63,213 bases of DNA from contig CAIYYT010000054.1 in the NCBI GenBank assembly GCA_903930455.1, positions 1 through 63,213 of the forward strand, read 5' to 3'. Source of the DNA: an uncultured bacterium. GTDB lineage: Bacteria; Zixibacteria; MSB-5A5; CAIYYT01. Below the pieces are notes generated by a model, which did no database searches, was not told the origin of the DNA, and was given only the letters and a program-made list of their open reading frames with translations. Shown here piece after piece: positions 1 to 63,213 of the stretch; the first letter of the stretch is position 1; the number at the start of each line of letters is the position of its first letter. A program made the position numbers and the translations under genes.

Positions 1-339
1 GGTCGCCGTGCAGGTGAAAGTGGTCGCGGCCGCCGCAATCAAGTAGCTGTAGCGAGCGGTCGAGCCGACTTCGACGCCCAGCGGCGCAAATTCGGTGAGC
101 CCATTAGCGTTAGTAGCCGCTACAGCATGAATCCAGTAGGTATCATTCGCCTGCTTGTAGGTCTGCTGCATCGTGTAGATCTGCTTCAGTATCTGCTTGG
201 CTTCCGACTGTTTTGCCTTGGTTGTGGCTCTCATGAACCGCGGAATGGCCAATGCAGCCAAGATACCGATGATGACCACCACGATCATCAACTCGATCAG
301 GGTGAAGCCCTTTTGGCTCTTGTGAAAATTGGACAACAT
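1..339 (-). CDS. Type IV pilin-like protein (prepilin N-terminal methylation domain); C-terminus runs off the window
   Basis: Not in the ORF track because there is no stop in the window. The reverse strand from the ATG at 339-337 reads MLSNFHKSQKGFTLIELMIVVVIIGILAALAIPRF..., i.e. a class III signal peptide G/FTLIELM motif plus a hydrophobic helix. GGAGG lies 6 nt upstream. Confidence 0.8.
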   Translation of the reverse strand, partial: MLSNFHKSQKGFTLIELMIVVVIIGILAALAIPRFMRATTKAKQSEAKQILKQIYTMQQTYKQANDTYWIHAVAATNANGLTEFAPLGVEVGSTARYSYLIAAAATTFTCTAT

Positions 340-421
340 GTTGTGCCTCCTCTAGGCTAAAGGTTAACGTTACTGTTTCTTTCCAACTTCAATTTCTGTC
401 CTCTACCTATCCTCATGCGGT

Positions 422-856
422 TTAGCTCGCCGCATCGTCCTTGCCCGCCGTCACACGAAGCTGTCCCAGTTCGTTGATCGTCCACTCGTCGATTGTCGCA
501 TCCTCATCCAAATTGGCGGTTGCTGTGGCGGTAAAGGTCGACGGCGTGCCGACGAGTACATAATCGTATCGTGCCGGGTTTTGCACCTCGACCAGGATTT
601 CGGCGAACGCAAAAGGATTGCCTTGATTGGCGATCACGCCACCCGGCGGGATCCAGAATTCACCAAACTGTTCGTAGTAGATGCGTTCGTTGCTGTAGAT
701 TTGCTTCAAAATTAGTTTGGCTTCTGATTGTTTGGCCTTCGACGTGACCGTTATGAACCGTGGAATCGCCATGGCTGCGAGGATGCCGATGATGACCACA
801 ACGATCATCAACTCGAGTAGCGTGAAACCTTTCTGATTGAGTCTTAAGTAACGCAT
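422..856 (-). CDS. Type IV pilin-like protein
   Basis: Internal ATG at 856 gives MRYLRLNQKGFTLLELMIVVVIIGILAAMAIPRF (prepilin cleavage/methylation motif). GAGGAG SD upstream. The longer ORF start at 928 would bury the signal peptide. Confidence 0.85.
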   Translation of the reverse strand: MRYLRLNQKGFTLLELMIVVVIIGILAAMAIPRFITVTSKAKQSEAKLILKQIYSNERIYYEQFGEFWIPPGGVIANQGNPFAFAEILVEVQNPARYDYVLVGTPSTFTATATANLDEDATIDEWTINELGQLRVTAGKDDAAS

Positions 857-888
857 CGTTCTCCTCGTAACAGTCTGCTCACATCCAC

Positions 889-903
889 GCAATTGTGATG
901 CCC
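889..903 (-). promoter_or_regulatory. Candidate sigma-54 (-24/-12) promoter for the pilin gene
   Basis: The reverse strand reads gGGCATcacaaTTGCg. The GG and GC elements have the exact consensus spacing (TGGCAC-N5-TTGC). It lies about 33 nt upstream of the ATG at 856, and a sigma-54 activator gene is adjacent. Confidence 0.45.
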
Positions 904-1025
904 AAACAGGGGTGCGTTTTAACTGCATGGCAGACCAGTGATTGACTTGAGTTGCGGATAGAAACAGTCCTTGAGAGAGGAACTGGAGATAGGAATCTGC
1001 AACACATCCATTGCACTTTGCAATG

Positions 1026-2459
1026 CTACTCCCCTTCCCTCTTCAGGCCGTATTTTTCAATTTTCCGATATAGTGTAGAGGCATCTATTCCCAGGAGTTT
1101 CGCCGCCTTGGCCTTTTGCCAGCCGGTTTGATTGAGCACCCAAAAGATATATGCCTTCTCAATTGACTCCAGCGTCGGGTTAGACGGATTTGGTTGTTCC
1201 GGCACCAATTCCTCCGAAACTTCCTCCTTGGCGAACTTGTCCGGAAAATCCTCGGGCTTGATCATCTCGGTCTTCGACAGCAAGAAAGCGCGTGTGATTG
1301 TATTCTCCAACTCGCGTATGTTACCGGGCCATGCAGCCGCTATGATCAAGCGTTCCGCCTCTGGCGAGAGCTTCTTTGCGACGGTGTTATGTTTGGCCGC
1401 CAGCCTGTTTAGGAAATATTCGGCCAATAGCGGAATATCCTCGCGTCGCTGCGACAGGGACGGCAGATGAATCGGTAACACCTTCAACCGATAAAACAGA
1501 TCAGCCCGGAAGCGATTGGCCTTGACGTCTTCCTCAAGATCGGAATTGGTCGCGGCAATCAAACGTACATCAACCTTAAGCGGGATCGTGGAGCCTACCG
1601 GCGTAAACTCTTGTGTCTCCAAGACGCGCAAGAGCTTCACCTGCAGACCCGTTGTCAGGTTGCCAATCTCATCGAGGAACAACACGCCACCATCCGCTAC
1701 GTGGAACAGTCCTTCTTTGTCTTTGATCGCGCCGGTAAACGACCCCTTCTGGTGTCCGAATAGCTCTGATTCCAGAAGCTGCTCTGGAATGGCGGCACAG
1801 TTGATTGCGACAAAGGGCATGTCTTGACGTCGCGAATGCGCATGAATGGCGCGTGCGATCAAGTCCTTGCCGGTACCGCTCTCACCAAGGATCAGGGCGA
1901 TTGAATCGGATTCGGCGATTTGTAACACCAGTTCCTTTAGCTTGACAATAATTTCGGATTTGCCGATGAATCGATCGAGGGTAAAGCGATCGGCGCGTTT
2001 CCCCTTGACCGCCTTGCCGACTGTCGGCGCACTGCCGTACTGCAGCAGTGTCTTGATAACCTGTTTGATTTCGTCGATCTTGAAAGGTTTGGTGATGTAA
2101 TCGTCAGCGCCCTTCTTGAGTGCCTCCACCGCGGAATCGACTGACGCATACGCAGTCATCACAATGAAACGGAGGTCATCGCGCTTCTTCTTGGACTCCG
2201 TCAGTAGCTCGATGCCGGACATTTCGGGCATCATGATGTCGGAGATGACCAAGTCCGGGTGTTCCGTGTCTATCCGCTCCATGGCTTCCTGCCCGGACCG
2301 TGCGGTCGTAACGGCATAACCCTCTTTTTTGAGCATGATTTCCATGAAATTGCACATCGACTCTTCGTCGTCGACTACCAGAATGCGGGGGAGCTTGTTC
2401 ACAATTAAAGCATCGGCAAGCTTTGTCCCCGCCTGAAGGCGAGTAGTTTCGGTTGACAA
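1026..2459 (-). CDS. Sigma-54-dependent response regulator (NtrC/PilR family)
   Basis: REC domain (ILVVDDEE...DLVISDIMMPEMSG), AAA+ sigma-54 interaction domain (GESGTGKDLIARAIH, GSFTGA, ESELFGH) and a C-terminal Fis-type HTH (AAKLLGIDASTLYRKI). Confidence 0.9.
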   Translation of the reverse strand: MSTETTRLQAGTKLADALIVNKLPRILVVDDEESMCNFMEIMLKKEGYAVTTARSGQEAMERIDTEHPDLVISDIMMPEMSGIELLTESKKKRDDLRFIVMTAYASVDSAVEALKKGADDYITKPFKIDEIKQVIKTLLQYGSAPTVGKAVKGKRADRFTLDRFIGKSEIIVKLKELVLQIAESDSIALILGESGTGKDLIARAIHAHSRRQDMPFVAINCAAIPEQLLESELFGHQKGSFTGAIKDKEGLFHVADGGVLFLDEIGNLTTGLQVKLLRVLETQEFTPVGSTIPLKVDVRLIAATNSDLEEDVKANRFRADLFYRLKVLPIHLPSLSQRREDIPLLAEYFLNRLAAKHNTVAKKLSPEAERLIIAAAWPGNIRELENTITRAFLLSKTEMIKPEDFPDKFAKEEVSEELVPEQPNPSNPTLESIEKAYIFWVLNQTGWQKAKAAKLLGIDASTLYRKIEKYGLKREGE

Positions 2460-2547
2460 CCGCGATTTCGCACCTAATTTGTCGGTTGTGGAACAATCGC
2501 TATGTCGCAGCCGTTACGAGAGTTACCGTCGATGATTTTGAGTCTGC

Positions 2548-3018
2548 GTGGAGGTCATGCCTACTCAGTTTTCGCATTCGGAAGTGCTTGATCGGCTGCG
2601 AGAAATCGCTTGTCAGGCCGACGCCAAAAATAAGCTGCCATTCGAGACGGTGCAGCTTCTGAAAGACAATTGCACTCACTATGATTGGGTCGGCATCTAC
2701 AGCCTCGAATCCGACGAAGAGTTGGTGCTGGGACCGTTTTTGGGCAAACCGTCGCCACACACACGGATAAAAGCCGGCGACGGTATTTGCGGCGCGGCAG
2801 TACGCGAGGAAAACACGATTATTGTTGATGACGTCAACAGCGATCCCCGCTATCTGGCCTGTTCACTCGAAACCAGGTCGGAGATTGTCGTTCCGATTTT
2901 CAAGGATGGCAAGGTCGTCGGCGAGCTTGATATCGATTCACACACTCCGGCAGCGTTTACCGATCAGGACAGACACTTTCTCGAAGAGGTTTGCCGGATA
3001 TTGGCAGTAGCATATTGA
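2548..3018 (+). CDS. GAF domain protein (free Met-R-sulfoxide reductase-like)
   Basis: Single GAF domain of about 150 aa: DWVGIY...GICGAA...IVDDV...YLACS..SEIVVPI...G.LDIDS. Confidence 0.8.
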   Translation: MEVMPTQFSHSEVLDRLREIACQADAKNKLPFETVQLLKDNCTHYDWVGIYSLESDEELVLGPFLGKPSPHTRIKAGDGICGAAVREENTIIVDDVNSDPRYLACSLETRSEIVVPIFKDGKVVGELDIDSHTPAAFTDQDRHFLEEVCRILAVAY

Positions 3019-3136
3019 ACCTGCGTTAGTAGAATCGTTGAACCCCTGGAAACAGCATCTCTATCCGAGCGATGTCCATCAGGGGTTTCTACCTGCGTAG
3101 CTACATTTCTACCCGACCAAAAGGAGGTGGATTTAC

Positions 3137-3613
3137 ATGGATATCCGAGAAGAAGTCCCGATCAAGTCATTTTCGATAGCCGCCTATGTCTGTCGGGTGG
3201 ATTCCAGCCACGGACGATACCTAATGGTCAAGCGTAGCACACCCTATCTCAATGACACATGGCAAATGGTATCAGGCAAGATCGAGAAAGGTGAGAAGGC
3301 TTGGCAGGCGGCACTTCGCGAGATCAAGGAGGAGACCGGGCTGGTTCCTGACCGTCTGTACTCCGCCAATGAGGTTGAGTTGTTCTATGAGGCAAGCCAG
3401 AATTGCATCAACATAGTGCCAGTATTCGTCGGATTCATTGACTCCCCTCAGACGGTCGAACTCTCATCGGAACACAGCGAATACAAATGGGCCACACGTG
3501 AAGAGGCGGAAACGCTTCTGACTTTTACTCGCCAGAAGAAGACCATCGCGATAATCGAAGCGACGTTTGTGCATCAGAAGCCGCTGGAGTTCCTGAAGAT
3601 CACGACAAGATGA
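3137..3613 (+). CDS. NUDIX hydrolase
   Basis: Nudix box GKIEKGEKAWQAALREIKEETGL (GX5EX7REUXEEXGU). Confidence 0.85.
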   Translation: MDIREEVPIKSFSIAAYVCRVDSSHGRYLMVKRSTPYLNDTWQMVSGKIEKGEKAWQAALREIKEETGLVPDRLYSANEVELFYEASQNCINIVPVFVGFIDSPQTVELSSEHSEYKWATREEAETLLTFTRQKKTIAIIEATFVHQKPLEFLKITTR

Positions 3614-3876
3614 CGCTGCAAGCTTGGGAGATGAGTAGGTTGCCCCCCCATGGTTTGGCGTTTTGATTTCGCGTATCCCTCTGCCAGGATTTCGACGTTT
3701 TCGCTGATCTCGCTTTTCAAAGCAGAATCGTTGAAACCACGAGGATTTCGGCCTACTCGACTCATCCCCATCAGTTAACCCGACGCTTCGCTCTGGGGGC
3801 TGCCGGCTGAAATCGGTCGTGAGCATGGGGCTCTAGACCTACTACTGCGTCCCCCAAAGCGATGCCCCAAATTCGC

Positions 3877-3904
3877 TTGACTCTAGGCGGCAAATGGCTA
3901 CTAT
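3877..3904 (+). promoter_or_regulatory. Candidate sigma-70 promoter (TTGACT-16-TACTAT)
   Basis: TTGACT at 3877-3882, a 16-nt spacer, TACTAT at 3899-3904; about 35 nt upstream of the ATG at 3939. Confidence 0.3.
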
Positions 3905-3938
3905 GTTGCCTGATCTCTGGTGAATGAGGAGGAGTTTG

Positions 3939-5087
3939 ATGGCAGAGAGTTACGACATTGTAATCATAGGCGGCGGGATTATCGGGGCGGCAGTGGCATA
4001 TCATTTGGCCAAGAAGAATTATGGCAAAATTGCGGTGGTCGAGAAAGACCAGTATTTGGGTAACTGCTCCACAGCCAAATGCGCCGGTGGAATACGCGCA
4101 CAATTCAGTTCCGAAATCAACGTGCGGATGTCGCTGTTGTCCGAGGACAAGTTTGAGACCTTCGCGCAGGACATGGATGCCGAAGTGCAGTTCGATCAGG
4201 TCGGTTATCTGTTTGTGCTGACCAGTGACGAACACGTGAAGACTTTCCGCGCACAATTCGAGATGTGGAAACGGTTGGGCGTGCCGTCAGAGTGGTTGTC
4301 ACGGGATGAGATCAAGAGCTTAGTGCCGGTGCTCAATGTGGATGACATTCTGGCGGGCACATTTTCCAAGAAAGACGGCATCGGCGACCCCCATCAGTTT
4401 ACACAGGGCTATGTCAGCGCAGCGCGAAAGTTGGGTGTCAAATTCTTGCTGGAGACGGAAGCAATCGGCATTACCGCTAGCGGCGACAAGATCACCTCTG
4501 TCAGGACCAACAAGGGAGAGTTGCTTACCAACACCGTGGTCAACGCCGCCGGTGCGTATGCGCGTCAGATCGCCGGATTTGTCGGCATCGATCTGCCGGT
4601 CGCGCCGATCAAGCGCCAGATTGTGACGACAGCGCCCCTAGATTTTATCTCTGAGTCATTCCCGATGGTCGTCGATATGGGTTCAGGATTGTATACTCAC
4701 AAGGAGTCGGGAGGACTGTTACTCGGCTGGGCGGACAAAAATACGCCGGAAGGTTTTGATGAATCGGTTGATCCGGAATACACCGACACAATTCTGATGA
4801 AGGGACTCGACCGTATCCCACAACTTGAGACCGCCGAAATCAAAACGGCCTGGGGAGGATTGTATGAATCTACGCCTGATCATCATGCGGTTATTGGTTC
4901 AAGCGGCGTGTACCCCCGTTTCTTCCATTGCGCCGGATTTTCAGGGCATGGCTTTATGCATGCGCCAGCCGCCGGAATTGTGACCGCCGAGTTGATTTGC
5001 GACGAAAAAACATCATTTGATATCTCCCCGCTGTCGCCGCACCGATTTGTTGGAGCGGTACTTGGCGAGGAGGGTACCGTAATCTAG
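3939..5087 (+). CDS. FAD-dependent oxidoreductase (DAO / sarcosine-oxidase-beta-like family)
   Basis: N-terminal dinucleotide fold YDIVIIGGGIIGAAVAYHLAKK. The ATG at 3939 is preceded by GGAGGAG; the track start at 3924 contains that SD. Confidence 0.85.
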   Translation: MAESYDIVIIGGGIIGAAVAYHLAKKNYGKIAVVEKDQYLGNCSTAKCAGGIRAQFSSEINVRMSLLSEDKFETFAQDMDAEVQFDQVGYLFVLTSDEHVKTFRAQFEMWKRLGVPSEWLSRDEIKSLVPVLNVDDILAGTFSKKDGIGDPHQFTQGYVSAARKLGVKFLLETEAIGITASGDKITSVRTNKGELLTNTVVNAAGAYARQIAGFVGIDLPVAPIKRQIVTTAPLDFISESFPMVVDMGSGLYTHKESGGLLLGWADKNTPEGFDESVDPEYTDTILMKGLDRIPQLETAEIKTAWGGLYESTPDHHAVIGSSGVYPRFFHCAGFSGHGFMHAPAAGIVTAELICDEKTSFDISPLSPHRFVGAVLGEEGTVI

Positions 5088-5095
5088 GTGGCACT

Positions 5096-5905
5096 ATGCA
5101 ATATGACATTCTGAGAAGATCCATAGTGGCAAAAGCTCTCCCTATTCTTCTGCTGGCTATCTCGGCTAGTTTCTTAGGCTCAGATAAAGCGACGGCGCGT
5201 CAGTACCCTTGGCCTGATTCCGCTGAGGTTACCGTGATGACTCCGGATAGTCTGGAGTTGGTTGGAAATCTATATTGGCCGAAGAGCACGAAACTGACCA
5301 AGCTGCCTTTGGTAGTATTACTTCATCAAACGGCAGAGACGCACGGCGCCTGGAAACATCTCGTGGATGTTCTTTGTGCGTCTGATTTTGCGGTTTTTGC
5401 CATGGACCTGCGTGGCTGCGGCTATTCCATCTACGATTTTCGCACCGGCCAGAACCGGCCGCCGAACACGTTCTACATCGGGGAGCGAGCTCGCTATCCG
5501 GCTGATATTCGGCAGTTGGTCAAGAAGCTGTTCACTGAACGTGGCAAAATGCTCGATTCGACAAGAATCGCCGTTGTCGGCGCAGAACTGGGAGGAAACG
5601 CCGGGCTGCTTTACGCCGTCGATGAGCCCAGTGTGCGGTTCACGGCGCTGATTTCCCCGGGGCTGGAGTACAGCGGCCTGCAAATCGGGAAGGCAATCAA
5701 AGACTATGGCGAGCGGCCGCTGTTCATGGCTACCGCCAAGTTGGACATTTATTCGATGGAATCACTAAACCTCCTGTCGGATGTCGTGCCGCGACTGCTT
5801 GATGCCGTGGTCTTTGACACTTATCGCTATGGCAACGCGCTGGTCGATACCGAACCTCAACTGGTGCGGATGCTGACTGACAGGTTGCGGAAATATCTGA
5901 AATAG
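5096..5905 (+). CDS. Secreted alpha/beta-hydrolase-fold protein with an atypical nucleophile elbow
   Basis: Signal-like N-terminus. LVVLLHQ...FAMDLRGCGYS and IAVVGAELGGNAG (G-x-E-x-G where G-x-S-x-G is expected). Confidence 0.7.
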   Translation: MQYDILRRSIVAKALPILLLAISASFLGSDKATARQYPWPDSAEVTVMTPDSLELVGNLYWPKSTKLTKLPLVVLLHQTAETHGAWKHLVDVLCASDFAVFAMDLRGCGYSIYDFRTGQNRPPNTFYIGERARYPADIRQLVKKLFTERGKMLDSTRIAVVGAELGGNAGLLYAVDEPSVRFTALISPGLEYSGLQIGKAIKDYGERPLFMATAKLDIYSMESLNLLSDVVPRLLDAVVFDTYRYGNALVDTEPQLVRMLTDRLRKYLK

Positions 5906-6051
5906 CTGAATTGCCTCTCAGCAAATCTCTCGCTCGCACGCACGAATGACATGCGAGCAAAAATCCTATTGATCGCTTGGGAACCTTCAGAAGATGGGAA
6001 GAGGCTGTCCCACAAGTTGGGCCGCAGGGGCATCAGAACGAGGACAGGTTA

Positions 6052-6072
6052 TTCCCCCTTATTGAAGGGGAA
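6052..6072. repeat. REP-like short hairpin in an intergenic region
   Basis: TTCCCCCTT-attg-AAGGGGAA imperfect inverted repeat. Surrounded by further G/C-run motifs (6100-6160) in a 300-bp non-coding gap. Confidence 0.4.
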
Positions 6073-6208
6073 TTTAGAGGGTTGTCTTTCTTCTTGGTGG
6101 ATAGGCGCTTACAACCCCCTTGGTCCGCCTTTGCTAAGTGGGAAAATCAACTCACTCCTCGCACATTTCACGAAATCTAACTTATGGGACAACCTCGGAA
6201 GATCTGCC

Positions 6209-6745
6209 CTACAAAGAACGGATGCGACCAAGTCGGCTCGCGAGTACTGTACGGCGACCTCTCGGATGATCGACAACGACGATCAGCGCTATTGTCAGCA
6301 GAGTCGCCAGAAGTGCAAGCATCATGTAGTTAAAAATAGGGCTGCCAGTGATTTGCTCCAGCCAGGGGAATGAACTCTCCAGACTACTGAGACTGTCCCA
6401 ACGGAGTTCAGTCAGCAGCGGGCGCCCGGGTTGTGCGACGTGGCGCCAGAGAGCGAAGATTGAAACTCCGACGATTACGCTCAGAGCAAAAGTACCACAG
6501 AGATACTTGAAGAGAATCGTCGAGACAGTCGGCTCAGGGAAATATGACAAGAGCTTTTCGGTGAAGTCGTCCGGCGCGCTCACCTCTTCAAGCGAGATTG
6601 CGCTTAGTCGGGTTTCCTCAACGAGTTCGGCGGCACAGGAAGCGCAGCAGTCTATGTGTTCCCGGATCAGATTGCTTTGGGCAGGCGTAAGTGATCCATC
6701 AAGAAATATTTTCATTCTCCAACGAACATCCCGACAAGGAATCAT
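6209..6745 (-). CDS. Anti-sigma factor (zf-HC2), membrane-anchored
   Basis: H-x3-C-x2-C motif REHIDCCASCAAEL near the N-terminus, transmembrane segments in the C-terminal half, and a 4-nt overlap with the upstream ECF sigma gene. Confidence 0.8.
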   Translation of the reverse strand: MIPCRDVRWRMKIFLDGSLTPAQSNLIREHIDCCASCAAELVEETRLSAISLEEVSAPDDFTEKLLSYFPEPTVSTILFKYLCGTFALSVIVGVSIFALWRHVAQPGRPLLTELRWDSLSSLESSFPWLEQITGSPIFNYMMLALLATLLTIALIVVVDHPRGRRTVLASRLGRIRSL

Positions 6746-7332
6746 ATCAGTTCCTCTCGGGAGTATTTGCCGGAAATGATTTCGCGCAACGCGCGTTTGC
6801 CCCGGTGAAGATACGTTTTCACTGTGCCGATGGGGATTGTCATCAGTTCAGCAATTTCGACGTAGCCGACACCCTTGAGATAGAACAGCCGCAACGCCAT
6901 CGCATAGTGGGGAGGCAGTTGGCGAAGCGCTTCATCGACGACCTTGCCGCAAAAAAGTCCCTGGTAGACGAAATCTGGCCGCGACGACTGATCGGCGGGA
7001 AGATGTTCCAGCGAATCCAGTGACACCTGTTCAACACGCTTTTTAGATCGCTCGGCCAGCGCGGCGTTGACAGCGATGCGATAGAGCCAGCTCGAAAATT
7101 TGGCGTCACCGCGGAATGTCTTGAGGTTCTTGAAGGCGCGCAGAAAGGCCTCTAGAGCAAGCTCTTCCGCCCGCGATGAATCATCGACGATCCGATCGAT
7201 CAGCGTAAAAACGCGCGCGCGGTATTTGTTGGTTAGCGCCGTCAGAGCCTGTCGTTCTCCCAGACGAGCACGTTCGATTAGTTCCTGATCAAGATCGACA
7301 ATCGCTGTGTTCATTTGGTTATATAGACTCAT
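6742..7332 (-). CDS. ECF-type RNA polymerase sigma-70 family factor
   Basis: Region 2 (FRGDAKFSSWLYRIAVNAA) and region 4 HTH (EIAELMTIPIGTVKTYLHRGKRALRE). Confidence 0.9.
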   Translation of the reverse strand: MSLYNQMNTAIVDLDQELIERARLGERQALTALTNKYRARVFTLIDRIVDDSSRAEELALEAFLRAFKNLKTFRGDAKFSSWLYRIAVNAALAERSKKRVEQVSLDSLEHLPADQSSRPDFVYQGLFCGKVVDEALRQLPPHYAMALRLFYLKGVGYVEIAELMTIPIGTVKTYLHRGKRALREIISGKYSREELI

Positions 7333-7406
7333 TTCCGAAAGAAAAGTTGCGTTTGTGAAACAAAATCCTGTCGTTATCTATCATATTGGGTGGAGGAGAA
7401 ACAGCT

Positions 7407-7814
7407 ATGTGGAGGGTTAATCCGGTTGAGATGTTTGGAGCGCTGGCGGCCATCGTTCTCGGTCTAGGGTTCTTTGCCCTGATTGCATATCTGGTGTACC
7501 TATTCGTCTATAAGCGTATCCAGATGAACCACGATCTGCGGCTGGAGATGATAAAGCAAGGCATGCCCCCGCAGTTGGAGCGCGAGGGGTATGGCAGTCT
7601 AAAAGCGGGAATAGTATCGGCGGCCGTTGGTATCGGCTTTCTGATCGCTTTGGTGATTGGAGCAAATGCCGAGAATGATCAGATCGGCGGCGAGATTGTG
7701 ATTGCGCTAGTGCCGCTGTTTATTGGGGTAGGATTAGTGGCGTTTCATCTGTTGACTCGCAGACAAATGCGACGGGAAAAGACGGGTTACTTGTCTGACT
7801 CCTCTGAGTCATGA
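7407..7814 (+). CDS. Small integral membrane protein (3 predicted TM helices)
   Basis: The ATG at 7407 is preceded by GGAGGA with a 7-nt spacer. Hydrophobic segments ALAAIVLGLGFFALIAYLVYLFV, IVSAAVGIGFLIALVIG and IVIALVPLFIGVGLVAF. No recognisable family. Confidence 0.6.
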   Translation: MWRVNPVEMFGALAAIVLGLGFFALIAYLVYLFVYKRIQMNHDLRLEMIKQGMPPQLEREGYGSLKAGIVSAAVGIGFLIALVIGANAENDQIGGEIVIALVPLFIGVGLVAFHLLTRRQMRREKTGYLSDSSES

Positions 7815-8593
7815 AGATCGATCATCTTGGTGTCGTCGAGATAAGTTGTCGACTTGGCGTCTTTGATTTTGAGGAGCTTACTGACGGCGTCTCGGATACG
7901 CAGGCTGCTTTGCTCAATCATCAACAGGCGGGCGCGTACATCCTCCGGCAATTCTGATCCCCTCATCAGGAGAAGCTGCACATTACCGAGAACCGCGGTT
8001 AGCGGGTTGTTAATCTCGTGGTTCAGAGTAATGGTGGTTTCCTTGACCGCCTCGACGCGTGCCAGGTCGATCAATCCGGCCTGCCCGAAGAGATATTTCA
8101 GAGCCGTGGCGACGACTTCAATAAACTCCTCTTCCAGCGCAATGTTGCGACTTCCCTTGCAGATGCCGGACACGGCGCCGAGACTCTCGCTGCCGGCTCT
8201 GATCATGTAAGAGAACAGCGATTTCTCGCCGTCGTGATTTAGCGTCGAATAGATATTCTCGAGACCGAAGTCGGCACGCAAGGAAACGAGCATGCGTTCT
8301 TCCAGAGAGCCAAGCAGAGTCAAGAGCACCGGCTCCCCCTCGCGCACGTCAAGGAGACGCTTGCCACCTTTGTTTACAATTACGATTGAAGCGGCGGCAA
8401 TGCCGAGGGCTTCCACTGCCGCGGTCAGGGCTTCACGAAGGACCTGATGGGCTGCTTTGGGGTCTTGCGGAGCGCTCAATATCTTCCGCAAAGACTGGTA
8501 CCTGAGATTGTCTCGATTCTCGCTCATACTCGCAGGAGTGGAAAACGCAAACTCTGTGCCGCAGTTACTTATTGGTATCAAGGGATTTGCCAA
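7787..8593 (-). CDS. GAF-like + HisKA (DHp) protein lacking an HATPase domain
   Basis: H-box TLNHEINNPLTAVLGNVQLL followed by only about 75 aa, with no N/G1/F/G2 boxes. The N-terminal 190 aa look GAF-like. The track start is a TTG; the ATG at 8527 (MSENRD...) is an alternative. Confidence 0.7.
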   Translation of the reverse strand: MANPLIPISNCGTEFAFSTPASMSENRDNLRYQSLRKILSAPQDPKAAHQVLREALTAAVEALGIAAASIVIVNKGGKRLLDVREGEPVLLTLLGSLEERMLVSLRADFGLENIYSTLNHDGEKSLFSYMIRAGSESLGAVSGICKGSRNIALEEEFIEVVATALKYLFGQAGLIDLARVEAVKETTITLNHEINNPLTAVLGNVQLLLMRGSELPEDVRARLLMIEQSSLRIRDAVSKLLKIKDAKSTTYLDDTKMIDLHDSEESDK

Positions 8594-8789
8594 CAGCCCA
8601 AGAAGTAGATCGCCGGAGGTATCCCTTTCATTATCAACAGAATAGGAAGATCACGATTCTGCCAACCAAAAGCAATATAACGTCAAAGCTGCCGGAATCC
8701 AAAAAAGATATGCAGATAGCTTCACCTTTAGTGCAGCATAGGCCATTTACCACTTACGTATTGTTTATGCAGAACAAGGAGTTAAAACC

Positions 8790-8817
8790 TTGACTTGCGG
8801 CCGGAAGAGCCTAAATT
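8790..8817 (+). promoter_or_regulatory. Candidate sigma-70 promoter for purF (TTGACT-16-TAAATT)
   Basis: TTGACT at 8790-8795, a 16-nt spacer, TAAATT at 8812-8817; 23 nt upstream of the ATG at 8840. Confidence 0.35.
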
Positions 8818-8839
8818 GGTTGTTTTTCTTGGAGTGGAA

Positions 8840-10318
8840 ATGTCAGACGACATGCGTTGTGAATGCGGTGTTTTCGGAATCTTCGGGGCAAAGAATGCGG
8901 CACAGATGACCTACTTCGGTCTCTATGCGTTGCAGCATCGGGGGCAGGAAGGCGCGGGAATTGTCACCTTTGACGGAAAAGAGTTGCACGAAGTTCGCGG
9001 GCAGGGTGAAGTTGCAGAGGTGTTTAATCGCCAGGAACGGCTTACTGAGCTTAAAGGTGACCGGGCAATCGGCCACAATCGCTATTCAACGGCCGGATCA
9101 TCGACGCTGCGCAACGTCCAGCCACTGGTGATAACCTTCAAGGGAAAGAACCTGGCAGCGGCGCACAACGGCACTCTCACTAACGCGGAATCGCTTAAAA
9201 GACATCTGGAACAGTCGGGTTCCATCTTTCAGACAACTTCAGATACGGAAATTCCACTGCACCTGATCGCCAAGAGCAAAAAAGGAACGTTAGCGGAGAT
9301 GATCGCCGACGCGCTGAAACGGGTGCAGGGGGCCTACAGTATGCTCTTTCTGGACAAAGACACGATGGTGGCGGCGCGCGATCCGCACGGGTTTCGGCCG
9401 ATGGCTTTGGGTCGTTTGGGATCAAGCTGGGTGATTGCGTCAGAGACTTGCTCGTTTGATATCATCGGCGCCGAATATGTTCGCGATGTATTGCCGGGCG
9501 AAATCATCGAAATAACAGAAGCTGGGCTTAGATCGCTGTTCCCCTTCAGGGAGACCAAACACGCCTTCTGCATCTTTGAGTTCATTTATTTTGCACGACC
9601 GGATTCCAAGATCTTCGGTGAGAACGTCGATAAGATCAGGCGGCGTCTCGGCCGCTATCTGGCATTGCAGCATCCGGCGGAGGCGGACATTGTTATTTCT
9701 GTTCCCGATTCATCCAACACCGCAACGCTTGGCTTTTCGGAGCAGTCCAAGATACCGTTTGAGTTTGGCTTCATCCGCAACCATTATGTCGGCAGAACGT
9801 TTATCGATCCGAAGCAGGATATTCGCGATCTGGATGTGAAGGTTAAATTTAATCCGGTCAGAGGCGTGCTCAAGGGCAAGCGCGTGGTCGTCGTGGACGA
9901 TTCGATCGTGCGCGGGACGACGATGAAAAAGCTGATCCAGATGTTGCGCGATGCCGGCGCCAAAGAGATTCATTTGCGGATATCTTCCCCGCCGATCATA
10001 TCCCCCTGTTTCTACGGTATCGATATGCCTACCAAAGAGGAATTGATCGCCTCGCATATGACGGTGGAGGAGATCGGAAAGCATCTCGGCGTGGATTCGA
10101 TCGGTTACCTGTCGATTGACGCGATGCTGTCGATGCACTCGCTGCCAAAGGAAGATTTTTGTGTCGCTTGCTTCTCGGGCAAGTACCCTACCAACGTCGA
10201 GAATCGCAACGGCAAGCTGGCGCTGGAGAGTGGCGCAGAACAACGGGGGCGCACGAGTGACAAGAAGACCAGCGGCGATACCGGACAGAAAAAGCCGAAG
10301 GTCAAGGCGTCGCTGTAA
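8840..10318 (+). CDS. purF: Amidophosphoribosyltransferase
   Basis: Ntn-Cys motif CGVFGIFG after a short propeptide, PRPP loop VVVVDDSIVRGTT, Fe-S Cys ligands (CFYGID, CVACFSGKYP). The TTG at 8795 is rejected because it sits inside the putative promoter. Confidence 0.92.
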   Translation: MSDDMRCECGVFGIFGAKNAAQMTYFGLYALQHRGQEGAGIVTFDGKELHEVRGQGEVAEVFNRQERLTELKGDRAIGHNRYSTAGSSTLRNVQPLVITFKGKNLAAAHNGTLTNAESLKRHLEQSGSIFQTTSDTEIPLHLIAKSKKGTLAEMIADALKRVQGAYSMLFLDKDTMVAARDPHGFRPMALGRLGSSWVIASETCSFDIIGAEYVRDVLPGEIIEITEAGLRSLFPFRETKHAFCIFEFIYFARPDSKIFGENVDKIRRRLGRYLALQHPAEADIVISVPDSSNTATLGFSEQSKIPFEFGFIRNHYVGRTFIDPKQDIRDLDVKVKFNPVRGVLKGKRVVVVDDSIVRGTTMKKLIQMLRDAGAKEIHLRISSPPIISPCFYGIDMPTKEELIASHMTVEEIGKHLGVDSIGYLSIDAMLSMHSLPKEDFCVACFSGKYPTNVENRNGKLALESGAEQRGRTSDKKTSGDTGQKKPKVKASL

Positions 10319-10449
10319 CCAGGTAGCGTTCGAAGACAAAGCCATCAACTGCGAACGAGAAAACACGGTTCAGTTAGTCATATCATTCCCACGCAACAGC
10401 TCCGTATCATCTGATAACGGCAGATCATGCCAATAGAAAAGGAAGTATC

Positions 10450-11499
10450 ATGTTGAAGACTCAGGGTTACGCTGCTCCCAGTGCGAAGGCACTTCTCGAG
10501 CCATATTCATTCGAGAGACGGGAGCCGCAGGATGATGATGTAGCGATCGATATCAAATACTGTGGAATATGCCATTCGGACATTCACCAGGCCCGCGAAG
10601 AATGGGGCGACGCTATCTTCCCGATGGTTCCGGGACACGAAATTGCGGGAATCGTTTCGGCGGTTGGCAAGAAAGTCACCAAATACAAGGTCGGAGACAA
10701 GGTCGGCGTGGGTTGTTTTGTCGATTCCTGCCATACTTGCCCGCAATGCCAGCAAGGGTTGGAGCAGTATTGTAGCGCTGGACCAGTCTTCACTTACAAC
10801 GGGCGGGAGTATGACGGTACGCATACATACGGCGGGTACTCTGACAAGATTGTGGTCAAGGAAGACTACGTGTTGCGTATGCCGAACAATCTGCCGCTCG
10901 ATGCAGCTGCACCTCTCCTCTGCGCAGGCATCACACTGTATTCCCCGCTGAGACACTGGCAGGCAGGACCGGGTAAGAAAGTAGGTATTATCGGCCTGGG
11001 GGGACTCGGCCATATGGGCGTCAAAATCGCGCATGCTCTTGGAGCAGAAGTCACAGTCCTAAGCCACTCGCAGAAAAAGCGGGAGGACGCGAAGCGACTG
11101 GGAGCCGATCAGTTTTACTCGACAGCTGACCCCGAAACCTTCACGAAGCTGCAGGGCTATTTCGATCTTATCATCAACACGGTTTCGGCTGAGCTTGATT
11201 GGAATCTGTACCTGGGGCTTTTGAAAGTGGATGGATCGTTGGTCGTAGTAGGCATTCCAGACAAACCGATTCCGATTGGGGCATTCTATCTGGTCCCCCA
11301 TCGCCGCAGTCTTGCCGGCTCGATGATCGGCGGAATCCGGGAGACGCAGGAGATGCTCGATTTCTGCGGCAAACATAGCATCACGAGTGATATCGAAGTG
11401 ATTCCGATACAGAAGGTCAATGAAGCGTACGACCGCGTTGTGAAAAGCGACGTCAAGTATCGTTTCGTGATTGACATGTCGTCAATCAAAGCCCAGTAG
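10450..11499 (+). CDS. NAD(P)-dependent Zn alcohol dehydrogenase (YahK/cinnamyl-ADH-like)
   Basis: [17 protein letters not shown], structural-zinc Cys cluster [15 protein letters not shown], Rossmann motif [13 protein letters not shown]. Confidence 0.9.
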
Positions 11500-11642
11500 A
11501 GAAGACCAAAAGAACGAGGCGGTTGAAGGACTGTCTCGTTTTGCCATCCCCTATTCATGCAGCAGGTGCCGCTTCAGCGACGTCCATGGCGTTTCCACAC
11601 AAAAGCAAAGCGTTTCTCCCCCAATTGAGATAGATTGGCGGC

Positions 11643-12941
11643 ATGACTTCCAAAAAGAGGACAATAGCGCAACGGACGCGCGTTGCAGTCATCGGCGGCG
11701 GAGCGGCGGGATATTTCGGGGCGATTGCCTGCGCCGAGCAGCATAATAGTGTTGAAGTGACGGTCTTCGAGGGGACGCGGCAACCGCTGTACAAGGTCGG
11801 CATTTCAGGAGGTGGGCGGTGCAACGTCACGCATCATTGTTTTGAACCGGAGGCATTGGCAGAGGGATATCCTCGAGGGAGTCGGGAGTTGTTGGGAGCG
11901 TTCAAGCATTTTCAGCCGCGCGACACAGTGGCGTGGTTTGTTCGGCGCGGTGTAAAACTGAAGACAGAGGAAGACGGGCGCATGTTTCCCGTGACCGATC
12001 TCTCAGCGACAATTATCGACTGTCTGCAGAAGAGTGCCGCGAAGGCGGGAGTTGCCGTGCGAACCGGAGCAAGAGTTGTAGCGGTTCGTAGAGTGGACGA
12101 CGCGGCATCATCGCAGCTTGAGCTAGAGCTTAAAGGCGGCGAGAGAATGCGCTTCGACCAAGTGCTCCTCGCAACGGGGTCAAGCCCACAAGGATACAAG
12201 TTTGCAGAAATACTGGGACATAAGATCGTACCATGCGTACCGTCGTTGTTTACGTTCAGTATCAAAGATCCACGGCTGACGCAACTGTCCGGACTGAGCT
12301 TCCCTGCCGTCAGACTTGCATTATTGACAGAGGGCAAAAAGCCTCCGGAACAGATCGGCCCTGTGCTTATCACACACTGGGGTCTAAGTGGTCCGGCGGT
12401 TCTGAAGTTGTCAGCGTTTGGAGCACGGCAACTGTATGCGAGCAGATATCAGGCGGATCTGTTGGTCAACTGGATTTCCGACCACGATATCGATTCAGTG
12501 CTGGCGGAATTCCATGCCCATCGCGAGCAACATCCGAGACGCGCAGTTGTGACCGGTTGTCTCCTACCGCTTCCACGACGATTCTGGGAACGGATCGTCA
12601 GCCTGGCGGGAGTCGACAAGAACGTAACGTGGTCACATTGCACTCGTGCAGCGATGAAGCAAATAGCGACCGAGTTGACCGGAGGACGATATCGAATCGT
12701 TGGCAAGGGTGAATTTAAGGAAGAGTTTGTGACATGCGGCGGTGTTGATCTGAGGGAAGTCGATTTTGGCACCATGGAAAGCCGGATCTGTGCCGGGCTG
12801 TTTTTTGCCGGTGAAATCTTGAACATTGACGGAATAACGGGGGGCTACAATTTCCAAAGCGCCTGGACGACCGGCTGGCTCGCGGGGAGGAGCATGGGAA
12901 CGGCGTCGGTGCGCAAATCTTGCGATTCATCTGTACAGTGA
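11643..12941 (+). CDS. NAD(P)/FAD-dependent oxidoreductase, HI0933/BaiN family
   Basis: VAVIGGGAAGYFGAI dinucleotide fold, GGGRCNVTH, and a C-terminal FAGEILNIDGITGGYNFQ motif typical of this family. Confidence 0.85.
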   Translation: MTSKKRTIAQRTRVAVIGGGAAGYFGAIACAEQHNSVEVTVFEGTRQPLYKVGISGGGRCNVTHHCFEPEALAEGYPRGSRELLGAFKHFQPRDTVAWFVRRGVKLKTEEDGRMFPVTDLSATIIDCLQKSAAKAGVAVRTGARVVAVRRVDDAASSQLELELKGGERMRFDQVLLATGSSPQGYKFAEILGHKIVPCVPSLFTFSIKDPRLTQLSGLSFPAVRLALLTEGKKPPEQIGPVLITHWGLSGPAVLKLSAFGARQLYASRYQADLLVNWISDHDIDSVLAEFHAHREQHPRRAVVTGCLLPLPRRFWERIVSLAGVDKNVTWSHCTRAAMKQIATELTGGRYRIVGKGEFKEEFVTCGGVDLREVDFGTMESRICAGLFFAGEILNIDGITGGYNFQSAWTTGWLAGRSMGTASVRKSCDSSVQ

Positions 12942-13130
12942 GTGATCACTTCTGTTCACAAAACGAGCAGCGCGTAAAGCCGTGAAGGCTCAGCAGGTAC
13001 TTTTGAACAAGTGCAGCGTTTGAAAGCAATAGTGTCGATAATCAGAGTAGGATCGTCAGACTAGCAGCAGCGGGCGTGGGTACCCGTGCACCGACCAGCA
13101 CCCAGTTCCCTTCGGCAGGAGGAGTAGATT

Positions 13131-13988
13131 GTGCATACACCCGATACGAGCATGAAATCTCACTATCGCAGAATGCTGCTGGCTCAACTCGGCAAAGACG
13201 CGAGTCGAAAAGGTGCCCCGTACCTTTCGTGTAGGAAACGTTCGTCCAAGGAAATTGGTCGCAAGACGATTCTGGTCATCGATGATGAACCGTCATCGCT
13301 GGAACTAGCCGCTCATATCCTCACCAGTAACGGCTTTCGAGTGCTCACAGCGTCATCGGCCCAGGAAGGAAAGGAACTCCTACAAGCGGGCTCCGACATC
13401 TGTGCAGTAATTACCGATCTGCGGATGCCTGGTGAAGACGGATTTGCGGTCTTGACCTTTCTCAAAGAGAATCTCCGTTTCCATAATATTCCCGCTATCG
13501 TATTGACAAGCTGCTCCTACGGTGCTGCCGTTACCCGCGCCATCGAGTTTGGGGCTATAGACTATCTGGCCAAACCGTTCAACGCGGAGTCGATGCTCGC
13601 ACGTGTTCACCGCACCCTCGAACGCCGCAAGGGTGTGGTGCTGCTTGTCACGGATGATGAACTCCAAAAGGGGATGCTCGTTCGGGATCTTGAGGCGACG
13701 GGTCTCCAAATTATTACAGCCACAACCGGCGCGAAAGCATCCGCTATCCTAAAGACATCGCAATTCCGTTTGGTAATCTCCGAATTGGCGCTGCACGACA
13801 TGACGGGACTTGATCTGATGCTCAGTGCGCAAGAATTCAGCCCCGGACTGCCTTTCTTATTTCTGGGTGATCCGAGCTTGCGAATCACCGACAACGATAT
13901 TCGCGCCGCGGGGGGATTTGGTCTGATAGATAGACCACTGAGCAATGTTGATGTGTTGCGTAAGGTGAGAGCGGTTCACTGCAGATGA
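13131..13988 (+). CDS. Stand-alone tandem receiver protein (REC + degenerate REC)
   Basis: GTG start behind AGGAGGAG. REC1 is canonical (ILVIDDE...VITDLRMPGEDG...LTS...KP). In REC2 the acceptor, Thr and Lys positions read ISE, LFLG and DRP. Confidence 0.8.
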   Translation: MHTPDTSMKSHYRRMLLAQLGKDASRKGAPYLSCRKRSSKEIGRKTILVIDDEPSSLELAAHILTSNGFRVLTASSAQEGKELLQAGSDICAVITDLRMPGEDGFAVLTFLKENLRFHNIPAIVLTSCSYGAAVTRAIEFGAIDYLAKPFNAESMLARVHRTLERRKGVVLLVTDDELQKGMLVRDLEATGLQIITATTGAKASAILKTSQFRLVISELALHDMTGLDLMLSAQEFSPGLPFLFLGDPSLRITDNDIRAAGGFGLIDRPLSNVDVLRKVRAVHCR

Positions 13989-13997
13989 GAAAATGAG

Positions 13998-15455
13998 TCA
14001 ATTGGCGCCGAGAATGGAAAGACCGGCGAAATTGAACCATCCCTGCGGATAGACGCCAATGAGCAGGACAGCGGCAACGGCAAACGCTAGCGCGACCATT
14101 AAGAATACCGGCACAGCGGGAACCTCGACAGGTTGACCATCCGGTTCGGTCATGAACATTTTGACAACAACACGCAGATAGTAGAACACCGACACAAGAC
14201 TGTTAAGCACGGCGATTACGATCAGCACATAAAAACCCTGGCTGACGGCGGCTTTGAAAAGAACAAACTTACCCATAAAGCCCGCAGTCGGCGGGAAACC
14301 GGCCAGCGAAAGCATGAACAGCGTTAGCGCCAGTCCGAGGAACGGCCGTTTGCGAGCGAGACCGGTGTAGGTATCGATGCTAGTGAATTCGTCATGCTTC
14401 GCACCAGAGTCGACCAGCGCAATAACCATGAACGCCCCCAGATTCGTCAGAGCGTAGGCCAACAGATACAATGCCGCAGCGGATGATGCTTCGCCAGTGC
14501 CAACGACGAGTGCGATGAGAATATAACCGGCATGAGCAATTGAAGAGAAGGCGAGCATGCGCTTGATGTTGTTTTGTCGAAGCGCTATGATGTTCCCTAC
14601 TGTCATCGTCGCCACCGCCACAATCCAAAACAGCGTTTGCAGATGCGGGACGGTGCTGCCGAAGCCAACGCTGAAAATGCGCAGCATGGCCGCGAACGCA
14701 GCGGCTTTTGGGCCTGCCGACATAAAGCCGGTGATCGGTGAAGGCGCTCCTTCGTAGGCATCGGGCGCCCACATGTGGAACGGCACCGCGGCCACTTTGA
14801 AGCCAAAGCCAATCAACAGCAGGGCACTACCGATGATCAGGAAGGTGTCGACGTTGGACTGACCGAAAGCTGCATTGATGATGCCCGCAACGTCGAACGT
14901 GCCGGTCACGCCATAGACAAAGGCGATGCCAAACACGGTGAAGCCGGTAGCAAAAGCGCCCAAGAGGAAATACTTGATGGCCGCCTCGGTCGATTTCAGC
15001 TCGGTGCGCGCGAAGCCTGCAAGCACGTATAGTGAGACAGACATGATTTCCAGACCGAGGAAAATGACAAGCAGGTTCGAGGAAGATGCCATCACCATCA
15101 TGCCATACGTAGCAAAAAGTATCAGGGGGTAGTATTCACCATGCTCGTTCTCCTTGCGACGGAGGTAATCGATCGACGTGAAGATGGTCAGCATGGCAGC
15201 AACAATGAAGATACCGCTGAAAAACTGGCTGAAGTCATCGCCGAGGAACATGCCTCCGAAGGTCGTGGCGTTCTTGCCGATCTGCTGTGATACGGCAAAG
15301 AGCGCGATCGACAGACCGATCCAGCTTAAATGCGCCACGACTACTTGCCGTTTCTCACCAAGGAACGGCACAAGCAGCATCGTCAAAAGTGCCGTGATAC
15401 AGACGATCAGCGACGGCGACAGGAGCGCGAAATCAACGTTTGGAAAGCTCATCAA
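13998..15455 (-). CDS. nuoN: NADH-quinone oxidoreductase subunit N
   Basis: 485-aa polytopic antiporter-like protein at the last position of the nuo operon. Confidence 0.9.
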   Translation of the reverse strand: MMSFPNVDFALLSPSLIVCITALLTMLLVPFLGEKRQVVVAHLSWIGLSIALFAVSQQIGKNATTFGGMFLGDDFSQFFSGIFIVAAMLTIFTSIDYLRRKENEHGEYYPLILFATYGMMVMASSSNLLVIFLGLEIMSVSLYVLAGFARTELKSTEAAIKYFLLGAFATGFTVFGIAFVYGVTGTFDVAGIINAAFGQSNVDTFLIIGSALLLIGFGFKVAAVPFHMWAPDAYEGAPSPITGFMSAGPKAAAFAAMLRIFSVGFGSTVPHLQTLFWIVAVATMTVGNIIALRQNNIKRMLAFSSIAHAGYILIALVVGTGEASSAAALYLLAYALTNLGAFMVIALVDSGAKHDEFTSIDTYTGLARKRPFLGLALTLFMLSLAGFPPTAGFMGKFVLFKAAVSQGFYVLIVIAVLNSLVSVFYYLRVVVKMFMTEPDGQPVEVPAVPVFLMVALAFAVAAVLLIGVYPQGWFNFAGLSILGAN

Positions 15456-15508
15456 CTATCTCTTCAACAATTCTCTCTAAGACGGCCAACTGCCGTCAGT
15501 TAGAATCC

Positions 15509-15724
15509 TCATGATCCACCTTCGAAACCGAGCGTGACCTTGCCATGCTCGACAATGATGGGTACTATCTTTCTACCGTTTGCCAGCTTAAGGGCTTCCT
15601 CGGCAGCGCCGGGAACAGTGTGAACATCGATTTCTTCATAGGCCACACCGCGCCTTTTGAGATCGTCCTTGGCAGCCGCACAATGTGGGCAACCAACCTT
15701 TGTGTAGATTCTGACTTTGGCCAT
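15509..15724 (-). CDS. Glutaredoxin-like small redox protein (CPHC)
   Basis: 71 aa: VRIYTKVGCPHCAAAKDDLKRRGVAYEEIDV...VPIIV. Thioredoxin-fold CxxC motif and a cis-Pro region. Confidence 0.8.
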   Translation of the reverse strand: MAKVRIYTKVGCPHCAAAKDDLKRRGVAYEEIDVHTVPGAAEEALKLANGRKIVPIIVEHGKVTLGFEGGS

Positions 15725-15727
15725 GCC

Positions 15728-17284
15728 TCACTCCCCTATTTCCGTTGCGGTCGCAATCTGCCAATGTCTGCCGGGAACTGCGAGCTGCGACAGGTGCATC
15801 TTCTTAGCCGTAGTCTGTTCAATCAGATTCTGAACTGATGGCGCCATGGCGTTGAGGAACGGCTTCGGATAAAGACCGATCCAGAAAATCAGAATGATCA
15901 ATGGCAAGAGCACTAGTTTTTCGCGCAAGTTAATATCAGTCAGCTTGAGGTTTTCCGGCTTTTCACATTTGCCAAAAATCACACGCTGGAACATCCATAG
16001 CATGTAGACGGCCGCAAGGATGATTCCTGCGGTTGCGATAACTGCGTACGTTCTGTTCAACCCAAAGGTGCCGAGCAGAATCAGAAATTCACCGACGAAA
16101 CCGTTGGTGCCGGGCAAACCGATTGATGAAAGCGTGACGATCATAAAGAAGGTCGCGAAGATCGGCATAACTTTGAAGATGCCGCCGAAGTCTTCGATAA
16201 GTCGAGTGTGTCGGCGTTCATAGATCATGCCGACGATCAAGAATAGCGCGCCGGTGGAGATTCCGTGGTTGAGCATCTGCAAGAGAGAACCTTGCACTCC
16301 GAACATGTTAAGAGTGAACATGCCGATCATGACAAATCCCATGTGCGCGACAGATGAAAACGCCACCAGTGATTTGACATCCTTCTGCACCATAGCTACC
16401 AGCGCGCCGTAGATGATTCCGATTAGAGCCAGCACTGCCAGAAGTGGCATGAAAGTATCGAAAGCATTAGGGAACATCGGAATGCAGTAACGCAGGAAAC
16501 CGTAAGTGCCCATTTTTAGCAGCACGCCCGCAAGAATCACGGATCCGGCTGTCGGCGCCTGCACATGCGCATCAGGCAACCATGTATGGAAGGGAAACAT
16601 CGGAACCTTGATTAGGAACGCCAGCGCAAAAGCGATAAAGAGCCAGTTCTGTGCGCCGAGAGGAATCCTGAGATCATAATATGACAACAGATCAAACGAC
16701 CAGACGCCTGTTGCCTTATAGCGAATGACATAGAGCGCAACGATCGCAACCAGCATCAGTAGCGAGCCGAACATCGTAAAGAGCACGAATTTGATCGCGG
16801 CATAGATGCGATTGATTCCGCCCCAGATGCCGATCAGGAAATACATCGGAATCAACATGACTTCCCAGAAGATGTAGAACAGGAACAAATCAAGCGAAAC
16901 GAAAACGCCGAGCATGCCGGTTTCCAGAATCAAGAGCGATACCATGAAGCCTTTGACGCGGTCGGTGATTGCCGTCCAGGAGGAGAGAATGGAAATCGCC
17001 GTGAGCAAGGTCGTCAGCAGCACGAGAAACAAGCTGATGCCATCAACGCCGAGATAGTAACTGACGCCAAGCGAGGCAATCCAGGGTTTGTTGATCACGA
17101 ACTGCATCGCGGCGGTTCCGGGCTGGAAATTGAAATAGAGATAGGTCGAGATCAGGAAGGTGACCAACGCTGTTACGAATGCCGTAACCTTGATTGCCTG
17201 CTTCATCTCCTCGCGCAGGAAGAGCAAGATCAGAGCGCCGATAGTCGGCAGAAAGGTTACGATGGTCAGTATCTGTTCGTTCAT
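15728..17284 (-). CDS. nuoM: NADH-quinone oxidoreductase subunit M
   Basis: 518-aa antiporter-like subunit; assigned by operon order and family motifs. Confidence 0.9.
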
Positions 17285-17286
17285 CT

Positions 17287-19218
17287 CTATCTACTCAAAA
17301 TCAAATAGCCGATCACGAATATCGCGCCGCCGAGAAAGACAAAAGCATAACTGCGAACCATACCGGTCTGTAGCTTGCGCATGCTGATCGCCCATTGACC
17401 GGCCAGCCAAGCTGCGCCGTTGAAGAAGCCGTCTATAATCAGAACGTCGAACTTCTGCCAGAGTAGATTCGATCCCTTGACCAGCGGGTTGACGATTACC
17501 CTGTCATATAGCTCATCGATGTAATACTTGTTGTAAACCAGCTTGTACAAACCGCCGAATCCATGCTCGAACTGCTCCGAGTCTTTGGCGCGATCGAGGT
17601 AATACCGCTTTGCCGTGAAGATCATCAGTACGACAAATGCAACAGCTGCAAGCATCAATACATATTCCGTCGCATGCGACTCCCCTGCCCCTTCGGCGAG
17701 TTTGCCGATTTCGGCTCCTTTAGCAAAAACAGGATGCAAGAAGCGCTCGAACCAAGCGCCACCAAGAAGTGCTTTGGGAAGGCCAACGTAGCCACCGATG
17801 ACTGATAGCACCGCGAGAATTATAAGAGGGACGGTCATGACTCTTGGTGATTCATGCACATGTGAAGCAGCATGGTCATCATAGCGTCGCTGCCCGAAAA
17901 ATGTCAGGTAGATCAGGCGGAACATATAGAAAGCGGTCAATCCGGCGGTCAGGAGACCAACCACCCAGAGCAGCGGAGAACCAAATCGCGACGAAAACGC
18001 TTGCCAGAGGATTTCATCTTTCGAGAAAAAGCCGGAGAAAAGTGGAATGCCGGAGATGGCCAAGGTGGCAATGATCATGGTCGTATAGGTCACGGGCAGT
18101 TTGCTCTTGAGTCCCCCCATGCGGCGCATATCCTGCTCGCCACTCATGGCATGAATAACAGAGCCGGCGCCAAGGAACAAGAGCGCTTTGAAGAAGGCGT
18201 GAGTCATCAAATGGAAGATGCCAGCGCCGAAGGCGGCGACTCCGCAGGCCACGAACATGTAGCCAAGTTGACTGATAGTTGAGTATGCCAGTACGCGTTT
18301 GATATCATTCTGGAAGAGACCGATGGTTGCGGCATAGAAGGCGGTAAACATACCGACAACGGCAACGACGAGCAACGTGGTTGGCGCCAGCATATAGAGG
18401 ACATTGCAACGCGCGACCATGTAGACTCCGGCTGTGACCATGGTAGCAGCGTGAATCAACGCGGAGACCGGCGTCGGGCCTTCCATAGCGTCGGGAAGCC
18501 AGACATACAACGGCACCTGCGCCGATTTGCCGACAGCGCCGAGGAACAGAAGCAATGTTGCTGCTGTGATAATGCCACCACCGTATGCCAACTGCTGAGG
18601 AGCAAGATTGAAGACAGTAGCGAAGTGAACCGAACCGACCGTCCAGAAAAGGAGCATGATGCCGAGCGCAAAACCGAAGTCGCCGATACGATTGACGATA
18701 AACGCTTTCTTGCCGGCATCCGTGGCTGATCGTTTTTCATACCAAAAGCCGATCAGCAGATAGGAGCACAAGCCGACGCCTTCCCAACCGACATACATCA
18801 ACACGAAGTTGTTCGCCAGCACGAGGACCAGCATCGAGGCCATGAAGAGATTCATGTATGTGAAGAAGCGCGAGTAGTCCTCGTCGTGAGCCATGTAACC
18901 GATTGAATAGACATGAATCAAAAGCCCGACTCCCGAAACGACCAAGATCATCACAGCCGAAAGCGGGTCGAGCAAGAAACCGACGTCGGCGTTGAGAGAG
19001 CCGGAAGGAATCCAGGAAAAGAGAATGTATTCAAAACTTCGGCTCTCCGGCGCGAGACGCAACAGGCCAAAGAAGGCATTAAGAGACAACAGGAACGACA
19101 GCGCAACTGAGCCGCAGGCAATCGTGTTGATCACCGGTTTGCTAAAGCTTTTGCCAAACAGGCCGTTCAATAAGAAGCCGGCCAGCGGCACAAGCGGTAT
19201 CAACCAGATCAGTTCCAT
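17287..19218 (-). CDS. nuoL: NADH-quinone oxidoreductase subunit L
   Basis: 643 aa, the longest antiporter-like subunit, with a C-terminal lateral-helix region. Confidence 0.9.
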
Positions 19219-19231
19219 CGTATCCTCTCGC

Positions 19232-19534
19232 CTACCACTTCATCAAATTGACTTCATCAATGTTGGCGCTGTCTCGATTACGAAAGAGCGCAATGATAAT
19301 TGACAGACCTACGGCTGCCTCGGCAGCGGCAACGGTCATAATCATAAAGACCATCACGTGCCCCCCCATCGAGCCGAGATTGCGGGAGAAGGCAATCATG
19401 GCGAGATTGGCGGCATTAAGCATCAACTCAATCGACATGAAAATGATGATGATATTGCGGGCAACGATCACTCCGATCATCCCAATCGTGAAGATGATGC
19501 CGGCGACAACTAGATAGTATTCAAGTGGAACCAT
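19232..19534 (-). CDS. nuoK: NADH-quinone oxidoreductase subunit K
   Basis: 100 aa, 3 TM helices, conserved Glu residues in the TM helices; operon position. Confidence 0.9.
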   Translation of the reverse strand: MVPLEYYLVVAGIIFTIGMIGVIVARNIIIIFMSIELMLNAANLAMIAFSRNLGSMGGHVMVFMIMTVAAAEAAVGLSIIIALFRNRDSANIDEVNLMKW

Positions 19535-19537
19535 AGC

Positions 19538-20038
19538 TCACAGTTTCTTCTTTGCCATCACCACGGCGCCAAGAATTGCCACGATTAGCAACACCGACGT
19601 CAGTTCAAAAGGATAGAGATACGTCGTAAACAGCTCCTTGCCGACTCCCTGCACTGATCCAAACGTCGCCGACAGATCGGCTCCGGGCTGTGCGGGAACC
19701 AGGGAAGCATTAATGACGACGAGAGTTTCTATCAACAAGACCATTGCGAAAGCGATCGCCAACGGTTTGAATCTCAATTTGATGTCTTTGCCGAAATCCT
19801 CGCGGCGCAGATTGAGTAGCATGATCACGAACAAAAACAGGACCATGATTGCTCCGGCGTAGACGATAACTTGCAGGATGGCGATAAACGCCGCCCGGAG
19901 CTGGATAAACAAAATCGCCTGCGCGACGAAAGTTGTTACGAGATACATCACAGAGGCAATCGGATTTCGCTGCAAGATTACTAATAGTGCTGCGACGATT
20001 GCAACCAGAGATGTGAGTATAAAGATTGCCAGTTCCAT
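19538..20038 (-). CDS. nuoJ: NADH-quinone oxidoreductase subunit J
   Basis: 166-aa membrane protein between nuoI and nuoK. Confidence 0.85.
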   Translation of the reverse strand: MELAIFILTSLVAIVAALLVILQRNPIASVMYLVTTFVAQAILFIQLRAAFIAILQVIVYAGAIMVLFLFVIMLLNLRREDFGKDIKLRFKPLAIAFAMVLLIETLVVINASLVPAQPGADLSATFGSVQGVGKELFTTYLYPFELTSVLLIVAILGAVVMAKKKL

Positions 20039-20045
20039 AAGCCTA

Positions 20046-20552
20046 TTACTGTTTCTGCTCCTCGGGGAGATTCTCCCAGGTAACCCGCCTATCCTTACGA
20101 ATAAACTTGACCGGCGACGGAATTTCGCGCGGCCATTTTACGAGCAGGTCTTCCTTAGTATATATGAACTTGTCGCGCTGTGAATCGGCGAATTCGTATT
20201 CCTTGCCGAGGAAGATCGCCTCTTCCGGACAAGCCTCCTCGCAGAAGCCGCAGAAGATACAGCGCAGTTCGTTGATCTCGTAAATCTTGGCGTAACGTTC
20301 GCCTTTCTCAGTCTCAGCCGGTTCCATGTAGATCGCATCAGCAGGACAGGAAGCGGCACAGAGGCCACAGCAAACGCAACGCTCGGAGCCGTCCTCATAG
20401 CGTTCGAGGAAATGCAGTCCCCGATAACGCGGCATCATCGGCTCTTTCTCGAACGGGTACTGAATCGTCACCGGCTTGCGGAAAGCTTGTTTGAGCACGG
20501 TAAACATGCCGATTGGAATCGCGACAAATATTTGTTTCAAGACTCTAAACAA
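20046..20552 (-). CDS. nuoI: NADH-quinone oxidoreductase subunit I (2x[4Fe-4S])
   Basis: CCGLCAASCP and CIFCGFCEEACP ferredoxin motifs. The start is uncertain. The TTG at 20552 follows AGGAGA with a 6-nt spacer; the track start at 20576 and the ATG at 20507 are alternatives. Confidence 0.85.
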   Translation of the reverse strand: MFRVLKQIFVAIPIGMFTVLKQAFRKPVTIQYPFEKEPMMPRYRGLHFLERYEDGSERCVCCGLCAASCPADAIYMEPAETEKGERYAKIYEINELRCIFCGFCEEACPEEAIFLGKEYEFADSQRDKFIYTKEDLLVKWPREIPSPVKFIRKDRRVTWENLPEEQKQ

Positions 20553-20562
20553 TCGTGCTCTC

Positions 20563-21546
20563 CTACAACAAGTCAATCAGCGCCGTAACCAGGATATTGG
20601 CCAGCGCTAAGGGAATTATAACGTACCACCCAAACTTCATCAGTTGATCATAGCGGAATCGCGGCAAACTGGCGCGAATCCAAATGTATATAAACAACAC
20701 GGCGACAGCCTTAATAACGAACCACAATACCGGCGGCAAGAACGGCCCCTGCCAGCCACCCAGAAAGAGAGTGGTTGCCACCGTCGCCACGGTGACCATG
20801 TTGGCATACTCGCCGACAAAAAATAGGCCGAAGCGCATGGAGGAATACTCCGTGAAATAGCCGGCGACCAACTCAGATTCAGCTTCCGGCAAATCGAAGG
20901 GAGCGCGATTGGTCTCGGCAATGGCGCAGACGAAATAGAGCAGGAAGCCGATTGGCTGGCGGAAAATGAACCATTTGTACCAGACGTTTTGTTGTCCCAC
21001 GATATCGACGAGATTGAGAGTTCCGGCAAGCAGCACGATGCCGATGAGCGACATGCCGATGCCGATTTCGTAAGAGATCATCTGTGCCGACGACCGCAGG
21101 CCACCGAGCAACGAGTATTTGCTATTGGCCGACCAACCAGCCATCACGATACCATAGACACTTAGCGAAGCCACGGCGAGGATGAACAGGAGACCATTGT
21201 CATAATTGGCAATGACGAGATTTATCTCTCGCCCAAAGAGAGTAATCTTGTTGCCGAACGGAATCATTGCAATCGGCAACATCGCCGGAATAAACGCCAA
21301 TAGCGGCGCAAGCAGATACAAGGCTCGTTGCGCCCCACCCGGAATTACTTCTTCCTTGAAGAGGAGCTTCACCAAATCGGCGACCGGCTGCAGAAGACCC
21401 TTCCAACCGGCGACATTGGGGCCAATACGTGACTGCATCCGAGCTAGTATCTTGCGCTCGGCATAGGTCATCCAAGCACAGGTCAATAGCAGGACAGTGA
21501 CGACCACGACGGCCTTGATTATGGTGATGAGAATGAATTCCAACAT
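20563..21546 (-). CDS. nuoH: NADH-quinone oxidoreductase subunit H
   Basis: 327-aa polytopic protein: RKILARMQSRIGPN..., LLQPVADLVKL. Confidence 0.9.
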   Translation of the reverse strand: MLEFILITIIKAVVVVTVLLLTCAWMTYAERKILARMQSRIGPNVAGWKGLLQPVADLVKLLFKEEVIPGGAQRALYLLAPLLAFIPAMLPIAMIPFGNKITLFGREINLVIANYDNGLLFILAVASLSVYGIVMAGWSANSKYSLLGGLRSSAQMISYEIGIGMSLIGIVLLAGTLNLVDIVGQQNVWYKWFIFRQPIGFLLYFVCAIAETNRAPFDLPEAESELVAGYFTEYSSMRFGLFFVGEYANMVTVATVATTLFLGGWQGPFLPPVLWFVIKAVAVLFIYIWIRASLPRFRYDQLMKFGWYVIIPLALANILVTALIDLL

Positions 21547-21547
21547 G

Positions 21548-24148
21548 CTACATCTTCGCCAGCTTGATCATGTCTATCTTGTCCTGACGTCCCATCAAAA
21601 TATTAGTACTCATCTCGCCGAAGTTCTCCGGCAGCAGGACGCGCTTGCTTGGGAAGTCGCGCAGGATCATGGCTTTGCCGACAACCCTGCCATACTTGGA
21701 TTCAACCTTCACGAGGTCGCCGTCCGACACGGCCAGATCGGTGGCATCGGCCTCGCTGATGCCGACAAACGGTTCGCCCGTAAATTTCATCAAAATCTCA
21801 TTGCGTTCCGTCAGTGTGCCACGATGATGATCGGCGTTGCCCACGAGCAGGATAAACCGATATTCCGTATCTATTGCAGGCGCCACGAATCTGAGATAAG
21901 CAAGCTTGCCCGGCTTGTTAGTTTCCGCGCTACGAATCAAGAAGCCATCCCTCCCTATCGCTGCGTAGGTTGTCGGAGCGCCTGTCGGAAAGAATCTCGC
22001 CATTTCCTGATAGACATCCGATGGTTTCGACTGGTTGAATTTTACGCCGAGTCGGTCGGCAAGGAGTTCGATAATCTCGCAGCCGGGCTTGGATTCATGC
22101 AGAGGCGGAATCGCACGCTGCGAATACTGCATGCGCTTCTCCCAGTTGACACGAGTCCCCTCGATCTCGGCAAAAGTCGACAGTGGCAAGATGACGTCGG
22201 CAAGACGTGCAGTATCAGTCATAAAGCTATCGATCACGACCAGCAGCTTGAGCTTCTCCATGACTGACCGAACATATTCGCCATCGGGGAACAGCCGCAC
22301 CGGGTCGGCATTGAACACTAACCCGCATTCTATTTCATCTTCGTCAATCGCTTCGAGAATCCCGATTGTGTCCTTGCCCGGGGCATCAGGAATCGGACCA
22401 TGCCATAGATCTTCGTAGATCGCCTTTTTTCCCCAAGACTGTCTTCCCGGAAGGACTGTCGGTTCAGCCCCAAAAAACGCGGCGCCAACAGAGTTGCTGT
22501 CAGGAGGAAGGAAGATTTTCCGAGCCGATTTACAGAAGGACTGCAAATTCGCAACGGCTAAATGCAACGAGTCTCGCAAAGGATCACGTTCGACATAACT
22601 ACCGGCGAGAATGAAGACATTCTGTGCGGCGGCCAGTATTTCCGCGACGCGCGCTACCAATGTTACATCAACACCCGTGATTTCCGAACCTCGGACTCCC
22701 GCATACGCAGCGTTGGCTTTACGGAAGTCAGAAATCTCCGCAGCGGACAACTTGATGGCCGAGGGGTCAAATCGCTCCAGATCGACCACCGCGTCAATGA
22801 GACCGTGCAGCAACACCGCCGCCGTACCCTGCTTATAGATGACTTCCAGCGTTGCGGCACGTTTGCCGAGCGGTGTCGGCAGCGGATTGAGCAGAATCAC
22901 CTTCGCGTTGTGGCGCTTCACCGCGCGTTTGACTCGTAGCGAGGTGATCGGATTTTCCGAATGCAGGTCGGAACCGAGCACGACAATGACGTCAGCGTTC
23001 TCAATATCTTTGAATTCTGCATTATCGGATTCGATACCGCGACTGCTAACTTCCTCACCCGGAGTCAATCGACGACGGCGATGGAAGCGGTGATCGATAT
23101 TGTTGGAGCCGATCACCCGCCGCAGTAAGCGTTGGAATGCATAGATTTCCTCGTTGGTCCTAATGTCACCGATAAAACCGAAGAAACCACTGCCGGAGAG
23201 TTTAGATTTGATATCATCAGTCTGCTTCCTGATCAGGCTCAACGCTTCTTCCCAACTGGTCTCCACCAATTCTCCTGAACGTCTCACCATCGGGCGCTTT
23301 ATGCGATCCGGACTGGCGACATACTGGTAGCCATAGCGACCGATATCACAGATAAATCCGTTATCGATGTTCTCGTTAGCTCTGCTGGTAGCGCGAAACA
23401 GTTTGTTGTGGAAATTCCAGAGCTTCATGTTGCAGCCATCCGGACAATGCGGGCAGATCACGCTCGTCTGTTTGGTCAACCAGACGCGGACTTTATAGCG
23501 CCAGTCATCATTGGTCAGAGCGCCGACTGGACAATATTCGACGATGTTACCGGAATAGAGATTGCGGATCTCGCGTCCGGGTGGTGGCAGAATCTCCGTA
23601 TGATAGCTTCTTTGATAAGCTCCGAGATCGTCCTCAAACGCGATTTCGTCGACAATGCGGGTGCAACGATAGCAGTGAATGCACCGATTCTGGTTGCGAA
23701 TGATCTCGGGACCGATCTGCAGGTCGTCGAAGGTTGAGTTGGCATCAACAATGACGCGATGCTTCGGTTCATGCTGACGACTGTAGTCGAGACCGTATTT
23801 GAACGTCAGGTTTTGCAAATCACATTCCCCGCCCTTGTCACAGGTGGGGCAATCGAGCGGATGATGAGCCAGAATAAATTCGAGAACACCTTGTCGCACC
23901 TTGATGGTCTTAGGCGAGTCGGTATGCACGATCATGCCCTCGGAGGCAATCGTGGCGCAGGCGACCTGTAGCTTGGGTAGTTTCTCGATCTCAACGAGAC
24001 AGATACGGCATGCGCCTACCGGCACCAGTTGCGGATGCCAGCAGAAGACCGGGATATCAATGCCTGCCGCCAACGATGCCTGCAACACCGTCTGTCCCTT
24101 GATGACGGGGACCTGCCGACCGTTGACGGTAATATTGAAATCGCTCAT
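21548..24148 (-). CDS. nuoG: NADH-quinone oxidoreductase subunit G (75-kDa, molybdopterin-oxidoreductase-like)
   Basis: N-terminal 2Fe-2S and 4Fe-4S motifs (CRICLVEI, CPTCDKGGECDLQ, CIHCYRC). The ATG at 24148 directly abuts the nuoF stop. Confidence 0.9.
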   Translation of the reverse strand: MSDFNITVNGRQVPVIKGQTVLQASLAAGIDIPVFCWHPQLVPVGACRICLVEIEKLPKLQVACATIASEGMIVHTDSPKTIKVRQGVLEFILAHHPLDCPTCDKGGECDLQNLTFKYGLDYSRQHEPKHRVIVDANSTFDDLQIGPEIIRNQNRCIHCYRCTRIVDEIAFEDDLGAYQRSYHTEILPPPGREIRNLYSGNIVEYCPVGALTNDDWRYKVRVWLTKQTSVICPHCPDGCNMKLWNFHNKLFRATSRANENIDNGFICDIGRYGYQYVASPDRIKRPMVRRSGELVETSWEEALSLIRKQTDDIKSKLSGSGFFGFIGDIRTNEEIYAFQRLLRRVIGSNNIDHRFHRRRRLTPGEEVSSRGIESDNAEFKDIENADVIVVLGSDLHSENPITSLRVKRAVKRHNAKVILLNPLPTPLGKRAATLEVIYKQGTAAVLLHGLIDAVVDLERFDPSAIKLSAAEISDFRKANAAYAGVRGSEITGVDVTLVARVAEILAAAQNVFILAGSYVERDPLRDSLHLAVANLQSFCKSARKIFLPPDSNSVGAAFFGAEPTVLPGRQSWGKKAIYEDLWHGPIPDAPGKDTIGILEAIDEDEIECGLVFNADPVRLFPDGEYVRSVMEKLKLLVVIDSFMTDTARLADVILPLSTFAEIEGTRVNWEKRMQYSQRAIPPLHESKPGCEIIELLADRLGVKFNQSKPSDVYQEMARFFPTGAPTTYAAIGRDGFLIRSAETNKPGKLAYLRFVAPAIDTEYRFILLVGNADHHRGTLTERNEILMKFTGEPFVGISEADATDLAVSDGDLVKVESKYGRVVGKAMILRDFPSKRVLLPENFGEMSTNILMGRQDKIDMIKLAKM

Positions 24149-25434
24149 TTCGTTCTCAATTTGAACTGTGAGTGAACCTTGCACTTGCCATGCTCGATGT
24201 GATAAACATACTCATCACGAAACAGTTTGATTGTCGAAATCACCGGCACCACGGCGGCATCCCCAAGGGGGCAAATCGTGTTGCCCTCGATGTTGTCAGC
24301 GATGTCCAACAGTGTATCGATGTCCTCCATTTTGCCGTAGCCCGCCTCGATGCGACGGAGTATTTCGTATATCCAGCCGGTTCCCTGCCGACAGGGGGTG
24401 CACTTACCGCAGGATTCGTGCATATAGAAATGCGCCAAAATCTCCGCCACCCAGACAATGCAGGTTTCTTCGTGCATCACGATCACCGCGCCGGAACCAA
24501 GCATTGATCCGGCGGCGGCGACGGATTCGAAATCCAATTTGGTGTCGATCTTGTCAGGTAATAGCACTGGGGTTGATGAACCTCCGGGGATGATGGCTTT
24601 TAATGGCCTGTCATCGAGAATGCCACCGGCAAGGCCATAGACTAAGTCCCGCAAAGAGTAGCCAAGTTCAAGTTCATAGTTGCCGGGGTTCTTCACATGG
24701 CCGGAAACGGAGAAAATACGAGTGCCCTTGGATTTCTCAGTGCCGAGACTTGCAAACCATTGTGCACCTTTCACAACAATGTGCGGGAGATTGGCAAGCG
24801 TCTCAACGTTGTTGATGATGGTCGGACAGCGATAGAGTCCTTCAACAGCCGGGAATGGCGGCTTAAGACGCGCCAGACCTTTGTCCCCTTCAAGAGAACT
24901 CAGTAATGCCGTCTCCTCCCCACAGATATAAGCGCCACCACCGCGGTGGACGACGATATCGAGATCGTAACCGCTGCCAAGAATGTTCTTGCCGAGGAAG
25001 CCTTTTGCATACGCATCGGCGATGGCCTTGGACATCCGTACCTGACCAATATCATACTCGCCACGGATGTAGAAAAACGCCGTGTGGCAGCCGATGGCGT
25101 AGGATGCAATCATCATGCCTTCGACGACAGCATGCGGATCACCTTCGAGCAGCACGCGATCTTTGCAAGTACCGGGCTCCGATTCGTCGGCGTTGCAGCA
25201 AAGATACTTGGACTTTAGCGAGTCCTTGGGAACGAAGCTCCACTTCAGGCCAGTCGGAAATCCAGCGCCACCCCGACCACGCAAGCCCGAGTCTTTGACT
25301 ATCTGAATCAGATCAGCCGGAGCGATTTCTTTCAACACCTTCTGCCACGCCTGATAGGCACCATGCTCGATAGCACGCTCCATAGTGTGCTGCTGCGGAT
25401 CGCCAACGTGTTGGGTGAGTAATTTGGTTTCCAT
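24145..25434 (-). CDS. nuoF: NADH-quinone oxidoreductase subunit F
   Basis: FMN/NADH site GRGGAGFPTGLKW and 4Fe-4S motif ESCGKCTPCR. Confidence 0.95.
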   Translation of the reverse strand: METKLLTQHVGDPQQHTMERAIEHGAYQAWQKVLKEIAPADLIQIVKDSGLRGRGGAGFPTGLKWSFVPKDSLKSKYLCCNADESEPGTCKDRVLLEGDPHAVVEGMMIASYAIGCHTAFFYIRGEYDIGQVRMSKAIADAYAKGFLGKNILGSGYDLDIVVHRGGGAYICGEETALLSSLEGDKGLARLKPPFPAVEGLYRCPTIINNVETLANLPHIVVKGAQWFASLGTEKSKGTRIFSVSGHVKNPGNYELELGYSLRDLVYGLAGGILDDRPLKAIIPGGSSTPVLLPDKIDTKLDFESVAAAGSMLGSGAVIVMHEETCIVWVAEILAHFYMHESCGKCTPCRQGTGWIYEILRRIEAGYGKMEDIDTLLDIADNIEGNTICPLGDAAVVPVISTIKLFRDEYVYHIEHGKCKVHSQFKLRTK

Positions 25435-25439
25435 CGGCT

Positions 25440-25916
25440 CTATTTCTGACTCCGGAATTCTTCAATTAGGCGGTCGACTTTTTCTACCGTCAAGTTTTCG
25501 TAGTAATGCGCATTGACTTGCATCATTGGCGCGGTAGTGCAACTACCGAGACATTCGGCTTCGACAACGGTAAACAAACCGTCCGCCGTGATTTCGCCTA
25601 ACTCGACATTCAGTTTGTCCAATAAATATGCAGTCAGATGATGCGACCCGAGCAACGCGCAGGAAATATTGCGGCAGACCTGAATCAGATACTTGCCGCG
25701 TTTGGCTTTGGGAAACATTGTGTAGAATGACGCCGCCTCGGCGACTTCAATAAGCTTCAGATCTAGTATCTGCGCGATTTCCTCATAGATCTGGTCACTC
25801 AGGTAGCCGTGCTCCTCGTAGGCGATATGCAACGCAGGCAGAATCGCCGATCTAACTTTGGGATAGCGCTTGGCGGTTTGTGAAATTTGTAACTTGGCCG
25901 AATCTGATAAGATCAT
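25440..25916 (-). CDS. nuoE: NADH-quinone oxidoreductase subunit E
   Basis: Thioredoxin-like 2Fe-2S subunit: VCRNISCALLG...CLGSCTTAPMMQVN. Confidence 0.9.
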   Translation of the reverse strand: MILSDSAKLQISQTAKRYPKVRSAILPALHIAYEEHGYLSDQIYEEIAQILDLKLIEVAEAASFYTMFPKAKRGKYLIQVCRNISCALLGSHHLTAYLLDKLNVELGEITADGLFTVVEAECLGSCTTAPMMQVNAHYYENLTVEKVDRLIEEFRSQK

Positions 25917-27082
25917 CTGTCCACCTCGCCAAGCACGATATCAACTGAACCAATGCAGGCGATTACATCCGCCAGCAATCTGCCGACTACGAGTTTCGAA
26001 AGCGCCGAAATATTGACAAAGCTCGGTGGCCGCACGCGCATTCGATACGGCATGGTGCCGCCGTCGGAAACGATATAGTATCCCAGTTCACCCTTGGGAG
26101 ACTCAATCGTTACAAACACTTCGCCTTTCGGAGGATGGAAACCTTCGGTGACCAGTTTGAAGTGATAGATCATAGCTTCCATCTGGCAAAGCGCTTCTTC
26201 CTTGGTAGGTCGGACGACGCCCGGCACGCGCGCCAGGTAGCGGCCTTCCGGCATGCCGTCCATTGCCTGCTGGATAATGCGCAAGCTCTGCCGCATTTCT
26301 TCGAGGCGCACTTGATATCGTGCGAAACAGTCGGAAGCTTCCTGAGTCGGTATATCAAAATCAAACTTATCATAGCTGGAGTATGGCCTAGCTTTGCGCA
26401 GATCGTGTTTGACACCTGCTGCTCGTAGCATAGGACCGGTGATTCCCGACTTGATAGCCTCTTCCTTGTTGATCACGCCAACGCCGATAGTGCGATTACG
26501 CCAAATGCGATTGTTGGTCAGAATGTTCTCGTATTCATCGAAGCGCGCCGGAAAAGTTCTGAGAATCTTGCGCACCATTGGTTCGAAGTCACTCGGCAAG
26601 TCCTCAGTCAGTCCACCGATGCGGAAATAGGTGGACATCATCCGCTGGCCGGAAACGGCTTCATAGATGGTAAGCAAGTCCTCGCGCTCGCGAAAGACGT
26701 AGAGCAACATGCTCATGGCGCCAATATCAAGCGCATGAGTACCGAGCCAGACCAGATGCGAATTAAGCCGCGTGATTTCCGTAAGCAAGACTCTCGCCCA
26801 CTGCGCCTTTGGCGGCGCTTCGACGCCAAGCAACTTCTCCACCGCCAAACAATAACCCAGATTGTTTGACATCGGCGCGAGATAGTCCATGCGATCGGTC
26901 ATCGGAATGACTTTGTAGTAGAGCTTTGCTTCGGCAGTCTTCTCGATGCCGGTATGAAGATAGCCAACTTCGGGAGTGCATTTAATAACTACCTCGCCGT
27001 CAAGCTCCAGGACCACGCGCAGAACGCCGTGGGTCGCAGGGTGCTGAGGACCGAGGTTGACGGTCATCGTCTCAGTTCGCAC
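25913..27082 (-). CDS. nuoD: NADH-quinone oxidoreductase subunit D
   Basis: 389 aa: NLGPQHPATHGVLR, and C-terminal DIVLGEVDR. Confidence 0.95.
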   Translation of the reverse strand: MRTETMTVNLGPQHPATHGVLRVVLELDGEVVIKCTPEVGYLHTGIEKTAEAKLYYKVIPMTDRMDYLAPMSNNLGYCLAVEKLLGVEAPPKAQWARVLLTEITRLNSHLVWLGTHALDIGAMSMLLYVFREREDLLTIYEAVSGQRMMSTYFRIGGLTEDLPSDFEPMVRKILRTFPARFDEYENILTNNRIWRNRTIGVGVINKEEAIKSGITGPMLRAAGVKHDLRKARPYSSYDKFDFDIPTQEASDCFARYQVRLEEMRQSLRIIQQAMDGMPEGRYLARVPGVVRPTKEEALCQMEAMIYHFKLVTEGFHPPKGEVFVTIESPKGELGYYIVSDGGTMPYRMRVRPPSFVNISALSKLVVGRLLADVIACIGSVDIVLGEVDR

Positions 27083-27582
27083 TACTTGATGACCTCCGGC
27101 GGCAAGTCCTTGTTGTATGTAAATTGCGGAGTCTCGTAAGTCAGCGGATAGTCTTTGCGGAGCGGATGTCCCTCGAATTCATCCCAGAGCATTATGCGGC
27201 GCAAGTCGGGATGACCGTCGAAAAATATGCCGAACAGATCGAATACTTCCCGCTCCAGCCAATTGGCTGTATCCCACTCACCGGTGAGAGTCGGTACCGA
27301 TTCCTTGTCGGCAACATGTGCTTTGAATCGGACGTACTCCGTCAAGTCGTAAGAGTACAGATGGTAGATCACTTCAAAACGTTTTTCGCGCTCAAGCCAA
27401 TCAGTAGCGGTGATATCGGAAAGGTGCACGTATCTCAGTGCGGCGTCATCACGGAGAAAACGCGCCAAGGCGACAATCGCTGACTTGTCGACGACGAAAG
27501 CCAACTCACCGAAGTGCTCGGTGGTTGCGAATATCTTGTCGCCAAACTGGGCTGTAACTCGTTCGCGGGTGACGTTGCTCAT
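27082..27582 (-). CDS. nuoC: NADH-quinone oxidoreductase subunit C
   Basis: 166 aa: EREVFDLFGIFFDGHPDLRRI. Confidence 0.9.
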   Translation of the reverse strand: MSNVTRERVTAQFGDKIFATTEHFGELAFVVDKSAIVALARFLRDDAALRYVHLSDITATDWLEREKRFEVIYHLYSYDLTEYVRFKAHVADKESVPTLTGEWDTANWLEREVFDLFGIFFDGHPDLRRIMLWDEFEGHPLRKDYPLTYETPQFTYNKDLPPEVIK

Positions 27583-27620
27583 CCAATAAGCTCAGTTGTA
27601 ATCCCTGTATTCAATTCAGC

Positions 27621-28112
27621 TCAGGCGCTCTGCCTGGAATCGCCTTTGAGCTTCTCCTGATCGATTAACTTCTCCAGCTTCACGATGCCATCAATCAATT
27701 GCTCCGGTCGCGGCGGGCAACCGGGGACATAGATATCGACGGGCACGATTTTGTCGACGCCCTGCAAAATGGCGTAGTTGTTGAAAATGCCGCCACAAGA
27801 CGCACAAGCGCCCATGGAGATTACCCATTTCGGATTGGGCATCTGATCGTAAAGCCGTTTAAGCACCGGCGCCATCTTGTTAGAAACTCTGCCGGCAACT
27901 ATCATCAAATCCGCCTGCCGTGGCGAGGCGCGCATAACTTCCATGCCAAAACGGGAAAGGTCGTACTTGGGGCCGAAGGATGACATCATTTCAATCGCGC
28001 AGCAAGCCAGCCCGAAGCCAAAAGGCCAAGTCGACCGCTTGCGCGCCCAGTTAACCACTTTCTCTGCCGTAGCCAGAATTATACCATCAGGAATCTTCTC
28101 TTCTAATCCCAT
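27621..28112 (-). CDS. nuoB: NADH-quinone oxidoreductase subunit B
   Basis: [15 protein letters not shown] and PGCPPRPE (N2 cluster ligands). Confidence 0.95.
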
Positions 28113-28480
28113 TTGATCGCTCCCTTCTTAACGATATATACGTAGCCGACCAGAAGGATGAGAATGAAGATGACCATTTCGACCAGTCCAAACAAGCCAA
28201 GTTGCTTGTAGTTGACTGCCCATGGGAAAAGGAAGACCGTCTCCAAATCGAAGACGATGAACAAGATCGCAACCAGATAGAACTTGACGGAAAAGCGGTG
28301 ACGAGTATCAGTCGTAACTTCGATGCCGCACTCGTAGGCTTCGTCTTTGACGCGACTCTTCGAACGCCTTCCCAGCATGGCAGAAACGCCGAACATCAAG
28401 ACCCCGATAATTATCGCCAGTACGATTTGAAAAAAGATGGGGAAATAGGTCTCGAAACTAGTCAGTCCAACCTCCGACAT
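28103..28480 (-). CDS. nuoA: NADH-quinone oxidoreductase subunit A
   Basis: 125 aa, 3 TM helices, YECG motif; first gene of the operon. Confidence 0.9.
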
Positions 28481-28573
28481 TGTTGGGTGGGAAGGTAGGA
28501 TGTTTCGAAGTTAAGTCAACAACTATTTGGGCGAGCGCGCTCCTCTAGGACATCCCATTTTGCTAGTCGGAGT

Positions 28574-28975
28574 CTACTCGATCTCCTCTAATTCGATGAG
28601 TACACCACCGGTTGAATCGGGATGCACAAATGCGATTTTGTGACCGGTTGCACCGACGCGAGGTTGTTCGTCCATCAAACGGGCTCCTTGCTGCTTGAGA
28701 CGCGCAAGTTCGGCGGCAAGATCAGCGACTCCGAGACAGATATGGTGCAGCCCGTCGCCGCGTTTGTCGAGGAAACGGGAGAGGGATTCGTTGCCCGGCA
28801 GCGGAGAGATCAATTCAACACGCGCATTGGCGAGTTGAATGAAGCATATCCTGATCTTCTGATCGGGAACGTCAGTCATCTCCGACACAGAGGCGCCCAA
28901 GATGCCGGCGTATGCGAGTAAGGCCTTCTCGATCTCGCGCACAGCGATGGCAATGTGTTGAATTGATGGTTTCAT
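28574..28975 (-). CDS. Methylmalonyl-CoA epimerase (VOC family)
   Basis: IQHIAIAV...VELISP...FLDKRGDGLHHICLGV...HKIAFVHP...GGVLIELEE. The ATG at 28975 avoids overlap with the upstream gene's stop (28977). Confidence 0.8.
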   Translation of the reverse strand: MKPSIQHIAIAVREIEKALLAYAGILGASVSEMTDVPDQKIRICFIQLANARVELISPLPGNESLSRFLDKRGDGLHHICLGVADLAAELARLKQQGARLMDEQPRVGATGHKIAFVHPDSTGGVLIELEEIE

Positions 28976-28976
28976 C

Positions 28977-31631
28977 TCAACAGCCCGCACAGGGAGCTGG
29001 TCCACCACTAAAGATGTATGCGATCAAGTAGACCACATCGGAAATATCAGTCGTCAAATCGCAGTTGGCGTCACCAGCCAGCAGCGGCACAGGTGCTGGT
29101 CCGCCGGAGAATATGTAGGCGATCAGGTAGACTACATCAGAGATGTCAACCTCCAAATCGGCGTTGGGGTCGCCACAAAGATACGCGATTACGTGGAACG
29201 ATACCGTGTCAACATTACACACGTCAGAGACTTGTATCTTCACCAATTCCGAAAACGCCGTAAGAGGCGCCAATCCCAACAGCGAATCATTCCGTACACT
29301 GCACCAGTGCGGATACTGCAGATATGTTATCGTGTGCACGTTGTCGTCGGGATCTGTGATCTTCGGGAAATATGCGTACACCTTGCCGCAGCGCACCAGC
29401 GTATCCGCTGGGCCGACCGTTACCACTGGCTTGAAGTTGTTGCATGCATCGCACGCGTCTCCAATTCCATCTCTGTCGTAGTCTTCCTGACATGGATTGT
29501 AAGTCCCTGGGCAGTTGTCGTTCGAACCACAAATCATGTCAAGATCTTCATCGAGACATCCCTTGCCGAACTTGGTCACGAATACGTCACAATCTGCGGG
29601 ATCCACCTGACATGGAGCCGGGAAATTGGTCGAATAGGTCGTGCCGGTCACATGGATTTCTCCGGCGTCGTTCACGGCAATATCAAGCCCGTCGTCGGTG
29701 TCATTCCCTCCCAGATAGGTGCTGAAGACAACACCGCTACCAGACTGGTTCAGCTTCGTCACGAAGGCATCGGAGTTCCCTTGTGCTGTCTGAACTGGGT
29801 CCTGAGTCGGGAAGTCGGTCGAAGAAGTGACCCCGGTGACATAAGCGGCGCCATCGTTATCCACAGTGATACCGTAACCATAGTCTCCACCGTTGCCACC
29901 AAGATACGTGCTGTAGATTAGGCCATTCCCAGCCGCGTTGAATTTGGTCACGAACGCATCCTGACCTGTCTGATCCGTCTGGAATGCGCTCTGCAAAGGA
30001 AAGTCTATGGAATAGGTCATACCGGTCACATAGGCCTGCCCGCTACCGTCGACGGCTATCCCCTGGCCAACATCCGAACCTGTCCCCGCCAGATACGTGC
30101 TGTATGCCAGACTATTCCCTGCAACAGCAAGCTTGGTTACGAAGACGTCATAGTTATGCGCAGGACCCACATAAGTCTGAAACGGATTCTGAGTCGGGTA
30201 GTTGGACGAACTGGTAAAGCCCGTGACATAGGCGCTACCGCTGTCATCGATCGCAATCGCATTTCCCCACTCGCTGTCTGCTCCACCCAGATATGTGCTG
30301 TAGATCAGACTGTTGCCGGACACCGATAATCTGGTCACAAAAACGTCGGCGTCTGCCTGACGCGTTTGATATGGGCTATGCGTCGGGTAATCCGGCGAAT
30401 AGGTGTAGCCCGTCAGAAACGCAGACCCCGTATCATCGACGACAATCGCCGTCCCGTAGTCATCATCGGTTCCGCCGAGGCAGGTACTATAGATGAGACT
30501 ATCGCCCGAGATCGCGAGCTTCGTCACAAAGGCATCATACCCTCCCTGATCCGTCTGAAAGGGATGCTTGGTTGGAAAATCACTCGAAGCAGTGAAACCG
30601 GTAAGATATGCATTACCGCTGTTGTCAATGGCGATGCCCCTTCCGCGATCATTGTCACTGCCTCCCAAATATGTACTGTACATCGGGGTGCGACCATCGG
30701 TAGACAATTTGGTTACCATCACGTCATAGGACGCCTGATACGTCTGGTAGGGAGACTGCGTCGGATAGTCCGTGGACTTAGTATATCCGACCACGTAGGC
30801 ACAACCACTCCCATCCACTGCGATGCCGAAACCCTCTTCCCTGGCGCTGCCGCCGAGCAACGTGCTATACAACATTCCGGCCGATAACACATCCAGCGGT
30901 TGCTTGGCCGTGCCGTCGCTCCACTCGCCAACTACTTCCCCCGATAACCCCTTGATGACACCCAAGGCGGCCCTGCTGCTGACCTGCGGAGCCTGTACCA
31001 CTCCGACCAAATCGCCCCATTTCGTCCGCAAGATCACTCTGCCGTCAGAATCGACCGAAGTCCCGAGGACACCATCATACGCAACCTCAATTTGCGACAC
31101 ATCTGCCCCGGGCGCGAGCACGAATTCATACTCCGGCCGACCATTCCCCGCGTCGACGTATCTCAAATCGATTCCCTGATATACTCCCTTGAGCAAAATC
31201 GCAGAATAGCTCGGTACATTGGTGCGCCATTTTGTAGGGTCGTTGCCGAGGAAATAGTTGCATTTGTATTTAAGCGGTTCTTCACCACGGATATCCATAT
31301 TCGGATTGGCGCCAGCGAATTTGGCGGTCAGGACCAACTGCTCGACGCTGTCCCTCCCAATGTCATTCCCGCCCAAATCAAGGTGTTTCTGGCCCACGTG
31401 GCGCGCAAACTGATATGCCACACCCTCTTTCGTGATCCATAGTGTTGCGCCACCATAGCTGGCGCGAAATAAGACGTTATCACTCCACTGCCCGTCATTC
31501 TGCACAAATGTCAACTCGTTGTGCGCAATATTGTTATCTGCGGAAAATGAGTTTCGAGCATCTGCGTGGGATACGAGGGCTAGTGCGGATAGTGCCGCCA
31601 AGAAAAAAGTGTACGTAAGTCGTTGTAGCAT
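28977..31631 (-). CDS. Secreted SBBP beta-propeller protein with a TSP3-like Ca-binding motif and C-terminal dockerin-like repeats
   Basis: Signal peptide, then seven ~60-aa repeats (YSTYLGG..D.G.GIAVD..G.AYVTG.T.S.DFPT...DAFVTKL). Then DNCPGTYNPCQEDYDRDGIGDACD. Finally two near-identical segments, GD(P/A)N.DL..DISDVVYLIAYIFSGGPAP. Confidence 0.85.
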   Translation of the reverse strand: MLQRLTYTFFLAALSALALVSHADARNSFSADNNIAHNELTFVQNDGQWSDNVLFRASYGGATLWITKEGVAYQFARHVGQKHLDLGGNDIGRDSVEQLVLTAKFAGANPNMDIRGEEPLKYKCNYFLGNDPTKWRTNVPSYSAILLKGVYQGIDLRYVDAGNGRPEYEFVLAPGADVSQIEVAYDGVLGTSVDSDGRVILRTKWGDLVGVVQAPQVSSRAALGVIKGLSGEVVGEWSDGTAKQPLDVLSAGMLYSTLLGGSAREEGFGIAVDGSGCAYVVGYTKSTDYPTQSPYQTYQASYDVMVTKLSTDGRTPMYSTYLGGSDNDRGRGIAIDNSGNAYLTGFTASSDFPTKHPFQTDQGGYDAFVTKLAISGDSLIYSTCLGGTDDDYGTAIVVDDTGSAFLTGYTYSPDYPTHSPYQTRQADADVFVTRLSVSGNSLIYSTYLGGADSEWGNAIAIDDSGSAYVTGFTSSSNYPTQNPFQTYVGPAHNYDVFVTKLAVAGNSLAYSTYLAGTGSDVGQGIAVDGSGQAYVTGMTYSIDFPLQSAFQTDQTGQDAFVTKFNAAGNGLIYSTYLGGNGGDYGYGITVDNDGAAYVTGVTSSTDFPTQDPVQTAQGNSDAFVTKLNQSGSGVVFSTYLGGNDTDDGLDIAVNDAGEIHVTGTTYSTNFPAPCQVDPADCDVFVTKFGKGCLDEDLDMICGSNDNCPGTYNPCQEDYDRDGIGDACDACNNFKPVVTVGPADTLVRCGKVYAYFPKITDPDDNVHTITYLQYPHWCSVRNDSLLGLAPLTAFSELVKIQVSDVCNVDTVSFHVIAYLCGDPNADLEVDISDVVYLIAYIFSGGPAPVPLLAGDANCDLTTDISDVVYLIAYIFSGGPAPCAGC

Positions 31632-31783
31632 ATATCACTCCGAAGTAGTAATGGGTAAACAGTATCCCTCTAATATAACCGTTTGCGAACAAAAGTCAAG
31701 CAAAATGCTGACTGTTAAGTCGAGTACGTGGATTTTTTGGCATCGGAGAATTGGCAGGAAAGCGGTAGCCGCCAGGGCATCGT

Positions 31784-33337
31784 TTACAACACAACCGATT
31801 CGCGGTATTCACCCCAAACGGAGCGCAGGGCATCGGATATCTCCCCTACCGTTGCATAGGATTCGACGCTGCGAAGGATGATCGGCATTAGGTTGTCGTT
31901 TGAATTCGCGGCTGCCGCCAAATCTTGCAGGGCACTGCTGGCAGCGCTATGGTCGCGACGAGATTTGACCGCGGCCAGTCTCGCAATTTGCTCGTCGTAG
32001 ATATTCGCAGAGAGCTTCTGAACTTGTACCTCGACCTTGTCATTGGTGCGGAACTTGTTGACGCCAATAATCACGCGCTCGCCTTTCTCAACCTGAAGCT
32101 GAAAATCGTAGGCGGATGCCTGAATTTCTTTCTGGAAGAAACCCTCTTCAATTGCTCTCAACGATCCGCCCAAAACGTCGACCCGTTTCAAGTACTCCAA
32201 GACGGCAGTCTCGATGTCGTCAGTTTTGGCTTCGAGATAGTAGCTACCGGCCAATGGGTCGACAATGTCGGCAAGGCCGGTTTCGTAACCCAAAATCTGT
32301 TGGATGCGCAATGCCAGTTGTGCTGATTCGGCCGTCGGCAAGGCCAGCGCTTCATCGTGGGCATTCGTATGAAGAGACTGTGTGCCACCCAGCACGGCGG
32401 TGAGCGCTTCAAGAGTTGTGCGTATCGTATTGACCTCCGGCTGTTGCGCGGTTAGCGAGACACCGGCGGTCTGAGTGTGGAAACGTAGCATCATTGAGGC
32501 GGGATTCTTAGCGCCGAAGCGTTGCTTCATTATCCTCGCCCAGATGCGGCGCGCCGCGCGGAACTTGGCGACCTCTTCGAGCAAGTTCTGCTGTGCACAG
32601 AAAAAGAAGGATAATCGCGGCGCAAAGTCGTCGATTGCGAGTCCGGCCTGTAGCGCGTGATTGACGTATTCGATGGCATTGGCAAGCGTAAAGGCGACTT
32701 CCTGAACGGCGGTGGCGCCCGCCTCGCGAATGTGATAGCCGGATATCGAAATCGTGTTGTAGCGCGGCAAATTGGTTCCTGCATAGGCGAAGATGTCGGT
32801 CACCAAACGCATCGACGACTTAGGCGGATAGATGTATGTCCCGCGCGCAATAAACTCTTTGAGGATATCATTCTGCACGGTGCCGGCGATTTGCGACAAC
32901 GACACTCCCTGTTTTCTCGCCACGGCAATGTACATGCAGAGGAGAATCGCCGCCGTGGCGTTGATGGTCATCGAGGTTGAGACTTTGTCGAGCGGGATGC
33001 CGTCGAACAGCATTTCGAAGTCCGCGAGCGTGTCAATCGCAACACCGGTCTTACCGACTTCGCCTTCGGCCATCGGATAGTCGGAATCGTAGCCAATTTG
33101 AGTAGGTAGATCAAAGGCGACTGACAAGCCGGTCTGCCCCTGTTCGAGAAGATATCGATAGCGCAAATTCGATTCGCGCGCGGTGGCGAACCCCGCATAC
33201 TGGCGCATGGTCCAGATGCGGTCGGTGTACATGCCGGGATAGATGCCGCGTGTGTATGGATATTCACCCGGATCGCCAAGTTTGTCGCGGTAGTCAAACT
33301 CGAGCTGGTCGTTATCGCTATAGAATTTCTTGGTCAT
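31784..33337 (-). CDS. Methylmalonyl-CoA mutase family, catalytic (substrate-binding) chain without a B12-binding domain
   Basis: [30 protein letters not shown]. Its ~517 aa end before any DxHxxG B12 domain. The ATG at 33337 is chosen (MTKKFY...); it still overlaps the upstream gene by 20 nt. Confidence 0.85.
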
Positions 33338-33842
33338 GGCCTGACAGTGTGATAAGTAATTGCCCTTTGTCAACAGGTCGTCCGACTTGAATGTGGACTT
33401 CCTTGACCTTACCGGATATGGGCGATTTCAGTTCGTTTTCCATCTTCATCGCTTCGACGATCAGCAAGCTCTCGCCCTTGGTGACGGTGTCGCCGATGTT
33501 CTTTAAAAGTCGGACAATCAGACCCGGCATCGGCGCTTTGACCTCGGTATCATGACCGGTTGTGATCAAACCCGCCTGCCTGTGGATCGACACCAGGCGT
33601 TCGTCTTCGACAATACACGGGAATTCTCTACCGGCCAGCAAGACAGAAGTTGCGCCATTGCTACGATATACTTCGGCGTCGAAGGAGCGGGAATCCAGCA
33701 GCATTAGTAAGCGATGGTGTTCCTGATCGGTTACCACTGAACTGCTCATGGGCTTGCCATCGACCATGATCTGCAGCTCCCCTGCCTGCTCGGAAATCTC
33801 AACTGTCAGAGGTTGGTCGTTAATGGTCACCAGATATTTCAT
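33318..33842 (-). CDS. Biotin carboxyl carrier (biotinyl/lipoyl) domain protein
   Basis: C-terminal [17 protein letters not shown] biotinylation motif. Confidence 0.8.
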
Positions 33843-35362
33843 GACTTGCCTCTGTAGTCGTTACGGAGGCCGTCGGTCCTAGCCTGCGCACCCCAGCGTG
33901 AGACGAAAGTTGCAGCGGGGTTGATCTGCTTGACCCGTTTCGAATCATAATAGTAATACAGCGCAGCTGCTACGGCGGCTGCTTCCGTCAAATGTGAGTC
34001 GGGCGGGCCGGTGCAACGTCCACCGGAGAAGTGCTCGGCAACGAAGTTGGTTGTGAGTCTGCCCGCAAGGAACACGGCATGCTCCATCATCGATTCATGG
34101 AAACAGACATTGGTAGCAATGCCCGAGATACGAAATTCCGCAAGCGCCTGTCTCATTCGTTCGATCGCTTCCTGCCGCGTGGCCCCGTAGGTGATCAACT
34201 TCGCCAGCAAGGAGTCATAGTATGGCGGCACTTCCGATTGTTCTCTAACACCGGAATCGACGCGAACACCTGGACCGGAGGGCATGCGATAACTGAGAAT
34301 GCGGCCTGCGCTGGGGAGAAAATCGTTCGCGGGATCTTCCGCGCAAATCCGACATTCGAGCGCGTGACCTTTGATCCTGATTTGATCCTGCGTAAACGAC
34401 AATCTTTCGCCGGAAGCGATTCTGATTTGTTCTTTCACCAGGTCAATTCCGGTTACCAACTCGGTTACCGGATGTTCGACCTGCAAGCGCGTGTTGACTT
34501 CGAGGAAATAGAATTCGCGATCGGCATCCACAAGGAATTCCACCGTGCCGACATTTTCGTAGTTGGCTGCCGCGATTGCCTTAAGCGCAACTTCACCCAT
34601 AGTGCGACGGAGCGGCTCATCGACAAAAACCGAGGGTGCTTCTTCAATTAGCTTCTGATACCGACGCTGGATAGAGCACTCTCTCTCCCCCAGATAGACG
34701 CTGTTGCCAAAGCGATCGCGCGCGATTTGAATCTCGATATGGCGCGGTCGAGTAACATATTTCTCGACGAAAACCCGATCATCGCCAAAAGCCGATTTCG
34801 CCTCGCTACCGGAAGCTGTCAGCGCTGCTGCCAATTCGCTCGACTCTCTGACAATGCGCATGCCCTTGCCACCACCACCGGCGACAGCCTTGACCAACAC
34901 CGGGTAGCCGCACTTTTTTGCGAACGCAGTGGCATGGGAAAGATCATCGGGATGTACGGCTCCGCCAGGAATGACAGGTACTCCGGCCTTTTCGGCAAGT
35001 GTGCGGGCCTCAAGTTTGTCGCCGAGCAGTCTGATAGCTTTCGGCGGTGGACCGATGAAGATCAGTCCCGCGTCAGCAACCATCTGCGCAAAGCGCCAGT
35101 TTTCGGCAAGGAAACCGTAGCCGGGATGGATGGCGTCGGCAGCAGCTTGCTTGGCAACCCCGATGATCTTCTCGCCAACAAGATAGCTTTGAGACGCGGG
35201 GGACTTGCCGATATGATAGGCTTCGTCCGCCATGCGCACATGTAGCGCGCCGCGATCGGCATCCGAAAAGACCGCCACGCTACCAATGCCGAGATGACGG
35301 CAGGCGCGGATGATGCGAATGGCGATTTCGCCCCGATTGGCAATCAGTATCTTAGTAATCAT
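33839..35362 (-). CDS. accC: Biotin carboxylase subunit of an acyl-CoA carboxylase
   Basis: ILIANRGEIAIRIIRA and ATP-grasp GGGGKGMRIV. The 507 aa have no fused BCCP. Confidence 0.9.
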   Translation of the reverse strand: MITKILIANRGEIAIRIIRACRHLGIGSVAVFSDADRGALHVRMADEAYHIGKSPASQSYLVGEKIIGVAKQAAADAIHPGYGFLAENWRFAQMVADAGLIFIGPPPKAIRLLGDKLEARTLAEKAGVPVIPGGAVHPDDLSHATAFAKKCGYPVLVKAVAGGGGKGMRIVRESSELAAALTASGSEAKSAFGDDRVFVEKYVTRPRHIEIQIARDRFGNSVYLGERECSIQRRYQKLIEEAPSVFVDEPLRRTMGEVALKAIAAANYENVGTVEFLVDADREFYFLEVNTRLQVEHPVTELVTGIDLVKEQIRIASGERLSFTQDQIRIKGHALECRICAEDPANDFLPSAGRILSYRMPSGPGVRVDSGVREQSEVPPYYDSLLAKLITYGATRQEAIERMRQALAEFRISGIATNVCFHESMMEHAVFLAGRLTTNFVAEHFSGGRCTGPPDSHLTEAAAVAAALYYYYDSKRVKQINPAATFVSRWGAQARTDGLRNDYRGKS

Positions 35363-35470
35363 CGATCAATCAAGTCCGGCGAGAAGATAAGCAATCATGG
35401 CTATTAGTCAAACGCAATCACGGGCGTGACTGTTGGGGCGCATTTAGGTCGCTTCCGGGCATTCGTGTGT

Positions 35471-35505
35471 GATAAATAAAGCGGCCGCTCGTTAGGCGGC
35501 CGCTT
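35471..35505 (-). terminator. Rho-independent terminator downstream of ferritin
   Basis: Perfect 10-bp stem AAGCGGCCGC/GCGGCCGCTT (35479-35488 / 35496-35505). On the minus strand it is followed by TTTATTTATC. Confidence 0.7.
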
Positions 35506-35545
35506 CCTTATTGACCGCCGGACATCCGGCTCGCTTCGTCTTTAC

Positions 35546-36043
35546 CTAACTTGATTCGCGCATCGCGAAGATGCGATTTTCCATCAGCAGAAGCTGCACT
35601 TTGTCAGTTGCGAATTTGACCATGTCTAACAATTGCTGCGCGATCGAAACCTCCTCGACCTGCTCATCGACGAACCAACCCAGGAAGCTGGCGGTGGCAA
35701 AGTCATTTTCTTTGTTGGCCAGCGCCATCAGTTCGTGAATTAGCCGAGTGATCTTCTTTTCGTGTTCGACGGTGACCTGCACAATCTCCTGTGCGGAAGC
35801 ATAATCGGTTTTGGGATTATCGAGCGCCGTCAGCTTGACATCGGCTCCTTGCTCGACGAGATATCCCGCGATTTTGAGCGCGTGACCCTTTTCCTCCTCC
35901 GCCTGAAGTTGATACCACTTGGCGAATCCCTTCAGACCCATCGACTCGAACCGGTAGGCCATGGCAAGGTATGTCCAATAGGAGAAAAACTCCTCCTTTA
36001 CCTGCTGGTTCAACTTCGCCGCCATTGCTTCAGAAATCATCAT
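35546..36043 (-). CDS. Ferritin (non-haem, Ftn-type)
   Basis: Ferroxidase-centre motifs E..Y, QAEEEKGHALKI and EHEKKIT; 165 aa. Confidence 0.9.
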   Translation of the reverse strand: MMISEAMAAKLNQQVKEEFFSYWTYLAMAYRFESMGLKGFAKWYQLQAEEEKGHALKIAGYLVEQGADVKLTALDNPKTDYASAQEIVQVTVEHEKKITRLIHELMALANKENDFATASFLGWFVDEQVEEVSIAQQLLDMVKFATDKVQLLLMENRIFAMRESS

Positions 36044-36070
36044 ACTTATTACTCCTTATCAGTTCTCAAA

Positions 36071-36148
36071 TGCCCTCAGGGCACGGTCTTCATCTGCATC
36101 CAAAGTCGTACGTGAACTGCATGTTCACATTTTGTTCCTTAAGAACAA
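36071..36148. promoter_or_regulatory. Three palindromes in the divergent ferritin / SPFH intergenic region (candidate operators)
   Basis: TGCCCTcAGGGCA (36071-36083), GTGAAC-N5-GTTCAC (36112-36128) and TTGTTC-N5-GAACAA (36132-36148). Confidence 0.3.
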
Positions 36149-36352
36149 TTGAATTAGGTGTTGGGTTCCGACATTTCGAGGGAAAGCGCGCTAAGCCGGA
36201 CAACCCACATCCCGTTTGCGTCGCTTTGTCCCAGGCCGAAACTGAATGCTTCCTCGTGCTCCACGCGGCCGCACTCAGTCGATTCAAGACATTTTCAATC
36301 TTTGACGATCTTCTGAGGCAGGCACAACCGGCAACATTCTGAGGGAGATACT

Positions 36353-37486
36353 ATGTCAGTATTGATCGAAATCATCGAATGGCTTGACCAAAGCGGTGAC
36401 GAAATGCTCTACCGTATTCCGCAGCAAGGTTCAGCGGACTTCAAGTTGGGCGCGCAGTTGATCGTGCGCGAGAGTCAGATGGCAATCTTTTTCAAGGATG
36501 GACACGCCTGCGACTCTTTCAGCGTGGGCAGGCACACACTTTCGACCCTAAACGTTCCGATCTTAACTCGGCTGCTTTCGTTCCCGTTCGGGTTTAACTC
36601 GCCGTTTCGAGCGGAAGTCTATTTCGTAAATCAGAAGGTCTTCACGAGTCTAAAATGGGGCACCAAAGACCCGGTGACTTTTGAAGACAGCAAGCTCGGG
36701 CTTGTACGGTTGCGGGGCCACGGTGCTTACACAATTCGGGTTACCCAGCCGCTATTGTTTCTAAACACGATCGTCGGCAGACAGGCGTTGTACATAACCA
36801 ATGATATTCAAGATTATCTCCGCGATGTGATTATCGCTCGTATGAACGACCTGCTCGGCGAGAAGCTGGATTCGATTTTGGACCTCCCCGGGCAATACGA
36901 GAAGCTTGCCGAGGATTTCAAAAAGGGAGTCGCTGACGAATTCTCGAAGTACGGCCTTGAACTGATCGATTTCTTTATCTCCTCAATTACTCCCCCCGAT
37001 GAGGTCGGCAAGATGATTGATCAGCGGTCAGGAATGGAAGCGATTGGCGATCTCGATAAGTTCTTCAAGTTCGAGATGGCAAAAGGTCTGGCAACTTCGG
37101 GCATTGCCGGAGCGACCGGTAACACCGTGGGAATGGCGGCGGGTGTCGGACTAATGGTGCCGACGATGATGAGCAAAGTTTTCTCTCCGGAGCAACAGGA
37201 GTTAAGAAAAGCGCCGTTGGCAACTGTGACCTGCCCCAAGTGCCATACGGATACACCGGAACAGTCGCGCTATTGCTACCGCTGCGGGCATCAGATGATC
37301 GTGCAGAATCTCTGTCCGTCCTGCCACAAGGAATTGCCTTCCGAGGCCATGTTCTGTCTCTTCTGCGGGCTTCGCCTGAACGCCAAGGAGCTTTGCCCTA
37401 ACTGTCAGGCGGAAATGATTCCCGGCTCGAAGTTCTGTGGCAAGTGCGGTAAGGCGGTGAAACGCGATGATACCTGTCAAAGCTAA
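36353..37486 (+). CDS. SPFH-domain protein of the YdjI / COG4260 type with three C-terminal zinc ribbons
   Basis: N-terminal IIEW.D.....L.YR.P......GAQLIV.E.Q.A.F..G signature. The C-terminus has CPKC-x10-CYRC, CPSC-x10-CLFC and CPNC-x10-CGKC. Confidence 0.8.
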   Translation: MSVLIEIIEWLDQSGDEMLYRIPQQGSADFKLGAQLIVRESQMAIFFKDGHACDSFSVGRHTLSTLNVPILTRLLSFPFGFNSPFRAEVYFVNQKVFTSLKWGTKDPVTFEDSKLGLVRLRGHGAYTIRVTQPLLFLNTIVGRQALYITNDIQDYLRDVIIARMNDLLGEKLDSILDLPGQYEKLAEDFKKGVADEFSKYGLELIDFFISSITPPDEVGKMIDQRSGMEAIGDLDKFFKFEMAKGLATSGIAGATGNTVGMAAGVGLMVPTMMSKVFSPEQQELRKAPLATVTCPKCHTDTPEQSRYCYRCGHQMIVQNLCPSCHKELPSEAMFCLFCGLRLNAKELCPNCQAEMIPGSKFCGKCGKAVKRDDTCQS

Positions 37487-38915
37487 GCGCGGGTTCTATA
37501 TCGCCGCAAGCTGCCCGGCTTGCGGGGCGGAACTCGAACTGGAGTCGGATTTTCTGACGACTTCGTGTTCGAGTTGTAACTCAGTGCTGAGGATTCTTAC
37601 TCCAGCTACACCACCGGCGTATGTTGTCGGAGCGAAGGTATTCGACAAGGATGTGCGTTTTCACATTGATCACCATCTGAAGGGCAACGCCGAGCCACTG
37701 ACCGACTCTCTCGACAGAGTACGGAAGGTCTACTTCCCGTATTGGAAAATCGACGCCATCTTGTTGAGGCTGCGTCACCGCAAGAAAACGCGAATCAACT
37801 ATGATGAGGAGACAAACACCGAGACGTCAACCGATCAGAGGAAGGTCGAGACGATGCTGTCGCCGTATGACATCACAATTGCAGCCGGTGGTTTGCCGGA
37901 AATCATACCCTGCAGCCTCGGCGAACGAACCGAGTATGTCCCGATGAAGCCGTACAGCGAGGAACACTTGCAGTCCGGTTTTGAGTCACTAAACATCGAG
38001 ATACCCTGGCAGGATGCCATCACCAGCGCTAACCGGGCGGTTGGTCAACTGAATCATGTCTCAGCAGACGAGTTTGGTGTGAACATCTCGCTTCTGCTTC
38101 GTCCGGTACTATCGCTCATCAACTTCCCCTACTTTTTGGCGGAAGTCAATATGAGAGGCAAGCAGAGGAGCTACGTGCTGGATGGATTGACAGGTCGAAT
38201 CGTCTATGACTGCAATGACAGCATCTCCGACCAATTGCATATTGCTGACCATCAACAATCGGCTGAGTTGGGCCGCTTGGGCGTGGAATTGCACCGCTGC
38301 AGCAACTGCGGCGAACAACTGCCGGACACTCGGTCGTACGTCTACGTGTGCCGAAACTGTCAGCAATTGACGGTTCTTGAGGATTGTCCCCAGCTGAATT
38401 GTCGGATTCTGTCGGTTCAGGGATCGGCAAACGCCGATGACCAGTACTTCCCCTTTTGGATATTCAGACTCCCTGCCGAGCAGACGAATGTTTTCAGGAT
38501 AAGATTCGGCGGCAGCGAGAATGTCGGGGCTATATGCGTGCCGGCATTTCGGATTAAGAATTTCGAGGCAATGTATCGCCTCACGCGGCGCATCTCCGGC
38601 GCAGTGTCGGAGCTATCGATGCGTGAATCACGGGAGTTGAAAGAAAACTACCTGCCGGTTGCGGTCGGAATAACCGAAGCTGGGGCGCTGGCACATGTGG
38701 CCCTGATGCGTGAAGTAGTTGGAAAATCTCAAGAGCTTCCCCGCGCTCTGGCGGATCTGCTGTTTGAGGAAGTCTCCTTGTTTTTCGCGCCGTTTCATCC
38801 GGAAAGCTATTTTCTGGTTGACTCCTGCCTTGGCGCAGTGACTTTCGAAAAATCGTTGGCGGGAGTACAAACGAAGCCCGTTCCCACATCTACCCCAAGT
38901 ACGTTAAGAATGTAG
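37467..38915 (+). CDS. Hypothetical protein with two CxxC-x13/14-CxxC zinc ribbons, each followed by a Y-F-P-[YF]-W motif
   Basis: CPAC..CSSC (aa 16-37) then YFPYW (aa 89-93). CSNC..CRNC (aa 278-298) then YFPFW (aa 327-331). 20-nt overlap with the SPFH gene. Confidence 0.7.
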   Translation: MIPVKAKRGFYIAASCPACGAELELESDFLTTSCSSCNSVLRILTPATPPAYVVGAKVFDKDVRFHIDHHLKGNAEPLTDSLDRVRKVYFPYWKIDAILLRLRHRKKTRINYDEETNTETSTDQRKVETMLSPYDITIAAGGLPEIIPCSLGERTEYVPMKPYSEEHLQSGFESLNIEIPWQDAITSANRAVGQLNHVSADEFGVNISLLLRPVLSLINFPYFLAEVNMRGKQRSYVLDGLTGRIVYDCNDSISDQLHIADHQQSAELGRLGVELHRCSNCGEQLPDTRSYVYVCRNCQQLTVLEDCPQLNCRILSVQGSANADDQYFPFWIFRLPAEQTNVFRIRFGGSENVGAICVPAFRIKNFEAMYRLTRRISGAVSELSMRESRELKENYLPVAVGITEAGALAHVALMREVVGKSQELPRALADLLFEEVSLFFAPFHPESYFLVDSCLGAVTFEKSLAGVQTKPVPTSTPSTLRM

Positions 38916-39003
38916 CACAATTAGAAGTGCCGTACCCCTTATCAGGAGTATGGCACAGTATCAATCAGCCGCCATGACGGCGGTTTGGTTGCAGTTTCTG
39001 GGT

Positions 39004-39321
39004 TTACCAGCCGCGACGACCACCGCCGCCACCACCCGGGCGTCTCGGACGATCACCACCGCCACGATCAGGATTGTCTTCGCGCGGGCGTGCTTCGTTA
39101 ACACGGAGCGACTGACCCTTGAGCTGCCGACCGTTGGCGCCTTCGATTGCGGCCTTGGCCTCTTCAGGGGATGACATTTCGACAAATCCGAAACCTCTCG
39201 GCTCGCCACTTAATCTGTCCTTAAGAATGGTCACTCTGCTGACCTGTCCGAATTCGGCGAAAATAGCGCGCAGGTCTTCTTCACTGGCTTCACGTGCGAG
39301 GTTTCCCACGTAGATATTCAT
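39004..39321 (-). CDS. RRM-type RNA-binding protein with a Gly/Arg-rich tail
   Basis: RNP2 IYVGNL, RNP1 RGFGFVEM, tail DRGGGDRPRRPGGGGGGRRGW. The ATG at 39321 is preceded by GGAGGA. Confidence 0.9.
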   Translation of the reverse strand: MNIYVGNLAREASEEDLRAIFAEFGQVSRVTILKDRLSGEPRGFGFVEMSSPEEAKAAIEGANGRQLKGQSLRVNEARPREDNPDRGGGDRPRRPGGGGGGRRGW

Positions 39322-39866
39322 TTGTTCCTCCAAGAAGTGATCTATTTTCGGCAGGTCAAGCCGGCCCGCCGAGAGTTAATGTTTTCCACTCAAGTCAAAG
39401 TCTGCTGCTCGGTGTCTTACGGCTCCTTTCAACTTCCGGTCGCACAGCAACGACCACTTGCGCTTGGTGGTTCAGTCCCGCGCGAGCGCTCACAGTCCGA
39501 TGCGGTCAGGGGGAAGTTTCAATTAGAAATCACAGTGTCTGATGCACCATTGTAAGGTGAACGATTCACCCGAGATAATACCGATTCACATGCGCTTTGA
39601 AGCTGTCGGCAAGAACTCAGCATTACCGCCGAACACACAGAGGCAACAGGCCTTGCAACGATAACCGTCGATGGATAACTCAGCAGATAAATCCCGGAAA
39701 AACCAACAATCATGGCAGCGCTTTCCGCTGTCAGCATATCGTTAAGCATAATCTTTTCTCAGGTTTTGTCAAGCGCTTTTTCATCCTCAGAGCTTTCAAT
39801 ACAGGCGCCGACATACATAGTAGAGTATCGGTTCATCCTTGCTTGCGCTTTAGCACAAAGCATTCC

Positions 39867-41063
39867 CTATCCCTGCTGCACGAATCCACTAAACGCCTCA
39901 GCAAAACGTCTGCATTCTTCCAATTCCGTCGGCGAAGGAACCAGTCTTGCCTTCACGCCGGGCTTGTGCACTTTGAGCTTGAGGCTTTCAAGATATGACT
40001 CCAGTATGTCCACCGCCTGCCCTCCCCAGCCATAGGAGCCGAACACGGCGGCTTTTTTGCCCACGCTTGAGACGGTCATCAGAAGTTGCGCGGCGTCCCA
40101 CACCGGCTTGACCACATCGCCAACAAAAGTCGGCGTACCAAAGAGAATCGCGTCAGCCGCTTCATAATGATCGCGTAGCTCCTTCGCGGGGATATGAGCC
40201 AGATCCACCATCGTGGTTGCGATACCGGCCTGCTGGAGCGTTTGGTCGATCTCTTGCGCCATCATTCTGGTATTTCCATAAGAGCTGGCAAAAGCAATCA
40301 GCACGCGTTTTTTGTCGCCACCGTTCTTTGGCGCTGTCCACTCCAGATACTTTTCGATGAAACGTTTTGGCTCATCGCGGTTGATTGGCCCATGCGATGG
40401 CGCAACAATTCTGATATCCATGGCAATGACGGCCTGCGATGCCTTTCGGCAGAAGGACGCATACGGACGCATGATCGCGTCATAGTAATGCCATGCCTCC
40501 TTTTCATGCACTTTGTCCCCCGGCTTGAAGAAGATTGATTCATAAGGGGCGAAATGCGCCGCATACCCGTCGCATGGGAAGAGAATCTTCTCTTCAGGGC
40601 AATAGGTGAACATAGTATCCGGCCAGTGCATAAATGGTGCCGAGATAAATTCGACCGATAGCCCTCCCAGATCGAGACGGTCGCCCCCTTTGACGCCCTC
40701 GATCGGCACAGATTCGTCGTTGATGATATTCTTCAAGAACGGCACCGCCGGTTTGGAACAGACGAGCTTGATCTTGGGGTTGCGTGCCAAAAGTAGCTTG
40801 ATCGCACCGGAGTGGTCGGGTTCCGTGTGATTGACAATCAGATAGTCGATCCGCTCCAAGGGCACATGCTCCTCGATACGGGCGAAGAAAACATTCTCGA
40901 ACCCCTCCTTGACCGCATCGATCAGAGCGACTTTTTCACCCAACAGCAGATAGGAATTGTAGGTTGTTCCGTAATCCGTCTTAACGACGATATCGAATAC
41001 ACGCAAATCGGGGTCTGCCGCCCCCACCCAGAAAACTCTCCTGGTCAATTCAACTGAATTCAT
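39867..41063 (-). CDS. Flavodiiron protein (metallo-beta-lactamase + flavodoxin domains)
   Basis: NHTEPDHSGA di-iron motif and C-terminal flavodoxin-like VLIAFASSYGNTRMMAQ. Confidence 0.9.
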   Translation of the reverse strand: MNSVELTRRVFWVGAADPDLRVFDIVVKTDYGTTYNSYLLLGEKVALIDAVKEGFENVFFARIEEHVPLERIDYLIVNHTEPDHSGAIKLLLARNPKIKLVCSKPAVPFLKNIINDESVPIEGVKGGDRLDLGGLSVEFISAPFMHWPDTMFTYCPEEKILFPCDGYAAHFAPYESIFFKPGDKVHEKEAWHYYDAIMRPYASFCRKASQAVIAMDIRIVAPSHGPINRDEPKRFIEKYLEWTAPKNGGDKKRVLIAFASSYGNTRMMAQEIDQTLQQAGIATTMVDLAHIPAKELRDHYEAADAILFGTPTFVGDVVKPVWDAAQLLMTVSSVGKKAAVFGSYGWGGQAVDILESYLESLKLKVHKPGVKARLVPSPTELEECRRFAEAFSGFVQQG

Positions 41064-41248
41064 AGATCCTCCACTCAACTCGCGGTATAATACAAATTAT
41101 GATACGATTGGCAACTGCTTTTGTATTGCTTAGTTGCACTAAAACAACGATTCCTGCGAAACGATCACTGCGTTAGCCGAAAAAAGCATTGGACAAATAG
41201 TACTGCGATGCGTTATCTAGCTAACAGACATGCTGGAATGGACTTGAA

Positions 41249-41773
41249 ATGTTTCGATTTGGCGGCATTTTCGCTACACTATTTTTTCTAATAGGCGTAG
41301 GAATTATCGGGTGCGGCGATAGCAGCAGCGAGCCGGAAAAGATTACAAATCGGGTCTACCTGCCCGAGAAGATTCAGGCTGCCCCCGGAGAGTTCTTTAC
41401 AGTACCAGTCAACTTCGATAACGCAGTCTCTCTCTCAGCAATCAACGTGCCCTTGCTATTTCCCTCCTCTCTCCTGCGTCTCGATTCGGTCTCGTTCCAG
41501 AACAGCCGCGCAAGTCAGTTCATGTTCAAAGAAGTCTTTGCCAAAGCTGACACGATCTCGATTGGCGTTGTTGACGATTCTGCCGCAGTTGCGACCGGTC
41601 GCGGTCTGCTCGCCACGATCTACTTTATGGTTCGCCCAACTGCGCCCGACACAACCTTTCTGTTGAACACATTCGACTACCCGCTACTGCCGCTGAGTTT
41701 CTACGACCTCCAATTGAATCCGGTGACCAATGCGCCGACGTTTAAGGCGTGCCAAGTGACGATCAAGGAGTAG
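41249..41773 (+). CDS. Lipoprotein with a cohesin-like domain
   Basis: Lipobox GIIGC after a hydrophobic signal. The body (AAPGEFFTVPVNFDNAVSLSAINVPLLFPSSLLRLDSVSF...GRGLLATIYFMV) matches my recollection of the cohesin type I pattern. This needs an HMM check. Confidence 0.6.
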   Translation: MFRFGGIFATLFFLIGVGIIGCGDSSSEPEKITNRVYLPEKIQAAPGEFFTVPVNFDNAVSLSAINVPLLFPSSLLRLDSVSFQNSRASQFMFKEVFAKADTISIGVVDDSAAVATGRGLLATIYFMVRPTAPDTTFLLNTFDYPLLPLSFYDLQLNPVTNAPTFKACQVTIKE

Positions 41774-41954
41774 TTTCGAAGACTTCTTTGGGGAGTTTTG
41801 GGTTGACAGGAATGGGGAGTAGTCGCATATTGGTTATAAGCGATTATGTTTGGTGAGGGGCGGGGTTGGCAGTTGGGAGGGAAACCAGAACTCCGCATCT
41901 TATGCAGATCAGTCTAACTATTGTTAGGCGTAAGAACAACACAGGACAAACTGA

Positions 41955-42383
41955 ATGGAAATAGCGATAATACCCCGCTTCATAATCAGAAAGTTTTGTT
42001 CTGATCAAGCAAATCAAATTCATGCAAATGTTTTGCTGACTAGCATGCTTGTTATTATCGTGCTTGCGTTTTGGCACAACCATTATGTTTATTTGTCATC
42101 AATACCTCACTTCTGCGTTTTTCAAGGGATTTTGAATATCCCATGTCCAGGCTGCGGAATAACTCGAAGCATTTTTGCTATTGCTGAAGGGAACATTATT
42201 TCTGCATGGAAATCCAATCCGGCCGGCTTGTTTTTGTTTTTCTATTTTATTGCACAGATACCCTTGCGTATTATCGCTCTCACGTTCCATACTTTGCAAG
42301 GCCAAATTTCTCAGATGTCTCGACTTGGTAGCAAGATTGTAATATCTGTTTTGTTTTTGGTGTGGATAGTACGATTAACCTAA
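41955..42383 (+). CDS. DUF2752-family membrane protein
   Basis: CVFQGILNIPCPGCGITRS signature plus TM helices; AT-rich codon usage. Confidence 0.75.
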   Translation: MEIAIIPRFIIRKFCSDQANQIHANVLLTSMLVIIVLAFWHNHYVYLSSIPHFCVFQGILNIPCPGCGITRSIFAIAEGNIISAWKSNPAGLFLFFYFIAQIPLRIIALTFHTLQGQISQMSRLGSKIVISVLFLVWIVRLT

Positions 42384-42404
42384 TAACCAAAAAAAGGAGA
42401 ATGA

Positions 42405-42572
42405 CATGGCACAATTGTCTTGTCCAAAATGCAATGAGATGGCAACTCGCGGTGGTTTTATGGCTTGGCAAATCATCGTAGCTATTTGCTTTTTCCCAAT
42501 TGGGCTGCTTGCGTTATTGGCTAGCCGTAAACCAACAAAGTGTCCTAAGTGCGGACATACTTGGCAAGCATA
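42405..42572 (+). CDS. 55-aa zinc-ribbon membrane mini-protein (CxxC - TM helix - CxxC); absent from the ORF track
   Basis: AAGGAGA SD 6 nt before the ATG at 42405. MAQLSCPKCNEMATRGGFMAWQIIVAICFFPIGLLALLASRKPTKCPKCGHTWQA, with the stop at 42570-42572. Confidence 0.65.
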
Positions 42573-42594
42573 GCCTCTATTGCAAAATTCAACA

Positions 42595-42664
42595 CGTCTA
42601 ACAAGGCGCTGCACCTGACCGCTATTCCGCTGCACCATAGCGGCAGGTGAGCTTGGTCGTTATC
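42595..42664 (+). mobile_element. attC-like recombination site A
   Basis: GTCTAAC-AAGGC-GCTGCACC-[hairpin]-GGTGAGC-TTGGTC-GTTATCT. R''/L''/L'/R' boxes have canonical lengths, and L'' carries one bulged G relative to L'. Confidence 0.6.
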
Positions 42665-42734
42665 TGGAAGCAGAACCCGTAGGCGGATATATCTGGAAAC
42701 TATATATAAACAGAAGTTGGATTTTCTACCTCAT

Positions 42735-43427
42735 ATGGATATCTCATCGGAACAGGTTTACGAGGCTCTCGCCGCGAAGGGCGTCGCGAATATTCACCAC
42801 GCCAACAGCGTGATCACAGCGTGCCAGTTCCTCCGGACGGGTTCACTCATGTCCCGGGGAACGGTCGATCGGAATGGATTGTTTCAGACAAAGCAGGCGT
42901 CGGACGACATCGACAAGAAGTATGGAATCTGGTTTGATGTATTCGCGGACTCCGTCGATATCCATGATCGCGCCAAGTGGGCAAACAAATATGGACCTGT
43001 GACCTTTGTCCTCGACATCAAGCTAATCGAGGAGGCTTCTACCGGGAGAGTCTGGGTTACGAAGTTAAACCCGACCAAGTGGGAAGGAAAATCACGGGAA
43101 GAGTGCTGGTTTTCTTCGGCCGAGGACTTGAAAGCGTACTTCGTAAAGGGCTGCTTCGATCAGATGATTGTTTTTCGTCACTGCGGTGGGATACTCCCGT
43201 TCAAGGACTACCTCAAGGAAATAATCCTTGACAATCCGAAAATAAAAACCGAGGAAGATGAAGTGGACTATTACAGCATGGCTTTCGGCGCCCTTCGCCT
43301 CTCGATGACTGAGGGCAGGATAGACGTCCCATTACACAAGAGGGTTTGTCCGCCGGAATGTAGTTGTGTTGCAGATTACCAAGGTGACAGAGTTCGCACG
43401 AGAGAAATGTATTTGCCGAAAATTTGA
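42735..43427 (+). CDS. Hypothetical protein (orphan, cassette-borne)
   Basis: 230-aa ORF from the ATG at 42735 (MDISSEQVYEAL...). No family recognised. Bracketed by the two attC-like sites. Confidence 0.7.
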   Translation: MDISSEQVYEALAAKGVANIHHANSVITACQFLRTGSLMSRGTVDRNGLFQTKQASDDIDKKYGIWFDVFADSVDIHDRAKWANKYGPVTFVLDIKLIEEASTGRVWVTKLNPTKWEGKSREECWFSSAEDLKAYFVKGCFDQMIVFRHCGGILPFKDYLKEIILDNPKIKTEEDEVDYYSMAFGALRLSMTEGRIDVPLHKRVCPPECSCVADYQGDRVRTREMYLPKI

Positions 43428-43493
43428 CACTGTACTCCAGCGGACCGTCGAAAAGCTGCGCTTATCGCTGTCCGCTGAGCTTCGTCGTTACCC
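43422..43493 (+). mobile_element. attC-like recombination site B (degenerate R'')
   Basis: ATTTGAC-ACTGT-ACTCCAGC-[GGAC..GTCC hairpin]-GCTGAGC-TTCGTC-GTTACCC. The right half is 16/20 identical to site A. R'' overlaps the ORF's stop codon. Confidence 0.45.
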
Positions 43494-43695
43494 CCTTGCC
43501 TCCTTCTTGCCCTAATTCCCCACAAGAGACTTGTGCAGACATTCCCTCCCCAAACCGGCAGGCGGCCGACCTATCTCATTTGCACCTCCCCTTCGATGCC
43601 GAAGTTAACGATGATGACCGAATCCGCGCCTGTCATTGCGCATCCCCCTTGCCATCCATTTCGAATTTGTGTAACTTCCCCACGCTTCACCAATT

Positions 43696-43781
43696 GCCGG
43701 AGTGGCGAAATTGGTAGACGCAAGGGACTTAAAATCCCTCGCTCAGTAATGGGCATACCGGTTCGATTCCGGTCTCCGGCA
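43696..43781 (+). tRNA. tRNA-Leu (anticodon UAA), type II with a long variable arm
   Basis: Acceptor stem GCCGGAG/CTCCGGC, anticodon stem AGGGA/TCCCT with loop CTTAAAA, T-arm ACCGG-TTCGATT-CCGGT, 86 nt. Confidence 0.9.
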
Positions 43782-43841
43782 TTTTCTTCTCCAACCATCC
43801 ACCTGAAAATCCGCCCACACAACTTGTCCAGCTAACCGACC

Positions 43842-43880
43842 AAAAGAAAAGCCGGCGGCATTGCTGCCACCGGCTTTTTG
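43842..43880. terminator. Bidirectional rho-independent terminator (tRNA-Leu / HYR gene)
   Basis: AGCCGGCGGCA-ttgc-TGCCACCGGCT stem (1 mismatch), flanked by an A-run on the left and a T-run on the right. Confidence 0.65.
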
Positions 43881-43897
43881 TCATCGTCTGATTGACT

Positions 43898-46800
43898 CTA
43901 CTTCAGAAGACTCATCTTCCGAGTTTCGGTGTAGTCACCGGCCGTCAACTTATAGAAGTAGACACCCGACGCCACGGACGTACCGCCGTCGGTATCAGCT
44001 TTCCACTTAATCGTGTAGCTACCCGCAGCCTGATAGCCGCTCACCAACGTCTTGATCTTATCGCCAAGAATGTTGTAGATCGCCAATTCAATGTGACCGC
44101 TCTGGCCGACAACGTAGTCGATCGCGGTCTCAGGATTGAACGGGTTCGGGTAGTTCTGTTTCAGCGTGAAGGACGTCGGCAGATTGCCGTTGTTCTTGCC
44201 CGCTGTCGTCAGTTCGTTGATACGAATTCTGTCGCCGTTCCCGGTCCAAGTGACCGTCTGTTCAGCAACTTCGCCATTAACCTTCAAAGTAATGACGCTG
44301 CCAGCCGACTTGCCAACCGCATCACCAGTGAGGGTCTCGGCGCCATAAACGGGCATAAATCCGAACTGTCCCGCAGTACGCACCACGCTCTCACCAACCA
44401 ACGCACCGGAGGCATCGTAGGCCTCAATCACAGAACCAACAGGAAGAGTCTCGCCGTTTTGCTTGACATCATAGCCATACAAGCTGATCCAAGTATTGGA
44501 CGATGCCACACGCAAGGTAGTGCTCGATGTGTGACTCCCCCCTACCGCCTTGGCGTAGAGCGGTCCGGGTTCAGGATAGGTTAATGTTGCCACTCCCGTG
44601 GTCTTGATCCAGTAACCCAGGTCACGCTTCATCTCCCAATTATTGTAAAACTGCGGATAGGCCGGATCGTAGGTCAAAGCGCCCTGATCGTAACCTAGCA
44701 CAACCACAACCTTATCAAAGATCGAAGCCAGAGCCACTGGGACGGTGTATGGAACCAGCGGCAAATAGCTGACCAGGTTCCAGCTCTGCTCCAGATCAAT
44801 CGGAGTGGAAGCAGCCACTACCGGGCCCTCTACACACAGCGTGTCTTCCGCGTTCATACGGAACCAGAAACCGTGGAGGTGATCGGCATACAACAGTGAG
44901 GAGAATCGCGGCAGCAGCGGATCGTATGTCAACGCGCCCTGCTCGAAACTCAGGATCACGTCCACGTTGTCCGTCACATCCTTCGCCAGGATCATGATAC
45001 TGTCATTCGGCGTGTCGACGTTCCACGAAACCAGGTTCCAACCCTGCTTCAGGATCAGGCAATGAGTCGGCGGAACCGGCGTGACGTCGAAGCAAGCTTC
45101 GTAGCGGTCGCCGTTCGCGCCCCAGTGAATCGGGCCATTCGCCATGGTGGCGACGAAGCCGTCCACCTTGATCGTGATCAGATCACCCGGGCGACAGCCT
45201 TCATCGACGGCCGTATAAAGCGAATCATCGGCATAAACCGCCATAAAACCGTAGGTGCCGGCTTGGGACACTATCCACTGACCGCAGAGAACACCTTGCG
45301 GATCGTAGGCTTCAACCACGCTACCCGGGAGCACCGGAGCGCCTTGGAACAATGCGAAGTATTTGCAGTAGAGGTCGACCCACTCATAGGTCGGGGCGAC
45401 AGAGCCGCCGTTGGGGCGCAAGATGAGTACGAGATCGGTTGCGGGAAACCCTGTTTCACGGTAGTCAGGATAGTAGCCCGCCTTGTATGCGCGCACGGTG
45501 AATGTCGCCGGTTTTTCGGGCAGCGGGCAAAGCTCGTAAGAACCATCGATGCCGGAAATAGTCGTCGCAATCGGACTCCCGCTCGGTGGGTAGACGTCGT
45601 ACAACTCGACTGTCGCACCCGAAATTGGATTATGACCAACATCCACGATCATGCCATTTACGCAAGACGTTGGCGGTTTCGAGTTTACGGTCAAGTTGAT
45701 CGTAATCGTGGCGCCGCTGACCGGCTTTGCCTTGGGCGGGAAATTGTCAACGATCAAATGGGCGACGTAGGTGTTCGGCGCGAGTGACGCCGTGCTGTAT
45801 TTAAGTTTCAGCAGACTGCCCGGATAGTCACCGGCGCTGACTTGTCCATAACTCGGGTCAGGTGATACCCACGTTTGATCCGAGGACGCCAGCCAATAGA
45901 AGATTCCGCAGGAGGCGCCGTTGGTCACGAAGACAGAGTCATACGGAAGACTCTGGCCTTCTTCGATCACGAGGTCGAACTCATCCTCGCTCACAGCCGG
46001 AATCGGAGCTTCCTGACACGGCTTGACGACCAAGTAGACCTTTGTATCGTGCTGGCCTTTCTTCGTAGGCCAAACGGCCGAGATTGTTATCTCATAAGTG
46101 CCGGCAGGTGTGGTAACGCCGGTGTGGCCGCCCAAAGTGGTCATCCCTGGAGGCGTCAGGGATGAGGTCCCAAGGTTGAGAATCGTGCCACTTGGAATGC
46201 CACTGGCGAAGAGATCGACCGGATAGCCAAAGCCGTCGATGGATTTCAGGTCGATCCAATAAATGATCGAATCGGACTGACCCGCCATTGTGAAGATCGT
46301 GTCTGGATTGGCGTCGATGCTATAATCCGGGTGGAGAGCAGTCTTCACTTCGACGGTGAAGACGCAGGAATCAACCAGTCCGGCAGCGTCAGTGGCTTTC
46401 ACCACAACCGGAGTAATGCCAAGTAGGAAGAACGACCCGGAGGCCGGAGTCGCTACCACGGAAACATTTGAGCAGTTGTCTTTGGCCTCCGTCACGAATT
46501 CGACGACCTTACCGGTATCGTCCGGATTGACTCCGACAACGATATTGGCTGGACAAGTGACTTGCGGTTTTTCCGTGTCGTTGATCGTCACGTCGAAATG
46601 ACAGGTATCTGCATTGCCGGATGCATCCGTGGCGGTCACCGTGACCTCCGTTGTGCCAAGATTTAAGAAGGACCCGGACGGAGGATCGGCAACCACGGTC
46701 AGGCCTTGCATGCAGTTATCATGCGCGGAGTATTCGAAATTAGCAATGGCGCCACACTGGCCGAGATCATTGTCTCTCACGATATCAGCGGGACATTCAA

Positions 46801-48067
46801 CATCTGGCTTCTCCGTATCGTTTACCGTTACGAGAAATTTGCAGGTGTCGACGTTGCCCGATAGATCGATCCCGATGGCAATCACTTCGGTCTGGCCGAT
46901 CGCGAAGAAGGAACCCGACGGAAGCGTCACATAAATGTCCTTGTCAGAGAAGGAGCAGTTGTCATAGCCGGTCACGTTGAAATTGATCAACGCCCCGCAG
47001 GAACCTGGGTCGTTGTTCTGGACAATATTGCCCGGACAGGTCACGTGAGGTCGTTCGTTATCGTTGATCTGCACGTTGAAGTAACAAGTGTCAGCATTTC
47101 CGGAGGCGTCAGTGGCAGTCGCCATCACTTGATGAGTACCCACAGCCCAGTGTGAACCGGACGGTGCAGACAACACAACCACAGGATTCGGATCGCAGTC
47201 GTCCGTCGCCGTCACTTCGTAATTCACGACAGCATCACATTGGCCCGGATCGTTACTCTGGACAATCTCCGCAGGGCATGCTATTTTCGGCTTTTGCGTA
47301 TCGTTGATCGTCACCATAAACGAACAACTATCCTGATTTCCGGAAGCGTCTTTGGCTTTCAACCATACCGTGGTCACACCGACCGGGAAGATAGTGCCGG
47401 AGGGATGGTCGGACGAAGTCGTCACGCCCGGGCAATTATCCGAAACGCTCATAACATAGTCGACAAGCGCGCCACAGATGTCAGGATCGGTACCCTGCAC
47501 GATATCCTGGGGGCAATTGATCGTGGGGCGTTCGGTGTCTTTGACAATGACCTTGAAGGAGCAGGTGCCCTCGTTACCGGAAGCATCGGTCACCACCGGC
47601 GTAATCATGGTCACCCCTACGGGATAGAAAGACACCCGCTGCTTGCCGAGAGGACTGGTAATTGAGCAGTTGTCGGCGGCGGTGATATCATAGGAGACAT
47701 AAGCGCCACACTGTCCCGGTTCGTTGTCGACCGTGATATCGGCGGGACAGACCACCACCGGGGGAGTCTTGTCGACAACCGTCACAGTGGCCTCGCAGGT
47801 GTCGGCTAGTCCACTCGTAGCGACGACGATCAGCTTGACCAGCGTCTCGCCAAGAGGATAGGGACCGGCCGGGATCTGAATAAATGAGAGTGTGTCACCA
47901 CTGGGATCATAGGAGCCGTCATTAATGCTCGCCATGGCAACACAATTTGAGTCCGCTTCAACGGTTACGTTGTTGCACATAGCAACCGGCGGTTCAGCGG
48001 CCCAGGCCATCGAACCTAAGCAAGTTGCAATCCAGAGAACGAACAGAATCCTTAACATCTGTCTCAT
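43898..48067 (-). CDS. Giant surface protein: about 7 HYR (hyalin-repeat) domains, a CarboxypepD_reg-like domain, a duplicated two-module unit, and a T9SS-type C-terminal sorting domain
   Basis: Signal peptide. Repeats of the form DT.KP...CP.DIV...D.G.CGA.V.......DNC....V....PSGS.F..G.T.V...A.DASGN.D.C.F.V..N. C-terminal NYPNPFNPET...LAIYNILGDKI...GVYFYKL. Confidence 0.85.
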   Translation of the reverse strand: MRQMLRILFVLWIATCLGSMAWAAEPPVAMCNNVTVEADSNCVAMASINDGSYDPSGDTLSFIQIPAGPYPLGETLVKLIVVATSGLADTCEATVTVVDKTPPVVVCPADITVDNEPGQCGAYVSYDITAADNCSITSPLGKQRVSFYPVGVTMITPVVTDASGNEGTCSFKVIVKDTERPTINCPQDIVQGTDPDICGALVDYVMSVSDNCPGVTTSSDHPSGTIFPVGVTTVWLKAKDASGNQDSCSFMVTINDTQKPKIACPAEIVQSNDPGQCDAVVNYEVTATDDCDPNPVVVLSAPSGSHWAVGTHQVMATATDASGNADTCYFNVQINDNERPHVTCPGNIVQNNDPGSCGALINFNVTGYDNCSFSDKDIYVTLPSGSFFAIGQTEVIAIGIDLSGNVDTCKFLVTVNDTEKPDVECPADIVRDNDLGQCGAIANFEYSAHDNCMQGLTVVADPPSGSFLNLGTTEVTVTATDASGNADTCHFDVTINDTEKPQVTCPANIVVGVNPDDTGKVVEFVTEAKDNCSNVSVVATPASGSFFLLGITPVVVKATDAAGLVDSCVFTVEVKTALHPDYSIDANPDTIFTMAGQSDSIIYWIDLKSIDGFGYPVDLFASGIPSGTILNLGTSSLTPPGMTTLGGHTGVTTPAGTYEITISAVWPTKKGQHDTKVYLVVKPCQEAPIPAVSEDEFDLVIEEGQSLPYDSVFVTNGASCGIFYWLASSDQTWVSPDPSYGQVSAGDYPGSLLKLKYSTASLAPNTYVAHLIVDNFPPKAKPVSGATITINLTVNSKPPTSCVNGMIVDVGHNPISGATVELYDVYPPSGSPIATTISGIDGSYELCPLPEKPATFTVRAYKAGYYPDYRETGFPATDLVLILRPNGGSVAPTYEWVDLYCKYFALFQGAPVLPGSVVEAYDPQGVLCGQWIVSQAGTYGFMAVYADDSLYTAVDEGCRPGDLITIKVDGFVATMANGPIHWGANGDRYEACFDVTPVPPTHCLILKQGWNLVSWNVDTPNDSIMILAKDVTDNVDVILSFEQGALTYDPLLPRFSSLLYADHLHGFWFRMNAEDTLCVEGPVVAASTPIDLEQSWNLVSYLPLVPYTVPVALASIFDKVVVVLGYDQGALTYDPAYPQFYNNWEMKRDLGYWIKTTGVATLTYPEPGPLYAKAVGGSHTSSTTLRVASSNTWISLYGYDVKQNGETLPVGSVIEAYDASGALVGESVVRTAGQFGFMPVYGAETLTGDAVGKSAGSVITLKVNGEVAEQTVTWTGNGDRIRINELTTAGKNNGNLPTSFTLKQNYPNPFNPETAIDYVVGQSGHIELAIYNILGDKIKTLVSGYQAAGSYTIKWKADTDGGTSVASGVYFYKLTAGDYTETRKMSLLK

Positions 48068-48403
48068 GGTTACCTCCTAAAAGTTAATCAATGCTTCTTT
48101 CGAACTTGTGTCCAACAATCGTGATTCTGATGCCGCCACCTCGGAAAGGTCGCAACAACCTCGCGATAACAGAAGTAAAACGCTTTCGTTACTGCATTCC
48201 CTGCCCAAAAGAGTAGAACACCAAGCAGTACTCAAGTTGTGTTTGAAGTTATGGAATTGTTAAACACAAAGTCAAGAATGAAATCCTTTGTGCGGTTTTG
48301 CCGCCCGGACAAACACGACGGATTGTGTATGCTATGGCGGTGTGAGGTTTCGCCAGAGACAGCGTCAGGAGCACGGGGCACGCGTGAGGTAATGTGTTGT
48401 GTC

Positions 48404-48458
48404 GGGGCTACCCCATGTGGTTGCCCTCGTGAGGGTAGCCACGCGGGGCTACCCCTAC
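48404..48458. repeat. REP-like compound palindrome
   Basis: GGGGCTACCCC ... GTGGTTGCCCTC-gtg-AGGGTAGCCAC ... GGGGCTACCCC. Confidence 0.55.
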
Positions 48459-48472
48459 AAATGGGGAATCTA

Positions 48473-48572
48473 CGGATCGGCAGATCAAAACCGCTCGGTC
48501 CTTGACAATCTGTGGTTGCGCATTTCCGAATCTCATATTATCGTTCATCATGTCAGGATTGTAGGTCAGGCG
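48473..48572 (+). repeat. Conserved leader element, copy 1 (upstream of the GNAT gene)
   Basis: Aligns with 49401-49492. The 31-nt core TCTCATATTATCGTTCATCATGTCAGGATTG is identical in both copies. Confidence 0.7.
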
Positions 48573-48640
48573 ACGATGCTGGATCATCCGAAGATGGGAT
48601 CAATCAGCCAATACGGTATACGTTGATACAGGAGTATGAC

Positions 48641-49141
48641 ATGATTCGTGAAGTCGAAGAAACCAAGTTCGTCGAACAATTTTATGACTTGATGGCAGAG
48701 GTCGAATGTGGTTCTCATTTCGATTTCGGTAATCCTCGGCACGACGAGTGGTTGCGCAGGAGAATATCGAGACACTACTACCGCGGAGTCAAGTTCTTTG
48801 GGTACTACCTTGAAGATGACAAACCGGTTGGATTTGCAGGATTGCTCGCTGAGGAAAAACTGGAAGGTGTAGCCTGTTTCGGGCAGATGACAGAACTACT
48901 GGACATTGGGATTTTCCCCGAGTATCGAGGCAAGGGATATGGCAAAGAGCTATTGAAATACGCTGAGGACTACTCCCGTGAATTCGGGGCCTACTGTATG
49001 TACATGGCCACCTATGCAAGAAGCCGTGAGACTATTGCTTTCTATGGCAGCCACGGATTCGTTCCGGTTGCGACCTTGCCGGATGTCCATGGTCCTGGCG
49101 ATGAGGGGACTGTCCACATGAGAAAGATTATTAGACGTTAG
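48641..49141 (+). CDS. GNAT-family N-acetyltransferase
   Basis: AcCoA motif IFPEYRGKGYGKELL. The ATG at 48641 is preceded by AGGAG. The upstream part of the track ORF is REP/leader sequence. Confidence 0.8.
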   Translation: MIREVEETKFVEQFYDLMAEVECGSHFDFGNPRHDEWLRRRISRHYYRGVKFFGYYLEDDKPVGFAGLLAEEKLEGVACFGQMTELLDIGIFPEYRGKGYGKELLKYAEDYSREFGAYCMYMATYARSRETIAFYGSHGFVPVATLPDVHGPGDEGTVHMRKIIRR

Positions 49142-49176
49142 TTGAGTAGATACCGTCTTTCATATCAATCGTATTG

Positions 49177-49230
49177 GTAGGTCAAGCCCACTCGGGGCTT
49201 GACGTCACGCCACGAGTCGGCGTGATCTAC
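49177..49230. repeat. REP-like double hairpin (GTAGGTCA...TGATCTAC type)
   Basis: GTAGGTCAAGCCC-actc-GGGGCTTGAC followed by GTCACGCC-acgagtc-GGCGTGATCTAC. Confidence 0.55.
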
Positions 49231-49288
49231 TCGACTGGGAACCCAACCCAGTTTACTGCCCCTCCCTATTCGTTCGTTCGTCCTAAGC

Positions 49289-49357
49289 CCGTTCGTCCTG
49301 AGCTTGTCGAAGGATGAACGGACGCCTCTTGCCCTTCGACAAGCTCAGGGCGAACGG
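49289..49357. repeat. Long near-perfect palindrome (25-nt arms)
   Basis: CCGTTCGTCCTGAGCTTGTCGAAGG ... CCTTCGACAAGCTCAGGGCGAACGG, with 1 mismatch. Confidence 0.6.
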
Positions 49358-49400
49358 CGTCGAAGCAGGGTAGCCCACAGCTTGCTGTGGATTGGTTGAC

Positions 49401-49492
49401 CGGATCGAAATCTCTCGGTTCTTGTCAATCTATAGTTGCGAATCTCCGCGTCTCATATTATCGTTCATCATGTCAGGATTGCAGGTCAGGCG
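49401..49492 (+). repeat. Conserved leader element, copy 2 (upstream of the orphan ORF)
   Basis: See copy 1. It runs directly into another GTAGGTCAGGC-type REP (49481-49541). Confidence 0.7.
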
Positions 49493-49584
49493 TTCTTGAG
49501 GCTTGACGGCAATTGTCAAGGCACGGGAGGGCGTGACCTACACAACTGTTCCATGAGACGATTCGATGGAAAGCGAGGAGTACG

Positions 49585-50010
49585 ATGACGTTCAAAGAAT
49601 TGGATCACGAACTACCAAATGGGTTTCACGATGCGATACTCCATGATCTGAGGATTGATTACCTGAGGGGGTCTGCTGTCTTGCGCATGGAGTTGGACTT
49701 TGGAGACCCCGACGGCCCGAAGCCGGAGGATTACAGATCGGGAGAGGTGAAGGTCACAGGGATGTGCTTCTGCTCAATTGACCCACCCTCTCATGACCAT
49801 CCGTACGTGCCGGACGGGTATCCCCTAAACGTCTCAGGGGACCCTGCTAAACCCGACAGGTTCCCCGCGTTTGAAGAACTCTCTCGGACTCTTCCTCCAG
49901 GGGTTTTGTGCTATCGATTCTACGTGGATGAGTGGAACTCGTTCATCAACATAGCTGCTAAGGACGTTCAGATTTCCTGGGTTGACGAGGGAACACGGGC
50001 AGTTGAGTAG
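49585..50010 (+). CDS. Hypothetical small acidic protein (orphan)
   Basis: 141 aa. GAGGAG SD 6 nt upstream of the ATG. No family recognised. Confidence 0.6.
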   Translation: MTFKELDHELPNGFHDAILHDLRIDYLRGSAVLRMELDFGDPDGPKPEDYRSGEVKVTGMCFCSIDPPSHDHPYVPDGYPLNVSGDPAKPDRFPAFEELSRTLPPGVLCYRFYVDEWNSFINIAAKDVQISWVDEGTRAVE

Positions 50011-50051
50011 GTTGGGTTCGCACGCTCGGAAAGGAACTCGCTCAACAGACA

Positions 50052-50077
50052 GGCGGATGGCCTTGCAACCATCCGCC
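50052..50077. terminator. Hairpin between convergent genes (no clear T-tract)
   Basis: GGCGGATGG-ccttgcaa-CCATCCGCC, a perfect 9-bp stem. Confidence 0.35.
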
Positions 50078-50108
50078 CGTGAGTGGAGAGAGTCCTGGAA
50101 AGGATGGG

Positions 50109-50969
50109 CTATTTTACGGGGAAGTAGCCAACTTCCCTGACGATCTTCTGGCCGGTCTCTGAGAGAGCGTAGTTAACCAGCTTCTTGATGTCGCCGGTCG
50201 GCTTCGATGTCAGATACCAGAAGAGATACCGTGACAGCGGATAGGTTCCGGCTTTGATGTTCTCTTCAGTCGGCAAATACCCCGTAGATTTGTCGTCTTT
50301 CTTGATCTTGCAGTCTCTTACTCCCTTGGCATAGGCGGCGCCGCCGTAACCGATTCCATTCTTGTCCTTGGCGACCGCATTGACAATCGCTGCCGTGCCG
50401 GGAAGAGTCTGCGTTTGAGCAGCAAAGTCTTCCCCCATCAGAACATTGTCTTTGAAGAATGAGTAAGTCCCGGAGCTGTTCTCACGTCCGTAAAGGATGA
50501 TCTTGGCGTCCGGGCCTCCAATTTCCTTCCAGTTCGTGATCTCGCCCGTGTAGATGGCCTTAAGTTGCGCCATGTTCAGTTCTGTCACCGGATTCTGCTC
50601 ATTCAGGTAGACCGACAGACCGTCGCGAGCAACCGCAATCTCTACGCCCGGGCTGTTGAAGCGCTCTTTCAGCTTGTCGATTTCCGCAGGTTTAATCGAG
50701 CGCGAAGCTTCGCAGATATCGGTTGAGCCGTTAATCAGAGCTGCGATACCGACACCAGAACCGCCCCCGGTGACCTGAATCACCACATTAGGATTCTGAG
50801 CCATATACGCTTCGGCCCAACGCTGCCCCAACGGGAGCATCGTATCGGAACCTTTCAGCGTAATGGTGGTCTTGCCAGCAGCCTGAATACCTACCGTGCA
50901 AAGAAGTGTTGTGGCGACGACGGCGAACAGGATCGCCATCAGTTTCGCAAGTGTTGTTGATTTCATCAT
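50109..50969 (-). CDS. pstS: Phosphate ABC transporter substrate-binding protein (PstS family)
   Basis: Signal peptide, GSDTMLPLGQRWAEAY, TGGGSGVGIAALINGSTDI. Confidence 0.85.
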   Translation of the reverse strand: MMKSTTLAKLMAILFAVVATTLLCTVGIQAAGKTTITLKGSDTMLPLGQRWAEAYMAQNPNVVIQVTGGGSGVGIAALINGSTDICEASRSIKPAEIDKLKERFNSPGVEIAVARDGLSVYLNEQNPVTELNMAQLKAIYTGEITNWKEIGGPDAKIILYGRENSSGTYSFFKDNVLMGEDFAAQTQTLPGTAAIVNAVAKDKNGIGYGGAAYAKGVRDCKIKKDDKSTGYLPTEENIKAGTYPLSRYLFWYLTSKPTGDIKKLVNYALSETGQKIVREVGYFPVK

Positions 50970-50996
50970 TTTCTCCTTTATGTATACTACGCTAGT

Positions 50997-52265
50997 TTAT
51001 ATCGTGAACTGGAACTGCAAGGTGAAACGATTGTCTTTGGGATCGTACGGTGATTTAGAGACCAGCGACCCGTCCTTCAGCAGTCGCGGCATGTCATACG
51101 CGGCCGTGATCCTAACCCATGAATCCCAGAAGTAATGTACAGCCAGCGACATGGTGCCAGTGGCATCGTCTTTCTTTTTCAAACTATTGTCAGTGTAATC
51201 GCCATGGACATTCGGATCCCAGAAATCGTAGCGCGCGGCGGCGGCGAACTTTTTGCCGAGTGTCTGCGACAACCAGAAGTAGAATCCTTTACCAGTCGCC
51301 ATCTTGTCGCTGGCTGAACTGCTGTAATCATCACCATAATAGAATTCCGTACGCACCGCACTGCCCCCTACCGGCAACATGTCGAAATACGCCTGAGCAT
51401 CAACGCCGTATCTGCGCTTGTTGTATTCCGAGGCCGCGACCGCGGCCTTGGCCGGTGTTGTCTTGATTTCGGTCGCTTGCATAATTCCATCGCCGTTTGC
51501 GTCAAACCAGGTAGTGGTCCCCGCTACGGCGGCGGAACCAGCGATAGTCTTCTTGCCCCAGTAACCGGAGACGCCAAGATCGACCATACCCAGTTTGGCT
51601 TTGGCGCGAGCGATGATGTCTTTTTGCTTGGTCGGATCAAACCAGGTAAAGGTCGCGTCGTTGATGCCGTACCCTTGGAATGCGCCGACGTTGAATTGCA
51701 GATATTTCGGCAAGGCCCAGGTCAGATTGATACCGCGATCGCGTTCGCCATTGAACAGGAAGTTTTCTGCGTTGCTTCTCTCCGGAAAATCGCGCTTGGA
51801 AGATGAGTATTCGATTTCATAACCAAACGGCCAGTTTTGTTGACCGACTGTCAGTGCGAAGTTATTCTGTCGGAATCGTTTGTACAATTCGACGTAAGCT
51901 TCTTTCAACGACACGGTGTTCTTCGAAGCATCGAAGTAGATCACGTACTTGCTTGAAGTTCCGGGCTGGAATGTGAATTTGATGCGACCACGGCGAATAT
52001 AGAAGTTGCTGTTGGAATTCGGAGCCGTTCCGCCTAGGACAGTGTCGATATACTCATAGCGCGCCTGAAGGTAACCCGACACCTTGAGGTATTTCAGGAT
52101 ACCAGCGTCCGAGTTCAACGTATTCAGGTTTTCGCCGACACCATCCAATTTTTCTCGCAACGTTTGCACGACTTCTTTAAGGCTGTCGGTCTCGCTCTGC
52201 GCTCGCGCCTCCTGGCCGATCATCAGTGTCATTACGAACAGCGCTAACAGTACTCTTGCTCTCAT
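50997..52265 (-). CDS. Putative outer-membrane porin (possibly phosphate-selective O/P type)
   Basis: Signal peptide ending ARAQ, alternating beta-strand pattern, aromatic C-terminal strand TLQFQFTI. Co-directional and adjacent to pstS. Confidence 0.6.
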   Translation of the reverse strand: MRARVLLALFVMTLMIGQEARAQSETDSLKEVVQTLREKLDGVGENLNTLNSDAGILKYLKVSGYLQARYEYIDTVLGGTAPNSNSNFYIRRGRIKFTFQPGTSSKYVIYFDASKNTVSLKEAYVELYKRFRQNNFALTVGQQNWPFGYEIEYSSSKRDFPERSNAENFLFNGERDRGINLTWALPKYLQFNVGAFQGYGINDATFTWFDPTKQKDIIARAKAKLGMVDLGVSGYWGKKTIAGSAAVAGTTTWFDANGDGIMQATEIKTTPAKAAVAASEYNKRRYGVDAQAYFDMLPVGGSAVRTEFYYGDDYSSSASDKMATGKGFYFWLSQTLGKKFAAAARYDFWDPNVHGDYTDNSLKKKDDATGTMSLAVHYFWDSWVRITAAYDMPRLLKDGSLVSKSPYDPKDNRFTLQFQFTI

Positions 52266-52618
52266 TTAGGTCCTCCACTAATAAGAAGCATTTTTCGTTT
52301 CTTGTCCTCGGCAGATAGAACGAGCGCGGCGTTAGCGGTGAATGTGATGAATGTTAGTTCTTCGTTAGACGAGCGTCTCGAGGGCTTCTGGATTTCAAAG
52401 ACCTGTAGTGGATCGGCCAAATAAACCCATGTGATTGGACGGTAGTAATTACAGTGTCATAAATTTCGACAACATTCCGCTATTCCTGACATATTTGACT
52501 GAACCGATTGCTGAAGGTTGAAATCACGTCACATGTAACGCAATCAACCTCTATCTGTTACGTGTATTACCTCAAGAATTGAATCAATGGCATGGTACTT
52601 GCTTCCTTTTAGTAGGTT

Positions 52619-53365
52619 ATGATAAAATTGTTTAGACAACAGTATGAGGATGCAACCGTGAAAATATTCTCCTTTCTACTCGCCCTGATCTTGCTCATCG
52701 CTCCTGCAACTCTGTTTGCAATCCCGAGTTTTACCGGCTTTCTTTCTACGCCATCCGGCGTCACTGCTTCCATAACTTCGCCAAAGGGTTGGGATGCGGC
52801 TAATGGCGGATTTACAATCTCATGGACGATTTCCCAGATATCTGCCAGCGACTGGTACTACCAGTACACATTAAGCAACGCCACCGGAGGCGAACTTGGC
52901 AAGGATCCCAGCCATTTGATCGTCGAAATTTCGCCAAATGCCACGGCAAATGATTTCTGGAGCTTTAATGGCGGTGAGGAAATCAATACCTATTCCTCCG
53001 CTAATCCATCGAACCCGAACATGCCGGGACCGATGTACGGCGTCAAGATGGCCGGCGTGCAGAACTCCGGCTCAGGATTGTTCGAGTATTCTTTCCATTC
53101 GTACAAGGCCCCGACCTGGGGAGACTTCTACGCCAAAGACGGGAAGGTCGATGGGATTGACGTCACAGCTTGGAATGAGGATTTCCTTCAGACTGATCCG
53201 ACGGCACCCGCTCAGAGCGGCTTACTTCAGGATGTTACCGGTACGTATATAAACAAGATTCTTCGTCCCGACACTCAATCGACAGTCGTTCCGGAACCGG
53301 GAACGATTATGCTACTGGGGCTCGGACTCAGCGGTATCGGCCTGCTTCGTCGCAAGCGGTCGTAG
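52619..53365 (+). CDS. PEP-CTERM sorting-domain protein
   Basis: C-terminal VPEPGTIMLLGLGLSGIGLLRRKRS. The GTG at 52658 (VKIFSFLLALILLIAPATLFA) is a likely alternative start. Confidence 0.8.
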   Translation: MIKLFRQQYEDATVKIFSFLLALILLIAPATLFAIPSFTGFLSTPSGVTASITSPKGWDAANGGFTISWTISQISASDWYYQYTLSNATGGELGKDPSHLIVEISPNATANDFWSFNGGEEINTYSSANPSNPNMPGPMYGVKMAGVQNSGSGLFEYSFHSYKAPTWGDFYAKDGKVDGIDVTAWNEDFLQTDPTAPAQSGLLQDVTGTYINKILRPDTQSTVVPEPGTIMLLGLGLSGIGLLRRKRS

Positions 53366-53397
53366 CCTAGTCGATTCGTAGAATCCCCAAAACGATC

Positions 53398-53433
53398 AAG
53401 CCGAGCCCATAAGGGCTCGGCTTCTTATTTTCT
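53398..53433 (+). terminator. Rho-independent terminator
   Basis: AAGCCGAGCCC-ataa-GGGCTCGGCTT followed by CTTATTTTC. Confidence 0.7.
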
Positions 53434-53479
53434 ATGATGTCAGGTATATGATGTCGGCAGACTGATCGCTGCATCATGC

Positions 53480-54436
53480 CTACTTCCTCTTCAGCACCCG
53501 CTTTACGGCAACAACGATATCTTCCGACTTCAGACCGAAAGCGCGTAGCAGTTCGTCGGGCTGGCCGGACTGTCCGAAACGGTCCATTACCGCGACGAAT
53601 TCCTGCGGGACGGGCACATGGCTGACCAACACTTCGGCAACGGCGCTTCCCATGCCGCCATAAACTTGATGCTCTTCCGCGGTCACTATAGCGCCACACT
53701 CACGGGCGGTGCGAATTATCAGCTCGCGGTCTATTGGTTTGATCGTATGCAGGTTGATTACGCGACAGTCAATACCTTGCTTTCCCAAAACTTCAGAAGC
53801 CACCAGCGCTTCATAGACCATCACACCGCAAGCGATAATCGCAGCATCACCGCCATCGTGCAGGACAACTCCCTTGCCGAATTCGAACGGCGTGGATTCG
53901 TCGGTCAGTGTCGGTACGGCCTCGCGACCAAAACGGAGGAAGACGGGGCCGTCGATGTATGCCGCCGCCATCGTGGCGCGTTTGCTTTGCCAGTAATCAC
54001 AGGGGACGATCACTTTCATATTCGGCAAAGAGCGCATCATAGCGATGTCCTCCATAGCCTGATGAGTGGCGCCGTCGGGGCCAACGGAAATACCGCCATG
54101 TGCGCCGCAGACCTTGACATTGGCGTTGGAGTAGCAAATCGAAATGCGAATTTGATCCATACAGCGGCAGGTCGAAAAGACGCTATAGGTCGAATAGAAC
54201 GGAATCTTGCCGATCAACGACAATCCGGTGGCTACGGCGGCCATGTTTTGCTCGGCGATACCCATCTGTATAAATCGCTCAGGGAAACGACGCGCAAAGA
54301 AACCGGCATTGACCGAGTCGGTGACATCAGCAGCCAGTACGACAATCCGTTCATCCTTTTCGCCGAGTTCAACCAGCGCGTGGCCAAACCCTTCGCGGGT
54401 TTTCTTCATTTCAAGCTTCGTCAGTTCTTTTAACAT
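53480..54436 (-). CDS. Transketolase, C-terminal (pyrimidine-binding) subunit
   Basis: FIQMGIAEQNM and related motifs; 318 aa. Pairs with the upstream N-terminal subunit. Confidence 0.9.
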   Translation of the reverse strand: MLKELTKLEMKKTREGFGHALVELGEKDERIVVLAADVTDSVNAGFFARRFPERFIQMGIAEQNMAAVATGLSLIGKIPFYSTYSVFSTCRCMDQIRISICYSNANVKVCGAHGGISVGPDGATHQAMEDIAMMRSLPNMKVIVPCDYWQSKRATMAAAYIDGPVFLRFGREAVPTLTDESTPFEFGKGVVLHDGGDAAIIACGVMVYEALVASEVLGKQGIDCRVINLHTIKPIDRELIIRTARECGAIVTAEEHQVYGGMGSAVAEVLVSHVPVPQEFVAVMDRFGQSGQPDELLRAFGLKSEDIVVAVKRVLKRK

Positions 54437-54442
54437 CGTCTC

Positions 54443-55306
54443 CTACCCTGCCAACAATCTTGATGACCATTCATCATACGTCGTACCGAGTTCCTGCAGC
54501 GCTTGCTCGCCTTGTTCCATTGTCGGGGGCTTGCCGTGCCACTCCGATTTGCCTTCCATAAACGACACGCCTTTGCCCATAGTCGTATGGGCGATGATGA
54601 CAGTCGGTTTCCCCTGGTAATGCAGCATTTCGTCATAAGCAGCCAATATCTGCTGTATATCATGCCCGTCGATTTCCAGCACGTGCCAGTTGAATGCCTG
54701 CCATTTGTCGGCAAGCGGTGCGATATCCATAATCTTGGGGACTTCGCCATCAATCTGCCGCTTATTGTAGTCAATGATTACGCCTAGCTTGTCAAGATGA
54801 TAGTGGCCGGCAAACATGATGGCTTCCCAGCAAGAACCCTCCTGCAATTCGCCATCTCCCATAACGCAGAAAACGCGCCGGGGATGCTTGTCGATACTGG
54901 ATCCTTTGGCCACTCCGCAGGCGATCGACAGACCCTGTCCCAGTGAACCCGATGACACCTCGATACCGGGTGTGTCGAGTCGGTGAGGGTGCCCCTGAAG
55001 ACGACTGTTCAACTTGCGAAAGGTCATCAGATCTTTCAGCGGGAAGTAGCCGCATTCAGCCAGCAAGGAGTAGTTGACCGGCGTTACATGGCCGATGGAA
55101 TAAAAAAGAAAATCGCGGTCAGCCCAGTGGGGCTCGCTTGGCTTGTGGTTGAGAATGCGAAAGGAGAGCGCCGTCGCAAAATCGGTGCACGACAGCGGTC
55201 CGCCGGTATGGCCGGATTTGGCCTCCACCAGCATGGTGATGATGTCGCGGCGAACATCCAGAGCCGCTGCCTGAAGTTGTTCGGCCGAGTAGTTAAAGGG
55301 ATTCAA
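54443..55306 (-). CDS. Transketolase, N-terminal (TPP-binding) subunit
   Basis: SGHTGGPLS and GDGELQEGSCWEA. Confidence 0.9.
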   Translation of the reverse strand: MNPFNYSAEQLQAAALDVRRDIITMLVEAKSGHTGGPLSCTDFATALSFRILNHKPSEPHWADRDFLFYSIGHVTPVNYSLLAECGYFPLKDLMTFRKLNSRLQGHPHRLDTPGIEVSSGSLGQGLSIACGVAKGSSIDKHPRRVFCVMGDGELQEGSCWEAIMFAGHYHLDKLGVIIDYNKRQIDGEVPKIMDIAPLADKWQAFNWHVLEIDGHDIQQILAAYDEMLHYQGKPTVIIAHTTMGKGVSFMEGKSEWHGKPPTMEQGEQALQELGTTYDEWSSRLLAG

Positions 55307-55370
55307 GAACTCCTCCTGTTCCCCTCTGACAGGTAAACGGACAAAGTCATAGAGAAGAAAACGTGGGTTG

Positions 55371-55979
55371 TCAAACCGATTTAGCCAGTTTCAAGATGCG
55401 CTCGTACAGTCGCGCTGCATGAGCAATCAATTCCTTTTTGGTGCCGTTGTTGGTGAGCACAAAATCGGCGCTGCGACGCTGGATGTATTTGGGAATCTGC
55501 CTGCGGATACGATTGCGAATTTCCTTACCCGTTAGTCCCCTGGTCTTCAAGCGTGCGCTCTGATTCTTATAGGTGCTCTCCACAACAACGATGTAATCCA
55601 ATTCCTGCTCCAGTCGCCAATTATAAATCAGCGCAGCATCAACAACAAGGATTTTCCACTTCTTAGATTTCCGAGCCTGTGTGATTTCGGTTCGCATCTG
55701 CCTAAGCAACCACGGATGTACGATCTCGTTCAGGGACTTCGTCTTCAAATCATCGCCGAAAGCAATCCTTCCAAGTTCAGAACGGTCAAGACGTCCCGTT
55801 TTTGTGAGAATCTGCGAACCGAATTTCCTGACTAGCGCTTTGAGGAGTTGCGAATGCTTGTCGATGACTTCATGCCCAAGCTTGTCCCCCGATATCACAA
55901 CCGCACCCAAACGCGCAAATTCGTCGGCAACTACACTCTTGCCACAACCAATCTGCCCGGTGATACCAATTGTGATCAT
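55371..55979 (-). CDS. coaE: Dephospho-CoA kinase
   Basis: IGITGQIGCGKS P-loop; about 200 aa. Confidence 0.9.
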   Translation of the reverse strand: MITIGITGQIGCGKSVVADEFARLGAVVISGDKLGHEVIDKHSQLLKALVRKFGSQILTKTGRLDRSELGRIAFGDDLKTKSLNEIVHPWLLRQMRTEITQARKSKKWKILVVDAALIYNWRLEQELDYIVVVESTYKNQSARLKTRGLTGKEIRNRIRRQIPKYIQRRSADFVLTNNGTKKELIAHAARLYERILKLAKSV

Positions 55980-55988
55980 CTCAGGAGC

Positions 55989-57239
55989 TCATTTCGACCA
56001 GAGAGAGTACTGCTTAGCCAACGTAGTGCCTTCAGTTCCGGCCCGTAGATATTCTTCCTGCGGCAGGGATTTCAGGAAACGCGCGTCCATATCGTCATCG
56101 TAGTCGTCTCTTGTGGTGAGGCCATACTTCACCGCAAGTGTCGCAGCGGCAATGTAATACTTGCGAGCATTAAAGTAATCCTTTTGGAGTACATATGCTT
56201 TCGCCAAGTCGTTCAAGTTGTCGATGAGATCGGTCTGACGCCGCAATGACTGCCAGCTCGCCAGCGAACTATCAAGTCTGGAGATCGCATTTGGCAAGTC
56301 GCCTTTGTCGCGCAGGGCGCGTCCAAGTATCTGGGATGCGAGAGCGGAGACTTCACTGACTCCAGAATTGGCAAGTGCATTGACCACAGCGACGGCGTAA
56401 AAACTCGCTGAGTCGTAGTTGCCGAAACGGTGGAAATAGTCCGCCAAGCCCACTTTGCCCATGTTCTCGTATAGGCTACCCCCTGTCGCCGCTTTGACCA
56501 AGATGTCCTCGAAAAAGAGCTTCCCCTTCTCGAGTTTGCCTTGCCGTAGAGTACAAAAGCCGGCACCGGATTCGGCAGACAGAAAACTGGGCGGATCACC
56601 AACGGTATTGGCTAAATCGACGGCCTGTTCAGCGTATATTGCAGCCGAATCGATTTGGTCGGTCTGCCGGTAGCAGGATTCCAACACCAGCGACGCAGCC
56701 AGTTTGGAAGGAGTATCGTTTGCAGCGGCAGCGAATTTCAGAGCTGAATAGGCCTGTGGCATTGTCTGCTTGAAATTGCCAAGATGACTGTAGAGCTGAG
56801 CTAGCCCGACATGCGCCACCACCAATGTCGAGTCGGTCGCGAGCACTTGCAAAGTGGCGTTCAGCGCACGGTCAATTCCTCCGCCTTGCATCGTGTCAGC
56901 CCAGGCTCTGGCCATTGCGGTCTCGCCCTTGATTCTCGTGTCGGCCTGATTAGCATTCTCCGCCTGATGGTAGCTTAGCACGGCTCGGTCGAAATAGCCG
57001 AGCACGAAATTCTTTCTGGCCTCGCGCAGATAGTCAGCTTCTGTGGGTGAGACACCAAACTGTTTGACGATCACGACCGCTATGATAACAAGGGCAATAG
57101 CGCCAGCAGTGATGCCCGCCCAACGGAAGATCTTGTGAAAGGTCTCAATGTTGTAACGATAGTAAAGCCCGAGAGTCGGTTTCGGTCGAGCCGGACGCCT
57201 AGCTTTCGCCTGCTGTCTCAGTTTGCCTTTTCGTGACAT
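55989..57239 (-). CDS. Membrane-anchored TPR-repeat protein
   Basis: Basic N-terminus, one TM helix (AGITAGAIALVIIAVVIV), then repeated A..Y/L..A helical-pair pattern. Confidence 0.65.
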   Translation of the reverse strand: MSRKGKLRQQAKARRPARPKPTLGLYYRYNIETFHKIFRWAGITAGAIALVIIAVVIVKQFGVSPTEADYLREARKNFVLGYFDRAVLSYHQAENANQADTRIKGETAMARAWADTMQGGGIDRALNATLQVLATDSTLVVAHVGLAQLYSHLGNFKQTMPQAYSALKFAAAANDTPSKLAASLVLESCYRQTDQIDSAAIYAEQAVDLANTVGDPPSFLSAESGAGFCTLRQGKLEKGKLFFEDILVKAATGGSLYENMGKVGLADYFHRFGNYDSASFYAVAVVNALANSGVSEVSALASQILGRALRDKGDLPNAISRLDSSLASWQSLRRQTDLIDNLNDLAKAYVLQKDYFNARKYYIAAATLAVKYGLTTRDDYDDDMDARFLKSLPQEEYLRAGTEGTTLAKQYSLWSK

Positions 57240-57245
57240 AGTCGA

Positions 57246-59939
57246 CTACTTGCTCTCCAACCAGTTGTCGCCTATGCCCATGTCAACCGTGATCGGTACG
57301 GTGAGGCTGACGCACCCTTCCATCGTATTACGCACGAGCTGCTTCATGTCTTCTATCTCTGACAGATGCGTATCAAATACGAGTTCGTCATGCACTTGCA
57401 GGATCATCTTCGACTTCTTCCCTTGCATCTGACGGTCGATTTCGATCATCGCAATCTTGATCATGTCCGCTGCCGTTCCCTGAATAACAGTGTTGACGGC
57501 CGTCCGTTCGGCAAATTGTCGCAGCGCCGTATTCTTCGCATCAATCTCCGGTAGATAGCGACGGCGACCAAACAGAGTTGTAACGTAACCCTGTTGACGC
57601 GCTTTCGCAATAGTATCGCCGATAAAGGCGCGAATCATGGGGTAACGTTTGAAATAAATGTCAATGAACTCTTTGGCCTCAGTCACGGTCATGTTCGACT
57701 GCTGAGACAAACCAAAGGCCGTCACACCGTAAATCACTGCGAAATTGGCGGTCTTGGCGACACGGCGCATTTCGGGTGTGACGGCAGTCAGGTCGACACC
57801 GAAAACTTCTGACGCCGTGCGCTTGTGAATATCCTCGCCGTTGCGGAAGGATTCGATCAGCGGTTGTTCCTTTGCAAAGTGTGCCAGAATGCGCAGTTCA
57901 ATCTGCGAGTAGTCGGCGGTCAACAATTTGTAGTGTTCGTTTGTTGGGATAAATGCCTTGCGAATCTGGCTCCCCTCTTCGGTACGGATCGGGATATTCT
58001 GCAAATTGGGATCTGTCGAGGACAATCTGCCCGTGGTAGCCACCGCCTGATTATACGATGTGTGCACGCGCCCGGTGCGGGGTTTGACCAACTTCGGAAG
58101 TGCATCAACATATGTTGACTTCAGTTTCTGCAACTTACGATAGTCGAGCATTCTCTTCGGTAGATCGTGTTGTTTGGCAAGCTCGATCAGCACACTAACG
58201 TCGGTTGAGTAGCCGGTCTTCTTCGTTGTCTTGTGCATCGGCTTCAGCCCGAGTTTATTGAAGAGCACGTCAGAGAGTTGCGCGGTGGAGTTGATGTTGA
58301 ACTCCTGGCCGGCAAGTGTATAGATGTCAAACACAATCTTGTCGAGCTCGGCCGCGATCTCTTTGGACATCTTTTCCAGAAGCGGCACATCGATCTTTAC
58401 ACCGGTTGCTTCCATGTTGGCCAGTACTCGCGCCAACGGCAGTTCGATTTCATGTAGCAGCTTCTCCGCTCCGGTTTCCTTAACTATCGGTTCGAGCTTG
58501 TGGTATAGACGGTAGGTGAAATCGGCGTCTTCAGCGGAGTAGAACGTGGCTTTGTCAACGGACACTTCGGCGAACGACTTCTGTTTCTTGCCGGAGCCGA
58601 TCAAAGCGGTGATCGGCTGCATCGAGTAGTTGAAGTGTTTCAACGCCAGAGCATCCAACCCGTGCTGCCCGGCCGGGTCTATTACGTATGATGCCAACAT
58701 CGTGTCATAATCGAAGGACGATATCGTGTATCCGTGGCGGGTCATGACGTGATAATCGAACTTGAAGTTCTGCGCAATCTTCTTGATCGCGGAATCGGCG
58801 AATACCGGGTTCAGTAGATTTCTGCAAGTATCGGCATCAAGATTCTCTGCCCCAAGATCAACATGACCAAGCGGAATGTAATAAGCTTCGCCATCTGCTA
58901 TGGCAATCGAAATGCCGACCAGTCCACAACTCAGAGAATCCAGGCCCGTAGTCTCGGTATCGAAGGCGAACAGCTTAGCTGCCTTGATCTTTTCGACGAG
59001 CTTCCCCAATTCAGCGGCAGTGTCGATAGTGCGGTAGTTCTGCCTTGTATCGAAGTGCGTATCAGTAGCTTGTCCCAGCGATTTGGCCAGCGAGACTAAT
59101 TCCAGCTCCATGAATAGCTGACGAAGCGCCGAAGTGTTCAGTGTTGGGGCCAACATTCTGTCTAGGCTCATTTCGCAGTTGGCCTTGGTCTCCAGCGTTA
59201 CTAACTGGCGCGACAGATAAGCCTGATCTTTGTGCGTAATCAGCATCTCCCGCAGCTTCTCGCGCGTGACCTTGTCGACATTGGCATACACGCCATCAAA
59301 CGACCCGAACTGCTCGAGCAACTGCAGCGCCGTCTTGGGACCAACACCCGTGACCCCGGGAACGTTGTCGGTGCTATCGCCGGTCAGCGCCATGAGGTCG
59401 ACGACTTGCTCCGGGTAAACACCCATCTTGGCTTTGACGGCCTCTCGGTCAATCCACTCTCCCGCTTCCGAGACTTTCTTGAGATTTAGTACCCTGGTTT
59501 TCTCATCCACCAGTTGAAACAGATCCTTGTCGCCGGTGACTATGACGACATCCCATCCCATTTGCTCAGCCTTGACGGCAGCCGTGGCGATAAGATCGTC
59601 AGCTTCATAACCGGGTTTGCGCAAGGTTGCGACAGCCATCACTCGAAGCAGTTCGTCCAGCCTTGGCAATTGCTCCACCATCTCCTCCGGCATTGACGGA
59701 CGGTTGGCTTTGTAACCCGCGTACATCTTATGACGGAAAGTCGGTTCTTTGCTATCGAGAACTACTGCCAAATGCGATGGCTGTTCTTTCGAGAGGATAC
59801 GCAGGATTGTGGCGGCAAAGCCATAGACAACGGACGTATGCTCGCCCCGCTTGGTCTTGAGGGGGTTTTGCGCAAATGCATAATATGACCGGTACGCAAG
59901 CGCACTGCCATCGACTAGAAACAAGCGTTTATCAGACAT
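57246..59939 (-). CDS. polA: DNA polymerase I
   Basis: 5'-nuclease N-terminus (LFLVDGSALAYRSYYA), 3'-5' exonuclease domain (FAFDTETTGL), polymerase motifs DYSQIELR and QVHDELVF. Confidence 0.95.
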   Translation of the reverse strand: MSDKRLFLVDGSALAYRSYYAFAQNPLKTKRGEHTSVVYGFAATILRILSKEQPSHLAVVLDSKEPTFRHKMYAGYKANRPSMPEEMVEQLPRLDELLRVMAVATLRKPGYEADDLIATAAVKAEQMGWDVVIVTGDKDLFQLVDEKTRVLNLKKVSEAGEWIDREAVKAKMGVYPEQVVDLMALTGDSTDNVPGVTGVGPKTALQLLEQFGSFDGVYANVDKVTREKLREMLITHKDQAYLSRQLVTLETKANCEMSLDRMLAPTLNTSALRQLFMELELVSLAKSLGQATDTHFDTRQNYRTIDTAAELGKLVEKIKAAKLFAFDTETTGLDSLSCGLVGISIAIADGEAYYIPLGHVDLGAENLDADTCRNLLNPVFADSAIKKIAQNFKFDYHVMTRHGYTISSFDYDTMLASYVIDPAGQHGLDALALKHFNYSMQPITALIGSGKKQKSFAEVSVDKATFYSAEDADFTYRLYHKLEPIVKETGAEKLLHEIELPLARVLANMEATGVKIDVPLLEKMSKEIAAELDKIVFDIYTLAGQEFNINSTAQLSDVLFNKLGLKPMHKTTKKTGYSTDVSVLIELAKQHDLPKRMLDYRKLQKLKSTYVDALPKLVKPRTGRVHTSYNQAVATTGRLSSTDPNLQNIPIRTEEGSQIRKAFIPTNEHYKLLTADYSQIELRILAHFAKEQPLIESFRNGEDIHKRTASEVFGVDLTAVTPEMRRVAKTANFAVIYGVTAFGLSQQSNMTVTEAKEFIDIYFKRYPMIRAFIGDTIAKARQQGYVTTLFGRRRYLPEIDAKNTALRQFAERTAVNTVIQGTAADMIKIAMIEIDRQMQGKKSKMILQVHDELVFDTHLSEIEDMKQLVRNTMEGCVSLTVPITVDMGIGDNWLESK

Positions 59940-59941
59940 TG

Positions 59942-60523
59942 TCAGTTCCGGTACAACGCCGAGCGCGAAATGTATTCTTCTACGGCCTTTGGCACCATAA
60001 ATCGGATCGGCAGATTTTCGTGTACGCGTCGGCGTATATCGGACGCGGAGATGTCAATCAACGGCATCTCGATCAACTTCATGGCGGCGGCTCGTCCCTT
60101 CAACAACGGTTGGCGTCCGGGACGATGCGCGACCACTATAGTCGCCAACGAGAGAATCCTGTCCGGATCGTGCCAAGTGTCAAACTGATCGAGGTTATCG
60201 GCGCCTATAATGAAGTCGATTTCACTCTCGCAATAGATGGTCCTCAGCAGTTCGAGGGTGTTCACGGTGTACGATTTTCCGGTGAGCCGGCTCTCAACGT
60301 CGGATAGCACCAGGTCCGGCTGGTCCGCGACCGCCAATTTAATCATGGCACAACGGTGCTCAAAAGACGTCTGTATGATTTTCTCCTGATGAGCCGAATC
60401 AAATGTTGGCACGATCAGCACGCGATGCAGATTTAGCTGCCGCTTTGCTTCCGAGGCAAGAATCAGATGCCCGAGATGAATGGGGTCAAACGCCCCACCA
60501 AGCACTCCGAGACGATCACTCAC
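59942..60523 (-). CDS. nadD: Nicotinate-nucleotide adenylyltransferase
   Basis: GGAFDPIHLGHL (H/T-x-G-H) motif and ISASDIRRR. Confidence 0.9.
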   Translation of the reverse strand: MSDRLGVLGGAFDPIHLGHLILASEAKRQLNLHRVLIVPTFDSAHQEKIIQTSFEHRCAMIKLAVADQPDLVLSDVESRLTGKSYTVNTLELLRTIYCESEIDFIIGADNLDQFDTWHDPDRILSLATIVVAHRPGRQPLLKGRAAAMKLIEMPLIDISASDIRRRVHENLPIRFMVPKAVEEYISRSALYRN

Positions 60524-61340
60524 TTTTCTGCTGGGTCACTTTGACGGAGTCTTGACCAACGCCACTTGCGGGTCCGGCGGCAATTTTCTCTTCCATCTTT
60601 GCCTTCATCTTACCTGCCTTGGCGAAAAACTCCGACCGGGGAAAAGTGTTGATTAGATTAGTGAGCTTGTCGCGAGCATCGCTGTAGTGCTTCTGTTTTT
60701 CGTCAATGCTCGCCAGAAGATAGAGCGCTTCCGGAATACATTTGGCTTCCTGATGCTCTTTGATCACATCTTCGAGATAGATGCGCGAGGAGACCAGATT
60801 GCCCATCCGATAATACTGTCGGCCGGCTCGAAATTCCTTTTCCACCGTCTTCTCGATAGCTTGCGACAGCAGAAACTCTCCCTCATGGCGACGATCCGAG
60901 TTGGGATAATCCTCAAGATATGCGGTCAGTTCCTTGATCGCGTTCTCGGTGTCAGTCTGGTCGAGTCCTACATTCTTCGGCGCAGCGTCAAAATACGACT
61001 TGCCGATCATAAAGGCGGCGTCATCGATCAGTTCGCTGTTGGGGAAGTTGGTAATCAACCGCCGGAATTCCGGAATCGCGAGATGGAAGTCTTCGCGACC
61101 ATGATACGACATGGCGAACCAGAACTGGACGCTATCGACATAGCTAAGGCCGGGGTAGTTGTACAAGACCTTCTGAAATTCGAGGATGGCCTCGTCATAG
61201 TGGTGCCGTTCATACGTTTTCATGGCAAGATCATACTGTCCGCGCGCGCCGCCCGTGCTTACCGTCGCCTGTCTGGCTGCGCATCCCGCAAGCAAAAGTG
61301 TCAGTCCCAGAGTTAGTATTCCAATTCGGTGCAGTGTCAT
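60516..61340 (-). CDS. bamD: Outer membrane protein assembly factor BamD-like lipoprotein
   Basis: Lipobox LLLAGC from the ATG at 61340, TPR-like helices, conserved YPNS motifs. Confidence 0.75.
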   Translation of the reverse strand: MTLHRIGILTLGLTLLLAGCAARQATVSTGGARGQYDLAMKTYERHHYDEAILEFQKVLYNYPGLSYVDSVQFWFAMSYHGREDFHLAIPEFRRLITNFPNSELIDDAAFMIGKSYFDAAPKNVGLDQTDTENAIKELTAYLEDYPNSDRRHEGEFLLSQAIEKTVEKEFRAGRQYYRMGNLVSSRIYLEDVIKEHQEAKCIPEALYLLASIDEKQKHYSDARDKLTNLINTFPRSEFFAKAGKMKAKMEEKIAAGPASGVGQDSVKVTQQKSE

Positions 61341-61359
61341 GTAGGCCTCTCGATTCGTC

Positions 61360-61962
61360 TTACCGCGATGCAAAAAACAGATAAACCAGCGCGCCGGTAA
61401 TGCCGAGAATCAAACCGGGTTCGACCAGCCGCTGATAGATAGTCGGTGGCAATGTCGGTGACAAAAAGCTATCTTTTCCCCGTGCAGCGCGCGCCTCATT
61501 ATAACTCAGGGTATCGCATACAGTCAACGAGCTGACCACCGCAGAGTGCAGCAATCGGCCATCGCTCCCTAGCAACTGACTGGCGCCGCTGATTCCGAAC
61601 ATCCGCGCAACCCGACCTTGAGAAAAGAACCCTCTATGCACACCTTCATAGGAGAGATGATAATCATTCACTGTTGTTTTTACAATCGGTCTCTTGGAAT
61701 CGACGCCTACTGATACAAGATATACCGGAATTCCAGAACGTTCCAGTCTGACCACCAGATTGTTCAGCAGTTGCTGCCCAAAACGCCCATCCACGGGGAG
61801 GAGCACAACGCCCGAATCGGTTGGCGCCGTCAGCTGCCCTGCCAAACTGTCTGCCAGCGTTTCAATCCCCTTTTCGCAAAGCTGCTCGTTGGAAAGCACT
61901 GCGGCAGCCGCAGACAGAGAAAAAAACAACAGCAACACAGCCGACGCCAGCGCTCTAGGCAT
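61360..61962 (-). CDS. Hypothetical exported protein with a C-terminal TM helix
   Basis: The ATG at 61962 gives the signal-like MPRALASAVLLLFFSLSAAAA. C-terminal GLILGITGALVYLFFA. Confidence 0.55.
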   Translation of the reverse strand: MPRALASAVLLLFFSLSAAAAVLSNEQLCEKGIETLADSLAGQLTAPTDSGVVLLPVDGRFGQQLLNNLVVRLERSGIPVYLVSVGVDSKRPIVKTTVNDYHLSYEGVHRGFFSQGRVARMFGISGASQLLGSDGRLLHSAVVSSLTVCDTLSYNEARAARGKDSFLSPTLPPTIYQRLVEPGLILGITGALVYLFFASR

Positions 61963-62737
61963 CAGGATACTTCTCCAATAGCTCCTCGTACGTCGACATG
62001 ACTCTGTGGACATACTGCGACGGCAACTTGCGATTAGTCGCTAACCGGTCGCGCATGGCCGTTTCGCCGAGATTGTAAGCTATCAGTCCCTGGCGAATAT
62101 CGCCGTATTTCATGATCAACTCGAACAGGTAGAGACTGCCAAGCTTGATGTTGTATGCCGGATCAAACAACGACGTTCTACCTGCGAAATCGTGACCCGG
62201 GCGATTCGCCAATTCCACAGCTACTGCCGGTTTGATTTGCATCAGGCCATGTGCTCCCTGATAGGAGATATTGCCCTTGCGTAGGGAACTCTCGGTAAGA
62301 ATCACGGCTAACAACAACCGCGGATCATAGCTGTAGCGCCGGCTTTCGTTGTCAATTACTTGCGCCAACTGGCCGACCTCGTTCTTGTCAAAGCCCACCT
62401 GAAAATCGCCGATGATTCTCTCGACCAGCACCTGCCGTTTCGTTTGAGTCCGGCGTTCTTCCTGCATCGTGTCACTCGGACGACAGTGGCAGGCCAGACT
62501 TGCAAGTTGAACCTCATGTCGATCCGTTTGACCTGTCCATAGACTGGTGAGCGCCTCACCAACTGAGGCCTGATCGGCTGTAGGTGTGGTCTGGACCGAC
62601 AAGAACGCCGCGGATTTCCCATTGTCGGTAAGATCCAGCACCAAATACGTTACCACGACCGATTGAATTAAACAGATCATGAAGAAACGCAGCGCCAGAC
62701 GCCGTAACCGTAATTGCAAATAGTTCTTATTTGCCAT
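61955..62737 (-). CDS. Lytic transglycosylase (SLT domain) protein
   Basis: LTESSL (catalytic Glu-Ser), GAHGLMQIKP, AYNLG. Confidence 0.85.
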   Translation of the reverse strand: MANKNYLQLRLRRLALRFFMICLIQSVVVTYLVLDLTDNGKSAAFLSVQTTPTADQASVGEALTSLWTGQTDRHEVQLASLACHCRPSDTMQEERRTQTKRQVLVERIIGDFQVGFDKNEVGQLAQVIDNESRRYSYDPRLLLAVILTESSLRKGNISYQGAHGLMQIKPAVAVELANRPGHDFAGRTSLFDPAYNIKLGSLYLFELIMKYGDIRQGLIAYNLGETAMRDRLATNRKLPSQYVHRVMSTYEELLEKYPDA

Positions 62738-63213
62738 GTTTTCTCCCTTCTACGCCCGCACCAACAAATTCCCCAACAAACCCTTCTCCCGAAGTCCCGG
62801 TAACATAGACTGTGCGGAAACCCTTGCCAACAACGGCGCGAGCGGGGACGTGAATGGTGAAATCAATCTCCGGAGCGTCACAGAACAATCTGCCGATGGC
62901 CTGCTTGCTCGGAGCATTGAAACGTTCGACGATCATCTTCAGTTCCCGGCCAATCAAAGACGCATTAAATTCCTCAGCGTTTTCGTTGATCAGGCGGGTC
63001 AACTCTTCCTGGCGCGCCGCAATTGTTCGCTGCGCGAGACGACCGTTAAACTGGTGAGCGGTGGTTCCTTCTTCTCGGCTGTAGCCAAATACACCACCGC
63101 GACAAATTCTTTCCTCCTCTACAAAAGAGCAGAGCTCGTCAAACTCTTTACTGGTTTCGCCGGGAAACCCGACGATGAAAGTGGTACGCAGTACCGTGGT
63201 GGGAAGTTTCACC
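62727..63213 (-). CDS. rimO: Ribosomal protein S12 methylthiotransferase RimO, C-terminal part (N-terminus outside the window)
   Basis: Radical-SAM C-terminal region RTTFIVGFPGET..F..L..FV, GVFGYSREEGTTA, and a TRAM domain. The frame stays open to the window edge. Confidence 0.7.
   Translation of the reverse strand, partial: VKLPTTVLRTTFIVGFPGETSKEFDELCSFVEEERICRGGVFGYSREEGTTAHQFNGRLAQRTIAARQEELTRLINENAEEFNASLIGRELKMIVERFNAPSKQAIGRLFCDAPEIDFTIHVPARAVVGKGFRTVYVTGTSGEGFVGEFVGAGVEGRKHGK

Follow-up and report, generated by a model that had tools for sequence, protein, structure and literature searches.

A probable integrase-less integron remnant, with an attI core and two attC-closed cassettes, in a Zixibacteria chromosome

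Layout of the interval between the cohesin-like gene and tRNA-Leu

The window (the whole 63,213-nt stretch of Zixibacteria DNA that was analysed) carries, between the gene for a cohesin-domain lipoprotein and a tRNA-Leu gene, a sequence read as an attI core followed by two gene cassettes, the first ended by site A and the second by site B. The features of this interval are as follows.

41249-41773, + strand: cohesin-domain lipoprotein gene (Pfam Cohesin), left flank
41803-41831, + strand: promoter-like site TTGACA-17-CATATT (consensus scan, 10 of 12 matches)
41880-41929, + strand: putative attI core remnant (match to a conserved metagenome integron sequence)
41924-42659, + strand: gene cassette 1, 736 bp, from the attI G/TT to site A
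41955-42383, + strand: DUF2752 ORF (Pfam), in cassette 1
42406-42573, + strand: ORF for a 55-aa BRI3-like zinc-ribbon membrane protein (Pfam), in cassette 1
42596-42665, + strand: attC site A (covariance-model match, fold, homology with an attC site in L086)
42660-43487, + strand: gene cassette 2, 828 bp, with one 230-aa ORF, closed by site B
42735-43427, + strand: 230-aa ORF, in cassette 2
43422-43493, + strand: attC site B (covariance-model match, homology with an attC site in L004)
43695-43782, + strand: tRNA-Leu(UAA) (ARAGORN; Rfam tRNA, 60.2 bits), right flank

The cohesin-domain gene adjoins a flavodiiron gene in all relatives fetched and is a conserved core gene that lies outside the element. 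Its end is separated from the attI core by 106 nt, with no intI between the two. Approximately 50 nt upstream of the core, the TTGACA-17-CATATT site, which is partly conserved in the related L018, is a candidate cassette promoter by its match to the consensus, and the cassettes may be expressed from it. Cassette 1 has a GC content of 0.38-0.41, compared to 0.50-0.56 in the flanks, a composition that appears foreign. Because this cassette starts with TTAGGC, the R' box of its circularised form would be GTTAGGC, which is complementary at six of seven positions to the cassette's own R'' box, GTCTAAC.

A preliminary description of this DNA had placed the two sites on either side of a single orphan ORF. 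Cassette 2 does hold a single ORF, and each site is located 3' of a + strand ORF in the R''-to-R' orientation, as described. Site A, rather than being merely the left bracket, closes a cassette that starts at the attI remnant, and the 230-aa ORF is no orphan: more than 375 homologues were found, at about 60% identity and in many phyla. The G/TT to G/TT distance from site A to site B is 828 bp by recount instead of 829 bp, and the tRNA-Leu gene, previously put about 200 bp away, starts 201 nt past site B in the ARAGORN prediction.

Sites A and B compared with attC sites

The bottom strand of an attC site, when single-stranded, folds into a hairpin whose paired R and L boxes bind the integron integrase. 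Extrahelical bases, usually a G and a T, mark the recombining strand, and exchange at G/TT results in the insertion of a cassette at attI or in its excision as a circle. Written in the order R'', spacer, L'', inner stem, L', spacer and R', site A is GTCTAAC-AAGGC-GCTGCACC-TGACCGC...GCGGCA-GGTGAGC-TTGGTC-GTTATCT, and site B, with the same box order, is ATTTGAC-ACTGT-ACTCCAGC-GGAC...GTCC-GCTGAGC-TTCGTC-GTTACCC. In site A, the R'' box GTCTAAC matches the RYYYAAC consensus in full, and the R' box GTTATCT has GTT and two of the next four GTTRRRY positions. The L'' and L' boxes of this site (GCT[G]CACC with GGTGAGC) pair at all seven positions around one bulged G, with AAGGC and TTGGTC as spacers, and the inner stem has one bulged A. 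This layout, bulges included, is as the preliminary description had it, with the site itself one base to the right of the 42595-42664 given there. In site B, the L'' and L' boxes (ACT[C]CAGC with GCTGAGC) pair at six of seven positions, and the spacers are ACTGT and TTCGTC. Its R'' box, ATTTGAC, is degenerate, with GAC for the nearly invariant AAC, and contains the TGA stop codon (43425-43427) of the 230-aa ORF, whereas its R' box is GTTACCC, so that the inverse core feature is only partly present. For site B, the earlier coordinates, box layout and overlap with the stop codon are borne out by the sequence, as is the identity of 16 of 20 positions between the right halves of the two sites.

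Folding of both DNA strands, a check proposed in the preliminary description, yields the boxes and extrahelical bases, and the folds are better than those of shuffled versions (z of −2.3 to −3.1). In the bottom-strand folds, the 3' arm carries all the extrahelical bases, a T and a C in site A and a G in site B; relative to the usual attC pair, the G is replaced by a C in site A, and the T is missing from site B. Pairing between R'' and R' extends over only 3-4 of 7 positions in both sites.

The order of the boxes, the unpaired spacers of 5 and 6 nt and the bulge at position 4 of L'' are shared with class 1 attC sites (aadA type, blaIMP-1, dfrA14). In the aadA-type sites, as in site A, a second base, an A, is bulged three bases past L'', and the GCTGAAC TTAGC GTTAGGC of blaIMP-1 and dfrA14 resembles the GCTGAGC TTCGTC GTTA of the site B right half. 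The differences from class 1 sites are that the bulged L'' base of site A is a C on the bottom strand instead of the usual G, that the second bulge is missing from site B, whose R'' has GAC, and that sequence identity to the clinical sites is low for both.

Spacing of the boxes is by itself weak evidence, as a rule-based structural scan that required R''/R' triplets, spacers of variable length, L boxes paired around one bulge and five inner pairs did not discriminate the two sites: approximately 40 other places in the window equal their score of 14, compared with 25 in random sequence. A covariance model, R1, was built from seven clinical class 1 integron attC sites only; it is small, with rough E-values, and differs from the IntegronFinder model. 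Searched over the whole 63-kb window on both strands with filters off, R1 ranks site B first (27.1 bits, E of 3e-5) and site A second (25.4 bits, E of 1e-4), and both are matched over the full model length, at a size within the 40-200 bp of attC sites. The next match is a mini-palindrome at 41912-41929, and nothing else in the window falls below E = 1. These scores equal or exceed those of held-out true attC sites (arr-3, 25 bits; dfrA14, 20.9; dfrA27, 18.5; IMP-1, 15.1). With the default Infernal filters, site A was missed, and it was recovered only with filters off. Rfam holds no attC family, and its sole match among sites A and B, the attI element and the tRNA was the tRNA.

Homologues of both sites are found in integrons elsewhere. 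Site B is homologous to the attC site that follows an 81%-identical gene in L004 (ATCTAAC ATCGC GTTCCAGC TGACCGTCGAAAAACCGCGC...GCTGAAC TTAACA), which scores 36.1 bits with R1, and in both L003 and L004 a 77-81% identical gene is followed by such a site with the canonical R'' ATCTAAC. Site A is 88% identical over 64 nt to an attC site in the L086 integron array, where substitutions in the inner stem compensate for one another. In an alignment of 29 attC sites, site B among them, the L-box helix is 97% paired, and six of nine pairs have changed on both sides. On the basis of the R1 result and this homology to attC sites of integron arrays, sites A and B are genuine integron attC sites. Judged from sequence, recombination at these sites would occur at G/TT. 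The comparison with homologous cassettes that carry ATCTAAC indicates that site B is partly decayed, with damage to R'' (AAC to GAC), while site A and the attI core look intact.

Two alternatives that would remove the sites from the integron field were weighed. As both are G+C-rich hairpins after ORFs, and as some 40 places in the window match them in the loose structural scan, they might be ordinary intrinsic terminators or chance imperfect palindromes. This is very improbable: no T-run follows either hairpin, neither is listed by a terminator scan, R1 sets them clearly apart from all other sequence in the window, and their homologues are attC sites in integron arrays. That they belong to a genome-wide REP- or MITE-like repeat unrelated to integrons, an idea to which the similar right halves lend themselves, is scarcely credible. 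The right-half motif occurs at two places only in the 63 kb, namely sites A and B (0.46 matches are expected at three or fewer mismatches), so that a check for further copies in the window gave none; R1 found no site outside the interval in some 140 kb from related Zixibacteria and from neighbouring loci, and related copies elsewhere are located in cassette arrays downstream of attI.

The attI core remnant and the missing integrase

The left end of cassette 1 is formed by an element at 41880-41929 that was not noticed in the preliminary description. It reads GGAAACCAG AACTCCGCATCTTATGCAGATCA GTCTAAC TATT G/TTAGGC, with the crossover between G41923 and T41924, and R1 detects in it only the R''/R' mini-palindrome (16.4 and 14.7 bits). 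A 23-mer of the core is present exactly in at least 120 metagenome contigs. In these contigs, the core is located about 215 nt past the stop codon of a same-strand IntI1-like gene, and all 35 detected attC sites (35/35) lie downstream of the core on the same strand. The encoded integrases share 49% identity with IntI1 and about 80% among themselves; they have been named from Planctomycetota and Deltaproteobacteria MAGs and form a very abundant environmental group. The family consensus is ...GGACAGGAAACCAG AACTCCGCATCTTATGCGGATCA GTCTAAT TATT G/TTAGGC, from which the window differs by two substitutions between GGAAACCAG and GTTAGGC. In 19 loci, the conserved element is found between intI and the first cassette, and column conservation drops below 50% directly after GTTAGGC, that is, it ends at the crossover G/TT. 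Based on this position and the sharp boundary, 41880-41929 is read as the attI of an environmental integron family. The window retains the last ~50 nt of the conserved region, the upstream ~165 nt being absent, and the sequence just upstream of the core has no detectable homology to the canonical attI region. In many of the metagenome copies, too, all that is left is the core or a short 3' fragment of intI, which indicates that truncated platforms are common in this integron family.

An alternative assignment of the element as a long attC site, prompted by L073, in which three copies are about 1 kb apart, was rejected. The order of the GTT-like and AAC-like ends is reversed relative to attC on both strands, the 5' half of the first hairpin varies without compensation, and the element is always followed by normal attC sites in arrays. 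From intI to the first cassette, the full region spans ~215 nt; it contains a 16-nt inverted repeat with about 130 nt between the copies, has no match in Rfam and is far more conserved than is generally said of attI sites. Given the unusual conservation, the inverted repeat and the lack of an Rfam match, the region may have a regulatory or structural role beyond that of attI.

As the preliminary description had noted, the window contains no integrase. Searching the six-frame translation of the 63 kb by phmmer --max, with IntI1 and four further tyrosine recombinases as queries, gave nothing better than E = 0.03, and Pfam identified no recombinase among 10 large ORFs located up to about 10 kb away on each side. 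The window thus falls outside the class of complete integrons, in which intI adjoins attI, and the array could change only if an integron integrase were supplied from elsewhere in the cell, since none is encoded in the window. The earlier label of CALIN-like is appropriate: in a CALIN (cluster of attC sites lacking an integron integrase), as defined by Cury et al. 2016 (PMC4889954), two same-strand attC sites are separated by less than 4 kb and no intI is present, and sites A and B are 828 bp apart on the + strand with no intI within 4 kb or 10 kb. Recognisable intI pseudogenes are absent from the vicinity of 95% of CALINs (PMC4889954). The cassettes of this locus, like those of other CALINs, are unrelated to clinical resistance cassettes; unlike in them, an attI core can still be recognised at the left end of this locus, and because that core is still attached, the origin from an integron platform can be traced.

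The interval 41880-43493 is accordingly, with high probability, the remnant of an integron that lost its integrase, consisting of an attI core and two attC-closed cassettes. In this scenario, an integron would have resided between the cohesin-like gene and tRNA-Leu of a Zixibacteria chromosome, and later loss of the integrase would have left behind the last ~50 nt of attI and two cassettes, each ended by an attC site. It is presumed that intI was lost instead of never having been there, although no intI remnant is present and homology to the canonical attI region is lacking upstream of the core. The same two observations would be expected if the cassettes, though real, had never been part of a resident integron and an integrase from elsewhere had inserted them at a secondary, attG-type site, the attI match having been inserted too or being coincidental. 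The upstream sequence is host-like, the related L157 carries a cassette-like insert without an attI core, and secondary-site insertion is documented (bioRxiv 10.1101/2022.09.11.507474; PMC4889954). A random secondary site would not, however, carry a match to the attI core, whereas the ~50 nt at the left boundary match it almost base for base and end at G/TT; with truncated platforms being common among the metagenome copies, attG-type insertion is improbable. The remnant of a resident integron is a CALIN, which is a known kind of element and not a new one.

The metagenome relatives of the core also share a feature with the atypical Treponema-type integrons, in which intI is transcribed towards attI and the cassettes (PMC3607928): intI, the attI element and the cassettes are co-oriented. 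They differ in that their integrases belong to the separate environmental group, and the window itself is without intI. No description of integrons in Zixibacteria was found in the literature that was searched.

Cassette contents and exchange at the locus

The protein of cassette 2 is a member of a family that is both widespread and highly conserved and that is predicted to adopt a DarT-like fold. In an AlphaFold2 model (pLDDT of 87.6), the top three Foldseek matches are DarT1/DarT structures (PDB IDs 8baq and 7omy are among the matches; E of 1.6e-4, probability of 1.00), with TM scores of only 0.46-0.54, an rmsd of 5.7-7.1 and 11-13% identity, from which a DarT-like ADP-ribosyltransferase fold is predicted. 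At the sequence level, no match was obtained in Pfam (including DUF4433, at E up to 0.1), NCBIfam, PADLOC or the PDB; one database source labels a homologue DUF4433. DarT, the DNA ADP-ribosyltransferase toxin of DarTG, is the best match to the predicted structure, but unlike in DarTG, no DarG-like partner gene is present in cassette 2. Homologues of the gene adjoin NACHT, PtuA-like ATPase and restriction-modification genes, and in L003 the homologue forms the first cassette and adjoins the remnant of an IntI N-terminus. Genes at the same locus in relatives include those for a combined Schlafen/AlbA_2 + restriction-endonuclease-like protein (L018) and for DUF6602 (L157). By these resemblances, these genes, together with that for the DarT-like protein, look defence-like, similar to the defence cassettes of sedentary chromosomal integrons (bioRxiv 10.1101/2024.07.02.601686); in contrast to those, the cassette proteins of the window match no PADLOC model.

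The preliminary description had predicted that the interval would be polymorphic among relatives, and related Zixibacteria do carry other genes there. The junction of host sequence and attI seen in the window recurs in L018 and L161, which carry other genes. In L018, homology ends at the GTTA of attI (window position 41926); it is regained at 43485, two bases ahead of the GTT in the site B R' box, which is indirect evidence of recombination at G/TT. Other contents are also found at the locus in L157, L008 and the P0250 contig, and in L010 only 490 nt separate the cohesin gene from tRNA-Leu. R1 gives no match at the terminal site of either L018 or L161 and only 13.1 bits at that of L157; the case for cassette exchange rests in part, for this reason, on the positions of the junctions and not on intact attC sites. 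All 18 contigs (18/18) that encode an identical 230-aa protein have the same context, and so give no sign of current turnover.

As the window, L018 and L161 share one junction and differ in their cassettes, it can be proposed, tentatively and as something that we consider possible but doubtful, that cassettes were exchanged after the loss of intI and that the platform remains in use despite its truncation and its lack of an integrase. As CALINs and cassette arrays are common and well described, the element itself is ordinary. What the locus provides is a placement of integron cassettes in Zixibacteria, a candidate phylum, together with an attI core by which a very abundant environmental integron family can readily be found through exact matches. 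The combination of a shared truncated junction and differing cassettes in related genomes is, furthermore, a natural test of trans exchange in integrase-less arrays, a question left by the IntegronFinder paper. If the proposal is true, ~50 nt of attI would suffice as a target, and an integrase from elsewhere in the genome or from a visiting element would have carried out the exchange; the locus would then illustrate how, in nature, a CALIN keeps a live stock of cassettes for integrases that act in trans.

The attC sites and their cassettes

The locus lies between a cohesin-like gene, whose end is 106 nt from the attI core, and tRNA-Leu(UAA), whose start is 201 nt from the second attC site (site B).

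Features of the locus
41880-41929, + strand: attI core, consensus match
41924-42659, + strand: cassette 1, DUF2752 and BRI3-like zinc-ribbon ORFs, low GC, ends in site A
42596-42665, + strand: site A, GTCTAAC AAGGC GCTGCACC TGACCGC...GCGGCA GGTGAGC TTGGTC GTTATCT
42660-43487, + strand: cassette 2, 230-aa ORF, ends in site B
43422-43493, + strand: site B, ATTTGAC ACTGT ACTCCAGC GGAC...GTCC GCTGAGC TTCGTC GTTACCC

The attC-like layout proposed in the preliminary description is seen in the sequence, with the true start of site A one base further right. Also in agreement with that description, the R'' box of site B contains the TGA stop of the 230-aa ORF, and the right halves of the two sites are identical at 16 of 20 positions; the distance between crossover points (G|TT), previously put at 829 bp, measures 828 bp. 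A search of the window for further copies of the right-half motif recovered only sites A and B. When folded, both strands of each site are more stable than shuffled sequences, and on the bottom strand site A has two bulged bases (T and C) and site B one (G), all on the arm that carries the extrahelical bases in attC sites.

Our own permissive rule-based scan could not separate the two sites from background and was dropped; an independent covariance test was therefore built. Class 1 integrons were fetched from plasmids with an attI1 probe, and seven of the attC sites read out of them, annotated for the R, L and first inner-stem pairs, constitute the home-made model R1, whose E-values are rough. 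Class 1 sites outside the training set score 37.9 (aadA5), 25 (arr-3), 20.9 (dfrA14), 18.5 (dfrA27) and 15.1 bits (IMP-1). Across both strands of the whole window, with filters off, the best match is site B (27.1 bits, E of 3e-5) and the second is site A (25.4 bits, E of 1e-4). Both matches are full length, on the + strand, and fall where the preliminary description had placed the sites. The next matches lie in a short palindrome at 41912-41929, beyond which the window holds no R1 match with E < 1.

Homologues of the sites and of the cassette 2 gene

The 230-aa ORF had been regarded as an orphan, a view contradicted by more than 375 homologues of ~60% identity in Myxococcota, Acidobacteriota, Pseudomonas, Lysobacter, Idiomarina and others. 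In locus L004, the sequence behind an 81%-identical gene is ATCTAAC ATCGC GTTCCAGC TGACCGTCGAAAAACCGCGC...GCTGAAC TTAACA TTTAGGC, an attC site (36.1 bits with R1) whose homology to site B is plain. In locus L003, a 77%-identical gene adjoins an N-terminal integron integrase remnant (MKPAAPPVLRAKRLLDQVRERIRYKHYSLRT...), follows GTTAGAT, which complements the gene's own R'' (ATCTAAC) at every position, and has an attC site (27.5 bits) and more cassettes downstream. Based on these homologous sites behind the same gene, site B is a mildly decayed version (ATTTGAC for ATCTAAC) of the attC site that travels with the 230-aa gene. The L''/L' differences among its copies are compensatory, and in 29 aligned attC sites that include site B the L-box helix is 97% paired, with changes on both sides at 6 of 9 pairs. 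Site A is 88% identical over 64 nt to the attC site that ends a two-gene cassette within an integron array (L086). The inner stems of these two sites differ in a compensatory manner (TGACCGC/GCGGCA versus GGACGGC/GCCGCC), and the same attC type is present in L070, L074 and L127.

The 230-aa protein has no sequence match in Pfam, NCBIfam, PADLOC or the PDB. An AlphaFold2 model built with 32 homologues is confident (pLDDT 87.6), and the top three PDB hits to it are all DarT structures (E of 1.6e-4 to 5.6e-4, TM about 0.5), suggesting a distant resemblance to DarT at the fold level only. Homologues of the protein adjoin NACHT, PtuA-like ATPase and restriction-modification genes. In an Idiomarina locus (L027, 8134-10690), the order is a PtuA-like (Septu) ATPase gene, an attC site (9937-9984, 30.6 bits) and a 230-aa gene homologue, which places the DarT-like gene directly behind another defence-type cassette.

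The probable attI remnant and its integron family

The palindrome at 41912-41929 reads GTCTAAC TATT GTTAGGC, and a 23-mer from the region around it (AACTCCGCATCTTATGCNGATCA) is found unchanged in JGI metagenome contigs at least 120 times. Common to these copies is a conserved region whose end reads ...GGCGTGTTATACGGACAGGAAACCAG AACTCCGCATCTTATGCGGATCA GTCTAAT TATT GTTAGGC; beyond it they diverge completely and different ORFs start. Of 80 loci, 19 have an IntI1-like ORF or a fragment of one immediately upstream, in 17 cases on the same strand; in the best example, L071, the ORF is 49% identical to IntI1, contains the IntI-specific extra domain and has its stop codon ~215 nt ahead of G|TT. All 35 R1 attC matches in the 23-mer loci are downstream and on the same strand. 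The conserved region is read as the putative attI of an environmental family of integrons that is very abundant and has intI transcribed towards the cassettes, a layout known from Treponema (PMC3607928). Thousands of recorded integrases from Planctomycetota, Sedimentisphaerales and Deltaproteobacteria MAGs, named 'integron integrase', are ~80% identical to that of L071. Only the last ~50 nt of the attI region (41880-41929) are present in the window, with two substitutions relative to the consensus.

Several further features were observed in this family. The ~215-nt region from the intI stop to G|TT is highly conserved across L071, L089, L098 and L057, contains a 16-nt inverted repeat (GATCCGCATAAGATGC ... 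GCATCTTATGCGGATC) with arms ~130 nt apart, and has no match in Rfam. A perfect TTGACG-17-TATAAT promoter lies immediately upstream of the attI core in L105 and L112. The intI ORFs of L071, L089 and L098 carry short in-frame G+C-rich insertions (e.g., ACLPRCEPSRRRQ and PACRLSACIAQAGARGAGR). In most other loci only the last 40-90 intI codons are left, and many platforms seem to be decaying. The minus strand of L073 (stored coordinates 1709-1731, 2673-2695 and 3763-3785) has three tandem units ~1 kb apart, each an attI region plus one ORF, with a decayed intI 3' end kept in two; R1 detects no attC site between them. This arrangement suggests that attI platforms were duplicated, or recombined with each other, repeatedly.

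The preliminary description had reported no tyrosine recombinase in the window, and the searches concur: phmmer --max with IntI1 and four others found none in the six-frame translation, and Pfam assigned only housekeeping genes among ten large ORFs within ~10 kb on either side. In the established scheme of integron recombination, an integron integrase would bind the R and L boxes of sites A and B on their folded bottom strands, with exchange at G|TT against attI or another attC site; here, recombination would occur only with an integrase acting in trans. No damage is apparent in site A or the attI core, and site B has a mismatch within the conserved AAC triplet. Cassette 1 begins with TTAGGC, such that the R' of its circular form would be GTTAGGC, complementary to its own R'' at 6 of 7 positions. 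A promoter-like site at 41803-41831 could be a candidate driver of the cassettes.

Variation among relatives and origin of the locus

The window flanks share ~88% nucleotide identity with Zixibacteria MAGs. All relatives compared keep the flavodiiron-cohesin gene pair, and the stretch between the cohesin gene and tRNA-Leu, part of the interval from the flavodiiron gene to tRNA-Leu flagged earlier as a place to look for polymorphism, indeed differs in content in each lineage.

Content of the interval in related loci
L010: 490 nt, without attC
L008: one unrelated ORF
L018: same host-attI junction; Schlafen/AlbA_2 and restriction-endonuclease-like ORF; decayed terminal site
L161: same junction, diverged core; 188-aa ORF
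L157: without core; DUF6602 ORF and weak site-B-like attC
P0250 contig: four other ORFs

Homology to L018 ends at window position 41926, in the attI GTTA, and restarts at 43485, two bases ahead of GTT in the R' of site B. Upstream of the core the window and L018 are homologous (score of 82 versus 27 ± 4.5 for shuffles), and this stretch of the window has no detectable homology to the canonical attI region, so the two share a truncation that predates the cassette difference. No difference in context was seen among strains whose 230-aa protein is identical.

Other differences surround the tRNA gene. In L008 (6480-6587 and 1349-1394), tRNA-Leu is split: its 5' part adjoins the cohesin interval, another incomplete copy lies ~5 kb off, and the pattern resembles what integration of an element into the gene would leave; no tyrosine recombinase was found in the stretch examined. 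L018 (4525-5500) and L161 (6380-7250) carry a second cohesin-like paralogue (47% identical) between cassette and tRNA-Leu, flanked by direct repeats (CACGAACCGGCAGGCGRCCAACCTRTCGAGG) of a region that is single in the window (about 43545-43575). On the minus strand of the window, a strong intrinsic terminator (43847-43878; 14-bp stem, then a T-run) lies behind the gene for a 1389-aa HYR/type IX secretion-tail protein, just downstream of tRNA-Leu. In L157 (6854-7972), an ATP-grasp gene separates tRNA-Leu from the HYR gene, a place occupied by the terminator only in the window; the DNA on both sides of the tRNA gene thus varies.

The locus falls within the published definition of a CALIN, a cluster of attC sites without an integron integrase (PMC4889954), and does not qualify as a complete integron. 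The main rival account of its origin, insertion of cassettes at a secondary site, is argued against by the attI core at the left boundary; loss of intI is common (PMC2426708). The locus is a known kind of element, correctly called, in a little-studied phylum, and its extra value lies in a traceable attI remnant and in a set of related genomes that carry different cassettes at one junction.
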